Shown in pieces: positions 1 through 64,000 of a DNA stretch of 64,000 nucleotides. The notes under the pieces were generated by a model. The model had not been told where the DNA came from and ran no database searches. It saw nothing but the letters and a program-made list of their open reading frames with translations. A program made the translations under genes and the position numbers. How positions within the stretch are numbered: the stretch's first letter is position 1; the number at the start of each line of letters is the position of its first letter. Origin of the DNA: Oikopleura dioica (lineage: Eukaryota; Animalia; Chordata); the NCBI GenBank assembly GCA_907165135.1, contig OU015569.1, positions 10,106,001 to 10,170,000 of the forward strand, given 5' to 3'.

Positions 1-430
1 CCTTGTGCCGCCTTGCGCCGCCTTGCGCCGCCCTGCGCCGCCCAGTCCTGCTTAAAATTTTCTTTCTCGAAGATTTTCGGCGTTTCAATGATGATTATTT
101 TCTGTTTTCTTATCGAAACGTTTATTCTCGTATATTTAAATAGTCTGACCACCAGAAGAAAGAAAACTAATAATTGAGGGTGTGATTAGCGGGAGTCTAA
201 ATTATCTCCATATTTTGGCATAAAATCATCAATTTATTAAGCACGCGACGGGCCAGAGGCCCTTACGCGCGCATTTTCTTGTAGAGAACTCATGGGGTTG
301 GCGGGGCCCAACTCTCGCTCTTGTTCCGATCATTTAGTTTGGTCAGGATTTGGTCAGACGAGACCCGGTTTGTACCGAACCGGGCGGCGCAGGGCGGCGC
401 AAGGCGGCGCAAGGCGGCGCAAGGCGGCGC
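1..430. repeat. Inverted pair of 10-bp tandem arrays (unit CCTTGCGCCG / AAGGCGGCGC); foldback or MITE-like element, left end truncated by the window
   Basis: 1-43 is the reverse complement of 382-424 with one mismatch. The right array has five 10-bp units (381-430). The spacer is about 340 bp with no credible ORF. Confidence 0.75.
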
Positions 431-582
431 TATTCAATACCCCCCAAATTCACTGCAATCAAAGTCAAAAGCGATTTTCATTAAATTCAAAAGAAAATTT
501 ATAAACTAAATCCAACCTTGTAGATCGTCTTTGCCTTGGAAAATTAGAAAATAAATTTTGTTCTTTTTTCTAAGAAATAAAC

Positions 583-1668
583 TCACTTTCTGACTTGGTG
601 TCCTCTGAATGCAGCTTGGATCTTGACGGCGGCGTCTTCGGTGGCTGGATCATTGAGATCAATATCTGCAAGCTGTTGAGTTTGTTTGAGTGAAAGGAAA
701 TCTACCTGCTACTTCATCGGAAGCTTGCGTCGCAGTGTCAGGCCCCTCAGTTGTGTTCGTCGTTTGGCTTTCGGTGACGCTTTCGGCCGGAGCAGGCGAA
801 GCAGCGCTAATTCAAAAAAGAGTTATCAAACTGTTCTCTGAATAACCCGTTCGTACCTCGGTTGAACTGGTGATTTGGATTTTGACGCTCCGCTGCCCAT
901 GTCTTGCTAAACAGGATTTGGTAAAAACTGTAAGCGAAACGTTAATTTACTGAAAAATTAGCAAAAGTGATGCCACTCTCTTGTGAGAAAACGCGCGAAA
1001 ACGTGTGAAAAAAGCCGGCTGCGAACGAAGTTCAATAACAAAAAGAAACACAAGCCGGAAAATCAATTAATAAAATCAAGCCCTATTCACTTATGATTAG
1101 GAGAGTCTTTTTTCTCAACTGTAAATGAATGCGAAATTGGAAATGAGTAAATGAGAGATCGTAAAAATCGAAAATTTAAAAGTGGCGCAAAACAGTCATT
1201 TTTAATACCTCTGAGGAGGAATGAGCTCTCTGCGATTCTGGCAATGGCTTTTCAAATTTCGGGGGTAAGGTTTCTTCGTTGATCGCGGCCGAGCTGCTGA
1301 AGGGGTCGATCTGAGAGGCTGAGTGGACTTTTAGTAAAATTTACTTATTTATCTCGGCTGTACCTTCACGCTGTTTGAGGAGAGCTTGGAAGTGGGCAGC
1401 GGCGAACTTTGGCAGATCATCCGGCTTTTCGAGGAATCATCCACGGCACTAGAGAGCCTCCAATCAATCGAGAATCGACGCAAAAATACCTCCATCCCTT
1501 ACGGATAAAAAAATTAAATATCTTAAAAATTCGTAGCTAATCTTCTATTTCTCGTCGAAATGGACAACGCCGTTCCTGTTCTTTTAAGACAGCGCGCGCC
1601 AGGGATTCAAGCGCTGATGGGAGGCCTGGCGGTACTTGCAATTGACCGTGTGACATTACGGAAGACAT
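583..1668 (-). CDS. SPA17: Sperm surface protein Sp17-like (N-terminal PKA-RIIa docking/dimerisation domain plus C-terminal IQ calmodulin-binding motif), about 6 exons
   Basis: Spliced translation: MSSVMSHGQLQVPPGLPSALESLARAVLKEQ|PDDLPKFAAAHFQALLKQRE|VHSASQIDPF...|QDMGSGASKS...|...|DIDLNDPATEDAAVKIQAAFRGHQVRK. This is the RIIa+IQ architecture of SPA17. Intron 1 (1425-1575) is GA-AG. The true 3' end may extend a little further left if GTGAGT at about 585 is a donor. Confidence 0.8.
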
Positions 1669-2799
1669 TTTCTAAACGCAATAATCTTTGTTAATAAAAT
1701 AAACCCGTCGCACGGTCCAAACAGTCGCGATAATAAACGAGCGCTTGATGAAAATTAAAGAGAATATAAAGATAATTATATCATTTTCTTGGGTGAAGGA
1801 AAATACAATTTTTCCTTCAAGGAATCTCTTTCCAAACCGCTAATCGTCGCCGTTAAAGTCTGTGATGCACTCTCTCTCTGTTGGTAATAAGGCTATAAAA
1901 AGTATTAGGCGCTATAAGAATGAGAAAAGGAGGAAAAAGATTCGAATGATGCGTCAAATAGAGCGATCGATCGGTCGTCAAGGGACCTTCCATGGAGCTA
2001 ATCCGCCCGAAAGCCTTCTTCCCAACACACCGGATTAATTATCATTAAACAGTTATTAATGCATCTATTGATTTAAAAAATATCATGAAAAATATCGAAA
2101 GAAACTCTCTCAGAAAGTATCTCTGTTCTAAGTTACCTCGAGTTCCCTCGAATTCCAGAAAAAAGTAGCGTCTAATAAAAAAAATGAATAGAAAGAAGGC
2201 GAGAATAGAATACTATCAGATCGACTGTAATTGGCGGTAGGGAGTGTTTGAAGCTTCCGCTCGAATGGGGTGAATATTTTTTCTTGCGCCGTTACCAGGT
2301 AACATTATTTGCCCCGGACTTTTGTGATTTTAATGTTGATTTATAATAATGCATCAAGACTGGGAATATTTTTATCAAGATCGCTGTTGGAGTGTTTTAA
2401 CAACTGGAGCACAAATCAATTAAAAATATTATCAAAACGTTGGATAGTATTTTCCGTATTTGCCTCGGCTCGTCTAGCCGAGAATCAATAAGAGTAGATA
2501 TACATTCAGTGGCTAAACAGAGCTAAATAACTAACTCCAAGTCTCCACAGACAGAAGGACAGTAATACGACGTGCGGTCTTAGTTCTCACAATTCCGCGC
2601 AGTTCTATATTACAAGTGTCAATCTGCGTGAATAATTTACTTTTTGTTCGCGATTTTGAAAATCAATACCGGCCTTTGAAACTCTCTCACGTGCTTTCTC
2701 TACTTTTTATGGCGAGAATTAAAAACAGTTTTTTATATTTGCTCTTGATTAGTCTGTAATTGTGTTTCCACTCTGGGGGAACAAGTTAACCAAACACAA

Positions 2800-3460
2800 C
2801 TCCTGTAAGTGCTCGAGTCAAGAGGCTGAAAATGGTTCAGTGAAAAGGCTGATAGAGGATGTCACTTGGCTGATCCGCAGCGTGGGGTAAGGCACCCTGC
2901 CGATCAGCACTTAGCGATAGGCCCCACATCGCTTCTCTCCAAATCGCTGTTTGCTCCTGGACAAGAAGGATTGGACATGCACGTTTCAATGAGCTAAATC
3001 ATGGCGGTAATAAGCGCGAAATTAGTTGGAATTATTTTCCGCGAAAATAAACCTTCTGTGCGCAGGGCACTTTCGCAATCTCGGCTAAATTATAATTTCA
3101 AATGTTCTCTCCTCTGACAATTTGCTCGGCCAAATTGACGCTCCTTTCTGTCGAATAAAATTGCGCTGAATCGTGCTGAAAAATATAGAAAATATTCGAT
3201 CAGCGGAAATTCAGCGCGAACGCAAATGAGTTTTAATGATGAACTTTTGAACTTTTCGAAGCTCGAGCTCGACTTTTCCGTCATGGCTTGCATCGGCTAC
3301 GCGGTATTTGGGATTATCTCTTTGGAAAGGGCGAAAGTTGCGGCGGGATGAGTAACTCTTTGCGGATAAGACGTGTTTCCAACAGTAGATCGCTAGTATT
3401 TTCTATATCATGCAGTATGAGAGTGTCACTCTTCGCCCGGTGTGCCCAAATGAATATTTG
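2800..3460 (-). CDS. Possible exons of an uncharacterised gene
   Basis: Open, protein-like stretch IYCWKHVLSAKSYSSRRNFRPFQRDNPKYRVADASHDGKVELELRKVQK (about 3243-3395), preceded by a plausible 37-nt GT-AG intron. No full model could be built. Confidence 0.25.
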
Positions 3461-4733
3461 ATTCACTCAATTCAGCGCCCAGACATGGATCAATGTCGCA
3501 TGTGTCAGATTTTTGCTGCTCTCCTCATCTAAACCGGACTTTTTCAAATACCCATTTAGACATAAATTTAAAACTAACGACTTCTCATTCAACAACGCGA
3601 AATTAAAAGGATCATGAAGAATGAATCTTATTGTTTATGGCGCTGTTCCCCAGCTGAAGCTTCAAATACAGCTTTTATAAATAATTAAAAGCAAATTAGA
3701 TTTTTATTGGCACGTGATTAATTGATGATAATAGGTGGATCTTCTTCTTTTAGCTCATTTGTCTTAATTTCTAATGAAAAAGAAAACTTGGATTTTCTTA
3801 GCAAAAAGTTCATCTCTTATTTATTAGCTTCTTTTTCTTAGATTTAATCTCTTATTAGTAGAATTTTTCTCTAGTAGTATTTTCTTTCTTTTTCTTTTTT
3901 GTTTCTCGTTGTTAGCATAATTTTATGTTTGCGCAAAGAGAGGCGCAATCTCTTTTTTTCTCCATTTTTTCAATTTTCCAGTCACTATAGAAACGAGGCG
4001 CGCCAAAAATCCAAATGGTCAAATTATAACTTCGTTATTGATTCGTATTCGATTATGTTTTCACTTTAACAGGAAGCAGGTCTTTCGTTCGCACATTGAA
4101 AAATTTCTCTTACTTATCAGAACTTATGCCGCATAAGTTATTAATTGTTTGACTCTGTGCTTGTAACAGTGCTGTTTCTTTCTCTTTCGAACTGTTTCTT
4201 CCCCCGTTTCTTCCTTTCACAGGCTCAAGAGTCTGTGCACTACAACTGTATTAATTATGCAGCCGATATTAAAAATGCATTTTCTCCTCTGTAATTATTC
4301 AAATTCTGTCCAAGTCACTCGCCGGAGAAAACACGCATCATGAGAGATGCAGAAAAAGACGATTACACGTGCAATTGTTCTAGGCTTAACCCTTTTTCCC
4401 ACATCTTTCTTTCAAAGATCAATTTCAATTTTTCTGATGACAGGGGTAACAAAAGGCATTTTATTTCAGCCCTGTTTTTGTGTTCTCTTTTCTTAGCTAT
4501 ATTCGCACTGAGTTAAATGCACGCTCATCCAGATTATCCTCCTTAGCGTTCGTCATCACACAGCGAAATATACAGTCTCATTATTCTCACATACAGTAAG
4601 AAAAAGACAAAGAGCATCCATATTCTGTAGATAATGGACTGTTGAACTATCTTCTATGGCATTTTCGTGGCGAGTTTAAATAAGTTTATTGAATATTTTC
4701 AGTGGAGAAAAATTTGTTTTATGAGGTCGAAAT

Positions 4734-5667
4734 TTAGGCGTAAGTTTGACTGCCGAATATGTAGTTTGTTTTGCCTGCGTCGAGATAGGCTTCCGGGTCT
4801 TCAAAGAGGTTGGTTAGAGTTAGGGGCAGAGAAAGTCCAGTCGTGATGGTGCCCAACGTTTGAACAATGTTGCTGCTGGGTCCGAAGATGTTGGTCGCTG
4901 CTGACTCGCTCATCAAAGAGCAGAAAGTGCATTCGGAGCCTGCGAGCCAGCGTGCTGGGACTTTAGTGCTCTTGCATCGGTTCACTGAAAATTTCATTTT
5001 CGTCACTATGTTTCTTCTTTTTACTCACAGAAGAATCTGCCGCCAACGAAATTTCCCTGCTCGTCATTGAGGCAGGCTTGTCGCTGCTTGCAACCAGACC
5101 AGAAGGTCGCTTCGCCGGCGTAGTTAAATCTGTACTTGACTTCGCAGACATCTTGAGCGTCATTGCAAGGCTCCATAGTTCCGTTTGCTTCGCAATCATC
5201 ATAGGACACTCCGGAACAGGTCTTACAATAGTTGTTATTAGGCTTGGCGAGGTTGATCTTTTCCTCGAAGGTGGCGAGATTCGCCAATGGCCTTCGTTCT
5301 TTTTCGGGCTCTTACCAAACAAACGACCTAAGTAATGAGTGAATCTAATTAAAGATTATGAGCCCAGTCCTTGTCCGTCAATTCCTTCTTCGTATTCTCC
5401 AATCACGTCGTCGGTCTCATCAACATTGTAGTCTACGTTGAGGAGATCCTCCGCGGTGACAGGCGCATCTTCAGCCGACGACTCGACTTGGCCCTCGTAA
5501 TTCGTTCCATAGTCGCTCAGATCGATGCCTGAGATGTAGGATGCATAATTCCCGAGAAGATTGGCGATTTCCTCTATTGTCTCGGCTCCCAATACTTCGA
5601 AGTCGTCGTAGTTTTGAGCAAGGGCGAGAGACGCCAGAACGGCAACGGATTTAGAGAAAGACTTCAT
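4734..5667 (-). CDS. Secreted protein: signal peptide, acidic linker, Cys-rich (three-finger/Ly6-like spacing) module
   Basis: MKSFSKSVAVLASLALAQ signal peptide; D/E-rich region; YCKTCSGVSYDDCEANGTMEPCNDAQDVCEVKYR...SGCKQRQAC...CTFC. At least 3 exons. Confidence 0.65.
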
Positions 5668-6920
5668 TTTTTGACGGAAAGAACACTGAAGAAACTGTTA
5701 TTTCATGAAACACGTACTCTTGTTATCCAATTTCCTGATATCACAATTAAGTCAATTCTATCTCTGTAAATCAAAAATAAAATTCAACGGACAACAATCA
5801 TTTTTTCTTTTGAATCTCTTTTATTAACAAATATTTTCTCTTGGGTAGATTAGACATGTTCATAAATTTCCCTTACCTTGATCTTATCGACCAAGGAGAA
5901 CTTGAGTACTGCCTTGCCTCAGCGTCTGAGCGCTTTTAAGAGTCCACCGGTCGGCAAACTCCTTTGAGAAAAAATGTCACCAATTGACGTCATCAAGGCA
6001 CAACAACGCAACTTCCTTGAAACTCTTGAATAACTTTAAAAACTCACAGAAATGTAATTATAAGAAACCGGAACCTAATCTTGCTTTATTCTCAAATGAT
6101 GCTTTTTTGAACTTTATTTGTGTAAACAGAAAAATTATTCTTTTAAATTTAATAGTCCCAGTCCAACAGATCCGTATGATAATACTGTGTATCCGATGAT
6201 AAGGGGTTTTCCGGAACTTAGCTTCAGACATCTGCGGCTTTTGACTGCTGAATTTTCGATTTATGCAAATTTTGATTCTGTCAAAAAATAGTACCTGCTC
6301 TTTTAGGTCTGAGGATCTGTTTTATGACGGTCGATGAGAGTCGAATCATGATGGACGTTCTGTTTTCTTTTCTTTTTTTAGAGTTTTAGACTTTCTTGTT
6401 AAGTTTGTTTTTTTTTCTATAAAAGGGTTCTCGTTTTTCTTAACTCTTTTATAGACCTGCAGCATGCATTTGGCTGGTCTCCAGAGTGACAATTGCGTAA
6501 TTTTGCTCACGAGTCCAGACGATCTCTTTTAGCTCCTTTTCCCACATCATCTACTCGAAGACGTCTGAATTGATACAGCACCTACGATTTGAGTTCCTGC
6601 CAGGGACTTCCTGGTGTATCGAGCCATCGCATTGTAAAGACTGGCACGTAAATTGTAAGGCTTTAATACGTGACCTGGTTGTATCTGGGAAATATCTTAT
6701 CATTTGGTGAATACGTATGATGCACGGCAACATTGGTTTAATGCTATTCTTTGAACTTTGTGGTGAGAATGTAAGGTGGTCACGAACGATCAGACTCAGC
6801 AAAAGTGTTATCCGCCAGAAAGCCGGGTAGATAAATTCGCCTTATTCCAAGAACGAACTTGAGTCGATCTCAGTTGGAAGAAGAGAACTGGCTTTTGAGA
6901 ACACCAAGAAGAGCAGCACT

Positions 6921-8284
6921 ATGAGACAGGTATTTAGATAAAATATATCCGCTTCGTTAAATAACTGAAATTAGACCAGATAAACTTTAAATTTAAAGGC
7001 TTTCGTCTTTATTGCATTGGCGATAGGAAACACAGAGTGTAAAGCAAATTACAGCGACAGGAAAAACTTATGTTTTGAAAGGACTCGGACAAAGCTAGAA
7101 AAGGTAAATCGTCGCCGCTTCCAAAACTCATCAGCTTCAGGCTTGCGCTGCTTCTACTGCGTGCAATGAGGTACTGTAAGCGAAACCAATGATGTAGGTA
7201 TTGTATTAGTTAGGTTTTGCTACTTTGCTTTACTCGCAGCTCCGCCAATACACTCAGTTTCAATGAGAAGACCGTAAGCATTTAAGGGTACAGACTGTGT
7301 GCGGCGCGGCGGCTACAACGCCTGGTACACTGGTTTCTACTTCAATAAAGACGACGGCAAGTGCGTCCCCTTGGATCATTACTGCCACGTCAGGAATGTT
7401 TTTCGACATAATTTTCATTATTATTATTTTAACTAAGCTTAAACCTTTTGTCTTTACCCGATTTTGATTGAAGTAAAAACTAACTTTAAGTCTTGGTAGG
7501 AAAAGGGAGTCGCGTTTAGTTCGTTTATTTCGACATTACTGAAACTGAACTCCAATCAGAGAGAAAAGAAGGATAAACAAATCGACGAGATACATCTTCA
7601 CAGTCGGCGAGAATACTAAAACAAGGGTGAAGGAACAAGGGTCACAGAAATGTAATTCCAGTTAACTGAGTCAATAAAATGGGCTTGAAACCCTCGCAGG
7701 TAGAAAACTGGTTCTCAAATAAAACCAAGTGCGAGGAAGAGTGCGTCGACCAGGGATACAACTTGAGGGAGAATAGCGATGGGTGCAAAATAAACACTTA
7801 TCTCTTCGAGGATGAGTGCGTCGCCTTAGCAGATGAGCTCGAGTCTTGTCATGTAAAGGTTCAAAGTTAGCAAATCATTTATACAGTGGAAATACAGGAA
7901 TTTCCATGAGCAGTTCTAAGTTTCGCGAAAAGTGCGTCTCTTTTCTTTGAACCTGATTTGGAGCGAAGACCTTCACTGGCGGCTTGTGAGCGGGAAGCGC
8001 GCTCGATCTTCAAACCTCGCGAATGTCACTCTGCCGACTTTGAAGGGAAGCTGAAGCGCATTTCCGCCGCATCGAATCGCATCGTCGCGCTTGGAAAAGT
8101 CGACAGGAGAGGCGCTGCGAACAAACCTGTTCTCGTCAACCTGGACGTGCGTGACCTCTTCAGCACGCGGAAGGAGGCGATTATGTATTTGGAACTGAAC
8201 GAACTTTCGAACAGCAATGTAATGCGCTGTGAAGAGCGCTTAGACTATGTTCTCGTCATCGGCTATCTAACCAAAATAGAGTAA
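6921..8284 (+). CDS. Secreted protein with a divergent Kunitz/BPTI-like domain and an unassigned C-terminal region
   Basis: MRQ|AFVFIALAIGNTECK signal peptide; NLC...GTDC...TGFYFNKDDGKCVPLDHYCH|VENWFSNKTKCEEEC gives six Cys with the Kunitz-type F/Y-x-x-x-x-x-G-x-C and N-x-F-x4-C-x3-C pattern. Later exons include ORF 7958-8284. Confidence 0.55.
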
Positions 8285-9292
8285 GTTTATATTCTTTCAA
8301 AAAACTTGGCCCAAGTCGGATTCCTTGCTCGGTTACTAAGGTTGGGAGCTCACACCAAGAAACATTGCCGGCCATGTTTTTTCCTGATTTATTATCAGTT
8401 TGTCCTCCTATAACTGCAATCCGTAGCAATAGAAACTCTAGTGCCCTTGAAGCAACCCTGATACCGCAACACCGAGGCGGTTTCAAATCAAGGCCCTTCC
8501 AAATTTCAAATTTTCCACTTGGAAGGAAGCTATGATCATAAGACTCGACCCCACGCCCGTCGACAATGCGGGGGCCACCGCGCTGTTGCTTGCGCCACAG
8601 CGTCCCAATTTAGGTTCTTCAAACTTTCACTTTTATTTGAAGGTGATAAGAATCGTGATTGTCGTTTTTGATTTTCATAGAATTCGAAATAGAAATTACC
8701 CTCCCATTGCCTAAAAGTGGGAAATGAAGCTGCTCTGTTTTCCAAAATTTATCAAAATATGAAGTGTCACTGAGATAAAAAAAAAATTAAGGCGAACGAC
8801 AGGAAACGTGAGATTCCGGGACGGTGGCTACGCCCGATTCTCCTCATCGAGAGACGATCTTTTAGACAAATTCAACGTGATAAAGAAAGCTCTTCAAAAT
8901 AGAAACAGCTAGACTAAAATCAATACACTGCTTGACTGCCAATAAACAAAAACTCTTAGTCTTTAATTTATATTTTTGTACAGTATTTTTCTTGGGATTC
9001 ATGTAAACAAGGGTTGAAGCGTATTAAAAAAATGAAAAATATGATTTTTAAGAAGCTCACGGTCTTGCTTCAAGTACAGAATCGGTGTGAACAGTTATGA
9101 TTATGTAGAAACTAAAACTTTGCCTAGGTTCGTATTCACATGAATAGTTAATTTTGTGAGAATAAATAAACATACGTAATACAGTTGGGATCAAGAAAGT
9201 GGTTGAAGGAATAGAATAGTTGTCGTCGTAGTGATTGATATTGAAAAAGATTCAGTCTTAGCCAGCAAAGAAAGCAAAATGTGACGATAGCT

Positions 9293-13964
<4,672 letters not shown>

Positions 13965-16072
13965 TAATGAAATTCGTTAAATGAAAAGTAAAATATCTCT
14001 TTTCTTTCCATTCACTTCTTTCTCTCTCTGCGGCCAGAATTTCGTTTTAAATTATATTTGTGTCTTCTATTTATTCTCCTCTATGTCTTCTCGAGGGACT
14101 TCAGGTATTACTTCTTCTTCGGAATTTCTCAGTTTGGATTTCTATCTTCTTGTGCTAGCTGAACATTCTGGTCAGTCGCAGGGATTTCGATTTAAATTAT
14201 TTCAATAAATTGAGCCCTTTTTTCGGCAGGGTGCTAAAATCCTCCCAACTAGTGATAAAAACAGCTGCCTGTTTAGCCACTATGCGACCTTTGCCGCGAC
14301 GACTCCCAATCAGCCGCCAAATGTGACCACTGAGATCCCAAATTGAAACAAAAACCTCGCCCAATACCTTTCTTCTCGCCACATAAATATGCACTCGTAC
14401 TTAGTACTTTCTTATGCTGCGGGAAAAATCGAAAACCAGCACAAAAATTGATGATAGAAAGCATCGGGCAAATTTCAATACAAATTTCAAACGGGCTGAT
14501 TATTAAAAACTTTTGCAAATCTAAATAAAACAAGTTATAATGATCAAATAGTCATGATTTTATAATTGTCGATTTAGAAGAATTTGGTGAAGAGTTTTTA
14601 ATCTGCGAGTCTTTTCCAAGTGACAACGAGTTTCTAACTTTTGTGCGGAAAATATTGGAAACACCGAAAGATCGTAAGCAGTTATGCTATTTTTACGCTC
14701 TTACCGGAAATAATGAATTCGTTTTCTCTGAAATTTCTCTCCCCAACTGCGCTACTTGTGCCTAGAGAAAGAGTCGCCTATGGCTCGAGCAGTGTCAACC
14801 CGAAGCAAAATCAAAAAGAGCGATAAGCTTAGCAACTGATTTTTCCACCCACGATTAAATAATTGAGCTATAGAAATATTGCGCGATAAATGTGAGCAGT
14901 ACTACAGTCTGGTGAGAAAGTTCGGGCTAATGGTTTTCTGAGTGTGAAAATTGGACCTCTCGCCGAGTCAAATTTACATAATTTATTTATAAGTTAAAGT
15001 AAATGGCAAAAATACGAGAAATGAACTTGCCTTGTTTTGTTCTCTTTTAATCAGCAAGTTTGAATGGGGGAACGAGTTCGATCTGTAATCGGGTGTTGAG
15101 ATTATCTGGGAAACGAAATCTTTTTTTTTCTTTCTTTTGCTCCTGCCCTAGGTTAGTGCCAGTTCGATACTGTGTCGCATGATGTAATCTAAGCTACACG
15201 AAAATATAAAATACTTTGCATCGCACAAAAAGCCTTTTGGGAGTATTATGAATGTCACTTTATTCCCATATGGATAACGAACGCTAATAAACTCTTGTGA
15301 AAATGTAAGCGTGATTAACTTTAAAGTCCCGGGCTCGATTAAAGAAATATTGTAATCTACTTCTTGTAAAAAACAATTAAATTTATTTGCACAAGCAGTT
15401 CGTGGGGTGTTCGTGATTTCGTGATTTTATGCTAAAGGTCAACAGTTTATAAATTTGAACTTTGAAAGTGCACACTATTTTTTTTTTGATGATGAAATCA
15501 AAGATTCGACAATTGAATTTTTTGTCTTTCCGAGATTGAGGGCAATTCTGCTTTCGTAAGATGCATGCTTTGGGACGTTGACCGTCGCGTCTTATGTTGA
15601 CTGAAACTTTGTCCTTTCGCTAAAATTTGTAATCATCCTATTCCGGCTTTTCTTCTTCTAATCACATTATTGCACACAAATGGAAATAAAATCAAAAGAG
15701 CAGTTTGAAAAATACAATTCAAATTCATCTGCGCATCAAATTTGCTGAGAAGGGCAGAAGAGGTGGAATGGAATCCCGGAGATCGACTTATGCAATCGTT
15801 TTCGGAGTATTTGAACAGGTCAAACAAGCATGGCCCCATCCGAAAAAGTCTGCCGAAGGTTCCTCTTGCATATTTCTGATTTGGACTTGATTCGAATTTT
15901 ATTTCTTCTTTTTTTTTACTGTTTTTGAGAGCCTATTTGAATAGAGAAACCGGAGTGCGTACAATATGACAGGTAGGAAATTTGTATTTGCATTGTTTTT
16001 GTATGGCCCCAATGTCGGGCAAATATCGAGCCCGGGAATCAAAAAAGGGAGAGAAAAAAAAGTTGCTAAAAA

Positions 16073-18573
16073 ATGTTTTTAGCAACGTTACTTGCTGGTC
16101 TTATTGGCTTTTTATGGGACAGACTGTCGTTGATACCATGGTATATTTTAACGAATCAGAGGAGAAAAGTCGAGTATCAAACTCGGCAGAAATCCAAGCT
16201 TATGCCAGGCGAAGAGAACATTTGGATGTCCGGCGATACAGAGAGAGTTATTGAGACATACTATTATGGCGAGCGCACTATGGACAAGGTCTTTCTGAAA
16301 GCGGTCGAAAAATTCGCCGATTTGCCCGCTCTCGGAACGCGAGAATTGCTTCAAGAAGTGGACGAGGTACAGCCAAATGGCAAAGTCTTCAAGAAAGCTG
16401 TTTATGGCGAGTACAAATGGATCACTTTTCGAGAGTTCGGCCAGAAAGTCGATCAGTTCGCAAAAGCGCTGACTGAAATTGGCGCCAAGAAAGTCGCAAT
16501 TTATATGGGTAAATAGATTTTTTGGAATTTCTAGCCAACGATTTTTTCTTTTTAGAAACTCGTGCTTGCTGGCAAATTGCTTGCCAAGCGTGTTTTCAGC
16601 ACAACATAGACATTGTCACAGTTTACGCCTCACTTGGAGACGAAGCGGTCTCCGCTGCTCTGCAAGAGGCCGAAGTAGATTACTTATTGACCTCAGGTGA
16701 CCTAGTCAACAGGTCGCTCGTTGGTGTCCTCAAAAAAGTGCCCTCGTTAAAGGCTGTTGTTTGGGCGCCATTTGACTCATTTTCTGCTAAATTGAAAGTC
16801 AAGGAAGGAATTCTAAAAATCTCAAATAATCAAAAATTAAAATCAAAAACTGCAAACTAAAATCCTAAAAAAGCAAGAAGATTACCCGAATACTAAAATC
16901 ATCGAATGGGAAGACATGTACGCGATCGGGAAGAACTCGAAAAAGCCAAAACCAGATGGGCCGACTCCAGAAACAGTCAGCATGATTATGTACACAAGCG
17001 GCACTTCTGGCAAACCTAAAGGAGTAATGATCAGGCAAAAAGGAATGGTCGCGGCATGCTCTGGAATTGGCGAGCGAATTCAAACTGGGCATCGCTTTAG
17101 TCCTGACGACACTTACATTGGATACCTGCCACTTGCTCATATCCTTGAATGCATGGCTGAGAGTTGTGTCCTTTGGAATGGAACTAAAATTGGCTACAGC
17201 TCTGCCCTTACGCTAACTGATTTATCATCAAGGATTAAAAAAGGCAGTCAAGGTGCAATCGATGCTTTCGCTACTTTTACTTATCAAATTTTAGGTGACG
17301 CTACTGTATTGAAGCCTACACTGCTTGCCGCGGTTCCGGAAATTCTGGAAAGAATTCGAAAAGGGGTCCAAGGAAAAGTCAATAGCGGTTCTGCTTTCGG
17401 GAAATGGCTCTTCAATTTCGCTTACGATTACAAAGTCCGTCAGCTTGAGATCGGCCGTGACACTCCTATCCTTAACAAACTCATTTTCTCCAAGACCTCA
17501 GCGATGATGGGAGGAAAACTCAGACTTCTTCTGTCTGGAGGAGCTCCACTAGAAGAAAAAACGCAGCGCTTTACCCAGGCAACTCTCTGTGCTCCTGTTC
17601 TTATCGGGTATTTTTAGAAGTACGAGATATGGCTTTTAACCCAAGAATTCAGTTATGGATTAACCGAGTCTTCCGGAGGCGTTGCTGTTAGTGACTGCTT
17701 CGATAATCAAGTCCGTCGATGCGGAGGAGTCATCGATACGTGCGTTTAATGTTTAAATTTATAGAGTCTTACTTTCCATTTCAGACTTATGGTCAAGCTC
17801 GCTCCTTGGGAAGAAGCGGGATATTTTCCGACAAACAATCCTCCACAGGGAGAAGTTCTTTTCGGAGGACCAGCTGTGACAGTAGGATATTTCAAAATGC
17901 CAGAAAAGACTGCAGAAGACTACATTACTGATGAACAAGGACGAACTTGGTTCAAGACCGGCGACATCGGCCAGTTCGACCCAGATGGAGCGCTCCGAAT
18001 CGTTGGTAAGCAGTGATTTCAATGAAATCAAGGAGGAATTATCTTGTTTATTTCAACTTTCAGATCGAAAGAAAGACTTGGTTAAACTGAGACATGGAGA
18101 GTACCTTGCACTTGGAAAAATCGAAGCAGCGTTGAAGACTTCAAAATACTTGACGAACATCTGCGTTTTTGCTGATCAAAATGAGCTCTCGGTTGTTGCC
18201 GTCGCCGTTGCTAAAGAAGACGAAGTCCTCAAAGCAGCTACGGTACTAAATCGAGACTTGCGTTCTTCTCATGATACCATTTAGGAAATGTTCGTCTCTG
18301 GCGACTTTGAAGCAGTTTGCAAAGATGAGAGGATTATAAAGATGATCACCGAAGACGTTTGGAAAGTAGCAAAGGAGATTAAATTGACAAAACAAGAAAT
18401 TCCATCGAAAATTTTCGTGGAAAGCTTACAATGGCTGCCCGAGACTGGACTCGTTACTGATGCATTTAAACTCAAGAGAAAGGTACGATTCTATGATTTT
18501 CACTGATAAACTCTCGTTCTAGCCACTGAATGAATATTACGCGAAGCAAATTAAACAGCTGTACAAAAAATGA
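16073..18573 (+). CDS. ACSL3/4: Long-chain fatty acyl-CoA synthetase, ACSL3/ACSL4 type
   Basis: IMYTSGTSGKPKGVM AMP-binding motif, YLPLAHILE, LLSGGAPL, GYGLTE, WFKTGDIG, DRKKDLVKLRHGEYLALGKIE, GLVTDAFKLKRK; about 10 exons. Confidence 0.95.
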
Positions 18574-19727
18574 AAAATGAAAACGTTCTTCAACTTTGCT
18601 ACTAAGTAACCATTACTAACTTATGTAAAAGTGCTCGAATAAAAAGCTTCCTGCAAAATTAAACGGCAAAATGATTAAAACTATCAATGATTGTCTATCA
18701 TAGATTTTCTTACTAAAGATGTTTTATTTTTTGTTTGAAGCGCAACAACTGTGGAACATGAAAAGTGACACGCTTCACTCTAAGCCTGGAAACGTGATAA
18801 CGATATTAAATTGAGTTTAACGGTCGTTCCTTGGTACTGCATAACGCTGGCTTACAAGGTTAATGAAATTCTTGCGCTGCCGGCATTTTGAACGGAGGTA
18901 GGGTTTTTGCGCGCATGATTTCGATCTTGAATTGTCAATTAGATTAAATTAATGCATTTAAGTTAGTTACAAATATCGCAAACACCCAATTATAAGGTGT
19001 CATTATCTTCACATAAAATTTCTCGTAAACAATAATAATGATAATAATATATTTATTCAATTTCTTAGTCAGTTAAGTTAAGAAAGAATTCGTTTGTTTA
19101 TAGTTTTGTTGTCACGCCGAAAATCGGTTCATAATGCATCCGTCTTCTTTGTCATTTTTTTTTCTATTGATATCTGTACAGCTGTTTGCGCGCGAGGATT
19201 GTCGGAGAGCTGAGTCGATTCGGGTTTTCAGTTTTGCTTTTTGATTTTACGCAAGTCACGGTTTCGCACAGAAATTTTGGCCAAATCGTGGACACCGCGC
19301 TTGCCCTTGCAAAATCAGTAGCAAAATGAAATTGTAAAACTTTTGAAATTAAAATAATCTATTTACAATGGATCAAACTCGAGCACTCGCCGCGGGGCAA
19401 GTTTCACTTCTTTTTCGCGAAATGCTACCAGCATGATTTTGGTTTCTCTAAAGAGCCGATTCCGTTCATTTCAAAACTTGAAATGAAACTGAAAATCGCT
19501 CATTAGTAGATAGTGCCTTTCTTAGATTCTAGGAGACAAGGAACTAGTAGCAGCCGCAAAAAACTATGCCTTCTCCTCGATAAGCTTGCGTGCCCGAGCG
19601 GTCCTTTTAATTCAAAGCCATAATTGAATAATTATTGATACCCGAATCGCTGGATATAACCTTGGGATAGTTGTCGTTTAGCATGGATTTTAGTCAATTA
19701 AAATGTTAATTGTCGTCGAGTATTTTT

Positions 19728-20681
19728 TCAAACATCCTTGGGTGGTTTCGTCCATCCTTGTTCTTTGCAGACTTTACCGCTATTTCTCTCGATAACGTCG
19801 CAATACGCAGGGCACTTGCTCGCTGGAAATTTGCTACATTGCAGCCGCCATTCACGGAACTTTTCGACCAGTGTCTCAAATTTTGCCGTAAACTTGTCCA
19901 GCTTCTCTTGGTCTGCTCCGCATTCCAGCGATAAGGACTTTCTCAGAGAGCGTTTCAGGTGCGACTTAACACATAAATGAATTCAATTTTGCTTCTACTA
20001 CAGTTTCTACTCAAGAATCTGCTACAAAACTAAATCTAACTAGAATAAAGCAGAAATATAGACTCGAATTATAATTGTTTTCGATGTCAACAAGATCATT
20101 TTCAACGGAAATCTCAATTACAAATAGCTTGCTTAAAAAATACCTTTGTAAACTCAAGGAAATAGTCGGACTCCTGAACCATTGGTTTCGAGCGAGTCAG
20201 ATCGTTCAGCCTATCTCCAACACCGGTACATGTCAAATATTCTTCGCAGTTATCGAGCGACGCGCAGCCAGACGCAATCTTTCCGACCAATTTCAAATAG
20301 TAGTCAACGACTTTACTCCGAACCGTGGTCACTTTGTAGTTAAATTTGCTCTATTGCCAGTTATTGAGTGTAAATTTAGAAAATTAATAAGCTTAAAATT
20401 TAGAAAGTTAATTTTGAAATTAATTAAAATGTGGATATTACTAATCGAATAACTTTGCCTGGTTGTCTAGTTCCGGGACAATGTCGGTGTACTTGGTGTG
20501 GTTCGCCATGTTAAAATAGGCCCACTCGTCAAGTAAATTGAAAGACTTTTCAATGCGTCGTTGAAAGGGTGTCTGAAATTGGTCAATATTCTCCTTGTTG
20601 ATTTCTCTCTCTCTCTCCTACCTTCTTAGCATCGACAGATCCTAGTGCAGCTATGCCAAGCGCTATAGAAGTCACCTTCAT
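19728..20681 (-). CDS. Small secreted, probably lineage-specific helical protein with a Cys-containing C-terminus
   Basis: MKVTSIALGIAALGSVDAKK|TPFQRRIEKSFNLLDEW...|...VVDYYLKLVGKIASGCASLDNCEEYLTC...|...LQCSKFPASKCPAYCDVIERNSGKVCKEQGWTKPPKDV*. The intervening introns are short and AT-rich. Confidence 0.6.
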
Positions 20682-22193
20682 TCTCTCTTGAACGTGTTTT
20701 TAGTCTCTCTTTTTGATTTCGAATTGAAGTGCTCAAAGCGTCGACGTTCTTCGATAGTTTACGGAATGGCGCCCGACTCTGGCGCTGGAGAGCTTTCACG
20801 AGCACGCTAGAATCGTTTACTCGCGCTCTTGCAAGCCTGAAGCAAGGAAATAATAAGGATATGCTTCTTCAGAAAACATTTGAAAAAAAAACAATTTCAA
20901 AAATCTAATTGAGCAAATATTTCAAGCAAAGTGGGCAAAACTCGGTTGAACGGCGGCTAACTGACCAATGGAGAAAATATTGAACTAGGAATTGACAGGG
21001 AATGTGTCGCCACGCAGAACTAAAGCTGTTCTATCATGTTTGTCCTGTCAATCAGCGTTATCGAGACAACACTCTTGCACATGCAGAGCTCGATCATCAG
21101 CAAGAAATTACACTTTCTAAGCGATCTCTCATGGGCAAGGGAAAACTTTTTTTTTATCAATTTGCGAAAGAAAAAAGTAAAAATCTATAAAGCAAAAAGA
21201 GAGAAAATCATGCAACGACTTCTTGAAGTTTTCATTTACTTTGTAAAATGGACGCTTCTTACTATTATTGCTAATTCATTAATAATAGACAAAGGCTAAG
21301 ATAAAGGCTTATCGGTGTAAATTAAATAGATAAGTCACTTGATAGTTTTCCCAATAAATCAGACAGCTATACGCAAGAAAATTTCCAGGGAGTGCCGAAA
21401 TCATCCGAGGAAAGGGCTTTCAGTCGATTAACCTGTAGTTAGATAAAGATTTAGATTATTCGAAAAGATGGACGATGCACAAAGTCGAGTTTCGCAAGTG
21501 AATATTTAAAAGATAACCAGTAACGTGAACATAATATTTAGACCGAACACTTTTTTCTCTGTTTAAGTTGAACACTCGTCGAAACAGCGGTTCTATCGAA
21601 AACTGCACCACTTCTGTTGTTCCCAGATACAACTCTGCGGAAACAAGTGCTTTCTCAGTCATTTAGCCATTCAATTTCTATTTATCAAGCAAATAAATAC
21701 TTTGCTTTTTATCATCGAATTATTTATGGAATTTTATAGAACTTCAGTTTTTAGCTCCACAATGATTTTGTTCCCAAAGCGTAAATACGGCGACCAGAAA
21801 AGCCTCAATTAAAAAGATGTTGAACAAGTGTAATCGAGGTGAGCGTTTGTAAACTCAGAGATGTGCTTGAAACACCAAGCTCTGTTTCTTTGCACGGGAG
21901 ATGATCTTCATTTGCGCAAACGTGTTAATCGCGGCTTTCATGCAAACTAACAGCACGTTTTTTAAGCCGGCCTGAAGAACCAGTTCCAAGCCAAGCAGAA
22001 AAATCTTCGAGTTGGGTTACAAAGTTCTTCCTTTTTTTCTTTTCTTCGTTAAAAAAAACGAGTTAAAGATAATTTGATTGCCGCGAAGAAAAAAAATACC
22101 GCGACAATATAATTTTAGCGGAAATGAAGTTTACCGCGTTCACGTCTCTTTCTAACCCCCGTTTGCCTTTCCCATCGACTAGTTTTGAAAGCA

Positions 22194-22960
22194 ATGGACA
22201 TTGAAAATGCGCGCAAGCTCGCAGTTAAACGAATCCAAAGAAATAAATTCAAAGTTAGACTAGGAATGAGCTTTAAAATAGCGGATACTTCATCCCAAAA
22301 TGTAATTTATTTCCTCTCTAAAAAAGAACAGGAAGAAATCAGAGACCGCGATTCGTACATGCTGTCCGTGAATGAGCGCTTCAACAGAGCACGGTAATTG
22401 AAAAAAATATTTTTCATATTTTCATCCAGCGCTCTTCTAGTTTCAAATTCGAAAAGTTGTACGATCAATCAGGGCGCACTTACTTCCATGGCTATGTTTC
22501 CACGTTAGAGTTGACAGCAAGTATTTTCGTGAAAAACAAGCTCCGACACCTTCGAACTACAAATAACCAGCGAAAAAAGCCTAATCAATATTAGGCCGCG
22601 CCCTTTTCGAGCTATAATTTAAGTTAAATTTCTATTTGTATTCCGCTTCACGTGTAATTGCTGTTTACTATCCGGTAAAAATTAAGAATAAGTCAAATCC
22701 TAAATGATAGATGAAAGAAAGATTCGTCAACTCGTGAAAAAGCCTATGAAACGTTTCTCGAGTGAGTGGGTGGAAGTCGCCAAGTCGAAGCCGCTGGAAC
22801 TGCGAATACCGGAGGTTCTAGTCACCTTTGGCTTAATGAATTTAAATTTATGAAAATTCTAGCGAACGAGGCTCCTTCCCCGAGCGGAAATGGGCGATCA
22901 AATTGAGATGTTTCGAAAGCACTTTCTCCCATTTAACACGTGACAGATCAGGAAGAGTAC
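22194..22960 (+). CDS. Putative uncharacterised multi-exon gene
   Basis: Protein-like segments (MDIENARKLAVKRIQRNKFK..., QEEIRDRDSYMLSVNERFNRAR, ERKIRQLVKKPMKRFSSEWVEVAK...) separated by GT..AG-bounded AT-rich gaps. No family recognised. Confidence 0.3.
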
Positions 22961-23329
22961 TTTACTACTAATGGAAGTCTACACACGCCTGCAATTATAA
23001 CTAATTGATCTTTGGTTTTTTAAATAACACTGCTGTTTTAATCAATCACTATTATTTTGCAAATAAAAAGAACATATGCTCAAATTACCTCTATGTTAAT
23101 TAGTAGCTTATTATTGCAACAACAAGGCGAGGCACCCGCCATAGCAAATTGCTTTAGATTTTGATTAGAAAATATTGAAATCATTATACAATAAAAATCC
23201 GTTCTTAGTTCACCCTGGAAGTGAATATGTTACTGCTAGTGAATATCTTAGGCTGAAAAGTTTCACCTTCTCTTTTCAAGTGTATTTTCAGAATAAAAAG
23301 TCTTTCTTGTGTGTAATGGGGGAGAAAGA

Positions 23330-26300
23330 TCAGCATCCACGGACCGCTCGATCAATCGGATCAAGGTTTTCCGGGCATTCAGGCTTGCACCTTCCGTCTA
23401 AAGTTTATCCATCAGGTTTACTATATGGTTGATAAGCGGCTGGTTACCTGCCGTTGTTCCGTTTTTGCATTCACAAGTCTTCTTCATTTTGTTATAAATC
23501 ATGTCTTGGAGGCAGATGCAATTAAATGAACCTTCGGAATTAAAGCACTGCGCAGCTTGGTGCAGACCACAAGGCCGCGTTCTTTTTTCGTTTGCCTCCG
23601 CGCATTCATCGATGTCGACGCATTTTCCGTTCTCGTTGAGCTTGAATCCTTTCGCGCAGCTGCACATGTGTCGTCCAAATTTTAACGGAATGCAGGTGCC
23701 GGCTCCACAGGGATTCGCGCCTTTGTAAAGGATATGATCAAATTAACTGTCAGTCGATCAATATGAAATTATCACTTTCCTTGTGTGCAGGCTGTGGGTG
23801 ATCGTGGCTCACATGCTCCGCCAAGAAGGCCTTCTTTCCACCTGTGGGTAAGCGGACATCTTGGTTCGCATTTGAGCAAATTTCCTATTTGCACTTTGCG
23901 AGTGCTTACTGGACATCTGCACTCGTAGGAGCCTGGCGTGTTCACACACAGCAGTTTGCCACAAGGGTTGGTCTCTGTTTTGCACTCGTTAACGTCCTCG
24001 CAGATTTCGTGCGTTTTCCTCCTGTATCCCTAAATTCCGCGTTCATTTAGCTGTTCAGTGAATCCAGCTATTTGTCGCAAAAACAAGCGCTCGTTAGATA
24101 CCAGTACCTGTTTACACTCGCAAATGTATGAGCCTCCGAAACGGTTGATGCAGAAAGCATTTGTACAGGGATTGCTTAGACATGGTTCAAGACGAGTCTA
24201 ACAGTTAGATCGAGGGGTGAGCGCAGTTCCGTTGCGGGTCTTATGTGAACCGTTCCTGGTCTTGCAGTGGTCGACGTCTTCAAGGTGGCGACGCCACTGA
24301 TTAAGGAGGCCCTTTCAAGCGGTCGTGTTCATCCCTTTTGACCTTTTGTGTTATCCTGCCGCGGGTGGCCTCGGTGGTGCCACTTTCCCAAAAAAGAGAA
24401 GTGCCCTGGTTTAATCGACCGCCGTCTTATCGCATTTTCTTGTATTCGGGGAGGCTGTATTCACTTTGCTCTTTCTGGGCAATGATCGACCGCGTTCCTT
24501 ATCACGTGGTTGGCAGCTAGTTCCATAGGCGTCCGGCTCGAAACGTTCGTCGGAGCACTCGCAGCGGTAATAAGTCAGAGTCGTCAGGCACATTCCATAT
24601 TTGCACCGTCCTTGCTCAGAGAGATCGCAGTAATTGCGCCTTCCGCGAAATATCACACTTTGGCGGCATTTGGCGCTAAGAACGTGTTAAAACATGTTTA
24701 ATTATAGTCTTATGATTTCACACTTTAGGGCAGCTCCTTATTCAAGACGCCACTTTACCTCGGACTGGGGTTCGTTGAAGGTGTATCCAACCACTTCATG
24801 CTAGCTCAGCAACGACCATAATTTAGACTAGTTAAAAAGAAGCAAAAAAGACAATAAGAGCATTTCCTGTTTGCAGAAATTGACGCAGTAGCCTTGATTC
24901 CATCGAATGCAATCCTTTCGAGCAGGATTTCAAACAAATTTTAGCCGAAAATTAAATAAAATGTTTATGCGCTTGTGAATCCTTTGCTTGTTTGGGTTCT
25001 GAAGTTCTAAACCAGAATTGCCCCAAGTCTCGTCTGTGCAGAGAGGTGAGTAAGTGGCCACCGCCTTCCGGTTCTCGTCGTAGTAATCATACACAGAAAT
25101 TCTAGACTCAAGTATCAAAGTGGTTTTTCAGTCTCAGCGGCACTTTCAGCGCCAATTTTACGTAAATTTTAATCGGTCAAATTTTAATGCTGAAATGAGA
25201 AGCTACAATTACTGATATTTTAGATCCCTGATTTATGAATGCTTGAACTTCAACTGAGCTCACCTAGCTGGTGCTTCGTTCGAAACTTCAACAATTGGTT
25301 TTATATGAAGCGAGAGGCAAATGTCTTCTGGCCCAACTGTATTCAAATAAAAGACGATTATTGGCGAGTCTTACTGTGGCTTCGAAACTGTTCAATCGCA
25401 GCATTGCAAAACTTAAGTCAACGGCCCTTTCCTTCGGAAATCTCGTACTTCCTTATTCCAACCAGGTGTCCCCCAGACACCACGTTTTTCAGTGATTCGT
25501 AGTCGACCCAGTAGCCAGAGGTGATCTCGACTTCGACGATAACCATGTTGGTCCAAAGCTGACTCGAGGCGGCAGATTTGTATCTAGCAAGATCTCTTAT
25601 TAAATTCCGAGATTATGAGCTTTGGAAAGTGCATAAGGTGACACGCTCCAAGTGTTACTGCATTTTTTGATGAATTTTGATTTGTTAAAATACCTAGTGC
25701 AAACTGTCAGTTGTCGGTCTTTCTTCAATCTGCACTCGTTTGGTTTTCCTCTGACGAAAACTTCCAGGTGCAGGCTGAAGAGGAGCATCATTTTAAAGTG
25801 TACAATCAAGCACTCAAGAATTACCCTTCTAACGCGTACTTCGTATTTGGTACGTTGTACGATTTTGAAATCTTTTAAAAGTTGTCCTTGATTCATTTGA
25901 AACGCCCAGATCTCAGCTGTGAACATGGAAACACATGTAAATACCTTACAGCTACTAAACTGTTCAAAGGTATTGTATTCTTTTTTTGTTCAGAGAACGG
26001 AACCACTTGGTCCTCACGCTCATTACAGAGGAATGTTTTGTTTTGAGGGAAAGCGAAGGCGAGTTCCTCAATTTTAGACTCCGCAATAGATGTTTTTCCT
26101 GAGACAAAACCTATTATAGTAAAGAACAACCGGCTGCCTGAATCATTGCACAACCCTTCCCTTCCGCCTTGATGTGCAGCTCATCGACACTTCGAAATAC
26201 GATAACAATTTAATTTTATATTTGAACAGACGGGTACCTGCCGGTAACACGAGTCTGTTGAAGCAACATGGAATTATCGCGGCCGATCTGAAGGGACTAC

Positions 26301-29300
26301 TCGAGGGTCAACGTCAACTAACTGCCACCTAACAAATCGGGAATTTTACGAAAGCGCCTTCGTCAAAAAATCCCGATAATTTACTTCCCGAGAATGTGGC
26401 TGACCCTCCTTTGTGGACTGCTGCGAGTCTTTTGAAGGGTTTTTTTCAATAAAATTAACACTAATTTAGACACCATCCGAGAACAGGCGCACGTTTGCGA
26501 GAATTATAAACATGAGGTTTTTAAATTTACGAATGATTCGTGTGAATTCGGACATGTTCGTTTTTAGCGCTACCCTTTAATTGTTCTTTTAAAAAATCCT
26601 TCCCAAAAAGCAATGTCATTTCGTTAGTGCTCATTCGCCGCGAATTGCTTTTCCCGTGTCCTTGCGTGTACTGAAATTATAAAGTTAAGCTTGCTTCACA
26701 CGGGTCAACATTTAACAAACATGGAGGATTCCTTCCAATGCGGCGACTGTATCTTGCGTGTTTCGCCATCCACCTTCACGCGGATATTTTTCGTCCAGCA
26801 ATGAGAAAAAGAAACAAATGAAAAATATCACGGGCCTAATCTGTTTCTTTGGCCAACGAGCCAGCTGATCATATATTTGCAATTCTTCTTGAAATTGATG
26901 AAATCCGCGTTTTGACTCTTCAGAGCCGATAAAGCTCAGGCAAGTTCAGCCAGCAATTTTCAGCTAATTTCCCTTTTATTTCAAATTGAATCTGTTGAAC
27001 ACGTTCCTTTCTTGCGCCTTGCGATTGGAGCGAAGAGAAATTCCGTCGAAGCAGAAAGCATCAGTCCTGTTTAGAGGTTAGCGTTCTTGCTTAAGCCCAA
27101 TCACTTCTTCTTAGCATTACGAGATATTTTCAAGCTAACCAGACCTGTGGCTTCAATTTGAGCTGCAATGGATCCTTTTCTGATGTCAAAGCTCATGTAA
27201 GTGTTTCTTGGATCCAGTTCGATTGTTTTCCTGATAACACCAATTAGTCGGTCGACAAACCCTCCGATCGATCTCCATAGCTTTTCGTCATTATCCTGTT
27301 CTTCACTGAAAGAAATCTAAATTTCATGTTCCCTTAGAATTATCAAACCATTTGTTAACGAATTGCGCGAATGTCCGAAGCGCCAAAATGGCGGAATGGG
27401 GGTTGATCATTGTCTCATCCGCTATTTTTTCGGTGATGCAGCCCATAGCTTTTCTGATGACATTCTACTACGCACTCAAAATTGATCTTTCTGGTAAGAA
27501 ATAGTCCTCTGAAATTTAATGAGTACGATCCTTGTAAAACGAATTTCTTTCGACATAGTCTTTTCCACATTTAGTGGCGTCGATGATGTTTCCCAAGACA
27601 AACGAATTCATTGCGAGTTGTCGGCTGTGAGGATCTTCGTAAGAATCATTTCGAGGCACAAAGCCGACCATTTCAAAGCAGCCGTCTTCTTTCTGCGCGT
27701 TCTTTAGCCACTCAAGTGGCTTGATTAGCAAAAACTGGGAGTCGACGAACACGTTCTTCGAGGAGCGATCTGCGCGAGCCAGGACTTTCACTGCGAACGA
27801 TGTTAGCCATGTGGAAGTGTCATCGAGCGTCGACTGCTGGCAAATCGGGTGTGAAGGAAGTAGAGCCTTTTTCATCATTTTTTAGTGTTTAGTCTTTGCT
27901 TCAAGAATTTCATCACTCGACTTGATTAAAGCGGTTCAATACTAAATGCAAACTCTCGTACGAGAGTCAATTATAAATTTAATTATTAACACTGTGTTTG
28001 GCTAAACAAGGAGTGCCTCGTTTTCCCTTCTATACGAAATAAATGCTCTTGGTAAGCCACTTTATTATTGTTTCTACTCTCATCAAGTAATGATTGAGAG
28101 TTGTTTTTCAGTAAATACCCGATTTAATCTAACAGTATTTGATGTTCATTGGAAACTTGTGAGCGCCACTGAAATTTTTAGAAGCGAGATTCCTAGTTTT
28201 TTGATCGATATAGCTCTCATAATAACTCTTATTGTTTGCTAACACCATGTTTTACAATAAACGCTCTTTTCTTCGACGGCCAATGTCGTGAAATTAACGA
28301 AAATCGCATGGCAAAAGAGGAAAACATATTCGAAACGAGGGAGCTATGTTTAAGAATCAAACATCCCAGATCCTACTGAAAACTCAACAAGCGAATAATA
28401 TTTTGGTATTTTCACCATAACCAGTGATTCCGCATTTTTGCACGAAAAGTTTGAAGCATTAAAAGTCGAAGACTATTATTGAGAGGCAAAGCTCTAACTT
28501 GATCATTGAATATCTTTGAAAATGATTCCTCATCAAAGCTGTAATTGTGATAAGATCGAACGCAGAACGGGTCGGGCTTGAAAATGACGAAACTTCCATC
28601 GAACATGAGAAATTTTATCTGTCTAAGGAGCAATTTTATTAATCGAACACTTACAAGGACTAACCTGCTGATACCAAGTTGTGTATTTCGAATGGCCCGT
28701 TGTTCTAGCTCGCGGTCATCAATGTCCAACCTGTCAAGATACTCCAGCACGAGCACATTTGGGTAGAGTCGAGCGAGATTTTGTTCTCCACATCCCATCG
28801 GCTCCTCTAATAGTGCATCGATATTCGGAACGATGGGTCCGAGAATGTCTCCTGACGCAGAAATTCGGATTTCTTCGCTTCCTTCTATTGCGTCGGAAGG
28901 AGACGGCAGAGAAATCGTCTCGCTAAATGTTGGAACTTGGTCCTTAAGAGTAACTCTACGGGCTCCGTCACACTGAAATGTCATTCATACTATCAGTTCT
29001 GCAGAGCCCTATCAAATCAAACGGCTCATGGAGTCCGTCTTCCTCTCTCCTTGAATAGTAACCGTCAAATTCCGTTCAACGCCATCGAAAACGAGCGCAG
29101 AGCTTATGGACTTCCTCCTGGTGCAGTCGTTAACTGGCCGGCCAAACATTTTAACCGAGATCGGGAAGGTACCACCTCGCTGCGTCGTAATCGAAAAGTG
29201 CTCGTGCGTGAGTTTCTCGGCTGGACAGGCGCAAGTGATTCTGTTCGACTCTCCTTGATTCTCGAGTCCTTCTGGAGTTTCGATCTGGAGCTCCAACGAG

Positions 29301-32300
29301 TGGCAACTTGAGTTGTCGTGGATCAGCAATGACACTTTTGTAGGAATTGTCTTCAATTATCATTTGCTGCATTTAGCGCTCTTTGTAGAGTCTTATCGGT
29401 GTTTGCAACAAAAATAGCATATTTCAACCAACACTTTGTCAAGTAAATACGCCAATTCTTTTGAATTAGTTATAATTCATAACTTATTTAATACTTTGTA
29501 ACGGATCAACGACAGTTCGATGACGAAACTTTAGTCAAATAAATAGCGTAAATAAATAGCTAAAATTGAGCTTTCTAGTTCGCCGAAACGACCAAAAAAA
29601 CAAGTGCGGCAGTGGGCACAAATTTCAAATTTTATTTTGAGTGACAACCATGTTGTCTATCGGAACAAAGGGCGAGCTTCGCAAAAATAATGTTTTCACT
29701 GAAAAGATAATTGTATAAAATTCCCTTTGAAAAGTTTAATCCCTCCCTGGAAGAAGGAAACTTTCCCCCGCGACCACTCGTCTGGGCAGGGTTAAATCAA
29801 TAAAGACATTTTTTGAGACTTCCAGTTCGAGCTGCGGCTCTAGAATTCCAACGCCCAGAGTCGGGTGTAGACACATGACGTTCCCAATCCAAGTTGTGGT
29901 ACTTCCAGGCACCTCTCATGGTTACCCTGCGAACATTTTGAATTGACTACTACTTACGCGCTAAATCAGCTTGGATCTTGCAAAAGTATCCTTTCCTTAA
30001 AATTTTCAACACGCTTTCCCGTGAGTGGAATAATGTAATCCTCCCAAAGCCATGTTTCTGGAAAATAATTGCGAACTTGGATTTCGTTCGTATAAACTCC
30101 TTCTGCCGTCGCAAAGAAGCCCTGTTCGCTGTTTTTCTTGAATATTTTAAATTTATTTCGAGAACGAAGAAAAAAATTCTTGAGATTGCGAGCTCGGTAG
30201 TGATTTGATTAACAAAATCATGATTTTTCCGATCGGCTATATAAAAGCGCCCTTTTTTAGCTTTTTCAAGCAGAATAAAGTGAGAGAGAAAATGGCTTCA
30301 ATACTCGTAGAAGCAAACGAAAGATACATAGGATATCTCAGCTGGAACGATGATGACGACGACGAGACTAGAATCGCAAATATAGCCCATCCCCTTTGCC
30401 GGGTAAAAGTGCTCATTGGAAACCGCTTCCATTACATAAACATTTTCAACACATGGGATGATGAATTCGAAGAGCTGCCGACAGCAAGCAAAGTCGATCC
30501 GTTCCCGAACAGAGAGTATTCCAAAAATGTGCTGAGAAATCTCGCTGAAAGATCGTTTGAAAGAAGGGGATTTCTATTCCATTTTTTCTTCCAGGAAAAT
30601 CTTTACGGCTTCGATTTAAAAAAGTACCACTGGCGTGCAACTTCAACTGAGGTATTTTTACGATATTTAAAAATGCGATTATTCTTTATTATTTCAGCTT
30701 CTTGCTGAGCTTGAGCTAGGTATTCGGGATCAGATGGGTCCCAGAGAAGAGAAAAAGAGAAAGAAGAGTTCTAAATCTGAGCGTGAAATCTTATGCGAAT
30801 CTGAAAGAGCGGAATCGGAAAATAATGGCTACCACGAAGTTATTGAAATCATTGATATTACTGATTAGGCAAAAGCTGCCTAAGAACCAACACTTGTACA
30901 TAGAATTCATTCCACGTTAATAAAGAACCACTTCTTAAAATTGCCTCCAAGTTATTATGAAAAACAGCATTCCTGAAGTGCGAGTTGCCGCATGGGCCGA
31001 ATTCCAGAGTTTGAAGTAAAATGGTTGTCGGCGGAGCCTTCGCATTGTCGGACAGGAATGTGCAGGTTGCTCCAAACGTTGAGATCTCCTTCGAGAAATG
31101 CATCATATGACAATTTGTAGTCCGAGAGTTTGTCACTGCCGTCCTGATTTGGGTGCTTGACCAAAATTTACAAAGAATGGGGAAAGGCCCCTTGTGGTAT
31201 AAGCTCAAAAGACCCATTCGTGAAGTGATCGCTTAAACCTGTGCTGAACCTCGCTAGCATACGTGAGAGGCTGCAAGGCGTCGCTTTCGTTTGATTCCCA
31301 GTCGTATAAATTACTTGAATTGGGCTGATTACTACTTCGCGAGCTAAAGCGCTGACCCTGAAACAAACAGTCAGAAAGCGGATCAAAAGGCTTGCGCCGG
31401 CACTTTCGCACCTGCATTGATTATAAACGAACATTGAGCTTCCGCCGAACGCTCGTTTACAATTTGACCTCGCGCTCTTCGACTATTGAAAAAAACCAAC
31501 CGTAACAGTAAAATAAATTATAAAAAATAAAAAGGCCCGTAACTTAAGGGTGGAGCAACGTCCGACGAGAAATCCAAGTCCAAACTGAATGGCTCACTAA
31601 TTTGACGGAATTTTCAAGCTGAATCGAAACCAAGATTGAAAGTGTTTTTTGAGATCCCGTTTCTTGAAGAGTTTCCTTTCTGTCGCGCGTAATACTCCAA
31701 TGTTCGACTGTTCATGACACTGTAAGGAACTGTAGGCGAGTTCTACTAGTCTGGCATCGGTGGTTTGAGCCGGAGAAGCCATTTGACACTAATGTTGATA
31801 AATAAAACTCGTTCCCTGGCGGCACGTTGCATTTGGTGAAATCCAGGCGAGCGTTGTATGGAAATTCGGTTCGATTTCTGATCCCGTCAATTATATCTTT
31901 CTTGCTGAATGTGTTTTGGCCTCGTTGCTTCACGTAAACACCGCGGTCGACCACGCCAAGGAGACATAGCGACCCGCCAGGTGCGCTTAATTCCACTCGC
32001 ACCTCTAAACTACATTTACAAACGAAGCAGGACTCCGACCAAAAGAAAGAGCGAAACTCGAATATTACCGTCTCCAGGCGCAGCTGTTTTGGAGTCGAAG
32101 CTAGCATCGACCCCGAAGGGAAGGCATCCCTCAAAGTCGATTTCGGAAATGTCGGTGACGAGAGAAGACTCAAGAGCAGACTTCTCCAGTGTCATGGTAG
32201 CAATAAGCTTAACGGAGTTCCTGTTTGGAATCGGAATATCGAGCCTGAACATGTAAAAATCTATAATCTAAGAATTCTATATCAAAAGATTAACCGTAAG

Positions 32301-35300
32301 GTGAACGAGCCACTCGTCGTCCGGACGCGACCGTCTTTTGAAACATCGGCCTCATCCCACTGATCCTCTGCTGAGCCACGCGATAATACTGCATGTGTGT
32401 TTTTTAGCAAACAGGCTCTTCGACTTTTAGCTCTCTTTAAAAAGAAAGTTTTTTTCTAAATTTAGGACTAAACGTGGAAAACACGATCCTTTCGATTCGT
32501 AGAGCTATTTCGGGGGCATCTTTGAATTTAATTATAGTAATCGTTAATTTAAAAGTAACCCAAAAAAATAACTTGGAAAACCCCCTTTCCGGCTGTGATG
32601 ATTGAGTACGCGAATTTCGACACGTCGTTCTACAATTTTTATTTTAATGATATGTTTTAAGCTGTGATATTTGTGTGTATGTTCGACCGTTAGCGCGCGA
32701 TCCTTAAATATTTCGATATCAAGAGAGAGCACGAATATTTGCGGTGAACTCATGTTTTCTAAGAAGTTACATTTAACGAGCACTGGCCATTCCCGTCACA
32801 CTCGGTGACGTATCGATAATGTACATTGACCAACGCGGGCGCATCGCAAGAAACCGCTGTGATGGGCTTTCGAGGTTAAATCGAGGTCTAGCGAAAGCGC
32901 GAAAGATCGAACTCAAGGACTCTACTTTCTCATTTTGAAATTACTATTAATAGATTCAAAAACAGAGGTAACTGAGACGGGTTTCAATTGAAATTTGCAA
33001 CAGAATTAATCTGTTGTAAGCTCATAAAATTGACCAAGAACACTTGACTTCGATTTAACCCTTCACGGGTCGATTCGAATGTACGATCCGCCGCGCATTT
33101 GATCCTCCATCCATGCTTTTGCTTAGGTTCGTAAATATAGACTATCGATTTCTCAATTTGCGAGTTCTAACTGACTCCTGTGTTTAAAGACAACACAGGT
33201 TTTGGATGCGTTCTGCTTTGGCTAAAACAACGAACAGTTCCTTTCAGTTTGATTTTTTCCGAGGACTCGACCATGATTTGATGGTGACCTATTAGGTAGA
33301 AGTGAAAATTTATATTTACAATAAGCGACTTTTGATCCTTTGGATTTCGTCTTCACTTCTTTCCTGTTATAATTTTGTTGTCTGGTGCGACCTCTACACG
33401 GATTGTGATGATTTTCGAGTTTTTAACTGGGGTGAAAGAAACAGTGATTTTACCATTTTCGTCGGTCGTGTAGTTTTGATCTAAAAGAAATGAAGAATAA
33501 GCTTGAATCGTCTGCAGACTGCGGCAACCTTTTTTGTAAAAATAATCCGCGAAATCGGACTTAGCATAGTCGATAAGCACCAAAACTGTCTTCCCAGCTG
33601 CAGGTTTGCCGTTGTCGTTTCTTTTGATAAACACGTCTGTAGTGTAAGGACGGGTGTCGTCAAATTTGAAAGTGTCGCGGTAATTGGCGAATGCGATCTC
33701 GAAATGCTGTTTAGAGATATCGATGATCCTCTGATGCTGCTGGATAACGCCAGTTCCTTCTTCTTCGACGGCCAGTGAAACGTTGAACTGCTTCCCCCAC
33801 AGATCACGTTCTGCCTGGATCATCTTTCCACTCGTTATCAATTATTCTATTGCTATTCAAAATCTTGCTCTCCTCGCTATTGATTGATTTGATAACTGTA
33901 ACAGACTGACGGAAATGTCGAAATTGACGCAGCCATCAACATCGAGCATTTTCTGCTCGTTAATTGCCACTGCGCTTTTGTAGAAAAGATGACTCTTGTG
34001 GATCAAGTTGACATTAATTTCAGCAAAACCAGTTACGGGCGTCTGCCAAAGAATGTACTTTGCGCAAGCCGTAAGACGAAGGTCTGCAGTCGGAATAAAA
34101 AGTGATTAATTCATTTTTTCATGTTTAGAGAGTCAAAAATTTTTTATTATTCCGATGCTGAGTCTGCACGAACTACGTCGGGCATGTCAAATGTGATGTC
34201 GAATTTGGGAAGGTGGTATTCCTCGATGTCGAATACAGTTACGTACGTTTGACGATACCCGTCCAGCGCGACTTTTATCTTCCACTGTCCATGCGTGGCC
34301 GAGTCGACCAGCTCGAACTCGCCTTGGCTGAAGCCTTTCACGAGCGCCGCGTTTTCTTTCTTGTTTATTTGAATCCCTTCCGCGCTGATGAGAGTAACAT
34401 CGCAGAACCCGTCGTAAAGAGAGAAGTCGGTCCTCATTACGATTACCCTGTATTTTACGGTCTTTTCGCGAGCTCTTTTCTGAACGATTTTAGAGTCCTT
34501 GAGAAGTCAAATCAGTGGAGAGTGAGTACGCGCCTGACCAGGTGAGTATATTTTCTTGTCGGTTTGGGTGAAAACCACGAAGTTCTCCTTGCGCACCACA
34601 ACCGAGTATTTTTCTGTTGTCAAGAGATCGCGAAACATAGAACGCCAGATTTAACGTTTTTCATGGATTTAGGGATCTTTCCTGTTTTACTGTCAAAGCT
34701 TTTGAAATTCCTTTATGATGAAATCTTACTAACGACAAATTGATCGGATCAAATAGAAACCTTCATAATAGTGCATTTATATTTCAAAATCGAGTAAGAA
34801 AATATTAAAGCCTTCCTTTTAATTTCATTTTCTTGCGGGTCCAAGAGAGTGACCTTTGCCTCGCCGAGGAAATTATTGGGCACTTCTGTTCCCGATATTA
34901 GAAAATCCCGTTTATCAATAATGCTTTCCGCGGGAATACCAAAACTGCAAAAATAAACACTCGAAATTTGGAATGCCAAGTTTCTGATCCAAAATTAGTC
35001 AGATAATTCTTTTTTTCATGATTTCTTTTCAAGTCACATTTTGGTACTGGGCCTGTGTCTATCCACTTTGTATTTGAAGCATCCATCAGTCCTAGTCGAC
35101 CAGCTGAATTCCTGCCTAAAGGCAACTCTGTTCATGAGACAAGAGCCGAAGGTGTCGATTTCTCCAGCAGCCGGAGAATAGGGACTATAAGAGCAGCCTT
35201 TTCGATAAAGACGGCAGTTTTGATCTTCAGAATCGACATAGAACGCGTCGCAGTCTTCGCTTTGGAAGCATTTGTCCCAGCAGTCGTCAATTGAATACGG

Positions 35301-35694
35301 ACGTTCGTTGTAAATCATAAACTCCTGGCAGAGGCGACGAGATCGCTCATCAATCGGACCGAACTCGCTTTCGTCAGTTTTCATCGGGCCCGTCCAACTT
35401 TCGCGACATTTCGTCGAGTTCATTTCTAGCTTCAAAGTGTAGTTCGAGCTTGCCTTGCCAATGTTCCAATTAAGGCAGACTATCTCGGTTTAAACAAAGA
35501 TGCTCGTTCGTGAGTTTTACCGCGGCTTCATGAAAATGGAACCGCGCATGCTTATTTAGAAAGGAACGAAGTGAAACCGAAACTGCGTGTTCGCCACTCA
35601 CATCGACGTGCCTGTCCATTGTGGCGAGGAATTCCAGCTGGCGGCCGCAGTGTACCACCTGCCAAAGCAGCACCACCAAAGATGATACTCGCAT
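23330..35694 (-). CDS. Alpha-2-macroglobulin/CD109-type thioester-containing protein with an N-terminal PAN-like module and about 5 C-terminal EGF/cbEGF repeats
   Basis: Signal peptide MRVSSLVVLLWQVVHCG; EEYHLPKFDITF; VRNYFPETWLW; PGSTTTWIGNVMC; intact thioester EPMGCGEQNLARLYPN; STWLTSFAVKVL; WLVGQRNRLGGWRNTQDTVAAL; receptor-binding-domain SVYDYYD; then EGF repeats including EDVNEC..CVNTPGSYEC and VDIDEC..CFNSEGSFNC. Confidence 0.9.
30292..30868 (+). CDS. Nested antisense two-exon gene (176 aa, uncharacterised) inside an intron of the A2M-like gene
   Basis: ATG 30292; GT-AG intron 30652-30697; in-frame second exon LLAELELGIRDQ...IEIIDITD* ending 30868. Host exons flank it at about 30960+ and about 30140-. 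Confidence 0.55.
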
Positions 35695-38600
35695 ACGAGC
35701 ACGCTCCATTCTTCCAGCTTCTCTTCGTCTTTTCGTAGTAGAAGCTTTCTCTCGCTCTTCCTCTCTGCTAAAACATTTGAAAATGTATTTTATAGTGAAT
35801 CTTTGAATTGTAATCAGCTAAAGAGTGTTGTATTTGTATTTTGTGTCTTGGGATTGATCAATCACACCTAATAAAGCCAAAATCGTGCGAAAAGCAGCTC
35901 CGCGACTCCAGAAGGTTCCTAAATTCTCCAAAGCCTTCTTCTTTCTAGCGATGAGAGATACAGTGCGATATAAAAGCGATAATTGATAGGATAAAAATTG
36001 AATTAGAAAGACCTTCTCATATTGAAAGGAATTGAAAATGTCAAAGCTCAGCGGGTCATCGCATCGCCATTGCCATGGAAGTCAAGGCGAAAAATCACGA
36101 AAACGAGAGAAGTTGCTTCGGAATCTCCACAGATGCTTCTTGGCATGGTTGGCGATATTTCGCTTTTTAGTTATTTGATACTCTCCAGCCATAAATAAAG
36201 CGGCTATGGCCAAACTTTCCAAATATATTGGAAGCTCCTTCAACGCTGGAAAACCAAGTATAAACTAGGAACTTAAAACACGAACTTGCAAGCTTTTTTT
36301 TCAGCTTTAGACGGTTGTTATGTTGAAGAAAAATCAAATGGGAAGAAATTATCGGAAATCGCGATCGATTTTACAGCGCCATTTATCGACGACTCTTCGT
36401 CGGAAGTTGCCAAAAATTTTTCGTACCAAGGATAGTTTTTAGTCGTAAATATATATTTTATTAAATCAAGCATGGCTATCTTATGCGAGGAAACTCAACA
36501 TTCAGACGATGTATTCAGCCTGTCAGGTAATTCAGCCGTGTCCGATATTGATTCGTCTCAAAGTCGGAATCAAGGAAGAGTCAATTGACTCAAAATTGCT
36601 CGGTGACTAGAGCAAAGAGCAAATTATTCTGTTGAGGCAACAAATGGTCGTTTTAGGAAACAACGGTATCTGAAGCGGAATGATCCAGGAAGGTACAGTG
36701 CAAAAGGAAACGTGGGATAATTCACTGTGCAGCGTTTGACTTCGATGACACATTTGATTACAGTATTTATTTTTCGATGATAGCTTTTTAGACCTGGCGC
36801 GCTTTCTATTTGAGCAAACTTATATGTCAGAGTATTTGCAGGATAAAAACTGCCGCGTATTCTTCTTTTACCTCCATTAACTTTTCTTCGCGCTTCTATA
36901 ATCAGAATTATCCCACTTGGAGCGAAAATTTTCGAGAGAGAAGGAAGAAAACAAGCTGGATTTTCAAAGTTGCCGTCGAAAAATTATGAGAAACTGGAGA
37001 ATTTCACCAGTCGTCAACTTACCACGTAAGTTGCCCGTTTGTATATTCATATCTTTGCCGCGTAAATAGAGAGCAACGAACATAATAACCACGAAACACA
37101 AAAGAAATAGGAACATATTTGTTCAGAGAATGCAAATTTTCTCATAGCCGACATAAAATTTTTATTGCGCGGGTTTTCGCCTTTTTGTCTTTCTATAAGC
37201 CTCCTTATTCAGCTATCCAAAGAAAAAAAATAATACAGAAGTTATTTGTCCCGCGCGGAGGGACTTAATCACTGTCACAGAAAATGGCCACAGTATACCG
37301 TTATATACAGTGCATTAACATTTTGCTTATACATTTCGTCTTCCGTCTTTTGACGAAATGCGGTTCAATGGGGGTAGTTAGATATCCTGGCGGTCGGTCT
37401 CTGAAGCTGCGACTGTATCGTGAGAAAAACACATAAATCCCTTGTCAGTAGAGAACATAAAATAATTCATGAACGTCATCTCGAGCTCAGATCTTTCCCA
37501 CTTCTCTTTTCCCGCTAGACTCAATTTTCCGGCACCAGAAAAGATTTTCATTGCGACTTAACAGTAGTTCAAAAAAAGAAGAGTTCTGAGTAGTGAATTG
37601 TTATCGAATCTCTGAATGGTGGTCCTGTGGGGACTCTTGAGATCTGTTATAAAGAGATAATAGTTTCTGGGACTCTGAAGAGTGCGCCGCTCGAGAGCTA
37701 GAGCGTGGGAAAGGTTGTGGAGCCCGTTTTACTATTATTATTGAGCAAGTGAGATGTTTATGGAAGAGCAGCCTTCGAAAATCGCGAAATAAATCATCAA
37801 AGAGAAGTGGTGAGCATACACAACGGCCGAATTTGTCTTCTTGACACATCCGGCGATTAAACGTACGCCACCTGCGTGTGCCCTGTAACATTGTTAAATA
37901 TGTTCAGTACTTCAGCCGTGCACTTTTTCCGTCGCAAGTTTTTTTCCGAATTCCCATGCTCATCACTTTTTAAACAGAGCAAGATGGTTCTTCGTACTTA
38001 TTTGATACCCAAAATTCACAGTATAAAAAGTGCGCAATAATAACGATCGGAATTTCCGATGTTAGCGTTTTCGCGCGTTTTCAATTTACAAAAGACGCCG
38101 GAAATTTGTTCTTTCTGCGCGAGAATAGGAAAAATCAGCTTTTTAAGAATAGTCAAGGACATGAAAGTGAATTCGATCATAAATCACTTTTTTCAGAATT
38201 TTATTGTTTTTGCTTTTTGAGCGATTGCCCCTGTCATTTCAGAGAGATCGAGCGACTCTTAAAGCTTCAGAAGATTCAACTTAGCTTAGGGTCCTTCAGT
38301 AGCCTTCCTTTCTAAAGAGGACTTCGTGTTTTAACGCAGATGTTGATGATCAAGTCGAGAGGCTCGACTAACAAGTCTCTGACATTTACAATGATGCGTA
38401 CGCTCTAAAATTTAGGTCTTAATGTTAATTTGACTCGTGTGTGCCCAACTGCGTTAACTCCTGCGCAAATGCCTTGACCATTCTGACGGATTGCTTCTGA
38501 GAGTGTTTCTTAAATTTTCTTTTTTGTTTCTAATTTTTACTGCGTTTTTTTTTTTCTTCGTTACCTGTGCTCTATTCGGGCGCAGCAAAGCGCTAACTCG

Positions 38601-38802
38601 CCACTTTGTGTGGACTTTTTGGATCCTTTTGTGAGCTTCTTTTGGAGCATTTTTTTTATTTTTCAGCAACGCGCGACGGGTCATTTTCAAATGTCCAAAT
38701 AGGCTTGATTGATCCTCAAATTACCTCAGCATTATTCTCTTCAGAAACAAGAAGCCCCTCACAAATGCAGAAAACTCGTTGAGAAGGAGTCGCACGAAAA
38801 CG

Positions 38803-41800
38803 ATGAGTGAAACAGGAAAACTGAGGAAGTCGAAGACACTCAAGGACAAAAAATCCATCAGCTGGTTCAACTTCGAGAGAATTTTCAAGTTTCGACGAAA
38901 AACGCCGAATTCTCTTCAAAAGGTTTGTCATTTACTTTCTAAGAGAATGTTCGAACTACTAGTAACTTAATAATTTGAATAAAAAAAATTGTTTCAACGT
39001 AAAATCTAGTCTACAGAAAAACTGCCCTTGTCAGAATCAACAAATACGACCCCGTCGAAGCCGAAACGAGAAGCTCAGTTTGAGGTCAAGAATGAGAGGG
39101 AAACGCAGCCGCAGTCAAATGAAAATGCGGACTCGCGGAATTATTTCAAGGAAATCGAAACGCCGCAAACTTCGAACGCCGGAGTGACAGTAAGTAACGA
39201 CACTGTCCGTCGACATCATCAACTTTACACGTCTCGAACATCGTTGTCCACACAAAGCCGGGTTGATACTAGCAGCAAGTTCAACAAGTCAAACAAAGCG
39301 TAAAACTTCATTCATTTTTATGTTTCTATCTCATCACTAATTTTACGCCATAATCTTTAAATCGTAACTCGTCCTCATCCCCAAACACAGTCTTCAAAAA
39401 TTAACACCATATGTCTCACAGCGGCCTCCACGACCATCTCATAACTCTCAGAGCAAAACCTCTTGGTCGGTTCAATTGCGCGATCGCGTTGGTCCTCGGC
39501 CAAGTCGCCCCGAATCTTCGAAGCCTTTCCTCTCGGAAGATGCGCGCAACTACTCAAGCCAGTTGAACCTAAGATGCAGGTGAGGGAATCGAAAGAAGAA
39601 ACAAGTTCATTTTATTCAGTATGCCTATCCTCAACCCCGAAGGATTGACCTTTTCCTGCTTCCCCCGAGAAATGGCAGTTGATGTTGGCTTTGCAAAAGC
39701 TGAAAATGATCGCTGGAAACGACACTCAATAGCTGTAACATTCCAAGAACCTGAATCTCAAAATACTGCGACCATGGTTGTGTCGCCGGCGACGGAACCT
39801 GATCCAGTTCTCAAAACGCGCTCGAAATCTACAAAATCTGCTACTCGTCCAACTTCCTCCGTGATCCCGAGCGATATACCTGAAGAAGCCAACTTGAATT
39901 CGCCACTTTTGCAAAGAGATTGTTTGATCAACAGGAAAATGTCAAAATCTGTTCAGGAGAGGTTAAAAGTGCCGTTAAAACAACAACTGCCGCGTAGATG
40001 AAAATAACAAGGAGGTCTTCGACATTTTAGGAAAAAAATTATTGTCTATCTTAAGCACGGATGATTAACCGAACTGAAAGGCTGTCGATAGCGAGAATTT
40101 TCCCCAAATGACTTCCGACGGAGTGCTCCAAAGCCAAAAACCGTTGCGCGCCTCTTCAAAGATCGAGAGGCTCAAGGCAGAAGCACTTTGGGACTATAAA
40201 TCGTACGACCCAGAGGAGCTTTCTTTCTCTGTTGGCGATACCATCGAAATTATTGAGCGCTGTGACTCTAATTGGTGGTGGGCTAGCTCTGAAATTGATA
40301 TAGGCTGGAGTTTAGATTTATACACGCTATCAAAACGCATGGCATTAAAACTCTGATCAGGATGGGTACCTGCTCCGTTTCTCAGACTAAAAATAAATCA
40401 GAAAGAATCGAAACGACTTTCTAACAATACGACGATCCGCGAAAAAGTTCTTCATGAATTACTTCAGAGCGAGCGCGACTATGTCAGACATTTACGAGGT
40501 GAGCTATCCGCAAGACATTTCCGTCGATTTATACGTTTAGCCAAATACTCTAACGGTAACAATTCAGGTGTGATCAATGGCTATCTCATAACCTGCGAAA
40601 ACAAGAAAGAGTTCTTTTCGGAAGATGACCTCCTGCTCATTTTCGGGAATCTAAAAGAAATAATGGTCTTTCAGCAAAACTTTCTCCAAAAACTAGAGAC
40701 TGCGTATGAACAAGAACAGTCTGTTGAGCATATAGGCAATGTGTGATCTAAAATTCTATTCTGGTAATATCAACTGGTCATTTTTCACACTCAATAAGCT
40801 AATGCGTTTTTGGAAAATGCCGATTCCTTCGAAATCTACTCAGTTTACTGCAATAACCACCCCGCCGCATGCGCGAAGCTCAAGTCGCTTATGGAACTTG
40901 TGCAGTACAGGATATTCTTTGAAACTTGCCGACTCAAGCAGAAAATGATCGAGATCGACATTTGCGGTTTTCTTCTCACTCCCGTCCAAAAGATATGCAA
41001 ATACCCGCTGCAACTCAGCGAGTTGCTGAAAAGCTTACCGCCTGCTGACAAAAACTACGATGTTGTGGCCAAAGCCAAACACAAGATGGAACAAATCGCA
41101 CTGCTTATAAATGAACGGAAGAGACGATTCGAGGAACAATCAAAGATCATAAGGTGGCAAGCGAATTGTCGTAAATGGAAAGGCCCTGACATCATTCAAA
41201 ACAGGTAAAATCAACAACGAGGGCAATTTAAACTTCAAAGAGTTCGTCCTGAATATTATCGGAACTTATCGAACTTTCTAAGAGAAATTCGTGTACTAAG
41301 ATGGCTGCCGCTTTCCGGCCTCTGAGCCGGAAACGCCACAAGAATAAACTTATGTGCGCGCAGAAAACTGCTTCCGGTCTTTTTGACATCGACATTTGCG
41401 CAGACGAATATACTTTGATCCGTCTGCCATATTCGATACTGTCATACACCAAAAATAGCACGCGAATTCCCAGCAATGAGCTCGTAAATTATCATTTTGC
41501 TACTGTTCAAAATCTGTGCTCACGTGTTCACCTACAAAAAGGCCCTAAACTTATGCAAACGGAACGCTCTTAGCGCATAATAATTGATATTTAAGTTCAA
41601 TGCTTGTACGCTCAGGAGCGGCGATCCTATCATTCCAGAACAGAAGAGAACAACTTCATCGCCACGCTTTTCTATTCAACCATCAGATCGTTCTCGTCAA
41701 GCAGGATAGGGCAGACTGTGTGACTCTGCGTGAACGAATCGACCTCCGTTACGCTCTAGAAGCACCGAGTTCAAAAGGTACGACCGGCTTTTGGTTTAGG

Positions 41801-42235
41801 GAGGCTAGATTCTCACACTCCTATAATCTCTTTAATTTTCATTGTGCTGCACCTGTCTGAAAAGAAATTAAGCGAGCTTATTTAGGGATAACGATGATCA
41901 TTGAGGATAATGACGGGCTGGAAACCGCGCAAATTACTCTTTCATTCAAACGGGATCATCTTAAATGGGCGACCCTTATTAACGCGGAGATCGTCAACTC
42001 GCGTAAAGCTCGAGCGACCCCGAATTTTCATCTTATAGACAAGGATCGCCCAAGGTCTACCGTAATGGTAAGTAGCCAGCGCTTTTGATTTAAAGTTTCA
42101 CGATCGTCTTAGCGGGAATGGAAGAACCGAGACTCGCTAAAGCAAAATTGGAAAAGAACCTCTCTGAGCAACTTCGTCAAAGGGCTTTCATCATTTGACT
42201 CCGCGCAGCTTGACGAGGATCCACAAATAACCTAA
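38803..42235 (+). CDS. SH3-DH-PH Rho guanine nucleotide exchange factor of the ARHGEF4 (Asef)/ARHGEF9 (collybistin)/SPATA13 family with a long low-complexity N-terminus
   Basis: SH3 AEALWDYK...ELSFSVGDTIEI...NWWW...GWVPAPF; DH ELLQSERDYVRHL, IFGNL, FEIYSVYCNNHP, GFLLTPVQKICKYPLQL, INERKRR; PH FLFNHQIVLVK. The start codon is uncertain. Confidence 0.9.
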
Positions 42236-42903
42236 TATCTTCAATATTTTCCGTATTTCAGAAACATCAAACCTTGAAGCCTCCCCATTTCCGCTGATTC
42301 AAACACTGTCAAGTTCAAAGTAAATAATCTACATATATTCACAAGAGTTGTTTTTTTGGGGGAGACACGGCTAAACAGGCTCTTGTATATTTTCTACGCC
42401 CAAGGAAAAACACTAATCAGGATATGATCGAATGGACAGTCAATAAATCTTGTTGAATCCGCAGTAATTATAAAAATCAACGGTCAGCTCTAGTAAAATA
42501 TCTGTAAAGATCCTACGAGCTTAGCACTTGGTCACAACAGAAAGTGCAAAAATATTTCATTCCAAGTATTTCTATTATAGAGAAATATAACGCTATGGAA
42601 AAGGTACTTCGTCGGAATTAGATTTTTCAGGAAATATATGAAATGTTTCACTAGAGAACTTATTTAGGAACCAGTGGCTAAATTGCCATCAGTTAGTTCG
42701 AAATGTTCGATCTCATCGCAGACGGGATTGAAGAGAAATAACTCGTCAATAATTCTATTCCAAGATCACTCAATTCCAGGAAACTTGGCTGAAAACAGTT
42801 ACTAGAGAGTAAAGGCACTAAATCTATCATAGAGATAAATAATAATAGCTAAATAAAAGTGGTCGTGGAGCCGAAATCGCACGCAGACGAAGGGCTTGAA
42901 ACA

Positions 42904-43298
42904 ATGCTGGACGGCCACGACGAGCCCAGAACATGGCAAAATGGGGTTTGCGCTCCTGTGAACCCAGCTCGTTGCTGCTTTTCTAATGTCTGCCCTTGCC
43001 TGTCGGCAGGCTACTTGGCGCGAAAAATTGGCAGTCCTTCAGGCACAAATATTTTGTATTTTAATTTAAAGAGTTCATTAAGCTTTGGTCGCCGTTTTCG
43101 GAACACTTTTCTGCTACCCGCTGATGATCTGCCACATCAGAGGGAAAGTGAGAGAACAGCTTGACCTGGACGCTGGTCTAATCGAAGGTAATACTAAGCT
43201 TCTAGACAACATTAAACCATTTGTTTGAAGATATCTCGTGCAGCTTGTGCCTCCCCGGCTGTGCATTAGAACAAGCTTTTAATGAGCTACCGAACTAG
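42904..43298 (+). CDS. PLAC8/cornifelin-family Cys-rich protein
   Basis: MLDGHDEPRTWQNGVC...CCFSNVCPCLSAGYLARKIG..|ALVAVFGTLFCYPLMICHIRGKVREQLDL..|DISCSLCLPGCALEQAFNEL*. Matches the PLAC8 pattern W..G.C..C..CPC / C..R..vR / D..C..CaL.Q..El. Intron 43043-43082 is GC-AG. Confidence 0.8.
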
Positions 43299-43454
43299 AA
43301 AGAACGAAGACACTGCTTCATATTCACAGAAAGTGTAAATAGTGAAAAAATACATTTAGTTTGAATATATTCTACAGAAATTGTTCAAAAGTAGGCAGCA
43401 GTAAGGAAACGAAAATGAGATGAATGAATCACAGGAAGAAAATTGAGATTGGAA

Positions 43455-45437
43455 CTAAAGAGTGTCTGCGGCGTTGTTGGACGGAGCGAAGTATTCTGGG
43501 TAGCAACGGTACATTAAAATCGAGTCTGGCGGAAGGTACAGACTGATGGTATCCTTGAGTTTGTAGGAAGTAGCTCGGTGGTTGGGATCTTAAATCGGCT
43601 TATTATTTGGTCCATTGGTAGAAAATTGTTTTATCTAAATTAATATGAGTTGAAAGTTATATTCCGGTCGGAATCTTAGTTTAAAGCCGTTCCAAAAGAT
43701 CGACGCAGAGGTAAGATCCAACATCAGCCTTGAGACCAGCGTCAGCGAGAGTGAAATGCATATGTTGAGGCCGTCCGTCAGTTCGCTTCGAGACAGCGGC
43801 CACTGCGTATTCGCCTCCTTGCAGCGGTCTCTGCCACACTTCCATTCCAGGAATCAAGCCAAAACTATTCTCAACTTCGGATAGCATGTCACTTGTGGTG
43901 GTGTGGTTCAGAACGCGTCTTCCTTGAATTCCAAGAGGGTCTGTGTGTCGGATTAACGGATGATAAATCAGGAAAAAAGGTTCATTTGGGTTTTAGGGCT
44001 CTACTGTCCTGGCGGCGAGCAACGGTACATTATAATCGAGTCGGGATCGACGTAGAGCGTGATGATGTCTGTCATGTTCCACATCTCGAGAGGAACCGAC
44101 GAGTCAAACAAGTCGACGCAGGTATAGAGTCCGTTGCCGATGTCTTTGAGTCCAGCCTGAATCAGTGAGTTACAACGCTGCTGGCGCATTCGAAGCGTAC
44201 CTGTTTGAGAGTGAACTGGACCGAGCGTGGAGTTCCGTCAGTTCTAGCTGATACGACCCCAAGCGCGTACTGCTCGTTGACGATCTCTCGAACCCAAACA
44301 GAGTCGCCTTTTCCAAGCCCGTCCGTTTCATTCAAAACTCGACGACCCTGAATTCCCAAAGGATCTAACAAACGAATTCTCATTTGAAGAAAAGCTCTCG
44401 TCAAAAAAAGACATTCGAGGTTCAAAATACTCCTATTCAATTCAAAATAAGATTCAATCCGAAACTTGATTAACAGCGATGACGGCTGTGTTCTGATAAA
44501 CGTCTCGCATTTCTTTGGACATGGTCCTTAGATCAGTTGAGAGGAAGAGGGGTGCAGCGACGATGGACCAGATGCCGAACTGAACTTGAGCCTGGTTGAC
44601 AGTGAGCGCGTAGTTTCCGCCGATTAGCATGTCAGGGTCGTTCCACTTTCCAGGACCCGCAGCCTTAACCAGAACATCCGCGTGATCGCCCCACCACTGC
44701 GAGATATCAACGATATCATCCCAGTCGTCTTGAATATCGCCGTAATTTCGCCACACATTGCAAATTTCACCAAGCAAAGTGTAATTCACCTGTGGAGGAA
44801 GACCACCTACAAGAAAATCGTAAATAAAGCTATCGATTACAGGCATCAGAGTTTTATTAATTTTACCTTGATAGGCAGGCCAAGAGCAAGAATAAATAAT
44901 CGGTCTTCCAGTATTGTTAAGAGCGTGGCTCATCGCTGGATATCCAACTTTCTGCTGGTCATCGTCAGAGTAGCACCCGTCATACTTGAGCATATCAATT
45001 CCCCACTCAGCAAACATATCTGCATCTGTTTTCTCGTAGCCCATTGATCCTGGGAAGCCTCCACAAGTGTGGGTGCCCATGTCACCATAGATTCCGAGTT
45101 TCAAGCCCATGGAGTGAATCTGATCAGCCAACCATTTGATTCCATGCGGAAATCGAGCAGGATCGGCGGTGATTTTCCCATCCACTCGATCTCTCAAAGG
45201 CCAGCAATCATCAATATGGACGAGTTCGTATCCAACTCCGAGCCAACCGTCTTTTGCCAGTCGCTCGGCCTGTTCCATGAACAGTTTCTCACCGATACAG
45301 GTGTCAGGAAAGGTCTTGCAATCTGTGTTGCATCGGAATCTTTCCCAAGCGAGCCAGCCCATGGGAGGGGTTCTAGCGACGCCATTATTCATCGCCGTCG
45401 CCAGCGCAATAAAAGATCCAAAAATCTTCATCTTCAT
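43455..45437 (-). CDS. NAGA: Alpha-N-acetylgalactosaminidase (GH27) with two alternative C-terminal exon sets
   Basis: TPPMGWLAWERFRC, IDDCW, KLGIYGD.G..TC.G.PGS, LKYDGC, SCSWPAYQGGLPPQVNY, CNVWRN..DIQD.W, WNDPDML. C-terminal set A is 44364-44001 and set B is 43940-43455; both start DPLGIQGRRVLN. Confidence 0.93.
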
Positions 45438-45793
45438 TCTCTTCAAAGAAAAAAAAACGAATGCGGTAGAAGAATCGGGTGCCGGGCTATTAGCACATTC
45501 TAACAACAACTAAGTGTGAAAACAAATAATGAGAAAATCGTAAACAAACGAAACGAAAGGATAAAAGCGTCAATTCGATTTGTCAACATAAAAGCTAAAG
45601 TAATATTATTTATAATCTGCTCATGAAGTGGCTCCTTATCCTTTTTATGTAAGTATACATGTATTTAGTGCTGAACAGAAATATCTTTGTTTTTCAATAA
45701 TTAAAGACTCGAGACTCGCGAAGAGGGACTGCCCGAGACAGGTTAAAAATTGCATGAAAGAATTCGCAGTGAATGAAATTCAGAACTTGGAAA

Positions 45794-47870
45794 TTAAATG
45801 TTAATAACTCGGGAAAGTTTTTGGACACGGTTGAGGAGTAGATCGCCTTTGCGGATAACGTCCTGGTATTGCTTGTTCTTGGCGTCGGGACGGTTCGTTT
45901 CGATAATTCCGTTCACTTGATTTTCGTTAAAAAAAACTATTGAAGGAAAACTGCTACCTTTGTCTATTTTGGCGTGGATTCTGCCGGCCGTAATGAAATT
46001 CGAAAGCTCTCGATCGAGAAATTTGACGCTCACTCCAAATGCTTTTGACATGTATTCGAGACTCATTGAGTTGTAAGCCTAAAATCCGGTTGAGCAAATT
46101 TTCCGGTTAAAAAATTAGTTGCACCTTTAGTTGTTGATTGTAAGCGAGAATGCGCATTTCTCTCGTGTAATATTTGTAATGCTCGTGGGTGAATCGGTTG
46201 TTTTTCAGGTCCTGTTCAACGAAGGCGAGTCCACGGAAAAACTGAAGATAGAGCTTTAGAGAAGGACTACATCTTAGTTCAAAACGAACCTTATCAAACT
46301 GACTATTGTAGAAGGCGAGCGCGTATTGCTTCGAAGCCTGGTCGGAGTGGAGCACTTCTAGGATTTCGGACCCGTTCAAAATATCGCTCCAGAGCTGGTG
46401 TCTAGGAAGGGCGACCATAGAAACAATTACAACGTAGCGGATAAACTCTTCGTATTCCATGAGCTCGTAGGAGGTAAATGTCGCCACTGCGCCGAGGAAG
46501 AGCTCAGCAGCTCGTCTTTGTAACAGTTTAGTAAGGGAATTTTGAAAATTTGCGGTTCAATCGTGCCACGATTCGCGTTCATGACTGACATAATTTCCGA
46601 ATCTGTCATTTAAATTTGCGCCGTTTTTTTATTCCAGCTCGAAGCCGTAAACGGTTTACTGACAAATGTGGAAGTTTTGTCATTCACAATCAGAATCGTG
46701 TTATTTCTGCTTACTTGAAATCTCTGATCGTAATGCAGTAGAGGCCTTCGTACACCTTTAGTCTGTTTCGTCGATCCCAGTCGCCACCTTCATCGATCAT
46801 TTTCTTTGCTTTTTCGACGTTTTCTGTAATCAGTTTTCTATCGTTGTAGAAAAGTCCAATTCGAAGAATCGCAAACGTCAAGTCCAGTCGAATACCAAGC
46901 GTGACGTTCTTCTCCAGGGCGAGAACTACAATTCAAAAAGAAAAAAAGACACTTGAAACATTTTTTACCTTTCTTGTAAAGAGCGAGAGCTTCTTCTTTA
47001 TCGCCGATTTGCGAGTAATACGTAGCCTTTTCGATCATTGCATCGCGGACGTCTGTGCTGACGTCGCCTAAAAGATCCATTGCAATCGTGTTTTTCAGCA
47101 AAAGAAAGTACCTTCGACTTGTCCAGCGGCTTCAATCTTTTCGTCGAGCTTCTTGAGCTGTTCCTTGTTTTTCGCCTTGAGATCGGATAAGATCTTCTTG
47201 TCAGGTGTTCTTTCCAGTTCGGCGCACATGTCCGCGTAGAAAGGCGCCATTTCTGAAAGTAATTTGAACATCCAAGAACATCCGATGCACCTTAAGGACT
47301 TGCACCTGCTCAGTCGACTATAAAGTAAGAATTTGCGGAGCAAGAAATCAAATCCAAGAAATCAAAATGACCAGCGTCTCAAAAATCATCAAAATGATTC
47401 GAACGCGGAAAGACTCGAAAAAGAAGCCGATCCTTCGAAAGCAAAAAACCACAAAAATAACGAGTTACGGCGGCACCATACGAAGACAGAGCGTCGAATG
47501 GCGCAAGAGCTTGACTTCAGCGTGTCAAGCTTTCGACGGCTTCGAAAGTTGCGACTCCGAGTACGGCTGGGAACTTCACAAAAGCGAGCTGAACAAAATC
47601 AGGGATGAGATTTCCGTACAAAAGAAAATCGTCGACGATTTACAAAGCGAAGCCGCACATTTGCGTTCACTGCGAAATCAACTGCGTAGCAGTTACTACT
47701 GTAACAATAAATCTATAAATTGAACATCTACCTTTGGCTTTCACTTCAGCCATGAGTTTCTCCTCGGTCTTTGCGCAGTTCGGATGCGATTTCAAGAAGA
47801 ATTTCCACTGAGCCACATCGAGATTTGGAATCTTCGGGATTTTCTCATCATCTGTTATTTTCGCCGGCAT
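45794..47870 (-). CDS. PSMD6: 26S proteasome non-ATPase regulatory subunit 6 (RPN7)
   Basis: [14 protein letters not shown]|EMAPFY; [17 protein letters not shown]; [10 protein letters not shown]; [11 protein letters not shown]; [20 protein letters not shown]; [37 protein letters not shown]. Confidence 0.96.
47367..47723 (+). CDS. Intronless 118-aa ORF (basic N-terminus, predicted coiled coil) antisense within PSMD6 intron 1
   Basis: ATG-initiated ORF fills most of the 47254-47730 intron, which is much longer than most other PSMD6 introns (about 40 nt). Confidence 0.4.
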   Translation: MTSVSKIIKMIRTRKDSKKKPILRKQKTTKITSYGGTIRRQSVEWRKSLTSACQAFDGFESCDSEYGWELHKSELNKIRDEISVQKKIVDDLQSEAAHLRSLRNQLRSSYYCNNKSIN

Positions 47871-48405
47871 TCTATAAGGAGCGATTTCTGTTATTATTAT
47901 CTTAAACTAATGATTTTACATAGTTTCATGCAGAATACAGTATTATCAATAAAAACCCAACAGATGAGTTTCAAAAGGGTAAGGAGATATCCTTAAAAAG
48001 AAATAAAGACTAGACTTATTTTAGCTAAAATCTGACTGAAGTTGTTTATCTTCACAGAACATGGATCCTCTAAATATTTTTTAAAGAAAATGCAGTTTGA
48101 ATTTAGCGATGAAAATGTGAAAAAAATGATTCTAGATTGATTATTTTTTGGAGATTTTAAATTTGGCAAACGTTGGCGAATACTGAAAGAGAGCCAATGA
48201 GCAGCGCTGGGTGAAATAGAGGCAAGATCTTTGGAGATTCGAACCCGTTTAGTTTGAGAAGGAAAAAAATGTGCGATGGCGATCAGTAGACCACCCACGC
48301 CTGGTTTTTGAGCGGCTGTGATTGGCCTGCTTCTTCTGGCGAGGTTTGAAGCACTCAGCCGATCAGTCACAGTCAAGTAGAAACCGAGATAGAGCAATCC
48401 CTGAT

Positions 48406-48727
48406 ATGTCGAGCACATCACAGAAGCACGCGAACTTCGTAGCGGAGCCAATGGGCGAAAAAGAGGTCAACGAGGTGGCAGGCATCGGGCCCACCTATGC
48501 CAAGCGATTGCAGGAGAAGGGATTCGAAAAGGCCTACCAGGTACAGCTCTAGAAATAGATCCAAGTCAATAACAATCGCGCAAATTCAGTTGCTGGCCCA
48601 GTACCTCCTCCTAGCCAAGGACGAGGAAATGTTCAAAGAGTGGCTGAAGGACGAGATCGAAATGAAGGGGAAGCATTTGAACGACTGCTCCAACTGCATC
48701 ACCGAGTGGTCCCGCGCCTTCATGTAA
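48406..48727 (+). CDS. BANF1: Barrier-to-autointegration factor
   Basis: [45 protein letters not shown]|[20 protein letters not shown]...[13 protein letters not shown]; one GT-AG intron. Confidence 0.96.
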
Positions 48728-48962
48728 GGCAGCCATGCTGCCTAGAAGACAACAAATATCCTCGAAAGGGGATTATTCACCTCACTTTACCAAATTGCGG
48801 AATGCAAGCATCACCTCACTGACCAAGAATAAAACATGTATCGCCTCCTCTGACCGATTTCTCGACTCTTTTTTAGCAGTTACGCATTTAAACACTGTCA
48901 TTAGGTTAACTTTCTGTCCGAATCGCGCAATAAGCAGAATTCTAATTTATTGAAGGTTCAAT

Positions 48963-49339
48963 TCATGGGTGTTGTTGTTTGTAGACGAAGAAAGCAAGAG
49001 TTGAAAGAGAAATGAGCAGGGAAAGGTTCGAAATTAGTGAAATTCTTTTGGAGGACTTCTCGACGCTCTCCAGTTTTCGGTTGAACTCGGCCAGATGATC
49101 GAGGACATTACGGCCGGCAGGACCGGCTTCATGAAGAACAGTGGTGTCCAAGTCGGAAGCTTCCTCGTGAATAGCGTCTCTGAAAGTCCATTGTTAAAAA
49201 TACACACTACAAGTGTCGCTTATTACATCAATCCCATTTCTTCACGATAATCGTTCATCCTATTGTTGAAGAAATTCGAGTCGTCGAGACTAAGCTTTTC
49301 AGGAGGCGTGTTGAGCATAATCTTCCGTTCTTCCGACAT
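48963..49339 (-). CDS. Small tail-anchored protein resembling mitochondrial fission factor (Mff/Tango11)
   Basis: MSEERKIMLNTPPEKLSLDD resembles the Mff L-x-TPP-x-x-L-x-L motif. It is followed by a coiled-coil-like LAEFNRKLESVEKSSKR and a C-terminal hydrophobic segment plus KQQHP*. One 47-nt GT-AG intron. Confidence 0.5.
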
Positions 49340-49629
49340 TTCTATCGAAATCCTGCTGATTTAATATTTTCTTTTTGGGCTCTCTAACTCACTATTGGCT
49401 GGTCTGCGTCGAGATCGCAAATGCGCGCCATCCGTTTCTACGAAAGATCGAACTCATTATAAATTTCTAATCTGCGTTTTTTATCGTTGAAATACCGATA
49501 GGGACATTTTGCGTTTAGTTTCTTTTATTGAGCTTGAGGGTAAATGATGTGGCAGCAATTTCTATTGTTCAGAACGACTCGTTGAGTGAGTATTGCGGTA
49601 GGTAGGCAGGGATGAGAAAACAAGGACGA

Positions 49630-50444
49630 TTGTATTCAATTGTTGTTGAATCGGTCAGGTTCGTGCAAGTTGGCGAGGAAACTGAAGAGAGAGTGGTTGT
49701 CCAACTCGCGCGCCTTCTCCAGGCGAGTGCCATCATCGAGGTGGCGCCAGTAATTCAGCAGAAAGCGGAAGGCCTCGAATCTTCTTTATCAGTGATTTAA
49801 ACAAGCCATTTCAAGTACTACAGTGTAGTAATGCATGAAGTTCAAATCACTATCCTTGTTGAAAGCGTTGTTCTGATAATTTCTTCTTCTCGGATTCCGT
49901 CAACCGAAGAGAAGAATCGGACTCCGATGACTTCTATCGTCGGGTTTTCTACACCATCCGGCCCAACTAAACAGTCGTTGGACTTTCGTTGGACTCCAAT
50001 AGTGAGTTTTTTACTTACTTTGGAGTATTTTGAAGGTTAGTCGAACAATTTGGTTTCTGTTCGTTACATCGCTGTAGACGTATTTGACAATTGGGGATCC
50101 GCTCATTCTCGTCTTGTTTAATTGAACTTCACTCCGATAAAATGTCTCTAACGAAATGTGAAACTGAGATTAGAATAAGGGAAATTTCTATGGGGAAAGT
50201 TCTGCTGTTGGCGCCCTCTGGTGACGGGAAAATCCCGTCCGACGGCGCGTGATAAGACTTCATCGTTTCTCATGCTCAACTTGAAAACCTCTTCCGACTT
50301 GGCAATTGTTGTTGACCGATTATCGGAATAAGAAGAAATTACTTTGAATGTGGCCGATATCAACTCGATTGTTGCTTCATCGTTACTTCGTTGACTCCTT
50401 TGAGGAGGGATTAGTCTTTTGGAATTTAGTTGAATCCCAGGCAT
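49630..50444 (-). CDS. Putative uncharacterised gene
   Basis: Protein-like open segments (ORF 50148-50444; CLVGPDGVENPTIEVIGVRFF...; FEAFRFLLNYWRHLDDGTRLEKARELDNHSLFSFL...). No family recognised. Confidence 0.3.
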
Positions 50445-50615
50445 TTGGGAAAACTAAAATGAGCCACAGTAGTGTTTTGAGAACTTTCTATCTCACAGCG
50501 CTAAAACCGCTTATTTTCTGAACTTCTAACAAGTACAAAGATTTGCTTAGATAACTTGAATCAATAAACAAGATATTCGGCGAAATCAAAAATTCGGGTG
50601 CGGATCCACGAGATT

Positions 50616-53264
50616 ATGAAAGTATTAAATTTTACAATTTTAAGCAGTGTCTTTGCGGCCGAGCAGTGCTGGTCCGAAAATAGTCCTTATTCGGGAACAG
50701 TTTCTGTGACTAGATCAAGAAGGGCTTGCCAAAATTGGAGTTCCTCGTGGCCTCGGAAGGTTGCTCACCGGCCGAGTACAGAATCGCGAAATTATTGCAG
50801 GAAAGTAAATGATACTCGACCGGGGAAGCTAAAGATACCTTAGGAATCCTGATAATGATCCTGGAGGACCATGGTGCTATACTAAAAATGGAGACCGTAC
50901 GTGGGAATTTTGCGACATTCCTAAATGTCGGCGTAACTCAGCCGCAGTAGAAAAGGATCCGTGCGATAAGAGCGCCTTCTATTACACAGGCTTTACGAAC
51001 ACCACTAAAACTGGCCGAGAGTGCTCAAACTGGCGATATTCACCCCATAATTATTGCCGGACGTTTGACAAACAAAGATCAGGAACGTGGCTTCATAGCT
51101 ATCTTATACTCTTATCTATATGAACTTCTCTGAAGCCGAGTTAAGGACCTTTCTGCTTTGTTGAATACGATGACTTTAATTGGAGACATGGAGGAACAAT
51201 TCGAAAAAGGGAACAGGAAAGCTGTACGGTCTTGCCGGAACCAGAAATGCAGAAGGATTCGAGAGAATGTCCTATTGGTTGTTTGACCGATGATGTCGGG
51301 TCGGAATACCGAGGAAAAGCGTACATGACAGCCAAAGGTTTTTTGTGTCAAAGATGGGACGTCGACTATCCAAATCGTGTTGAGCACGCGCCTGATGCTG
51401 ACGATAGATCTCACAACTATTGCCGCAATCCAAACAACGATCCTCGTGGTCCATGGCAAGGTTCTTCGTTATCAAATTAGATAAAAAGCAATAAAATAAG
51501 ATTGAACCTAAAATAAGTGCTACACATTTGACCGCATTTCGAAGAAAGGGTACTGCACGCAAATCCCTCTCTGTGAATCGTCCGGTAGACGTCCTCCAAC
51601 GACAATAAGACCTTCAACTACGACGCGCAGGAGACAGCCAAGTTGGGTCAACCCAACATCACGTCCAACTACAACAACTACCTCGAGAATAACATTCCCT
51701 CCAAGAAATTCTGCGCGTCCCTCTTCCGCGAGGATTCCAGCTAAATGTGGCGATCCAATAGTCAAAGATCAAGATATACTCGCTTCTGTTACGAACTTAG
51801 TTTAGGTTCATAAACGCAATAACTTGATTTACTTTTGATTTCAAATTAGCAAAATTGAACTGATAAAGACAATCGAAGATGGAAACCAGGTTCACTGAGA
51901 AGATCAAAACGGATACATGGTGGAATTAACGCTATTGCCGGGTCATTCCCATGGATAGTTTCGTTGAAAGGTCCCTCATGAACGGCTTTAAACTCCTTTC
52001 ATAGAAGTTCTATCAATTTACTTTAATAGCGTGTTCAAGTTAATAAGCCTGAAAAGCAACAGAAAATTGTGCAGGAACGATTCTAGGACCGCGGCTTATT
52101 GTTACGGCGGCACACTGTGTTGCTAGTCTAACAGTTGAGACCATCCGTCTTTTTGCTGGTGCCTTTTCGATCCGCAAGTATGGTTATATTTTTCTGTGTT
52201 AAAAGATGTTAAAGTTGGATCTGATGGCGTGGAGCTGACAGCAAAGGAAATTATTGTTCATCCGGATTTTTATCAAGCATCTGGAGGCGCACCAAGGGAA
52301 AGGGCAAAAAGTCTACTGTTTTACTCCTCTAGTAATCACAAGGCCCCACGGATAGATATGACGTTGGTCTTGTTTTCGTGGAAGATATACGCTTCAATAA
52401 TTATATCCAGCCTGCCTGTTTTCCCAGGTATCATCAAATTATGTGATCTTCCAACTTTGACGCTTCAAAGGCCAGAGAGCTTGGAGCAAATTGGGAGATT
52501 ATCGCAAAAGTCATGAGAATATACAACTGCTCAAAAGTTACTATTCTAACTCAGTAAAGATGATAGAACTTTATCAAATAACTTTGTTCAAAGATTATTT
52601 TTTGTTTAGCGAGGAAGACTCAAAACCAGAGGATGGCGATGTGTGTGTTATCGCCGGCTGGGGAGCTTCTCGAAGCCAAGAATATTATCAATTTGTACTG
52701 CACGATTTGTTTTCTTTGTCGTAATGAGTTTTTCGTAGTTGCAAAAGGGCGTCATCCGAATTTTCGATGACAATCAATGCAAACGTCTGATTGGAAGCCG
52801 ATTCCGTTCTGATCAAGAGATCTGCGCCGGCCGCGTCGACGGAAGGAGCGGTTGAAAATATGCTTAGCGAGCAAACTAATCTATTCAAGTGATTGGTACG
52901 CCATCAGCAAGCTGCTTTCATGGCTTATTTGCGGAGAAAGTGGCTTTGTACAAGTCCAATAATCAGAACAATAGAATTTGGCGGCTATTCAACCAGCTTA
53001 AAAGTGTTGATAGTTGTCATGGGGACTCGGGAGGGCCACTCATGTGCTACCGGGAGAAATCTTCTAAACCTCGATGGACCCTTGATGGAATAGTCAGTTG
53101 GGGAGCTGGGTTTTGTGGTTCAGCTGGCAGTCCCGGGGTTTACCAAGAGTTTGCCTTTTACAGGGGTAAGATTAATCGCCAAGAAAAGCGAGATATATGT
53201 TGTTTCAATTTATTTAGAGTGGATTTTCCAGGAAGCAAGGAAGTACAATAACAGACGGCAATAA
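50616..53264 (+). CDS. Secreted plasminogen-like serine protease: 3 kringles, Thr/Ser/Pro linker, trypsin domain
   Basis: Kringle motifs NYCR|[19 protein letters not shown]...GPFCF and [14 protein letters not shown]|CYT; RSKR-IHGG; TAAHC (His), RYDVGL (Asp), [10 protein letters not shown] (Ser, Asp189-type S1 pocket); GIVSWG..CG..GSPGVY. Confidence 0.92.
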
Positions 53265-53353
53265 TAAGGAAGTTATTCAAAAGAAGGGTCACACTGTAAA
53301 AAATACCAGTATTAGTTGCCATTAGCAGAACTAAATATACATGAAATTAGCAC

Positions 53354-54616
53354 TCATTTGGCGTTTTTTTTTTTGTTAGACAGGTTTTTCTGTTTTCTGT
53401 GTATTTGCTGTTTGTGAGATTTTTAAGCATATCGATCAGTTTTCTTGCGTAGAGCGACAGCTGCAACAATTCCAAAGATTTCAAGGACCAGGGCACCAGC
53501 ACCGACTCCACCAAGAATGAGTCCAGCTTTCTTCAATTGATCCTTAAAAATGTTAGAAGACTAGCACAGAAGAAGAGTTTCTGAAATAACCTCGCAAAGG
53601 TCGTCTCTGTAAGAGACATCGTTGATTGCACAAGTGTCTGAAGTAGGATTACAGCAGGTAGCAGGAGCATCGACAACTAGAAGTCAAGTTTATAGTGGAA
53701 TTTAATTGTCCTATTAGAGAAGAAAGGATTTATGTAGTCATTGTACTCACAGAGCCGAGGGATTTGGATTATTCAAAGTGAAATCCCGCTGTGCAAAACA
53801 AAAGAATGCGGATGGGAAAATGTTTTTAAGGTAAAATAACAAACATGCCGCTGGACAATGACAATAATCAATCAGCAATACCTGTAGAGTTGGCCGGGCT
53901 ATTCCACTCGCAGCAATCAAGAGTAGTTCTCATCGTGTCAACGAAATCGTTGTTGAAGATCAAGGCGGGATCTTGAGGATCACTGGTATCGTTCTGAATT
54001 TCGTGTAAGACAGTTATCACAAGTGTTGTGACGTACCGTGTACATGTTGAAGCGATCCCCCACGAAGTCGTCGATTATCGGATACTTGACGAAAGCGAGA
54101 ATCACAAGAGCAAGTTCAGCTAAAATGCATCGGTACATATCAATTCCTTCTTTTTATGAGAACATACCAATAATTAACAAAATAACCAAAATCATATAAA
54201 TCGTCAGCATAAACTTGTTCTTGCAGCAGCCTAAAATTGACATTCATTTTTACAGTAATCGCTAATCTGGTCTTTTCAAAACCACAAAAGCTTTTACCTC
54301 CAAACGCTCCTAGAAGAGACAAAAGAGCAGTGAAAGAGCCAACAGCAATGGCCAAGTAAATGGCTCCTTCAAAGACGGTCATCATGTTTGTGAATTCCTC
54401 AGGAATGGGTTCAGTACTGTTCTTGCTAAATGTCTCCCGGGAAACGTCCACAAGCTAACAAAGCGAGTTAGTGCATCCATTTGACAAAAAAAAACTCACC
54501 TTGTAAAAGCTCTCAGAGTCGAGGAGCAGCCAAAGGCTCAGCCCTAGAAGACCGAGGCCTCCAATTCCAATGAGCAAGTTCAGAGCGACAAAAATAATCT
54601 GCAGGCATTTTCCCAT
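53354..54616 (-). CDS. Tetraspanin
   Basis: MGKCLQIIFVALNLLIGIGGLGLLGLSLWLL; GSFTALLSLLGAFGGCCKNK; large loop with CCE and PATCC plus a terminal Cys; fourth TM GVGAGALVLEIFGIVAAV. Confidence 0.9.
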
Positions 54617-55267
54617 TCTCTCTTTTTTCTTCTTCGTTGATTTCTCCTACTGATGAGATGATATCTTAGCTATTTAAAATCGGCTAAGCTCGATCAGAAT
54701 CAAAAATCTTATTGACAATAAAATAAGTCTTTTTTCACTGAGTGCGCGGATAGGTAGCTCGACTCAACTGTGGCTCAATTGCTCTATCTTTTTCCGCTCC
54801 TACCTGGACAAGGCGTAGAGAGCGCCAGAGATTTTTAATGCGCGGAGAGGACAAAAGCGCTTTTGCGTAAGTCGCGGACGAAGACGTCAACCGTAAAAAA
54901 TTACCGTCATGAGTAAGCCGATGAATGATACTCTGACTCTCATCAAATACGGTTTTTTTATAAGATTACCGTGATATCATCATCGGCTAAGATACTGCCA
55001 TGAGTAACGATGAGAGTAAGTTACCGACATCAAGAACCCAAATTCGGGACCATTAATTTGACTTGCCTGAAACTGGTGTAAATCTAAAAGTGGATTCAAT
55101 CTCGAAAAACGAAAGTCAGTTAGGGCTTTTCTGTTGATCTTGATTTTGCACGAGCGCGCCAATTGCTCCTTATAAGCGGTTGGTAACCACAAAAAAATCG
55201 AATCTCGCGAAACTTTCTTTTCTGCTTTTAATTTTGTCGCTCTTTTTCGTCGCTGAATCATCAGAGA

Positions 55268-56210
55268 ATGACAACTGATCACATCTATCAGGTACATTCA
55301 GCGAATGCCATTGACCGTACTATGTTAGTTGTTTATTAAACATCATCTTTGCTAAAGAAGTACAGAATCGTATTTAGGATCCTGATGACTTTGTCTTTTT
55401 CGTAACCCAAGAACAATACGATGCGGAAACGAGGCTTCTTCGTCGGTCTGCCGCGAAAGCACAAAAACGCAAGGAGAAAGTCAGAAAAACCAAAACCTCC
55501 GATGATTCAATTAAAAAGAGTCCTCAAAAGAAATCGAGAATGCGCACAAGATCACAGGAACTTGCTCGAACTCTCATTATGACTAGGTAAATGATTTACC
55601 TAGTAAATTTACCGTAAATCCTACTGGTAATAAAACAGTCCGCGAGCAACAAAAAGGTCTCTAAAAGAGAATCTGCCCATGCGCATGGTTGTGCCCTTCT
55701 CATCATAAAAACGATTTTGAGCAGACGACCAAAGGACTTGCGCAGGAGTTCGACTTTCTTAGAGCACGCTGCAGCTGCTCGGTCGAGTCCGGCGATCGCG
55801 AAGTTCTTTGGCAGCAAAGACCCAAGATATACTAGCTGGCAAATCGGACGAAGAACAGATCCCGCCTACTACGCAGAATTGGATTTGATATCAGTTTTGC
55901 GAAGGATAGCCGAAGCTAGAAGCGACGATTATTTCGGGAGCGAACACTTCCTCAAGCCAGTAAAAAGGAAATGGGTTCTTCATACGTTGGTTCTCTTCTA
56001 GGACCAACTTTGTGAATCAATTCTATATGCTACCTAGTAGACTATTGCAGTAGAAGCTAACAATTAAATACAACCCAGATAAGATTCATCCAGAATCCAC
56101 TTGCTGAGAAGATTTACAGCCTATACAAAGAGGAAACCTTCGCCCGTTTCGCGAGAGAAGAAGAAGATACAATGATTGTTGAATATTGTAACAAACATTT
56201 TCCATTGTAA
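55268..56210 (+). CDS. Putative uncharacterised multi-exon gene
   Basis: MTTDHIYQ|DPDDFVFFVTQEQYDAETRLLRRSAAKAQKRKEKVRK... with GT-AG introns and ORF 55717-56001. The later reading frame is unresolved. Confidence 0.35.
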
Positions 56211-56833
56211 ATACTCGCCATTATCATCTTTAATCATGCCATATAAAACCTGTACAAATGTCAATACAACTCAACAACATAATATTTTTTTTGTGTTTTA
56301 TTCATGAGTTTTTGCGTTTTGAGGAATGGTTAAAGTATGCAGAGCCGAATGAGCTCAACTAAAAGCTTAGAAAGTAAAAGTTTGAACTCATTAAGACTCT
56401 GTGTCGCTGCCTTCCGGGTTAGATAGTAAGTTTAACAAATAAATATATATTTTACGATAAATCATCGTCGATGATGGTCATTTCTACGGAACTAAAAAGC
56501 TAACGACTCTAAAAAATATGTATCAAAGGTAAATGGAACGTGTAAATGGCAGTATATGAAGCCAAGAGGCAGGTGCGGGTTTTCATTCATGCGGATTCTT
56601 GAACTCGAATGTGGGCTGTCGCGGCTTCGTTGATTATGTGTCAATAGTAAACTAAGAATAACTGTTACAGAAGACAACAGAAAAATATAACTTACAATAT
56701 TTTGCTTTCTTACAAATAGTTGCGAAACTAAAGAGGAATTTCGATGAACTAAAAATATTTATCAAGATTTGATGAGCAATGCTAAAGTACCAGAATTTTT
56801 AAGGCTTCTTTGGCTGAATCATCGATAGCAATT

Positions 56834-59800
56834 TCAGATTGATGGGGAACTTTCGCGTGTTGTTTCTTCCTTGGGAATTGGTTGACTTTGAACTGTCTTC
56901 GTGCTACTCGATGCTGAAGGTTTTCGCGCATCGGCGAGTGGTGTAGAAGTCCTACTTCTTTCATAATTTTTCGATGCTTTGGGTCCTCGCTTCTTTGCAG
57001 TCCACTTTTTCTTCGCCTTGCCTTTTTGGTCAGCCTTATCTGGCAAGATCGGACTTGCTTCTCTCAAACGTGGAGGATGAAGACTATTTCTCGGGCCGGT
57101 ATCATCTCGACTAGGGCGACGGCTTTTGTCATCCCTTTTTCGACGACGGTCAATCTCATCTCGACTTCCACGACGGCTTTCATGACGGGCCGAATCGTCG
57201 CGACTTCCAAGTCGATTTCTCACATTTCTCTGAGGAGAGCTTCGTCGGCTGGACCCCGTGGAGTGCTTTCTATCACTATCTCGTCGCTTCCTCTCATGAC
57301 GGCGCGGGCTTTCACGCTTTCTTTGTTTCTCTTGGTTTCTTCCATCACGGTTGCCAGGTCGTTTTGATCTGGGAGATCTCTCACGAGAATCCCGACGACG
57401 GCGTCGCTCAGGGCTCGCTTCACGACTTTTCTTTCGCTCGGTAGAAGCAGGTTTGCATGGACTTTCAGGTATTTCACCTTCTTCCGTCTCAACAGGCTCA
57501 GGATAATCTTTGGTAGGGGTTTTTGAACCACTACGATTATCTTTATTATCGTTTATTTTTCGCGAGATCGTGGAGGATTCAGCCACTGTTTTCGTATCAG
57601 AAGGGATATCCAAAGTTGCACGACTAACGAGAGCGGAGGTGTCCATCGACGATGGCATCGTAGTTTCTTCAGGTTTGTCTGGCGAAGCCGGGTTTGATTT
57701 TTCCTTAGTCGCCGGTTCCTTTGAGATCGTGGAAGATTCAATCACTTTGTTCGTATCAGAAGGAATATCCCCTTCCATCGTGGAGTCCATCGAGAGATCT
57801 AAGCCAACCTCGATGATCATAGCATCGAATGCCTTCTTTTCTTCAGGAGACATTTTCTCGCGTCGGTTTTCGAGGTCACAGTCGAATCCTATTCGTGACT
57901 CGATTTCGTCGTCGACAGGACGTTCTTCGGCGTTCATTTTCATCTCCGACGGATTCTCCGCCGAATTAGAGCCTTTTCCCGAATCGTCCTTTGGTGGAAC
58001 AGCCTTCGAATCTTCAGGTAAAGATTCTTCGTCAAGTGTAGAATCCCAGCCAGGAGGATCAGAACCTGAATCCGACTCATTCGCCGCGAGCTCCTCTTCC
58101 ATTGTCGAAAACTCGATTTGAATTTGATGCGCAAGCTCTTCTCGTCTTCGCTTTACATCCGAAATCAAGCAGTATTCTTCATGAACGCTGCTTCCAGTAT
58201 CATCAGAACTCGATGGATGCTTTCTTTTTCGCCCATTATCGGTTTCCAAACTATCTTTTTTATCGAGAAACTTGATTCTTTCTTTCGTATCAAGCTGATC
58301 AAAAGGCAACATTTGAGAGCCACTAGTGCCGGTGTTGAAAAATACATCTGTATCATCCATTTCTTGAAGCTTTGCCAAATTTTTCCTGACGTTTTCCCGA
58401 CTTTTCAAGGAAACGTCATCCATTGATGGTTTAAGGTCAGAAGAAGTACCAAGTTCCTTTGGACTTGACTCCGTCGAGATAGTACGGACTTTGATAGTCG
58501 TCTGCGCAGCTGGATTTTTCTTTTCCAACTCTGCAGACGAGTAAACATCATCATCGCTCTCTTCGTCAGAGCTGGAAGACACATAAATTTCCGACTCTTC
58601 TCCATCTGCATCGAAAGAGGTTGATAAATCCGGGTTTTTCGCCTCATCCTGACTTTCTTCACCTGAGACGGTATCGATAAGACTTGAATAAGATGCTCCA
58701 CGTTCCAACAAAACGTCGAGACTTGGCGCTACAAGTGAATTCATCATTTCTGATGGCTGGGCTTTGTTTTTGATGCAGGCTTCTACACATGAACTTCGAC
58801 CTGATTCATTTCCAACTTCTAACTCCTCGTCAGAAGAGGAATTGATTGAGGAATCCGAGTCGGACGGATCTTGATTCTCTTCTAGTGGCGCTTCGTATAT
58901 AACAGTAAATTTCGACTGATCACGTGGAGGCGAAAGTGCGTTTTCAGTCGACGAAACACTTGATTGACTTAATGTTAAGCCCAGAGACGCCGGAACCTGA
59001 GATAAATATTGCGCTGAGGAAATCTATATACAATCTACCTGATCTTCTGCGTTTTTGAGAGGCACCGGCCCATCTCTTTCATCGTCACGAACGCTCTCTT
59101 CCATTATAGTGCTCAGATTTTTCGGCTGAGCATCGTCGTGATCATTTTCTTCCTCCAAAGAAGAGTCCATTGAAGTGTCGAACGAGGAATCCATAGATGA
59201 ATCGAAGGATGAATCTGCTGTCTGATCAAGATCTTCGTCATCTGATTGATGCGATCCCTTTTTGAACTTTTTCTTATTTTTCCGCAGCTTCTTCGGCTTT
59301 CTACGCTTCAGTTTGGCTTGCTTATTCCCATCGATATCGTTTCTTCTGCCTGCTGGACGTGTAAACAGGTGTTCGTTTTGACTTCGTGTTCCATCTACGA
59401 TAAGATCCTCTGAGCTTTTGGGTGTGTCATAACCAGTCACCTCTGGTTCGGCTACTTTAGAAACCGAGGGGCCAGCCATTTGCCGGTGGTCAACAGCTGC
59501 CGATTGTTCCGGAATATTTGATGGTACTTCGTTTGGAACTGTGGTCCACGAAGCTTCATTCCTGTTCTGACGATGAACTCGTGGCCAGAGAGGGGTCAAA
59601 TATGTGGAAGAAGGAGGTGCACAAAAGTTGCCGGGTGGAGGCTCGTCGAGACCAGAGTATTCATCGAAAAAGTTCTGACTATGGCCAACGGTTCGCTCAT
59701 CTCTCACGGAATCGTATCCATAGTTCAATTTCATCGCATCATCATGAAGCATGTTTGTTGGCATAATAATACCTTCCTGTTCAATGACAGATTCATTAGC

Positions 59801-62800
59801 AGCTACTGGACTGTTCGATGATTTATCAACTGTCAAGTCAAGTGGTTCTTCTTGGACCTGTGGAAAAATCGGAGGCACAGGACTATCCGTGTTGCAGCTT
59901 TCGCTATCTTGAGTTGCAGCCTCTATTTTTGGGAGAAGGGAGCTTTGAGCAGCTTCAGTCTCCTTGTTTTCTAATTGCGCTTCATTGCAACGATCTTCCT
60001 CAGGAACACCAGAAGATCTACATTCTTGGGCTTCTTTTGGGATATTTAACTAAAATACAATGATAATGATTCTCTAGAACCGATTTGTTTACCAAGATGG
60101 TTTCCGCTTTATCGGATCCTGTGGCTCTGCTCGTATCGTCTTTTCCCGCATTAATTTGATGCTTGAGTAAATGTGTTGAAGCAAATGCCTTAATATAATT
60201 AGGTAAAGATAAATTAACAGCATTCATTCACTCACGGATTCAACTGAGCTTTGGTTGCTGGAGTTATCCGTTGGCTTCGTAGCCTGGCTCACATCTGCTT
60301 CGTTTGTCCCCTGTTCGTTGTTGAAAAGGTTTACTCTTACAGCTTCAACTCTAGCGTTTTGCGCGTCATGGGATGTATCTGCTTCTCCACACTTGGGTGT
60401 TTCTTCTTGGGTGCCTTTAGACGCAGCGAGTTCTTGAAGGAGCGGAGTGTCGATGACACTGTTGGACCAAAGATATTCCAAAGTTGCTGGGCTAACGAGA
60501 GCGGACATGTCCATCGTATTGTCTTGAGGTTTGTCCGGAGAAACCGGAAGTTTCTTTGTTTTTTCTTCGGTTGGTGCCGTCGCCGTTTCCTGTAAGGAAG
60601 CAACACTTTCTTCCGGAGAAATATCGGTTGCCTTCTCAGATGAATCCCTAGGCTGCGATTCAGAGATAACAGTTTCAATAGCTGCCTTCTCAGTCGTTTC
60701 TTCTGCAGGAAGAAAGACGGGGCGTTCCTTGCAATCAGTACTTTGGGAAATGTTCGAACGAGCATCGCTATTTGGAACGCTATTTTCCGACGAAGACATA
60801 GCGTCAATTTTTTCAGCAGGTTTAGCCAATATTCCGTTTGTTCCGACGAGGGTTTTATCGCAACTGTCGAGAGTAGCAGCAGCTCGTGGATCCTCTGTTT
60901 GTTGCTCCTTTTTGTGTTCTAGAGATTGTCTGTCGGATCCTTCTAGACTGTTTTCATTGCCTTTGATACACTCCTTCATTGAGGACATTTTCTGACACAT
61001 AAGAAGGCCGATAGCCGCATCTTCAATGTTCTGCATTTCGGTTGAAGAGTTAACACCGGAGAAAAGCTGAGAAAAGTTCTCGGTCGAGTTGGTTTCTGTA
61101 GACTTTTGCAGATCTTTTTCACGATCTTCTGGCTGCTTCTCGACTTTATCATCGGAAGAATTCTCATTCATTGAGTTAGGCGAACGCTCCGGCGCTACAG
61201 ACGGTTTTTCAAGAATTTCTCCAGCTGGCTTTGTCGCCTTCTCCTGACTATGATTCTCTTCAATTGGCCGCAAAGGCTCACTGACAGATGATTTTGCCTT
61301 GTCTGACGATGTTATTTCTTCGGTAGCCTTCTCTTCTTGTGGTTGACATTTGGAATTCTCGCCAGCGTCATCACCTTTTCGCTCGTTTTCAACACTTTCA
61401 GTTACGATAAGACGTTGTTCTTGCGGAATCACTTCTTTTGAGATCGGCGTATTATCAGAAGTGGTTTTACTCTCTTTCAGCTGACGAACTCCAACAACCG
61501 GAATGTCGAAATTATCAAAGTCACCGGCCATAGATTTTAGTGCAACTCCGAGTCTTTCTTCTGAGGGTGTTTGAACAACCGTGGAACTCTCACTCGCAGT
61601 TATACCATCCTTTGTTGATGCGTTTTCCGAGCTAGAATGCGGCGGCGTCAGCAGAGTTTTGTCTTGCCCAGGGTCTGGAATCGGATCGTCATTTGACTTT
61701 TTCGGTACTTCCTCAGAGTTATTTTGAGTAGGGATTGGAGAAGTGTTGGGATCTCTACCATTGAAGAAGTCAATCGTTTTACTTGGTGTTTTCAGATTTT
61801 TCAAAAAGTCAAGATTGAGAGGAGCAGGATTAGATTCACTTGGTGCACCCATCAATTCATCGGGAATGACGTTTCGTGGAGGTGTTGTCGGGGGAGGAGG
61901 CAGTGGAAAGTCTTGTTCGAAAACGTACTCGATCGGCGGCGCTATAGCATCTGCTGAGTAAATATCGAGCAAATTTATCTCCTCTGGTGGCTCATTGCTC
62001 TCAAGTGGCAGTGGACGGTACTCATAAGGCTTGCAATCATTCTGTTGGGAAGGCAAGTTGTTGTGCGCCTCAGCCGAACTCATAGACTTTTTAGAAGTGA
62101 CTTTGAAAGACCCATCAGCTTTTCTTTCCAAAATCAGAACATCTTGATCATCAATGACTTGGTCGTCGGGCAACATTCTTTTAGACAGGTCTTTCAGTCG
62201 ATTTCCCGGAGTAGGCCGAGGCCGAAGAATTCGTGGATGAGTTTTTCTCGACGGATTTAAAATCGGATATTTGACATATGGGAATTTTCGACGAAGTTTG
62301 AACGGAAGATTCAATCCTTCTCCTTGCGAGACGACTCTTTTTATTGGATCAGAAAGTGGATCGCCAGAGTCAATGAATGTGAGAAAGTCGCCGTTCTCTG
62401 TATTCCATTCATCAGCATCGGTTGTTGTCGGTCTGGGATCGTAAACGAATTTATACTCCTGCTGTTTCACAGGCTCATCAATAGAAGGTTGGGCGGTAGT
62501 CGTTGGTTGTTGAAATAGTTCTTCAGGTGGCGGGTTAGCAATCGGGACGCAGCTCGGAATATTCTCAACAGGAGGTTTCGGAGCAGTTTTTTTCGGGGCT
62601 TTGCGTTTTGAAGCAGATTTCGCCGGGGGTTTCACTGGCTGAGAACTTTTACGTGGCTGAGAACTCTTCTGTGGCTGAGAGCTCTTCTGTGGTTGAGTTC
62701 TCTTATGTGGCTGAGTACTCTTCTGTGGCTGAGTACTCTTACGCTTTCTGGACTCTAGGAACATGGATCCAGGGTCTACCTTCATTTTCAAACCTTCAAG

Positions 62801-64000
62801 CTTGGAAGGTTTTGAGGGAATCGGTCGGGGTTCACAAGTGTGCACTTTTTCCTTATCCAGATGTCCATTTCGGCTTAAGAAACACTTCTTGACCTTGAGG
62901 CCATCCAAATTAGACATGAAATGCATCACTGCATCTTCTTTTGGATCCTCTCCTTCTTTCTTCGTCGGAATTCGAACATTGCGAGGTCCACGCGGTTTGA
63001 ATGTCAACTCGAAGTTTTCAGGAAGGAGAGCCTTTTGCACCTCCTTCAAATTCATATTTTCAAGGCATTTTGCTGGCAGTGTGGTCGACTGGACAATGAC
63101 AGCTGGTTCAGAGGTCGGCTGAGTAACGGTCAGAGGTACTTCCTGGGAAACGATCGCTGGCTGACCTGGGAAGACCTCAATATTTTCAGCGGAAGAAGTC
63201 GCCCCTGAATCTCGTTTGGCAGAGCTTGGCGTTGCTTCGGCTGTCTTTTCCACCAATGCATTAATTGGAGCAACGTCTTCTAGGGTGAGATCTATCGTTT
63301 TATCCGGTTCGGATGATAGATCTATCGTTGGAACATGCTTATTTGCTACTTGTTTCGCTTTAGAGGGGGTCGGTTTCCTTGGCTTTGGAAAATTCTGCTT
63401 TCTAGCGAGATTTTCTTGACGTAGAAAGTGTTTCTTCGCATTGCCTGTTTGCCGAATCATCGCATCTCCTGCTACGTCTGCTTTGAACTGCAAATACTGC
63501 TGCATCACTTCGTCGGAAAACGCATCGGTGTTGATCCTGAAAAACTTATAATAAATGGCTTTGGAAGATTACTTACTTGTCGATATTTCCTTTGTCTTTC
63601 ATGCCCGAAACACCGCCACTCTTGTTGATCAGTTCCTGAAGCACGTCTGGAAAATCAGTGTCTGTGAGATTATCCAGAGTGTCGTGAATAAGTTTTTGTC
63701 CGACCGGTTTTGTTGGAAGTGTTGTTTTCGAAAAGGAGCTGCTGGCAGGCTCATTTGGGTTTCTTACTTCATCCGGGCTAAGAAAGAGTATTTAGGCTTA
63801 CAATCTGATTGTATTACATACCTTTCTCCTAGAATCGTTGATTTGCAAATACACAAGTCGTCTCTCTTTTTGACATAAGTAGTCAAATCGTCGACTTTGG
63901 CGGTAAGGGACTTCAAAAAGTCAAGAATCTCGGTTACTTTTCCATCAACTAACAGTAGATCGCTTTTATCCGGGTTTTACTTGTTCCGAAGAAAACATGT
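56834..64000 (-). CDS. Giant low-complexity protein (over about 2200 aa; S/E/P/K-rich, C-terminal R/S/D-rich region); 5' end lies beyond the window
   Basis: ORFs 60224-63508 (1094 aa), 59024-59878 and 56834-58747 can be joined in frame through GT-AG introns at about 60230-60185, about 60095-60055 and about 59038-59000. No conserved domain recognised. Confidence 0.7.
62637..62740 (-). repeat. Coding 18-bp tandem repeat, about 6 units, encoding QP(Q/H/R)K(S/R)(S/T)
   Basis: + strand units GGCTGAGAACTCTTCTGT and variants; translation TQPQKSTQPHKRTQPQKSSQPQKSSQPRKSSQP. Confidence 0.85.

Follow-up and report, generated by a model that had tools for sequence, protein, structure and literature searches.

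Competing RNA structures of the docking-site and selector type are known from Dscam1 exon 6, and also from 14-3-3zeta and MRP1. The gene described here, which encodes the lysosomal enzyme alpha-N-acetylgalactosaminidase (NAGA), lies on the minus strand of a 64-kb stretch of the Oikopleura dioica genome; "the window" refers to the whole of that stretch. As in Dscam1, an intronic element of NAGA adjoins a constitutive exon, and complementary candidate selectors lie upstream of tandem-duplicated cassettes, in this case called A and B; the 3' arms overlap on the same 5' arm, such that one would pair at a time and the skipped variant would be looped out. Unlike Dscam1, NAGA offers a choice of just two variants, both of them terminal cassettes of several exons that end in a stop codon of their own, and its arms lie close to the cut sites (3 nt and 8 nt away) rather than deep in the intron. 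Its splice sites are also non-canonical, its proximal arm is very weak, its arms have no covariation, and the arrangement is known here from sequence.

Two further bodies of work bear on the NAGA introns. The OKI2018_I69 assembly of O. dioica comprises 64.3 Mbp in 19 scaffolds built from Nanopore reads polished with Illumina reads, and the median intron of this species is 49 nt, with 11-12% of introns belonging to the non-canonical G*-AG kind (PMC8008620). Like the G*-AG introns of this genome, the NAGA intron following exon 2 has a weak 5' site and a very compact host gene, whereas its junction needs a TT, CT or TA start, or an NA end, and the version reaching acceptor B is 524 nt long and holds a whole coding cassette together with a second competing 3' arm. 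In Euglena, nonconventional introns follow the code 5'-N3-CDG ... CH'G-N5-6 ^ R (carets mark cuts throughout), their boundaries are slidable, and CGG-CCG is among the motif pairs shown to work (PMC12501133). This code appears to be the closest published analogue for introns that combine a stem with slidable boundaries. Like Euglena introns, the NAGA intron lacks GT-AG, can be slid through flanking direct repeats, is followed by an exon starting with a purine, and carries complementary trinucleotides (TTT-CGG ... CCG) 3 nt inside its 5' end. The 5' half of the code fits, but the 3' spacer is 8 nt (7 if slid) versus 5-6, and unlike in Euglena there is always an AG at or across the 3' cut and the host is an animal with a conventional U2 spliceosome. 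A literature search, for which many subscription papers were outside reach, yielded no paper on terminal stems in Oikopleura introns.

The gene was identified as a GH27 NAGA by its Melibiase_2 catalytic domain and C-terminal beta-sandwich, with NAGA as the closest solved structures and with tunicate and vertebrate NAGA as the best named matches; the exons of the window were used one by one as search queries. It is single-copy in the genome (64,281,565 bases in 19 contigs searched). The 113 amino acids encoded by exon 2 match chicken and human NAGA over their full length, as far as ...INQ, and the exon terminates in ...GTT AAT CAA G, where the final G (44465) is the base shared between exon and intron; two mRNA contigs (L008 and L016) align to this exon as far as 44465. 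The C-terminal beta-sandwich domain is present 3' of exon 2 as the two tandem cassettes, with acceptor A 100 nt and acceptor B 524 nt from the exon 2 junction and 424 nt between the two. Coordinates are collected in Table 1. Rfam and tRNA scans of the 64-kb window gave no matches.

Table 1. Features of the NAGA locus, in window coordinates.
Feature	Position	Strand	Remarks
Exon 1	45437-44867	-	Pfam Melibiase_2, E 3e-78
Exon 1-2 intron	between 44867 and 44806	-	60 nt, GT-AG
Exon 2, end of GH27 catalytic domain	44465..44806	-	Pfam Melibiase_2, E 2.6e-42
Intron, shared donor to acceptor A	44365..44464	-	100 nt, TT..AG, or GT..TA slid by 1
Docking-like 5' arm TTTCGGATTGAA, intron +1..+12	44453..44464	-	pairing part 44454-44462
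Pre-A arm AATTCG, -14..-9 of acceptor A	44373..44378	-	can pair with CGGATT 44461-44456
Cassette A	44001..44364	-	Pfam Melibiase_2_C
Exon A1	44201-44364	-	cassette A
A1-A2 intron	44157-44200	-	GT-AG, 44 nt
Exon A2	44004-44156	-	cassette A
Cassette A stop codon TAG	44001-44003	-	
Spacer, A stop codon to acceptor B	43943..44000	-	single copy in genome
Selector-like 3' arm TTAATCCGA, -16..-8 of acceptor B	43948..43956	-	complementarity and conservation
Acceptor B (AG 43942-41) and cassette B	43455..43942	-	Pfam Melibiase_2_C / Melibiase_C
Exon B1	43940 to about 43692	-	cassette B
T4 run at B1 end	43694..43697	-	T5 or TTTTC in relatives
B1-B2 intron	B1 end to AG 43590-89	-	non-GT
Terminal stem of B1-B2 intron	43596..43689	-	CGGCTT (43689-43684) with AAGCCG (43601-43596), p 0.02
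Exon B2	43588-43458	-	cassette B
Cassette B stop codon TAG	43457-55	-	

Independent genomic copies of the locus were collected from marine metagenome and Logan contigs through a word-based protein search with exon 2, in which the matched contig ORFs were prokaryote-style calls running through the donor into the intron. By nucleotide identity to the window, the genomic contigs include L017 (96.8%), L014 and L018 (88-89%), and L015 and L020 (about 75-81%). L001-L004 and L007 represent a more distant larvacean, and L005 and L006 another species. Of the two mRNA contigs, L008 comes from a fourth lineage and has a poly(A) tail, and L016 shares its lineage with genomic contig L015 (98.8-100% identity), relative to which its exon 2-A intron is spliced out. 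A metagenome pattern scan for further lineages yielded the L015 lineage again and no other.

Both duplicated coding units are expressed. In L008, exon 2 is joined straight to B1 and then B2, with A skipped, while L016 runs from exon 2 into A1 and A2 and continues past the A stop codon across the spacer into B1, which is spliced to B2. The structure of L016 means that choosing A places B in the 3' UTR, where this isoform A mRNA carries it, and the A/B event is formally an alternative 3' splice-site choice. The window, L014, L015 and L001 all have intact copies of both cassettes, and across exons A1, A2, B1 and B2 the dN/dS values (0.00-0.09 for cassette A and 0.05-0.21 for cassette B, at a dS to L015 of 0.9-2.5) indicate that both are under purifying selection. 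In a tree of C-terminal domains, built from single exons of the window and mRNA-derived rows with transcript P0033 left out for a motif pattern mismatch, A copies from the O. dioica lineages cluster with the A copy of L001 and with transcript P0021 (support 88/88). As the A domains group across species, the duplication predates these species. A further larvacean (L009-L011 and transcript P0024) carries a single cassette and lacks an intron at Q^D.

One donor, CAAG^TTTCGG at the end of exon 2, serves both acceptors. Acceptor A (AG 44366-65, before AT CCT...) and acceptor B (AG, before AC CCT...) both read AG^AY CCN, and G 44465 is required for the aspartate of the conserved QDPLG. A GT is available at 44465-64, and joining it to either AG produces a 1-nt deletion; among alternative canonical donor/acceptor pairs near this junction, none preserves the frame. 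The intron can be slid by one base, to be read as TT..AG or as GT..NA (GT..TA or GT..CA in the window), and in every placement it fails the G*..AG rule of a G start and an AG end. In L015/L016 the sequence CCAAG stands at both intron ends and allows six placements, with neither GT..AG nor G*..AG among them. At the donor, the window, L014, L018 and L015 have CAAG TTTCGG, L001 and L007 have CAAG CTTCGG, and L005 has CAAG TAATGG, and the acceptors are AG followed by AY in all compared lineages (window, L014, L018, L015/L020, L001-4, L007 and L005). Because the same single G recurs in independent contigs, it is a conserved state and not an assembly loss: the shared-G junction is real and conserved. 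Between the two placements in the window, a second donor base that is always T or C favours the GT/GC reading, and the exon end AAG with the invariant AG favours the TT..AG reading. Stem-to-cut-site distances, compared across four introns, do not tell G^TT..AG apart from GT..NA^G.

The preliminary description of this locus, made from the letters of the window, had called the donor a shared-G TT site, and the shared G holds: the junction recurs in contigs of separate origin, which represent three lineages of the O. dioica complex and two other larvaceans, and it matches mRNA. Its two proposed escapes fall away. A GA donor yielding NQVSDYPLG is ruled out by the full-length larvacean transcripts matched through the exon 1-2 reading frame, in which (N/D/S)QDPLG is read in 8/8, and a missing G (CAAGGT) is ruled out in relatives by five independent genomic contigs and by mRNAs reading CAAGAC. 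A U12-type intron was rejected on comparing the donor, G/TTTCGG, with the 5' consensus /RTATCCTT; a search of the genome for U12 snRNA, run without a positive control, gave no match.

A second apparent shared-G junction in the window, at B1-B2, has a different character. The window reads CTTTTGG^AACGG, where its T4 run puts G^GA..AG splicing out of frame, L014 reads CTTTTCG^GAACGG and L015 reads CTTTTTG^GCACGG; in the latter two the intron is an ordinary G*-AG intron (GA-AG or GC-AG). Contig L017 has one T more than the window, which is the only gap in 884 aligned nt. On these comparisons, the T run of the window is either a private indel or a run-length error that arose in the Nanopore-based assembly, and they indicate that the B1-B2 junction differs in kind from that of exon 2. 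The B1-B2 intron has a terminal stem whose core, GGCT/AGCC, is kept in L014 and L015; no terminal pairing was found in the two GT-AG introns of NAGA (p 0.86 and 0.95). Elsewhere in the window, the shared-G intron of a kringle gene has the terminal stem AGGTTC/GAACCT, and that of a junctophilin gene has the terminal stem GGGCTGCAT/ATGCAGCCC.

At the start of the exon 2 intron, TCGGATTGA (44462..44454) pairs antiparallel with TTAATCCGA (43956..43948) ahead of acceptor B, forming 9 bp of which 8 are Watson-Crick and 1 is G:U. This complementarity, claimed in the preliminary description, was confirmed from the sequence, and the accompanying claim that the geometry loops out cassette A is supported. 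When T44464 is numbered +1 and the acceptor AG -2,-1, the helix spans +3..+11 to -16..-8 of acceptor B, and its 3' arm ends 7 nt ahead of the AG. The 5' arm stands beside the constitutive exon and its complement just upstream of a duplicated cassette, in a gene from which both isoforms are expressed. At least 9 contiguous pairs between the opening 20 nt or so of the intron and its final 30 nt arise in 2.3% of shuffles, and the RNAduplex energy of -11.2 kcal/mol is matched in 2.1%. The complementarity by itself (p about 0.02, found post hoc) is marginal, and it is the conservation of both arms that makes the helix more than chance.

That conservation is strict within the O. dioica complex. The single docking-like element TTTCGGATTGAA is invariant in three lineages, at 12/12 identical positions in L014, L018 and L015, and the 3' arm is 9/9 identical in L014, L015 and L017; at the same positions of the two GT-AG introns of NAGA, used as controls, 4-8/12 and 3-6/9 are identical. 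Sequence past +12 diverges, as do the five free bases that separate the 3' arm from the AG. Within the spacer, the 3' half (about -35..-8) is a conserved block, in which the alignment keeps TGATTT.TCATCC.TTAATCCGA in the window, L014 and L015, and the 5' half diverges. As the arms are invariant at a dS of 1-2, where neutral sites are near-randomised, both arms are under constraint. When the whole stretch between exon 2 and B1 (530-570 nt) is folded, the helix lies in the predicted minimum free energy structure of the window, L014 and L015, with pair probabilities of 0.85, 0.72-0.75 and 0.99, respectively. A local hairpin between the exonic TTAATC and the 5' arm was considered and rejected; it forms in the window only, and the exon copy of TTAATC varies at synonymous sites between lineages, with synonymous changes breaking the hairpin in L014, L015 and L008.

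Covariation of the helix arms was absent within the O. dioica complex because nothing varies there, and with invariant arms, selection on primary sequence is inseparable from selection on pairing. Beyond the complex, the core GG(A/G)TT of the 5' arm is kept in L001, L007 and L005. In L001 the same-register helix is lost and a shifted, bulged 10-bp alternative (-7.9 kcal/mol) can be drawn, which is absent from the full-length fold prediction. In L005, the 3' arm beside the acceptor is a different one, and it pairs with the conserved 5' core GGATTGAAAA (-8.9 kcal/mol).

The earlier statement that acceptor A has no such match needs correction. A weaker arm before A, AATTCG, pairs with CGGATT (+4..+9) through 6 bp including 1 G:U, in the register of B, with C(+4) opposite G(-9); the window, L014, L015 and L001 all retain this arm. 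Six pairs at this exact register have a chance of 0.5%; the A and B arms are paralogous (AAT(T/C)CG), so the common register stems from the duplication. The complements upstream of the two variants form 9 bp at B (-11.2 kcal/mol, pair probability 0.72-0.99) and 6 bp at A (-4.5 kcal/mol, pair probability at most 0.19), the latter being thermodynamically negligible. Two 3' arms therefore compete for one 5' arm, and they differ in strength, the stronger lying at the distal acceptor B.

Several other accounts of these observations have to be weighed. The simplest is that the exon 2 junction is an artefact, either an assembly error that cost a true CAAG^GT donor one G or a downstream GA donor giving NQVSDYPLG. 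The assembly is indeed Nanopore-based (PMC8008620), and one probable run-length error lies 770 nt away in the window, yet the same single G stands in five independent short-read contigs of different lineages, and the mRNA and transcript readings given above leave this account scarcely credible. It is also very improbable that one cassette is a dead duplicate with no real alternative splicing behind it. The window's B1-B2 junction, out of frame if spliced as G^GA..AG, would fit such a decay, but that frame problem comes down to one T-run difference, which a relative with 96.8% identity lacks; four lineages retain intact copies of both cassettes at a dN/dS of 0.21 or less, and spliced mRNAs are known for A and for B. 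An origin of the intron from a transposon, with the helix as a functionless relic of terminal inverted repeats next to a duplicated AG/AAG target site, would account for ends that resemble inverted repeats and for the short direct repeats that flank the intron (AG and AAG, or CCAAG in L015). Introns derived from miniature transposons have been described for the larvacean Fritillaria, according to citations in PMC13326754 and PMC12501133. We nonetheless regard this origin as improbable: the intron and the spacer are single copy in the 64-Mb genome, the intron position is common to at least three species-level lineages, and a neutral remnant would not stay invariant at a dS of 1-2.

More serious is the possibility that the two arms are independently constrained splicing signals that are complementary by accident, namely a 5' recognition element for an odd donor and a branch site with a pyrimidine tract before B. 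The conserved block before B, at about 27 nt, is longer than the arm and could hold a branch site (yTGAT at about -28, or TTAAT at -16..-12); AAT stands at -14..-12 before both A and B and again in L001, and a TAAC-like motif lies at a similar distance in the GT-AG A1-A2 intron. A chance of about 2% for the complementarity, the lack of covariation and the loss of the helix in L001 also agree with this account. Against it, the GT-AG introns of NAGA are without comparable conservation at +1..+12 or -16..-8, three more non-GT introns (B1-B2, kringle and junctophilin) have terminal stems of unrelated sequence, and L005 pairs the same 5' core with a different 3' arm. We consider accidental complementarity of separate signals unlikely, while giving it real weight.

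The reading we favour, with somewhat better than even confidence, is that the helix is a conserved terminal stem with competing arms, and that this stem most likely either promotes splicing to the distal acceptor B or is required for it. The exon 2 junction is joined either to acceptor A, in which case the protein ends at A, or to acceptor B, in which case A is skipped. The 9-bp helix would close the long intron, loop out A and set the donor beside acceptor B, with the A and B 3' arms competing for the single 5' arm. Pairing of the arms in vivo, and a choice between A and B that is set by this pairing, are what we infer from complementarity, conservation and predicted folding. The exon 2 intron fits a class of stem-closed non-GT introns, having a non-GT start and a stem at +3..+11/-16..-8 that is conserved in L014, L015 and L017, and the NAGA helix is probably best seen as the terminal stem of a non-GT intron that was turned docking/selector-like by duplication of the cassette. 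The same helix would fit equally well as a non-GT-intron terminal stem whose first job is making an odd intron spliceable. A broader proposal, which is speculative and in our judgement rather unlikely, is that Oikopleura has structure-defined splicing in which a terminal stem, and not GT/AG, sets the intron cut, convergently with the nonconventional introns of Euglena; duplication of a 3' arm together with its cassette would then automatically create a competing-helix isoform switch, of which NAGA would be the first natural example.

In total, the NAGA gene demonstrates that slidable shared-G junctions in the O. dioica genome can be real and conserved, and each needs an individual check, because one of the two in this gene is a mere homopolymer-length difference. 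If the helix is functional, NAGA would offer a small, natural and tractable system with one 5' arm, two unequal 3' arms and two protein read-outs, and it could serve to test the way in which Oikopleura removes introns without a G* start and an AG end in register. A functional helix would also mean that docking/selector-type control of duplicated exons reaches into a chordate whose splice sites are non-canonical.

The reading frame of cassette B, one of two tandem C-terminal cassettes of the single-copy NAGA gene, is broken in this assembly when the transcript is spliced at the orthologous G/GA..AG junction. Exon B1 ends in a run of four T residues here but of five in L017, the closest relative at 96.8% identity; at the same site, two other genomic contigs of the O. 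dioica complex, L014 and L015, read TTTTC and TTTTT, respectively. The T4 run probably reflects an error in homopolymer length or an indel private to this genome. Exon B1 of L015 also carries an insertion that is missing from both L020 (99.5% identical) and the spliced mRNA of the same lineage, L016, and is an in-frame, within-lineage length polymorphism. Retention of NAGA intron 1 would add 20 residues and leave the protein unbroken.

Coordinates of the features described

Feature	Location	Strand	Remarks
T4 run	window 43694-43697	-	end of exon B1
NAGA intron 1	window 44807-44866	-	60 nt, GT-AG; stop-free, in frame
Kringle-gene intron, TGG/CAAGGTTC...GAACCTAAAATAAG/TGC	window 51457-51517	+	shared-G junction
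Junctophilin intron 1, TTCG/CTTTCAGGGCTGCAT...ATGCAGCCCAATTTAG/AT	window 13744-13964	-	shared-G junction
Insertion in exon B1	L015:2940-2960		18 nt (AAQLCA); compared with L020 and L016
NAGA, another larvacean	L009:8660-9280		transcript P0024
Genes directly upstream of NAGA, two other larvaceans	L001:700-4400; L012:3159-3317
Pre-A motif relic, GAATAAGTTTCTTAG	L005:405-430

Two other introns in the window combine a slidable, shared-G junction with a terminal stem. The kringle-gene intron can be placed as CA..AG or GC..AA, and its ends form a 6-bp terminal stem (AGGTTC/GAACCT). The terminal stem of junctophilin intron 1 is a perfect 9 bp, with its 3' side stopping at -8.

Among other larvaceans, the genes just upstream of NAGA in L001 and L012 are of proteasome/COP9 type (RPN7, PCI), accompanied in L001 by ATG8. 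In L005, the relic of the pre-A motif lies ~45 nt upstream of the acceptor actually used, which suggests that the acceptor has shifted in that species. In the L009 gene, GIQG is followed by a GT-AG intron, and a GA..AG intron (AAG/GAATG...TTAAAG/GAT) lies further along. As this gene has a single C-terminal cassette and no intron at the Q/D position, where O. dioica has a non-GT intron after exon 2, both the Q/D intron and the A/B duplication are lineage-specific gains.

Follow-up and report, generated by a model that had tools for sequence, protein, structure and literature searches.

The GH27 glycosidases, the family that is mutated in Fabry and Schindler disease, carry a beta-sandwich behind their catalytic barrel, and we know of no clear role established for this domain 2. 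The NAGA locus of the larvacean Oikopleura dioica raises the question of whether a single catalytic barrel can be fitted with either of two such domains, two versions of which lie in tandem behind one barrel. We analysed the locus within a 64,000-nucleotide stretch of the genome (the window, to whose first letter all positions refer unless a contig is named). Our reading, to which we give a probability of about 0.72, is that of a single NAGA gene in which one exon 2 donor faces two competing phase-1 acceptors, and the barrel is accordingly completed by domain 2 version A or B; that either accessory domain can be joined to the one barrel is very probable. All searches used single-exon references or database protein identifiers, and exons were concatenated solely for the dN/dS calculations and the domain tree.

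Architecture of the NAGA locus

The compact NAGA gene occupies positions 45437-43358 on the minus strand of chromosome XSR (O. dioica OKI2018_I69), and all features given below lie on this strand. Exon 1 (44867..45437), recognized by its open reading frame and its match to Pfam PF16499, opens with the start codon (MKMKIF...) and a signal peptide, encodes the first part of the barrel including LKYDGC and CSWPAY, and aligns to the mRNA contig L008. Intron 1 (44807..44866; GT-AG, 60 nt), which by chance is open in frame in the window, is spliced out in mRNA L008 and in RNA contig L012. Exon 2 (44465..44806) supplies the remaining barrel with the acid/base motif NYGDIQD, has 111-113 of its 113 residues identical in other lineages, and ends ...VIAVNQ plus one G (...AAT CAA G at 44465), i.e. 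in phase 1. Intron 1 varies in length: it spans about 600 nt in the lineage represented by contig L013 (L013 1901-2509) vs. 60 nt in the window.

Two terminal units follow exon 2, each opening with an AG|A acceptor in phase 1 and then DPLGIQGRRVLN, so that the start of both reads (D)PLGIQGRRVLN; the sequence thereby agrees with the preliminary description, which had reported two tandem versions of the C-terminal domain after VIAVNQ, with phase-1 acceptors at 44364 and 43940 and with an internal intron and a stop of their own. Set A, which reads (D)PLGIQGRRVLNETDG...FTLKQ|AGLKDIG...YRCSPPGQ* and contains the NETDGLGKGDSVWVR region, consists of A1 (44201..44364; (D)PLGIQGRRVLNETDGLGKGD...FTLKQ, with 48-54 of 54 residues identical between lineages), a phase-0 GT-AG intron directly after FTLKQ (44157..44200; absent from L012 and from its product P0128), and A2 (44001..44156; AGLKDIG...YRCSPPGQ), which codes to 44004, has its stop at 44003-44001 and is without a C-terminal tail. 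Between exon 2 and A1 lies an intron of 100 nt (44365..44464) with an in-frame TGA after the donor, which is retained in L012; the spacer from the A stop to the B1 acceptor (43941..44000; about 60 nt) contains a conserved block, TGATTTATCATCCGTTAATCCGA (43970-43948). Set B, which reads (D)PLGIQGRRVLNHTTTSD...YLCVDL-|-DPNHRATSYKLKDTISLY...PEYFAPSNNAADTL*, consists of B1 (43693..43940; (D)PLGIQGRRVLNHTTTSDMLSEVENSFGLIPG...YLCVDL(F), with an end as assembled of 43693/2 and a T-run one base short), a phase-1 GA...AG intron at a position unlike that of the set A intron (43589..43692; absent from L008, L012 and the six proteins described below), and B2 (43455..43588; (D)PNHRATSYKLKDTISLY...CYPEYFAPSNNAADTL), which codes to 43458 with a stop at 43457-43455. 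The 3' UTR (43358..43454) is drawn to the point at which L008, an mRNA of a sister lineage, is polyadenylated; the alignment of L008 extends down to 43358, and its poly(A) tail comes after an AATAAA.

Sets A and B are thus terminal two-exon units, each closed by a stop of its own and with no coding exon shared beyond it; they have coding lengths of 315 nt (105 residues) and 378 nt (126 residues), respectively. Their first exons share 47% identity (BLASTP, E=1e-16) and their second exons 57% (E=4e-10), and both A1 and B1 score above the cut-off of Pfam PF17450 (Melibiase_2_C); with similarity far above chance, the two sets are clearly paralogous. The 64.28-Mb genome (19 contigs) contains one GH27 catalytic region, and sets A and B are its only copies of the C-domain; a second NAGA gene behind set B was considered and ruled out, as the catalytic region is single genome-wide. 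The upstream neighbour on the minus strand (45794-46500), a multi-exon gene with small introns, ends at about 45794, leaving some 360 nt to the NAGA start codon. Over about 6 kb around NAGA, the window and the distant L013 lineage have their genes in colinear order.

The 3' end of B1 differs by one base between assemblies. The T-run at 43697-43694 has four T in the window and five in L018 and L019, which are independent Illumina metagenome contigs of 95% identity; two more distant lineages read TTTTC or TTTTT at this place. With five T, or with TTTTC, B1 ends ...DLF and is followed by G|GA...AG (or GC...AG), a kind of non-canonical intron that is ordinary in O. dioica, whereas the four-T assembly needs an implausible AA-AG intron to keep set B in frame. 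The four-T run most likely represents a homopolymer error or a private allele or deletion. The earlier reading of this end as YLCVDLL gives way to DLF, and the AA-AG intron is dropped along with it. A frameshift that breaks set B in the window genome was also considered and ruled out; B2 is still open in frame.

Identity of the enzyme and predicted folds of the two domains

The frame of exons 1-2 matches PF16499 (Melibiase_2) at E=8e-121, and among solved structures it comes closest to chicken NAGA (1KTB, E=1e-136) and human NAGA (3H53). The aspartates of LKYDGC and NYGDIQD fall in the catalytic columns of the 1KTB alignment, which we take to be those of the nucleophile D140 and the acid/base D201 of the chicken enzyme. 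The pocket segment of the window, SCSWPAYQGGLPP, is identical to that of chicken and human NAGA; the Ser/Ala pair of CSWPAY presumably provides the small loop residues that make room for the N-acetyl group, a role that reportedly goes back to the specificity-interconversion work behind PDB 3LX9, and GLA carries Glu/Leu at these positions. Judged by its sequence, the enzyme is a NAGA-type GH27 alpha-N-acetylgalactosaminidase.

Set A alone (database protein P0130 with its alignment) gave an AlphaFold2 model of eight strands with a pLDDT of 88.9, whose best Foldseek matches are domain 2 of 1KTB and of 3H53 (TM 0.70-0.74); the modelled fold of set A is therefore that of a complete NAGA domain 2 with all eight strands. 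The model of the B isoform (P0001; pLDDT 85) has the same eight strands; in it, strand 1 is followed by a loop of about 20 residues that is modelled with low confidence, and the last 10 residues are disordered. The two versions are thus predicted to differ mainly in the B-specific loop, in the ancestral tail that is lost in A, and at many surface positions. Within B1 (L013 ~3396-3640), an in-frame indel of 18 nt in the B-specific loop distinguishes L014 from L013, two contigs of 99.5% identity, consistent with a flexible loop that tolerates changes of length yet is coding.

Transcript evidence for the two sets

Direct joining of exon 2 to B1, with set A left out, is seen in six independent full-length transcripts, all from sister lineages; the proteins they encode (P0001, P0121, P0123, P0124, P0125 and P0126) each contain the exon 2-B1 and the B1-B2 junctions. 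The closest database protein, P0001 (429 aa), is encoded by L008, a 1461-nt polyadenylated Logan contig from run SRR28369226 that corresponds on the window to exon 1, exon 2, B1 and B2, without set A; the other five members of the cluster come from JGI metatranscriptomes and Logan. As the B-type transcripts are about 80% identical to the window DNA, their source must be sister cryptic lineages. Set B is clearly the major message.

Set A is met in RNA in a single contig. A search with the A1 frame matched genomic open reading frames (ORFs), the 95-aa product P0128 of JGI contig L012, and one genomic ORF of another larvacean. L012 lacks intron 1, the A intron and the B intron and for this reason must derive from RNA, and in it the internal intron of set A is spliced out; it keeps the A-B spacer as well as the exon 2-A1 intron, with its stop right after the donor. 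It could be a precursor of the B mRNA from which the nested intron has already been removed, or a precursor of either form. The exon 2-A1 junction was not found among the assembled transcripts and proteins of the collections searched (lengths 51-572 aa): a direct search for isoform A yielded genomic ORFs, the intron-retaining RNA contig and the public mini-gene only, and a metagenome scan with the set A protein P0128 returned two genomic contigs (L013 and L014) and no spliced ones. The preliminary description had one barrel joined to two accessory domains; for B this is borne out by the six transcripts, and for A the joining is predicted. The A form would accordingly be minor, conditional or unstable. 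One further contig, the ENA metagenome scaffold L009 (1-1600), in which an intron-less tRNA-synthetase gene is fused to set A and B1, was taken as chimeric; the O. dioica genome contains no counterpart of this tRNA-synthetase gene, and the contig is probably an artificial fusion for that reason.

Conservation, selection and history

We compared five lineages: the window, L018/L019 (95% identity), L010/L011 (88%), and L012/L008 and L013/L014 (about 73-80%). Both sets are colinear, gap-free and open in all five, the position of the set A stop codon is kept to within one codon, and the AG|A acceptor of A1 is in phase throughout. Nei-Gojobori estimates of dN/dS between lineages are 0.011-0.022 for the barrel (exons 1-2), 0.013-0.09 for set A and 0.064-0.134 for set B; for the window vs. 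L012/L013, dS is about 1.2-1.4 in sets A and B and 2.2 or saturated in the barrel, and synonymous change exceeds non-synonymous change in every pair (Fisher tests, p<1e-8). Within the window's own lineage, set A differs at three synonymous and no non-synonymous sites. The introns and the spacer have diverged far between the window and L013 (63% in the A intron, 47% in the spacer, 44% in the exon 2-A1 intron), and this divergence, set beside the low dN/dS, marks set A as protein-coding sequence under selection. Purifying selection on set A appears to be at least as strong as that on set B; the neutral drift of one set, raised in the preliminary description as the case against its own proposal, is not what set A displays.

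The translation of set A depends on where its frame is entered. An ATG inside the exon 2-A1 intron, at which the public gene model starts, is confined to the lineages of the window, L018 and L010 and is replaced by an in-frame TGA or TAA in L012 and L013. Set A therefore has no conserved start of its own, and continuation from exon 2 is the sole open route of translation; the phase of exon 2 agrees with the conserved AG|A acceptor of A1.

Another larvacean (the species of P0004; contig L015, P0129) carries a single set, in which FTLKQ is followed by an intron just as it is in A, and the two-set arrangement is thus not general to larvaceans: conservation, as called for in the preliminary description, extends to all five O. 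dioica lineages and stops short of this relative. Because the single-set species has the FTLKQ intron, set A is seen to have preserved the old intron along with the short loop. In set B, the old DPNH motif and the tail are preserved, the old intron is gone, and a GA/GC-AG intron has arisen at another place. In the domain tree, clade A (support 100/100) and clade B (89/95) both lie inside the larvacean group, and placing A and B together as one clade carries no likelihood cost (p-AU 0.45); the alternative is likewise not rejected (p 0.07). The stem of clade A is long (1.68, vs. 0.42 for clade B) and its tips are very short, which points to rapid change followed by constraint. The duplication predates the divergence of the five O. 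dioica lineages that were sampled; that it is old had been proposed from the differing positions of the internal introns, and the presence of both sets in five lineages upholds this.

A model for the choice of domain 2

When the distal acceptor at B1 is used, set A is lost within an intron of about 525 nt and the major enzyme is made, a step that the transcripts show. The resulting B enzyme combines the barrel with domain 2 version B, whose loop is long and flexible and whose tail has 14 residues. Use of the proximal acceptor at A1 would join the same barrel to the compact domain 2 version A, without loop or tail; translation of this A-type mRNA would end in A2, and set B would be left as 3' UTR. 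We infer splicing to A1 from four features: the selection on set A, its fold, its phase, and the lack of an alternative start codon. The two enzymes may, as the preliminary description suggested, differ in oligomerisation, targeting or substrate. After the duplication, version A would have diverged fast and would have been nearly constant since. The two versions had been called mutually exclusive; the term holds at the level of the protein through the stop codon in A2, and at the RNA level the sets do not behave as classical cassette exons, the B mRNA skipping A altogether.

Set A might instead be an unused relic of a partial tandem duplication, with set B alone making protein: the full-length transcripts are all of the B type, the exon 2-A1 junction did not turn up in the collections searched, and the sole RNA contig with A (L012) retains the upstream intron. 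A relic, however, should evolve neutrally, yet set A has a dN/dS of 0.013-0.09 at a dS of about 1.3; it has acquired no stop or frameshift in five lineages, with acceptor, phase and stop all conserved, and this next to intron and spacer flanks that are 44-63% diverged between the window and L013; and it models as a complete domain. We consider such a relic highly unlikely. Much the same constraint bears on a mainly regulatory, unproductive role, in which choice of A1 would yield a degraded message with a long 3' UTR and thereby tune the level of NAGA. In many animals, an exon junction downstream of the stop marks a message for decay; the B1-B2 junction would fall in just this place in an A mRNA, which counts against a stable isoform A, A-type messages are absent from the assemblies, and the exon 2-A1 intron is apparently removed slowly. 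A message made only to be degraded would not need constraint at the protein level, yet A has a 10- to 70-fold deficit of non-synonymous relative to synonymous change and the encoded domain is complete, so that we regard a mainly regulatory set A as improbable.

The public annotation embodies another possibility, namely that set A is an independent small gene with its own start, encoding a free-standing beta-sandwich protein. It lists set A as a separate gene of 112 aa (g16288; CAG5099141.1; Oidioi.mRNA.OKI2018_I69.XSR.g16288.t1.cds; window 44001-44381, minus strand), modelled from the ATG inside the NAGA intron (MRIRLL...) and with the A intron spliced. That model start sits within a transcribed intron of NAGA and gives way to an in-frame TGA or TAA in L012 and L013; the remaining methionines of set A lie near the C-terminal end (the shared one in WNM); the product is without a signal peptide; and A1 starts at the exact ancestral exon boundary in phase 1, as fits continuation from exon 2. 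A free-standing small gene is in our view scarcely credible, and the g16288 model is probably an annotation artefact. The locus thus corrects the public annotation at two points, the listing of set A as an orphan gene and a one-base problem in the assembled set B.

Comparison with known systems

Substitution isoforms produced by tandem exon duplication are known from insect Dscam1, from 14-3-3 zeta and from human cases (PMC9741552, PMC9013439, PMC6071210). The NAGA locus resembles these in having adjacent homologous copies with the same acceptor phase, both under purifying selection and both facing one shared splice partner; it also has conserved intronic boxes that could pair, reminiscent of the docking and selector sites of mutually exclusive exons. 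It departs from them in that the duplicated unit is not the usual single internal cassette of equal length but a terminal exon pair with stops that encodes an entire domain (105 vs. 126 residues); in that exclusivity arises at the protein level from the stop codon of A2, and not from a frame or steric rule; and in that its copies, unlike the usual tandem exons, have their internal introns at different positions. With alternative last exons the locus shares one donor, a proximal or distal terminal unit and different C-termini; unlike these, it has no poly(A) signal after the proximal unit, and its termini are paralogous domains rather than unrelated tails. A search for AATAAA in the A-B spacer (43941-44000) found none, and with a spacer of only about 60 nt the A and B forms therefore probably share one 3' end. 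Taken together, the locus is probably a case of tandem-duplication alternative splicing that swaps a whole-domain terminal unit in a GH27 glycosidase, its A product being predicted.

Like vertebrate NAGA and GLA (1KTB, 3H53, 1R46), the O. dioica enzyme combines a (beta/alpha)8 barrel bearing the catalytic aspartates with an eight-strand beta-sandwich, and it has the Ser/Ala N-acetyl pocket of NAGA. The route to diversity differs: in vertebrates the whole gene was duplicated and the pocket of the barrel changed, whereas O. dioica has a single barrel and only domain 2 is duplicated. Our literature search found no description of the two-domain NAGA locus of O. dioica. Two versions of domain 2 alone, which share about 50% identity, have been kept in this chordate since before its cryptic species arose, and such long retention implies that the domain does something on which selection can act.

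Splice signals and possible RNA control

In every lineage the sequence at the shared donor is CAAG|TTTCGG, and comparison of the cDNA L008 with the intron-retaining L012 shows that exactly one G is kept at the junction CAAG|ACCC; the junction is therefore truly non-canonical, TT-AG, or GT-NA if the G is placed on the acceptor side. That this donor cannot be read as GT-AG counts against the model. This shared-G junction (44465/44364 and 44465/43940) is conserved in five lineages and has cDNA support in a sister lineage.

Three blocks are conserved in the intronic sequence: a donor-adjacent box of 12 nt, TTTCGGATTGAA (44453..44464), which follows directly on the shared G and is invariant in five lineages; AATTCGTTT (44378-44370), just 5' of the A1 acceptor; and the 23 nt before B1. 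The core of the last, TTAATCCGA (43956-43948), is complementary to the donor-adjacent box; the two can form 9 bp, a pairing that in four lineages takes first or second place when all sites are ranked, whereas the box upstream of A1 can form 6 bp only. The pairing energy of -11 to -13 kcal/mol has only a small margin over the -9 to -11 of background sites. We found no covariation in the pairing of the donor box, all arms being invariant, and the B1-upstream box also resembles a branch site. Control of the A/B choice by RNA pairing is thus possible, and the 9-bp pairing, whose B1 box lies about 10-20 nt upstream of the acceptor, may bias that choice in one direction or the other, although we propose this more tentatively than the choice itself. 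A fuller version of the idea, in which competing RNA pairings at the TT-AG (shared-G) donor decide between the domains and the two enzymes differ in sorting (lysosome vs. secretion into the house or gut), in dimers or in kinetics, seems to us doubtful. If a regulated swap of domains does take place, the beta-sandwich of GH27, which is poorly understood, would gain a demonstrable function, and in any event the locus, at about 1.1 kb, offers a compact system in which to study splice-site choice at a non-canonical donor. The internal intron of set B likewise has a non-canonical donor, GA in L010, L018 and L019 and GC in L013; GA-AG introns are a known frequent class in O. dioica (PMC7072748).
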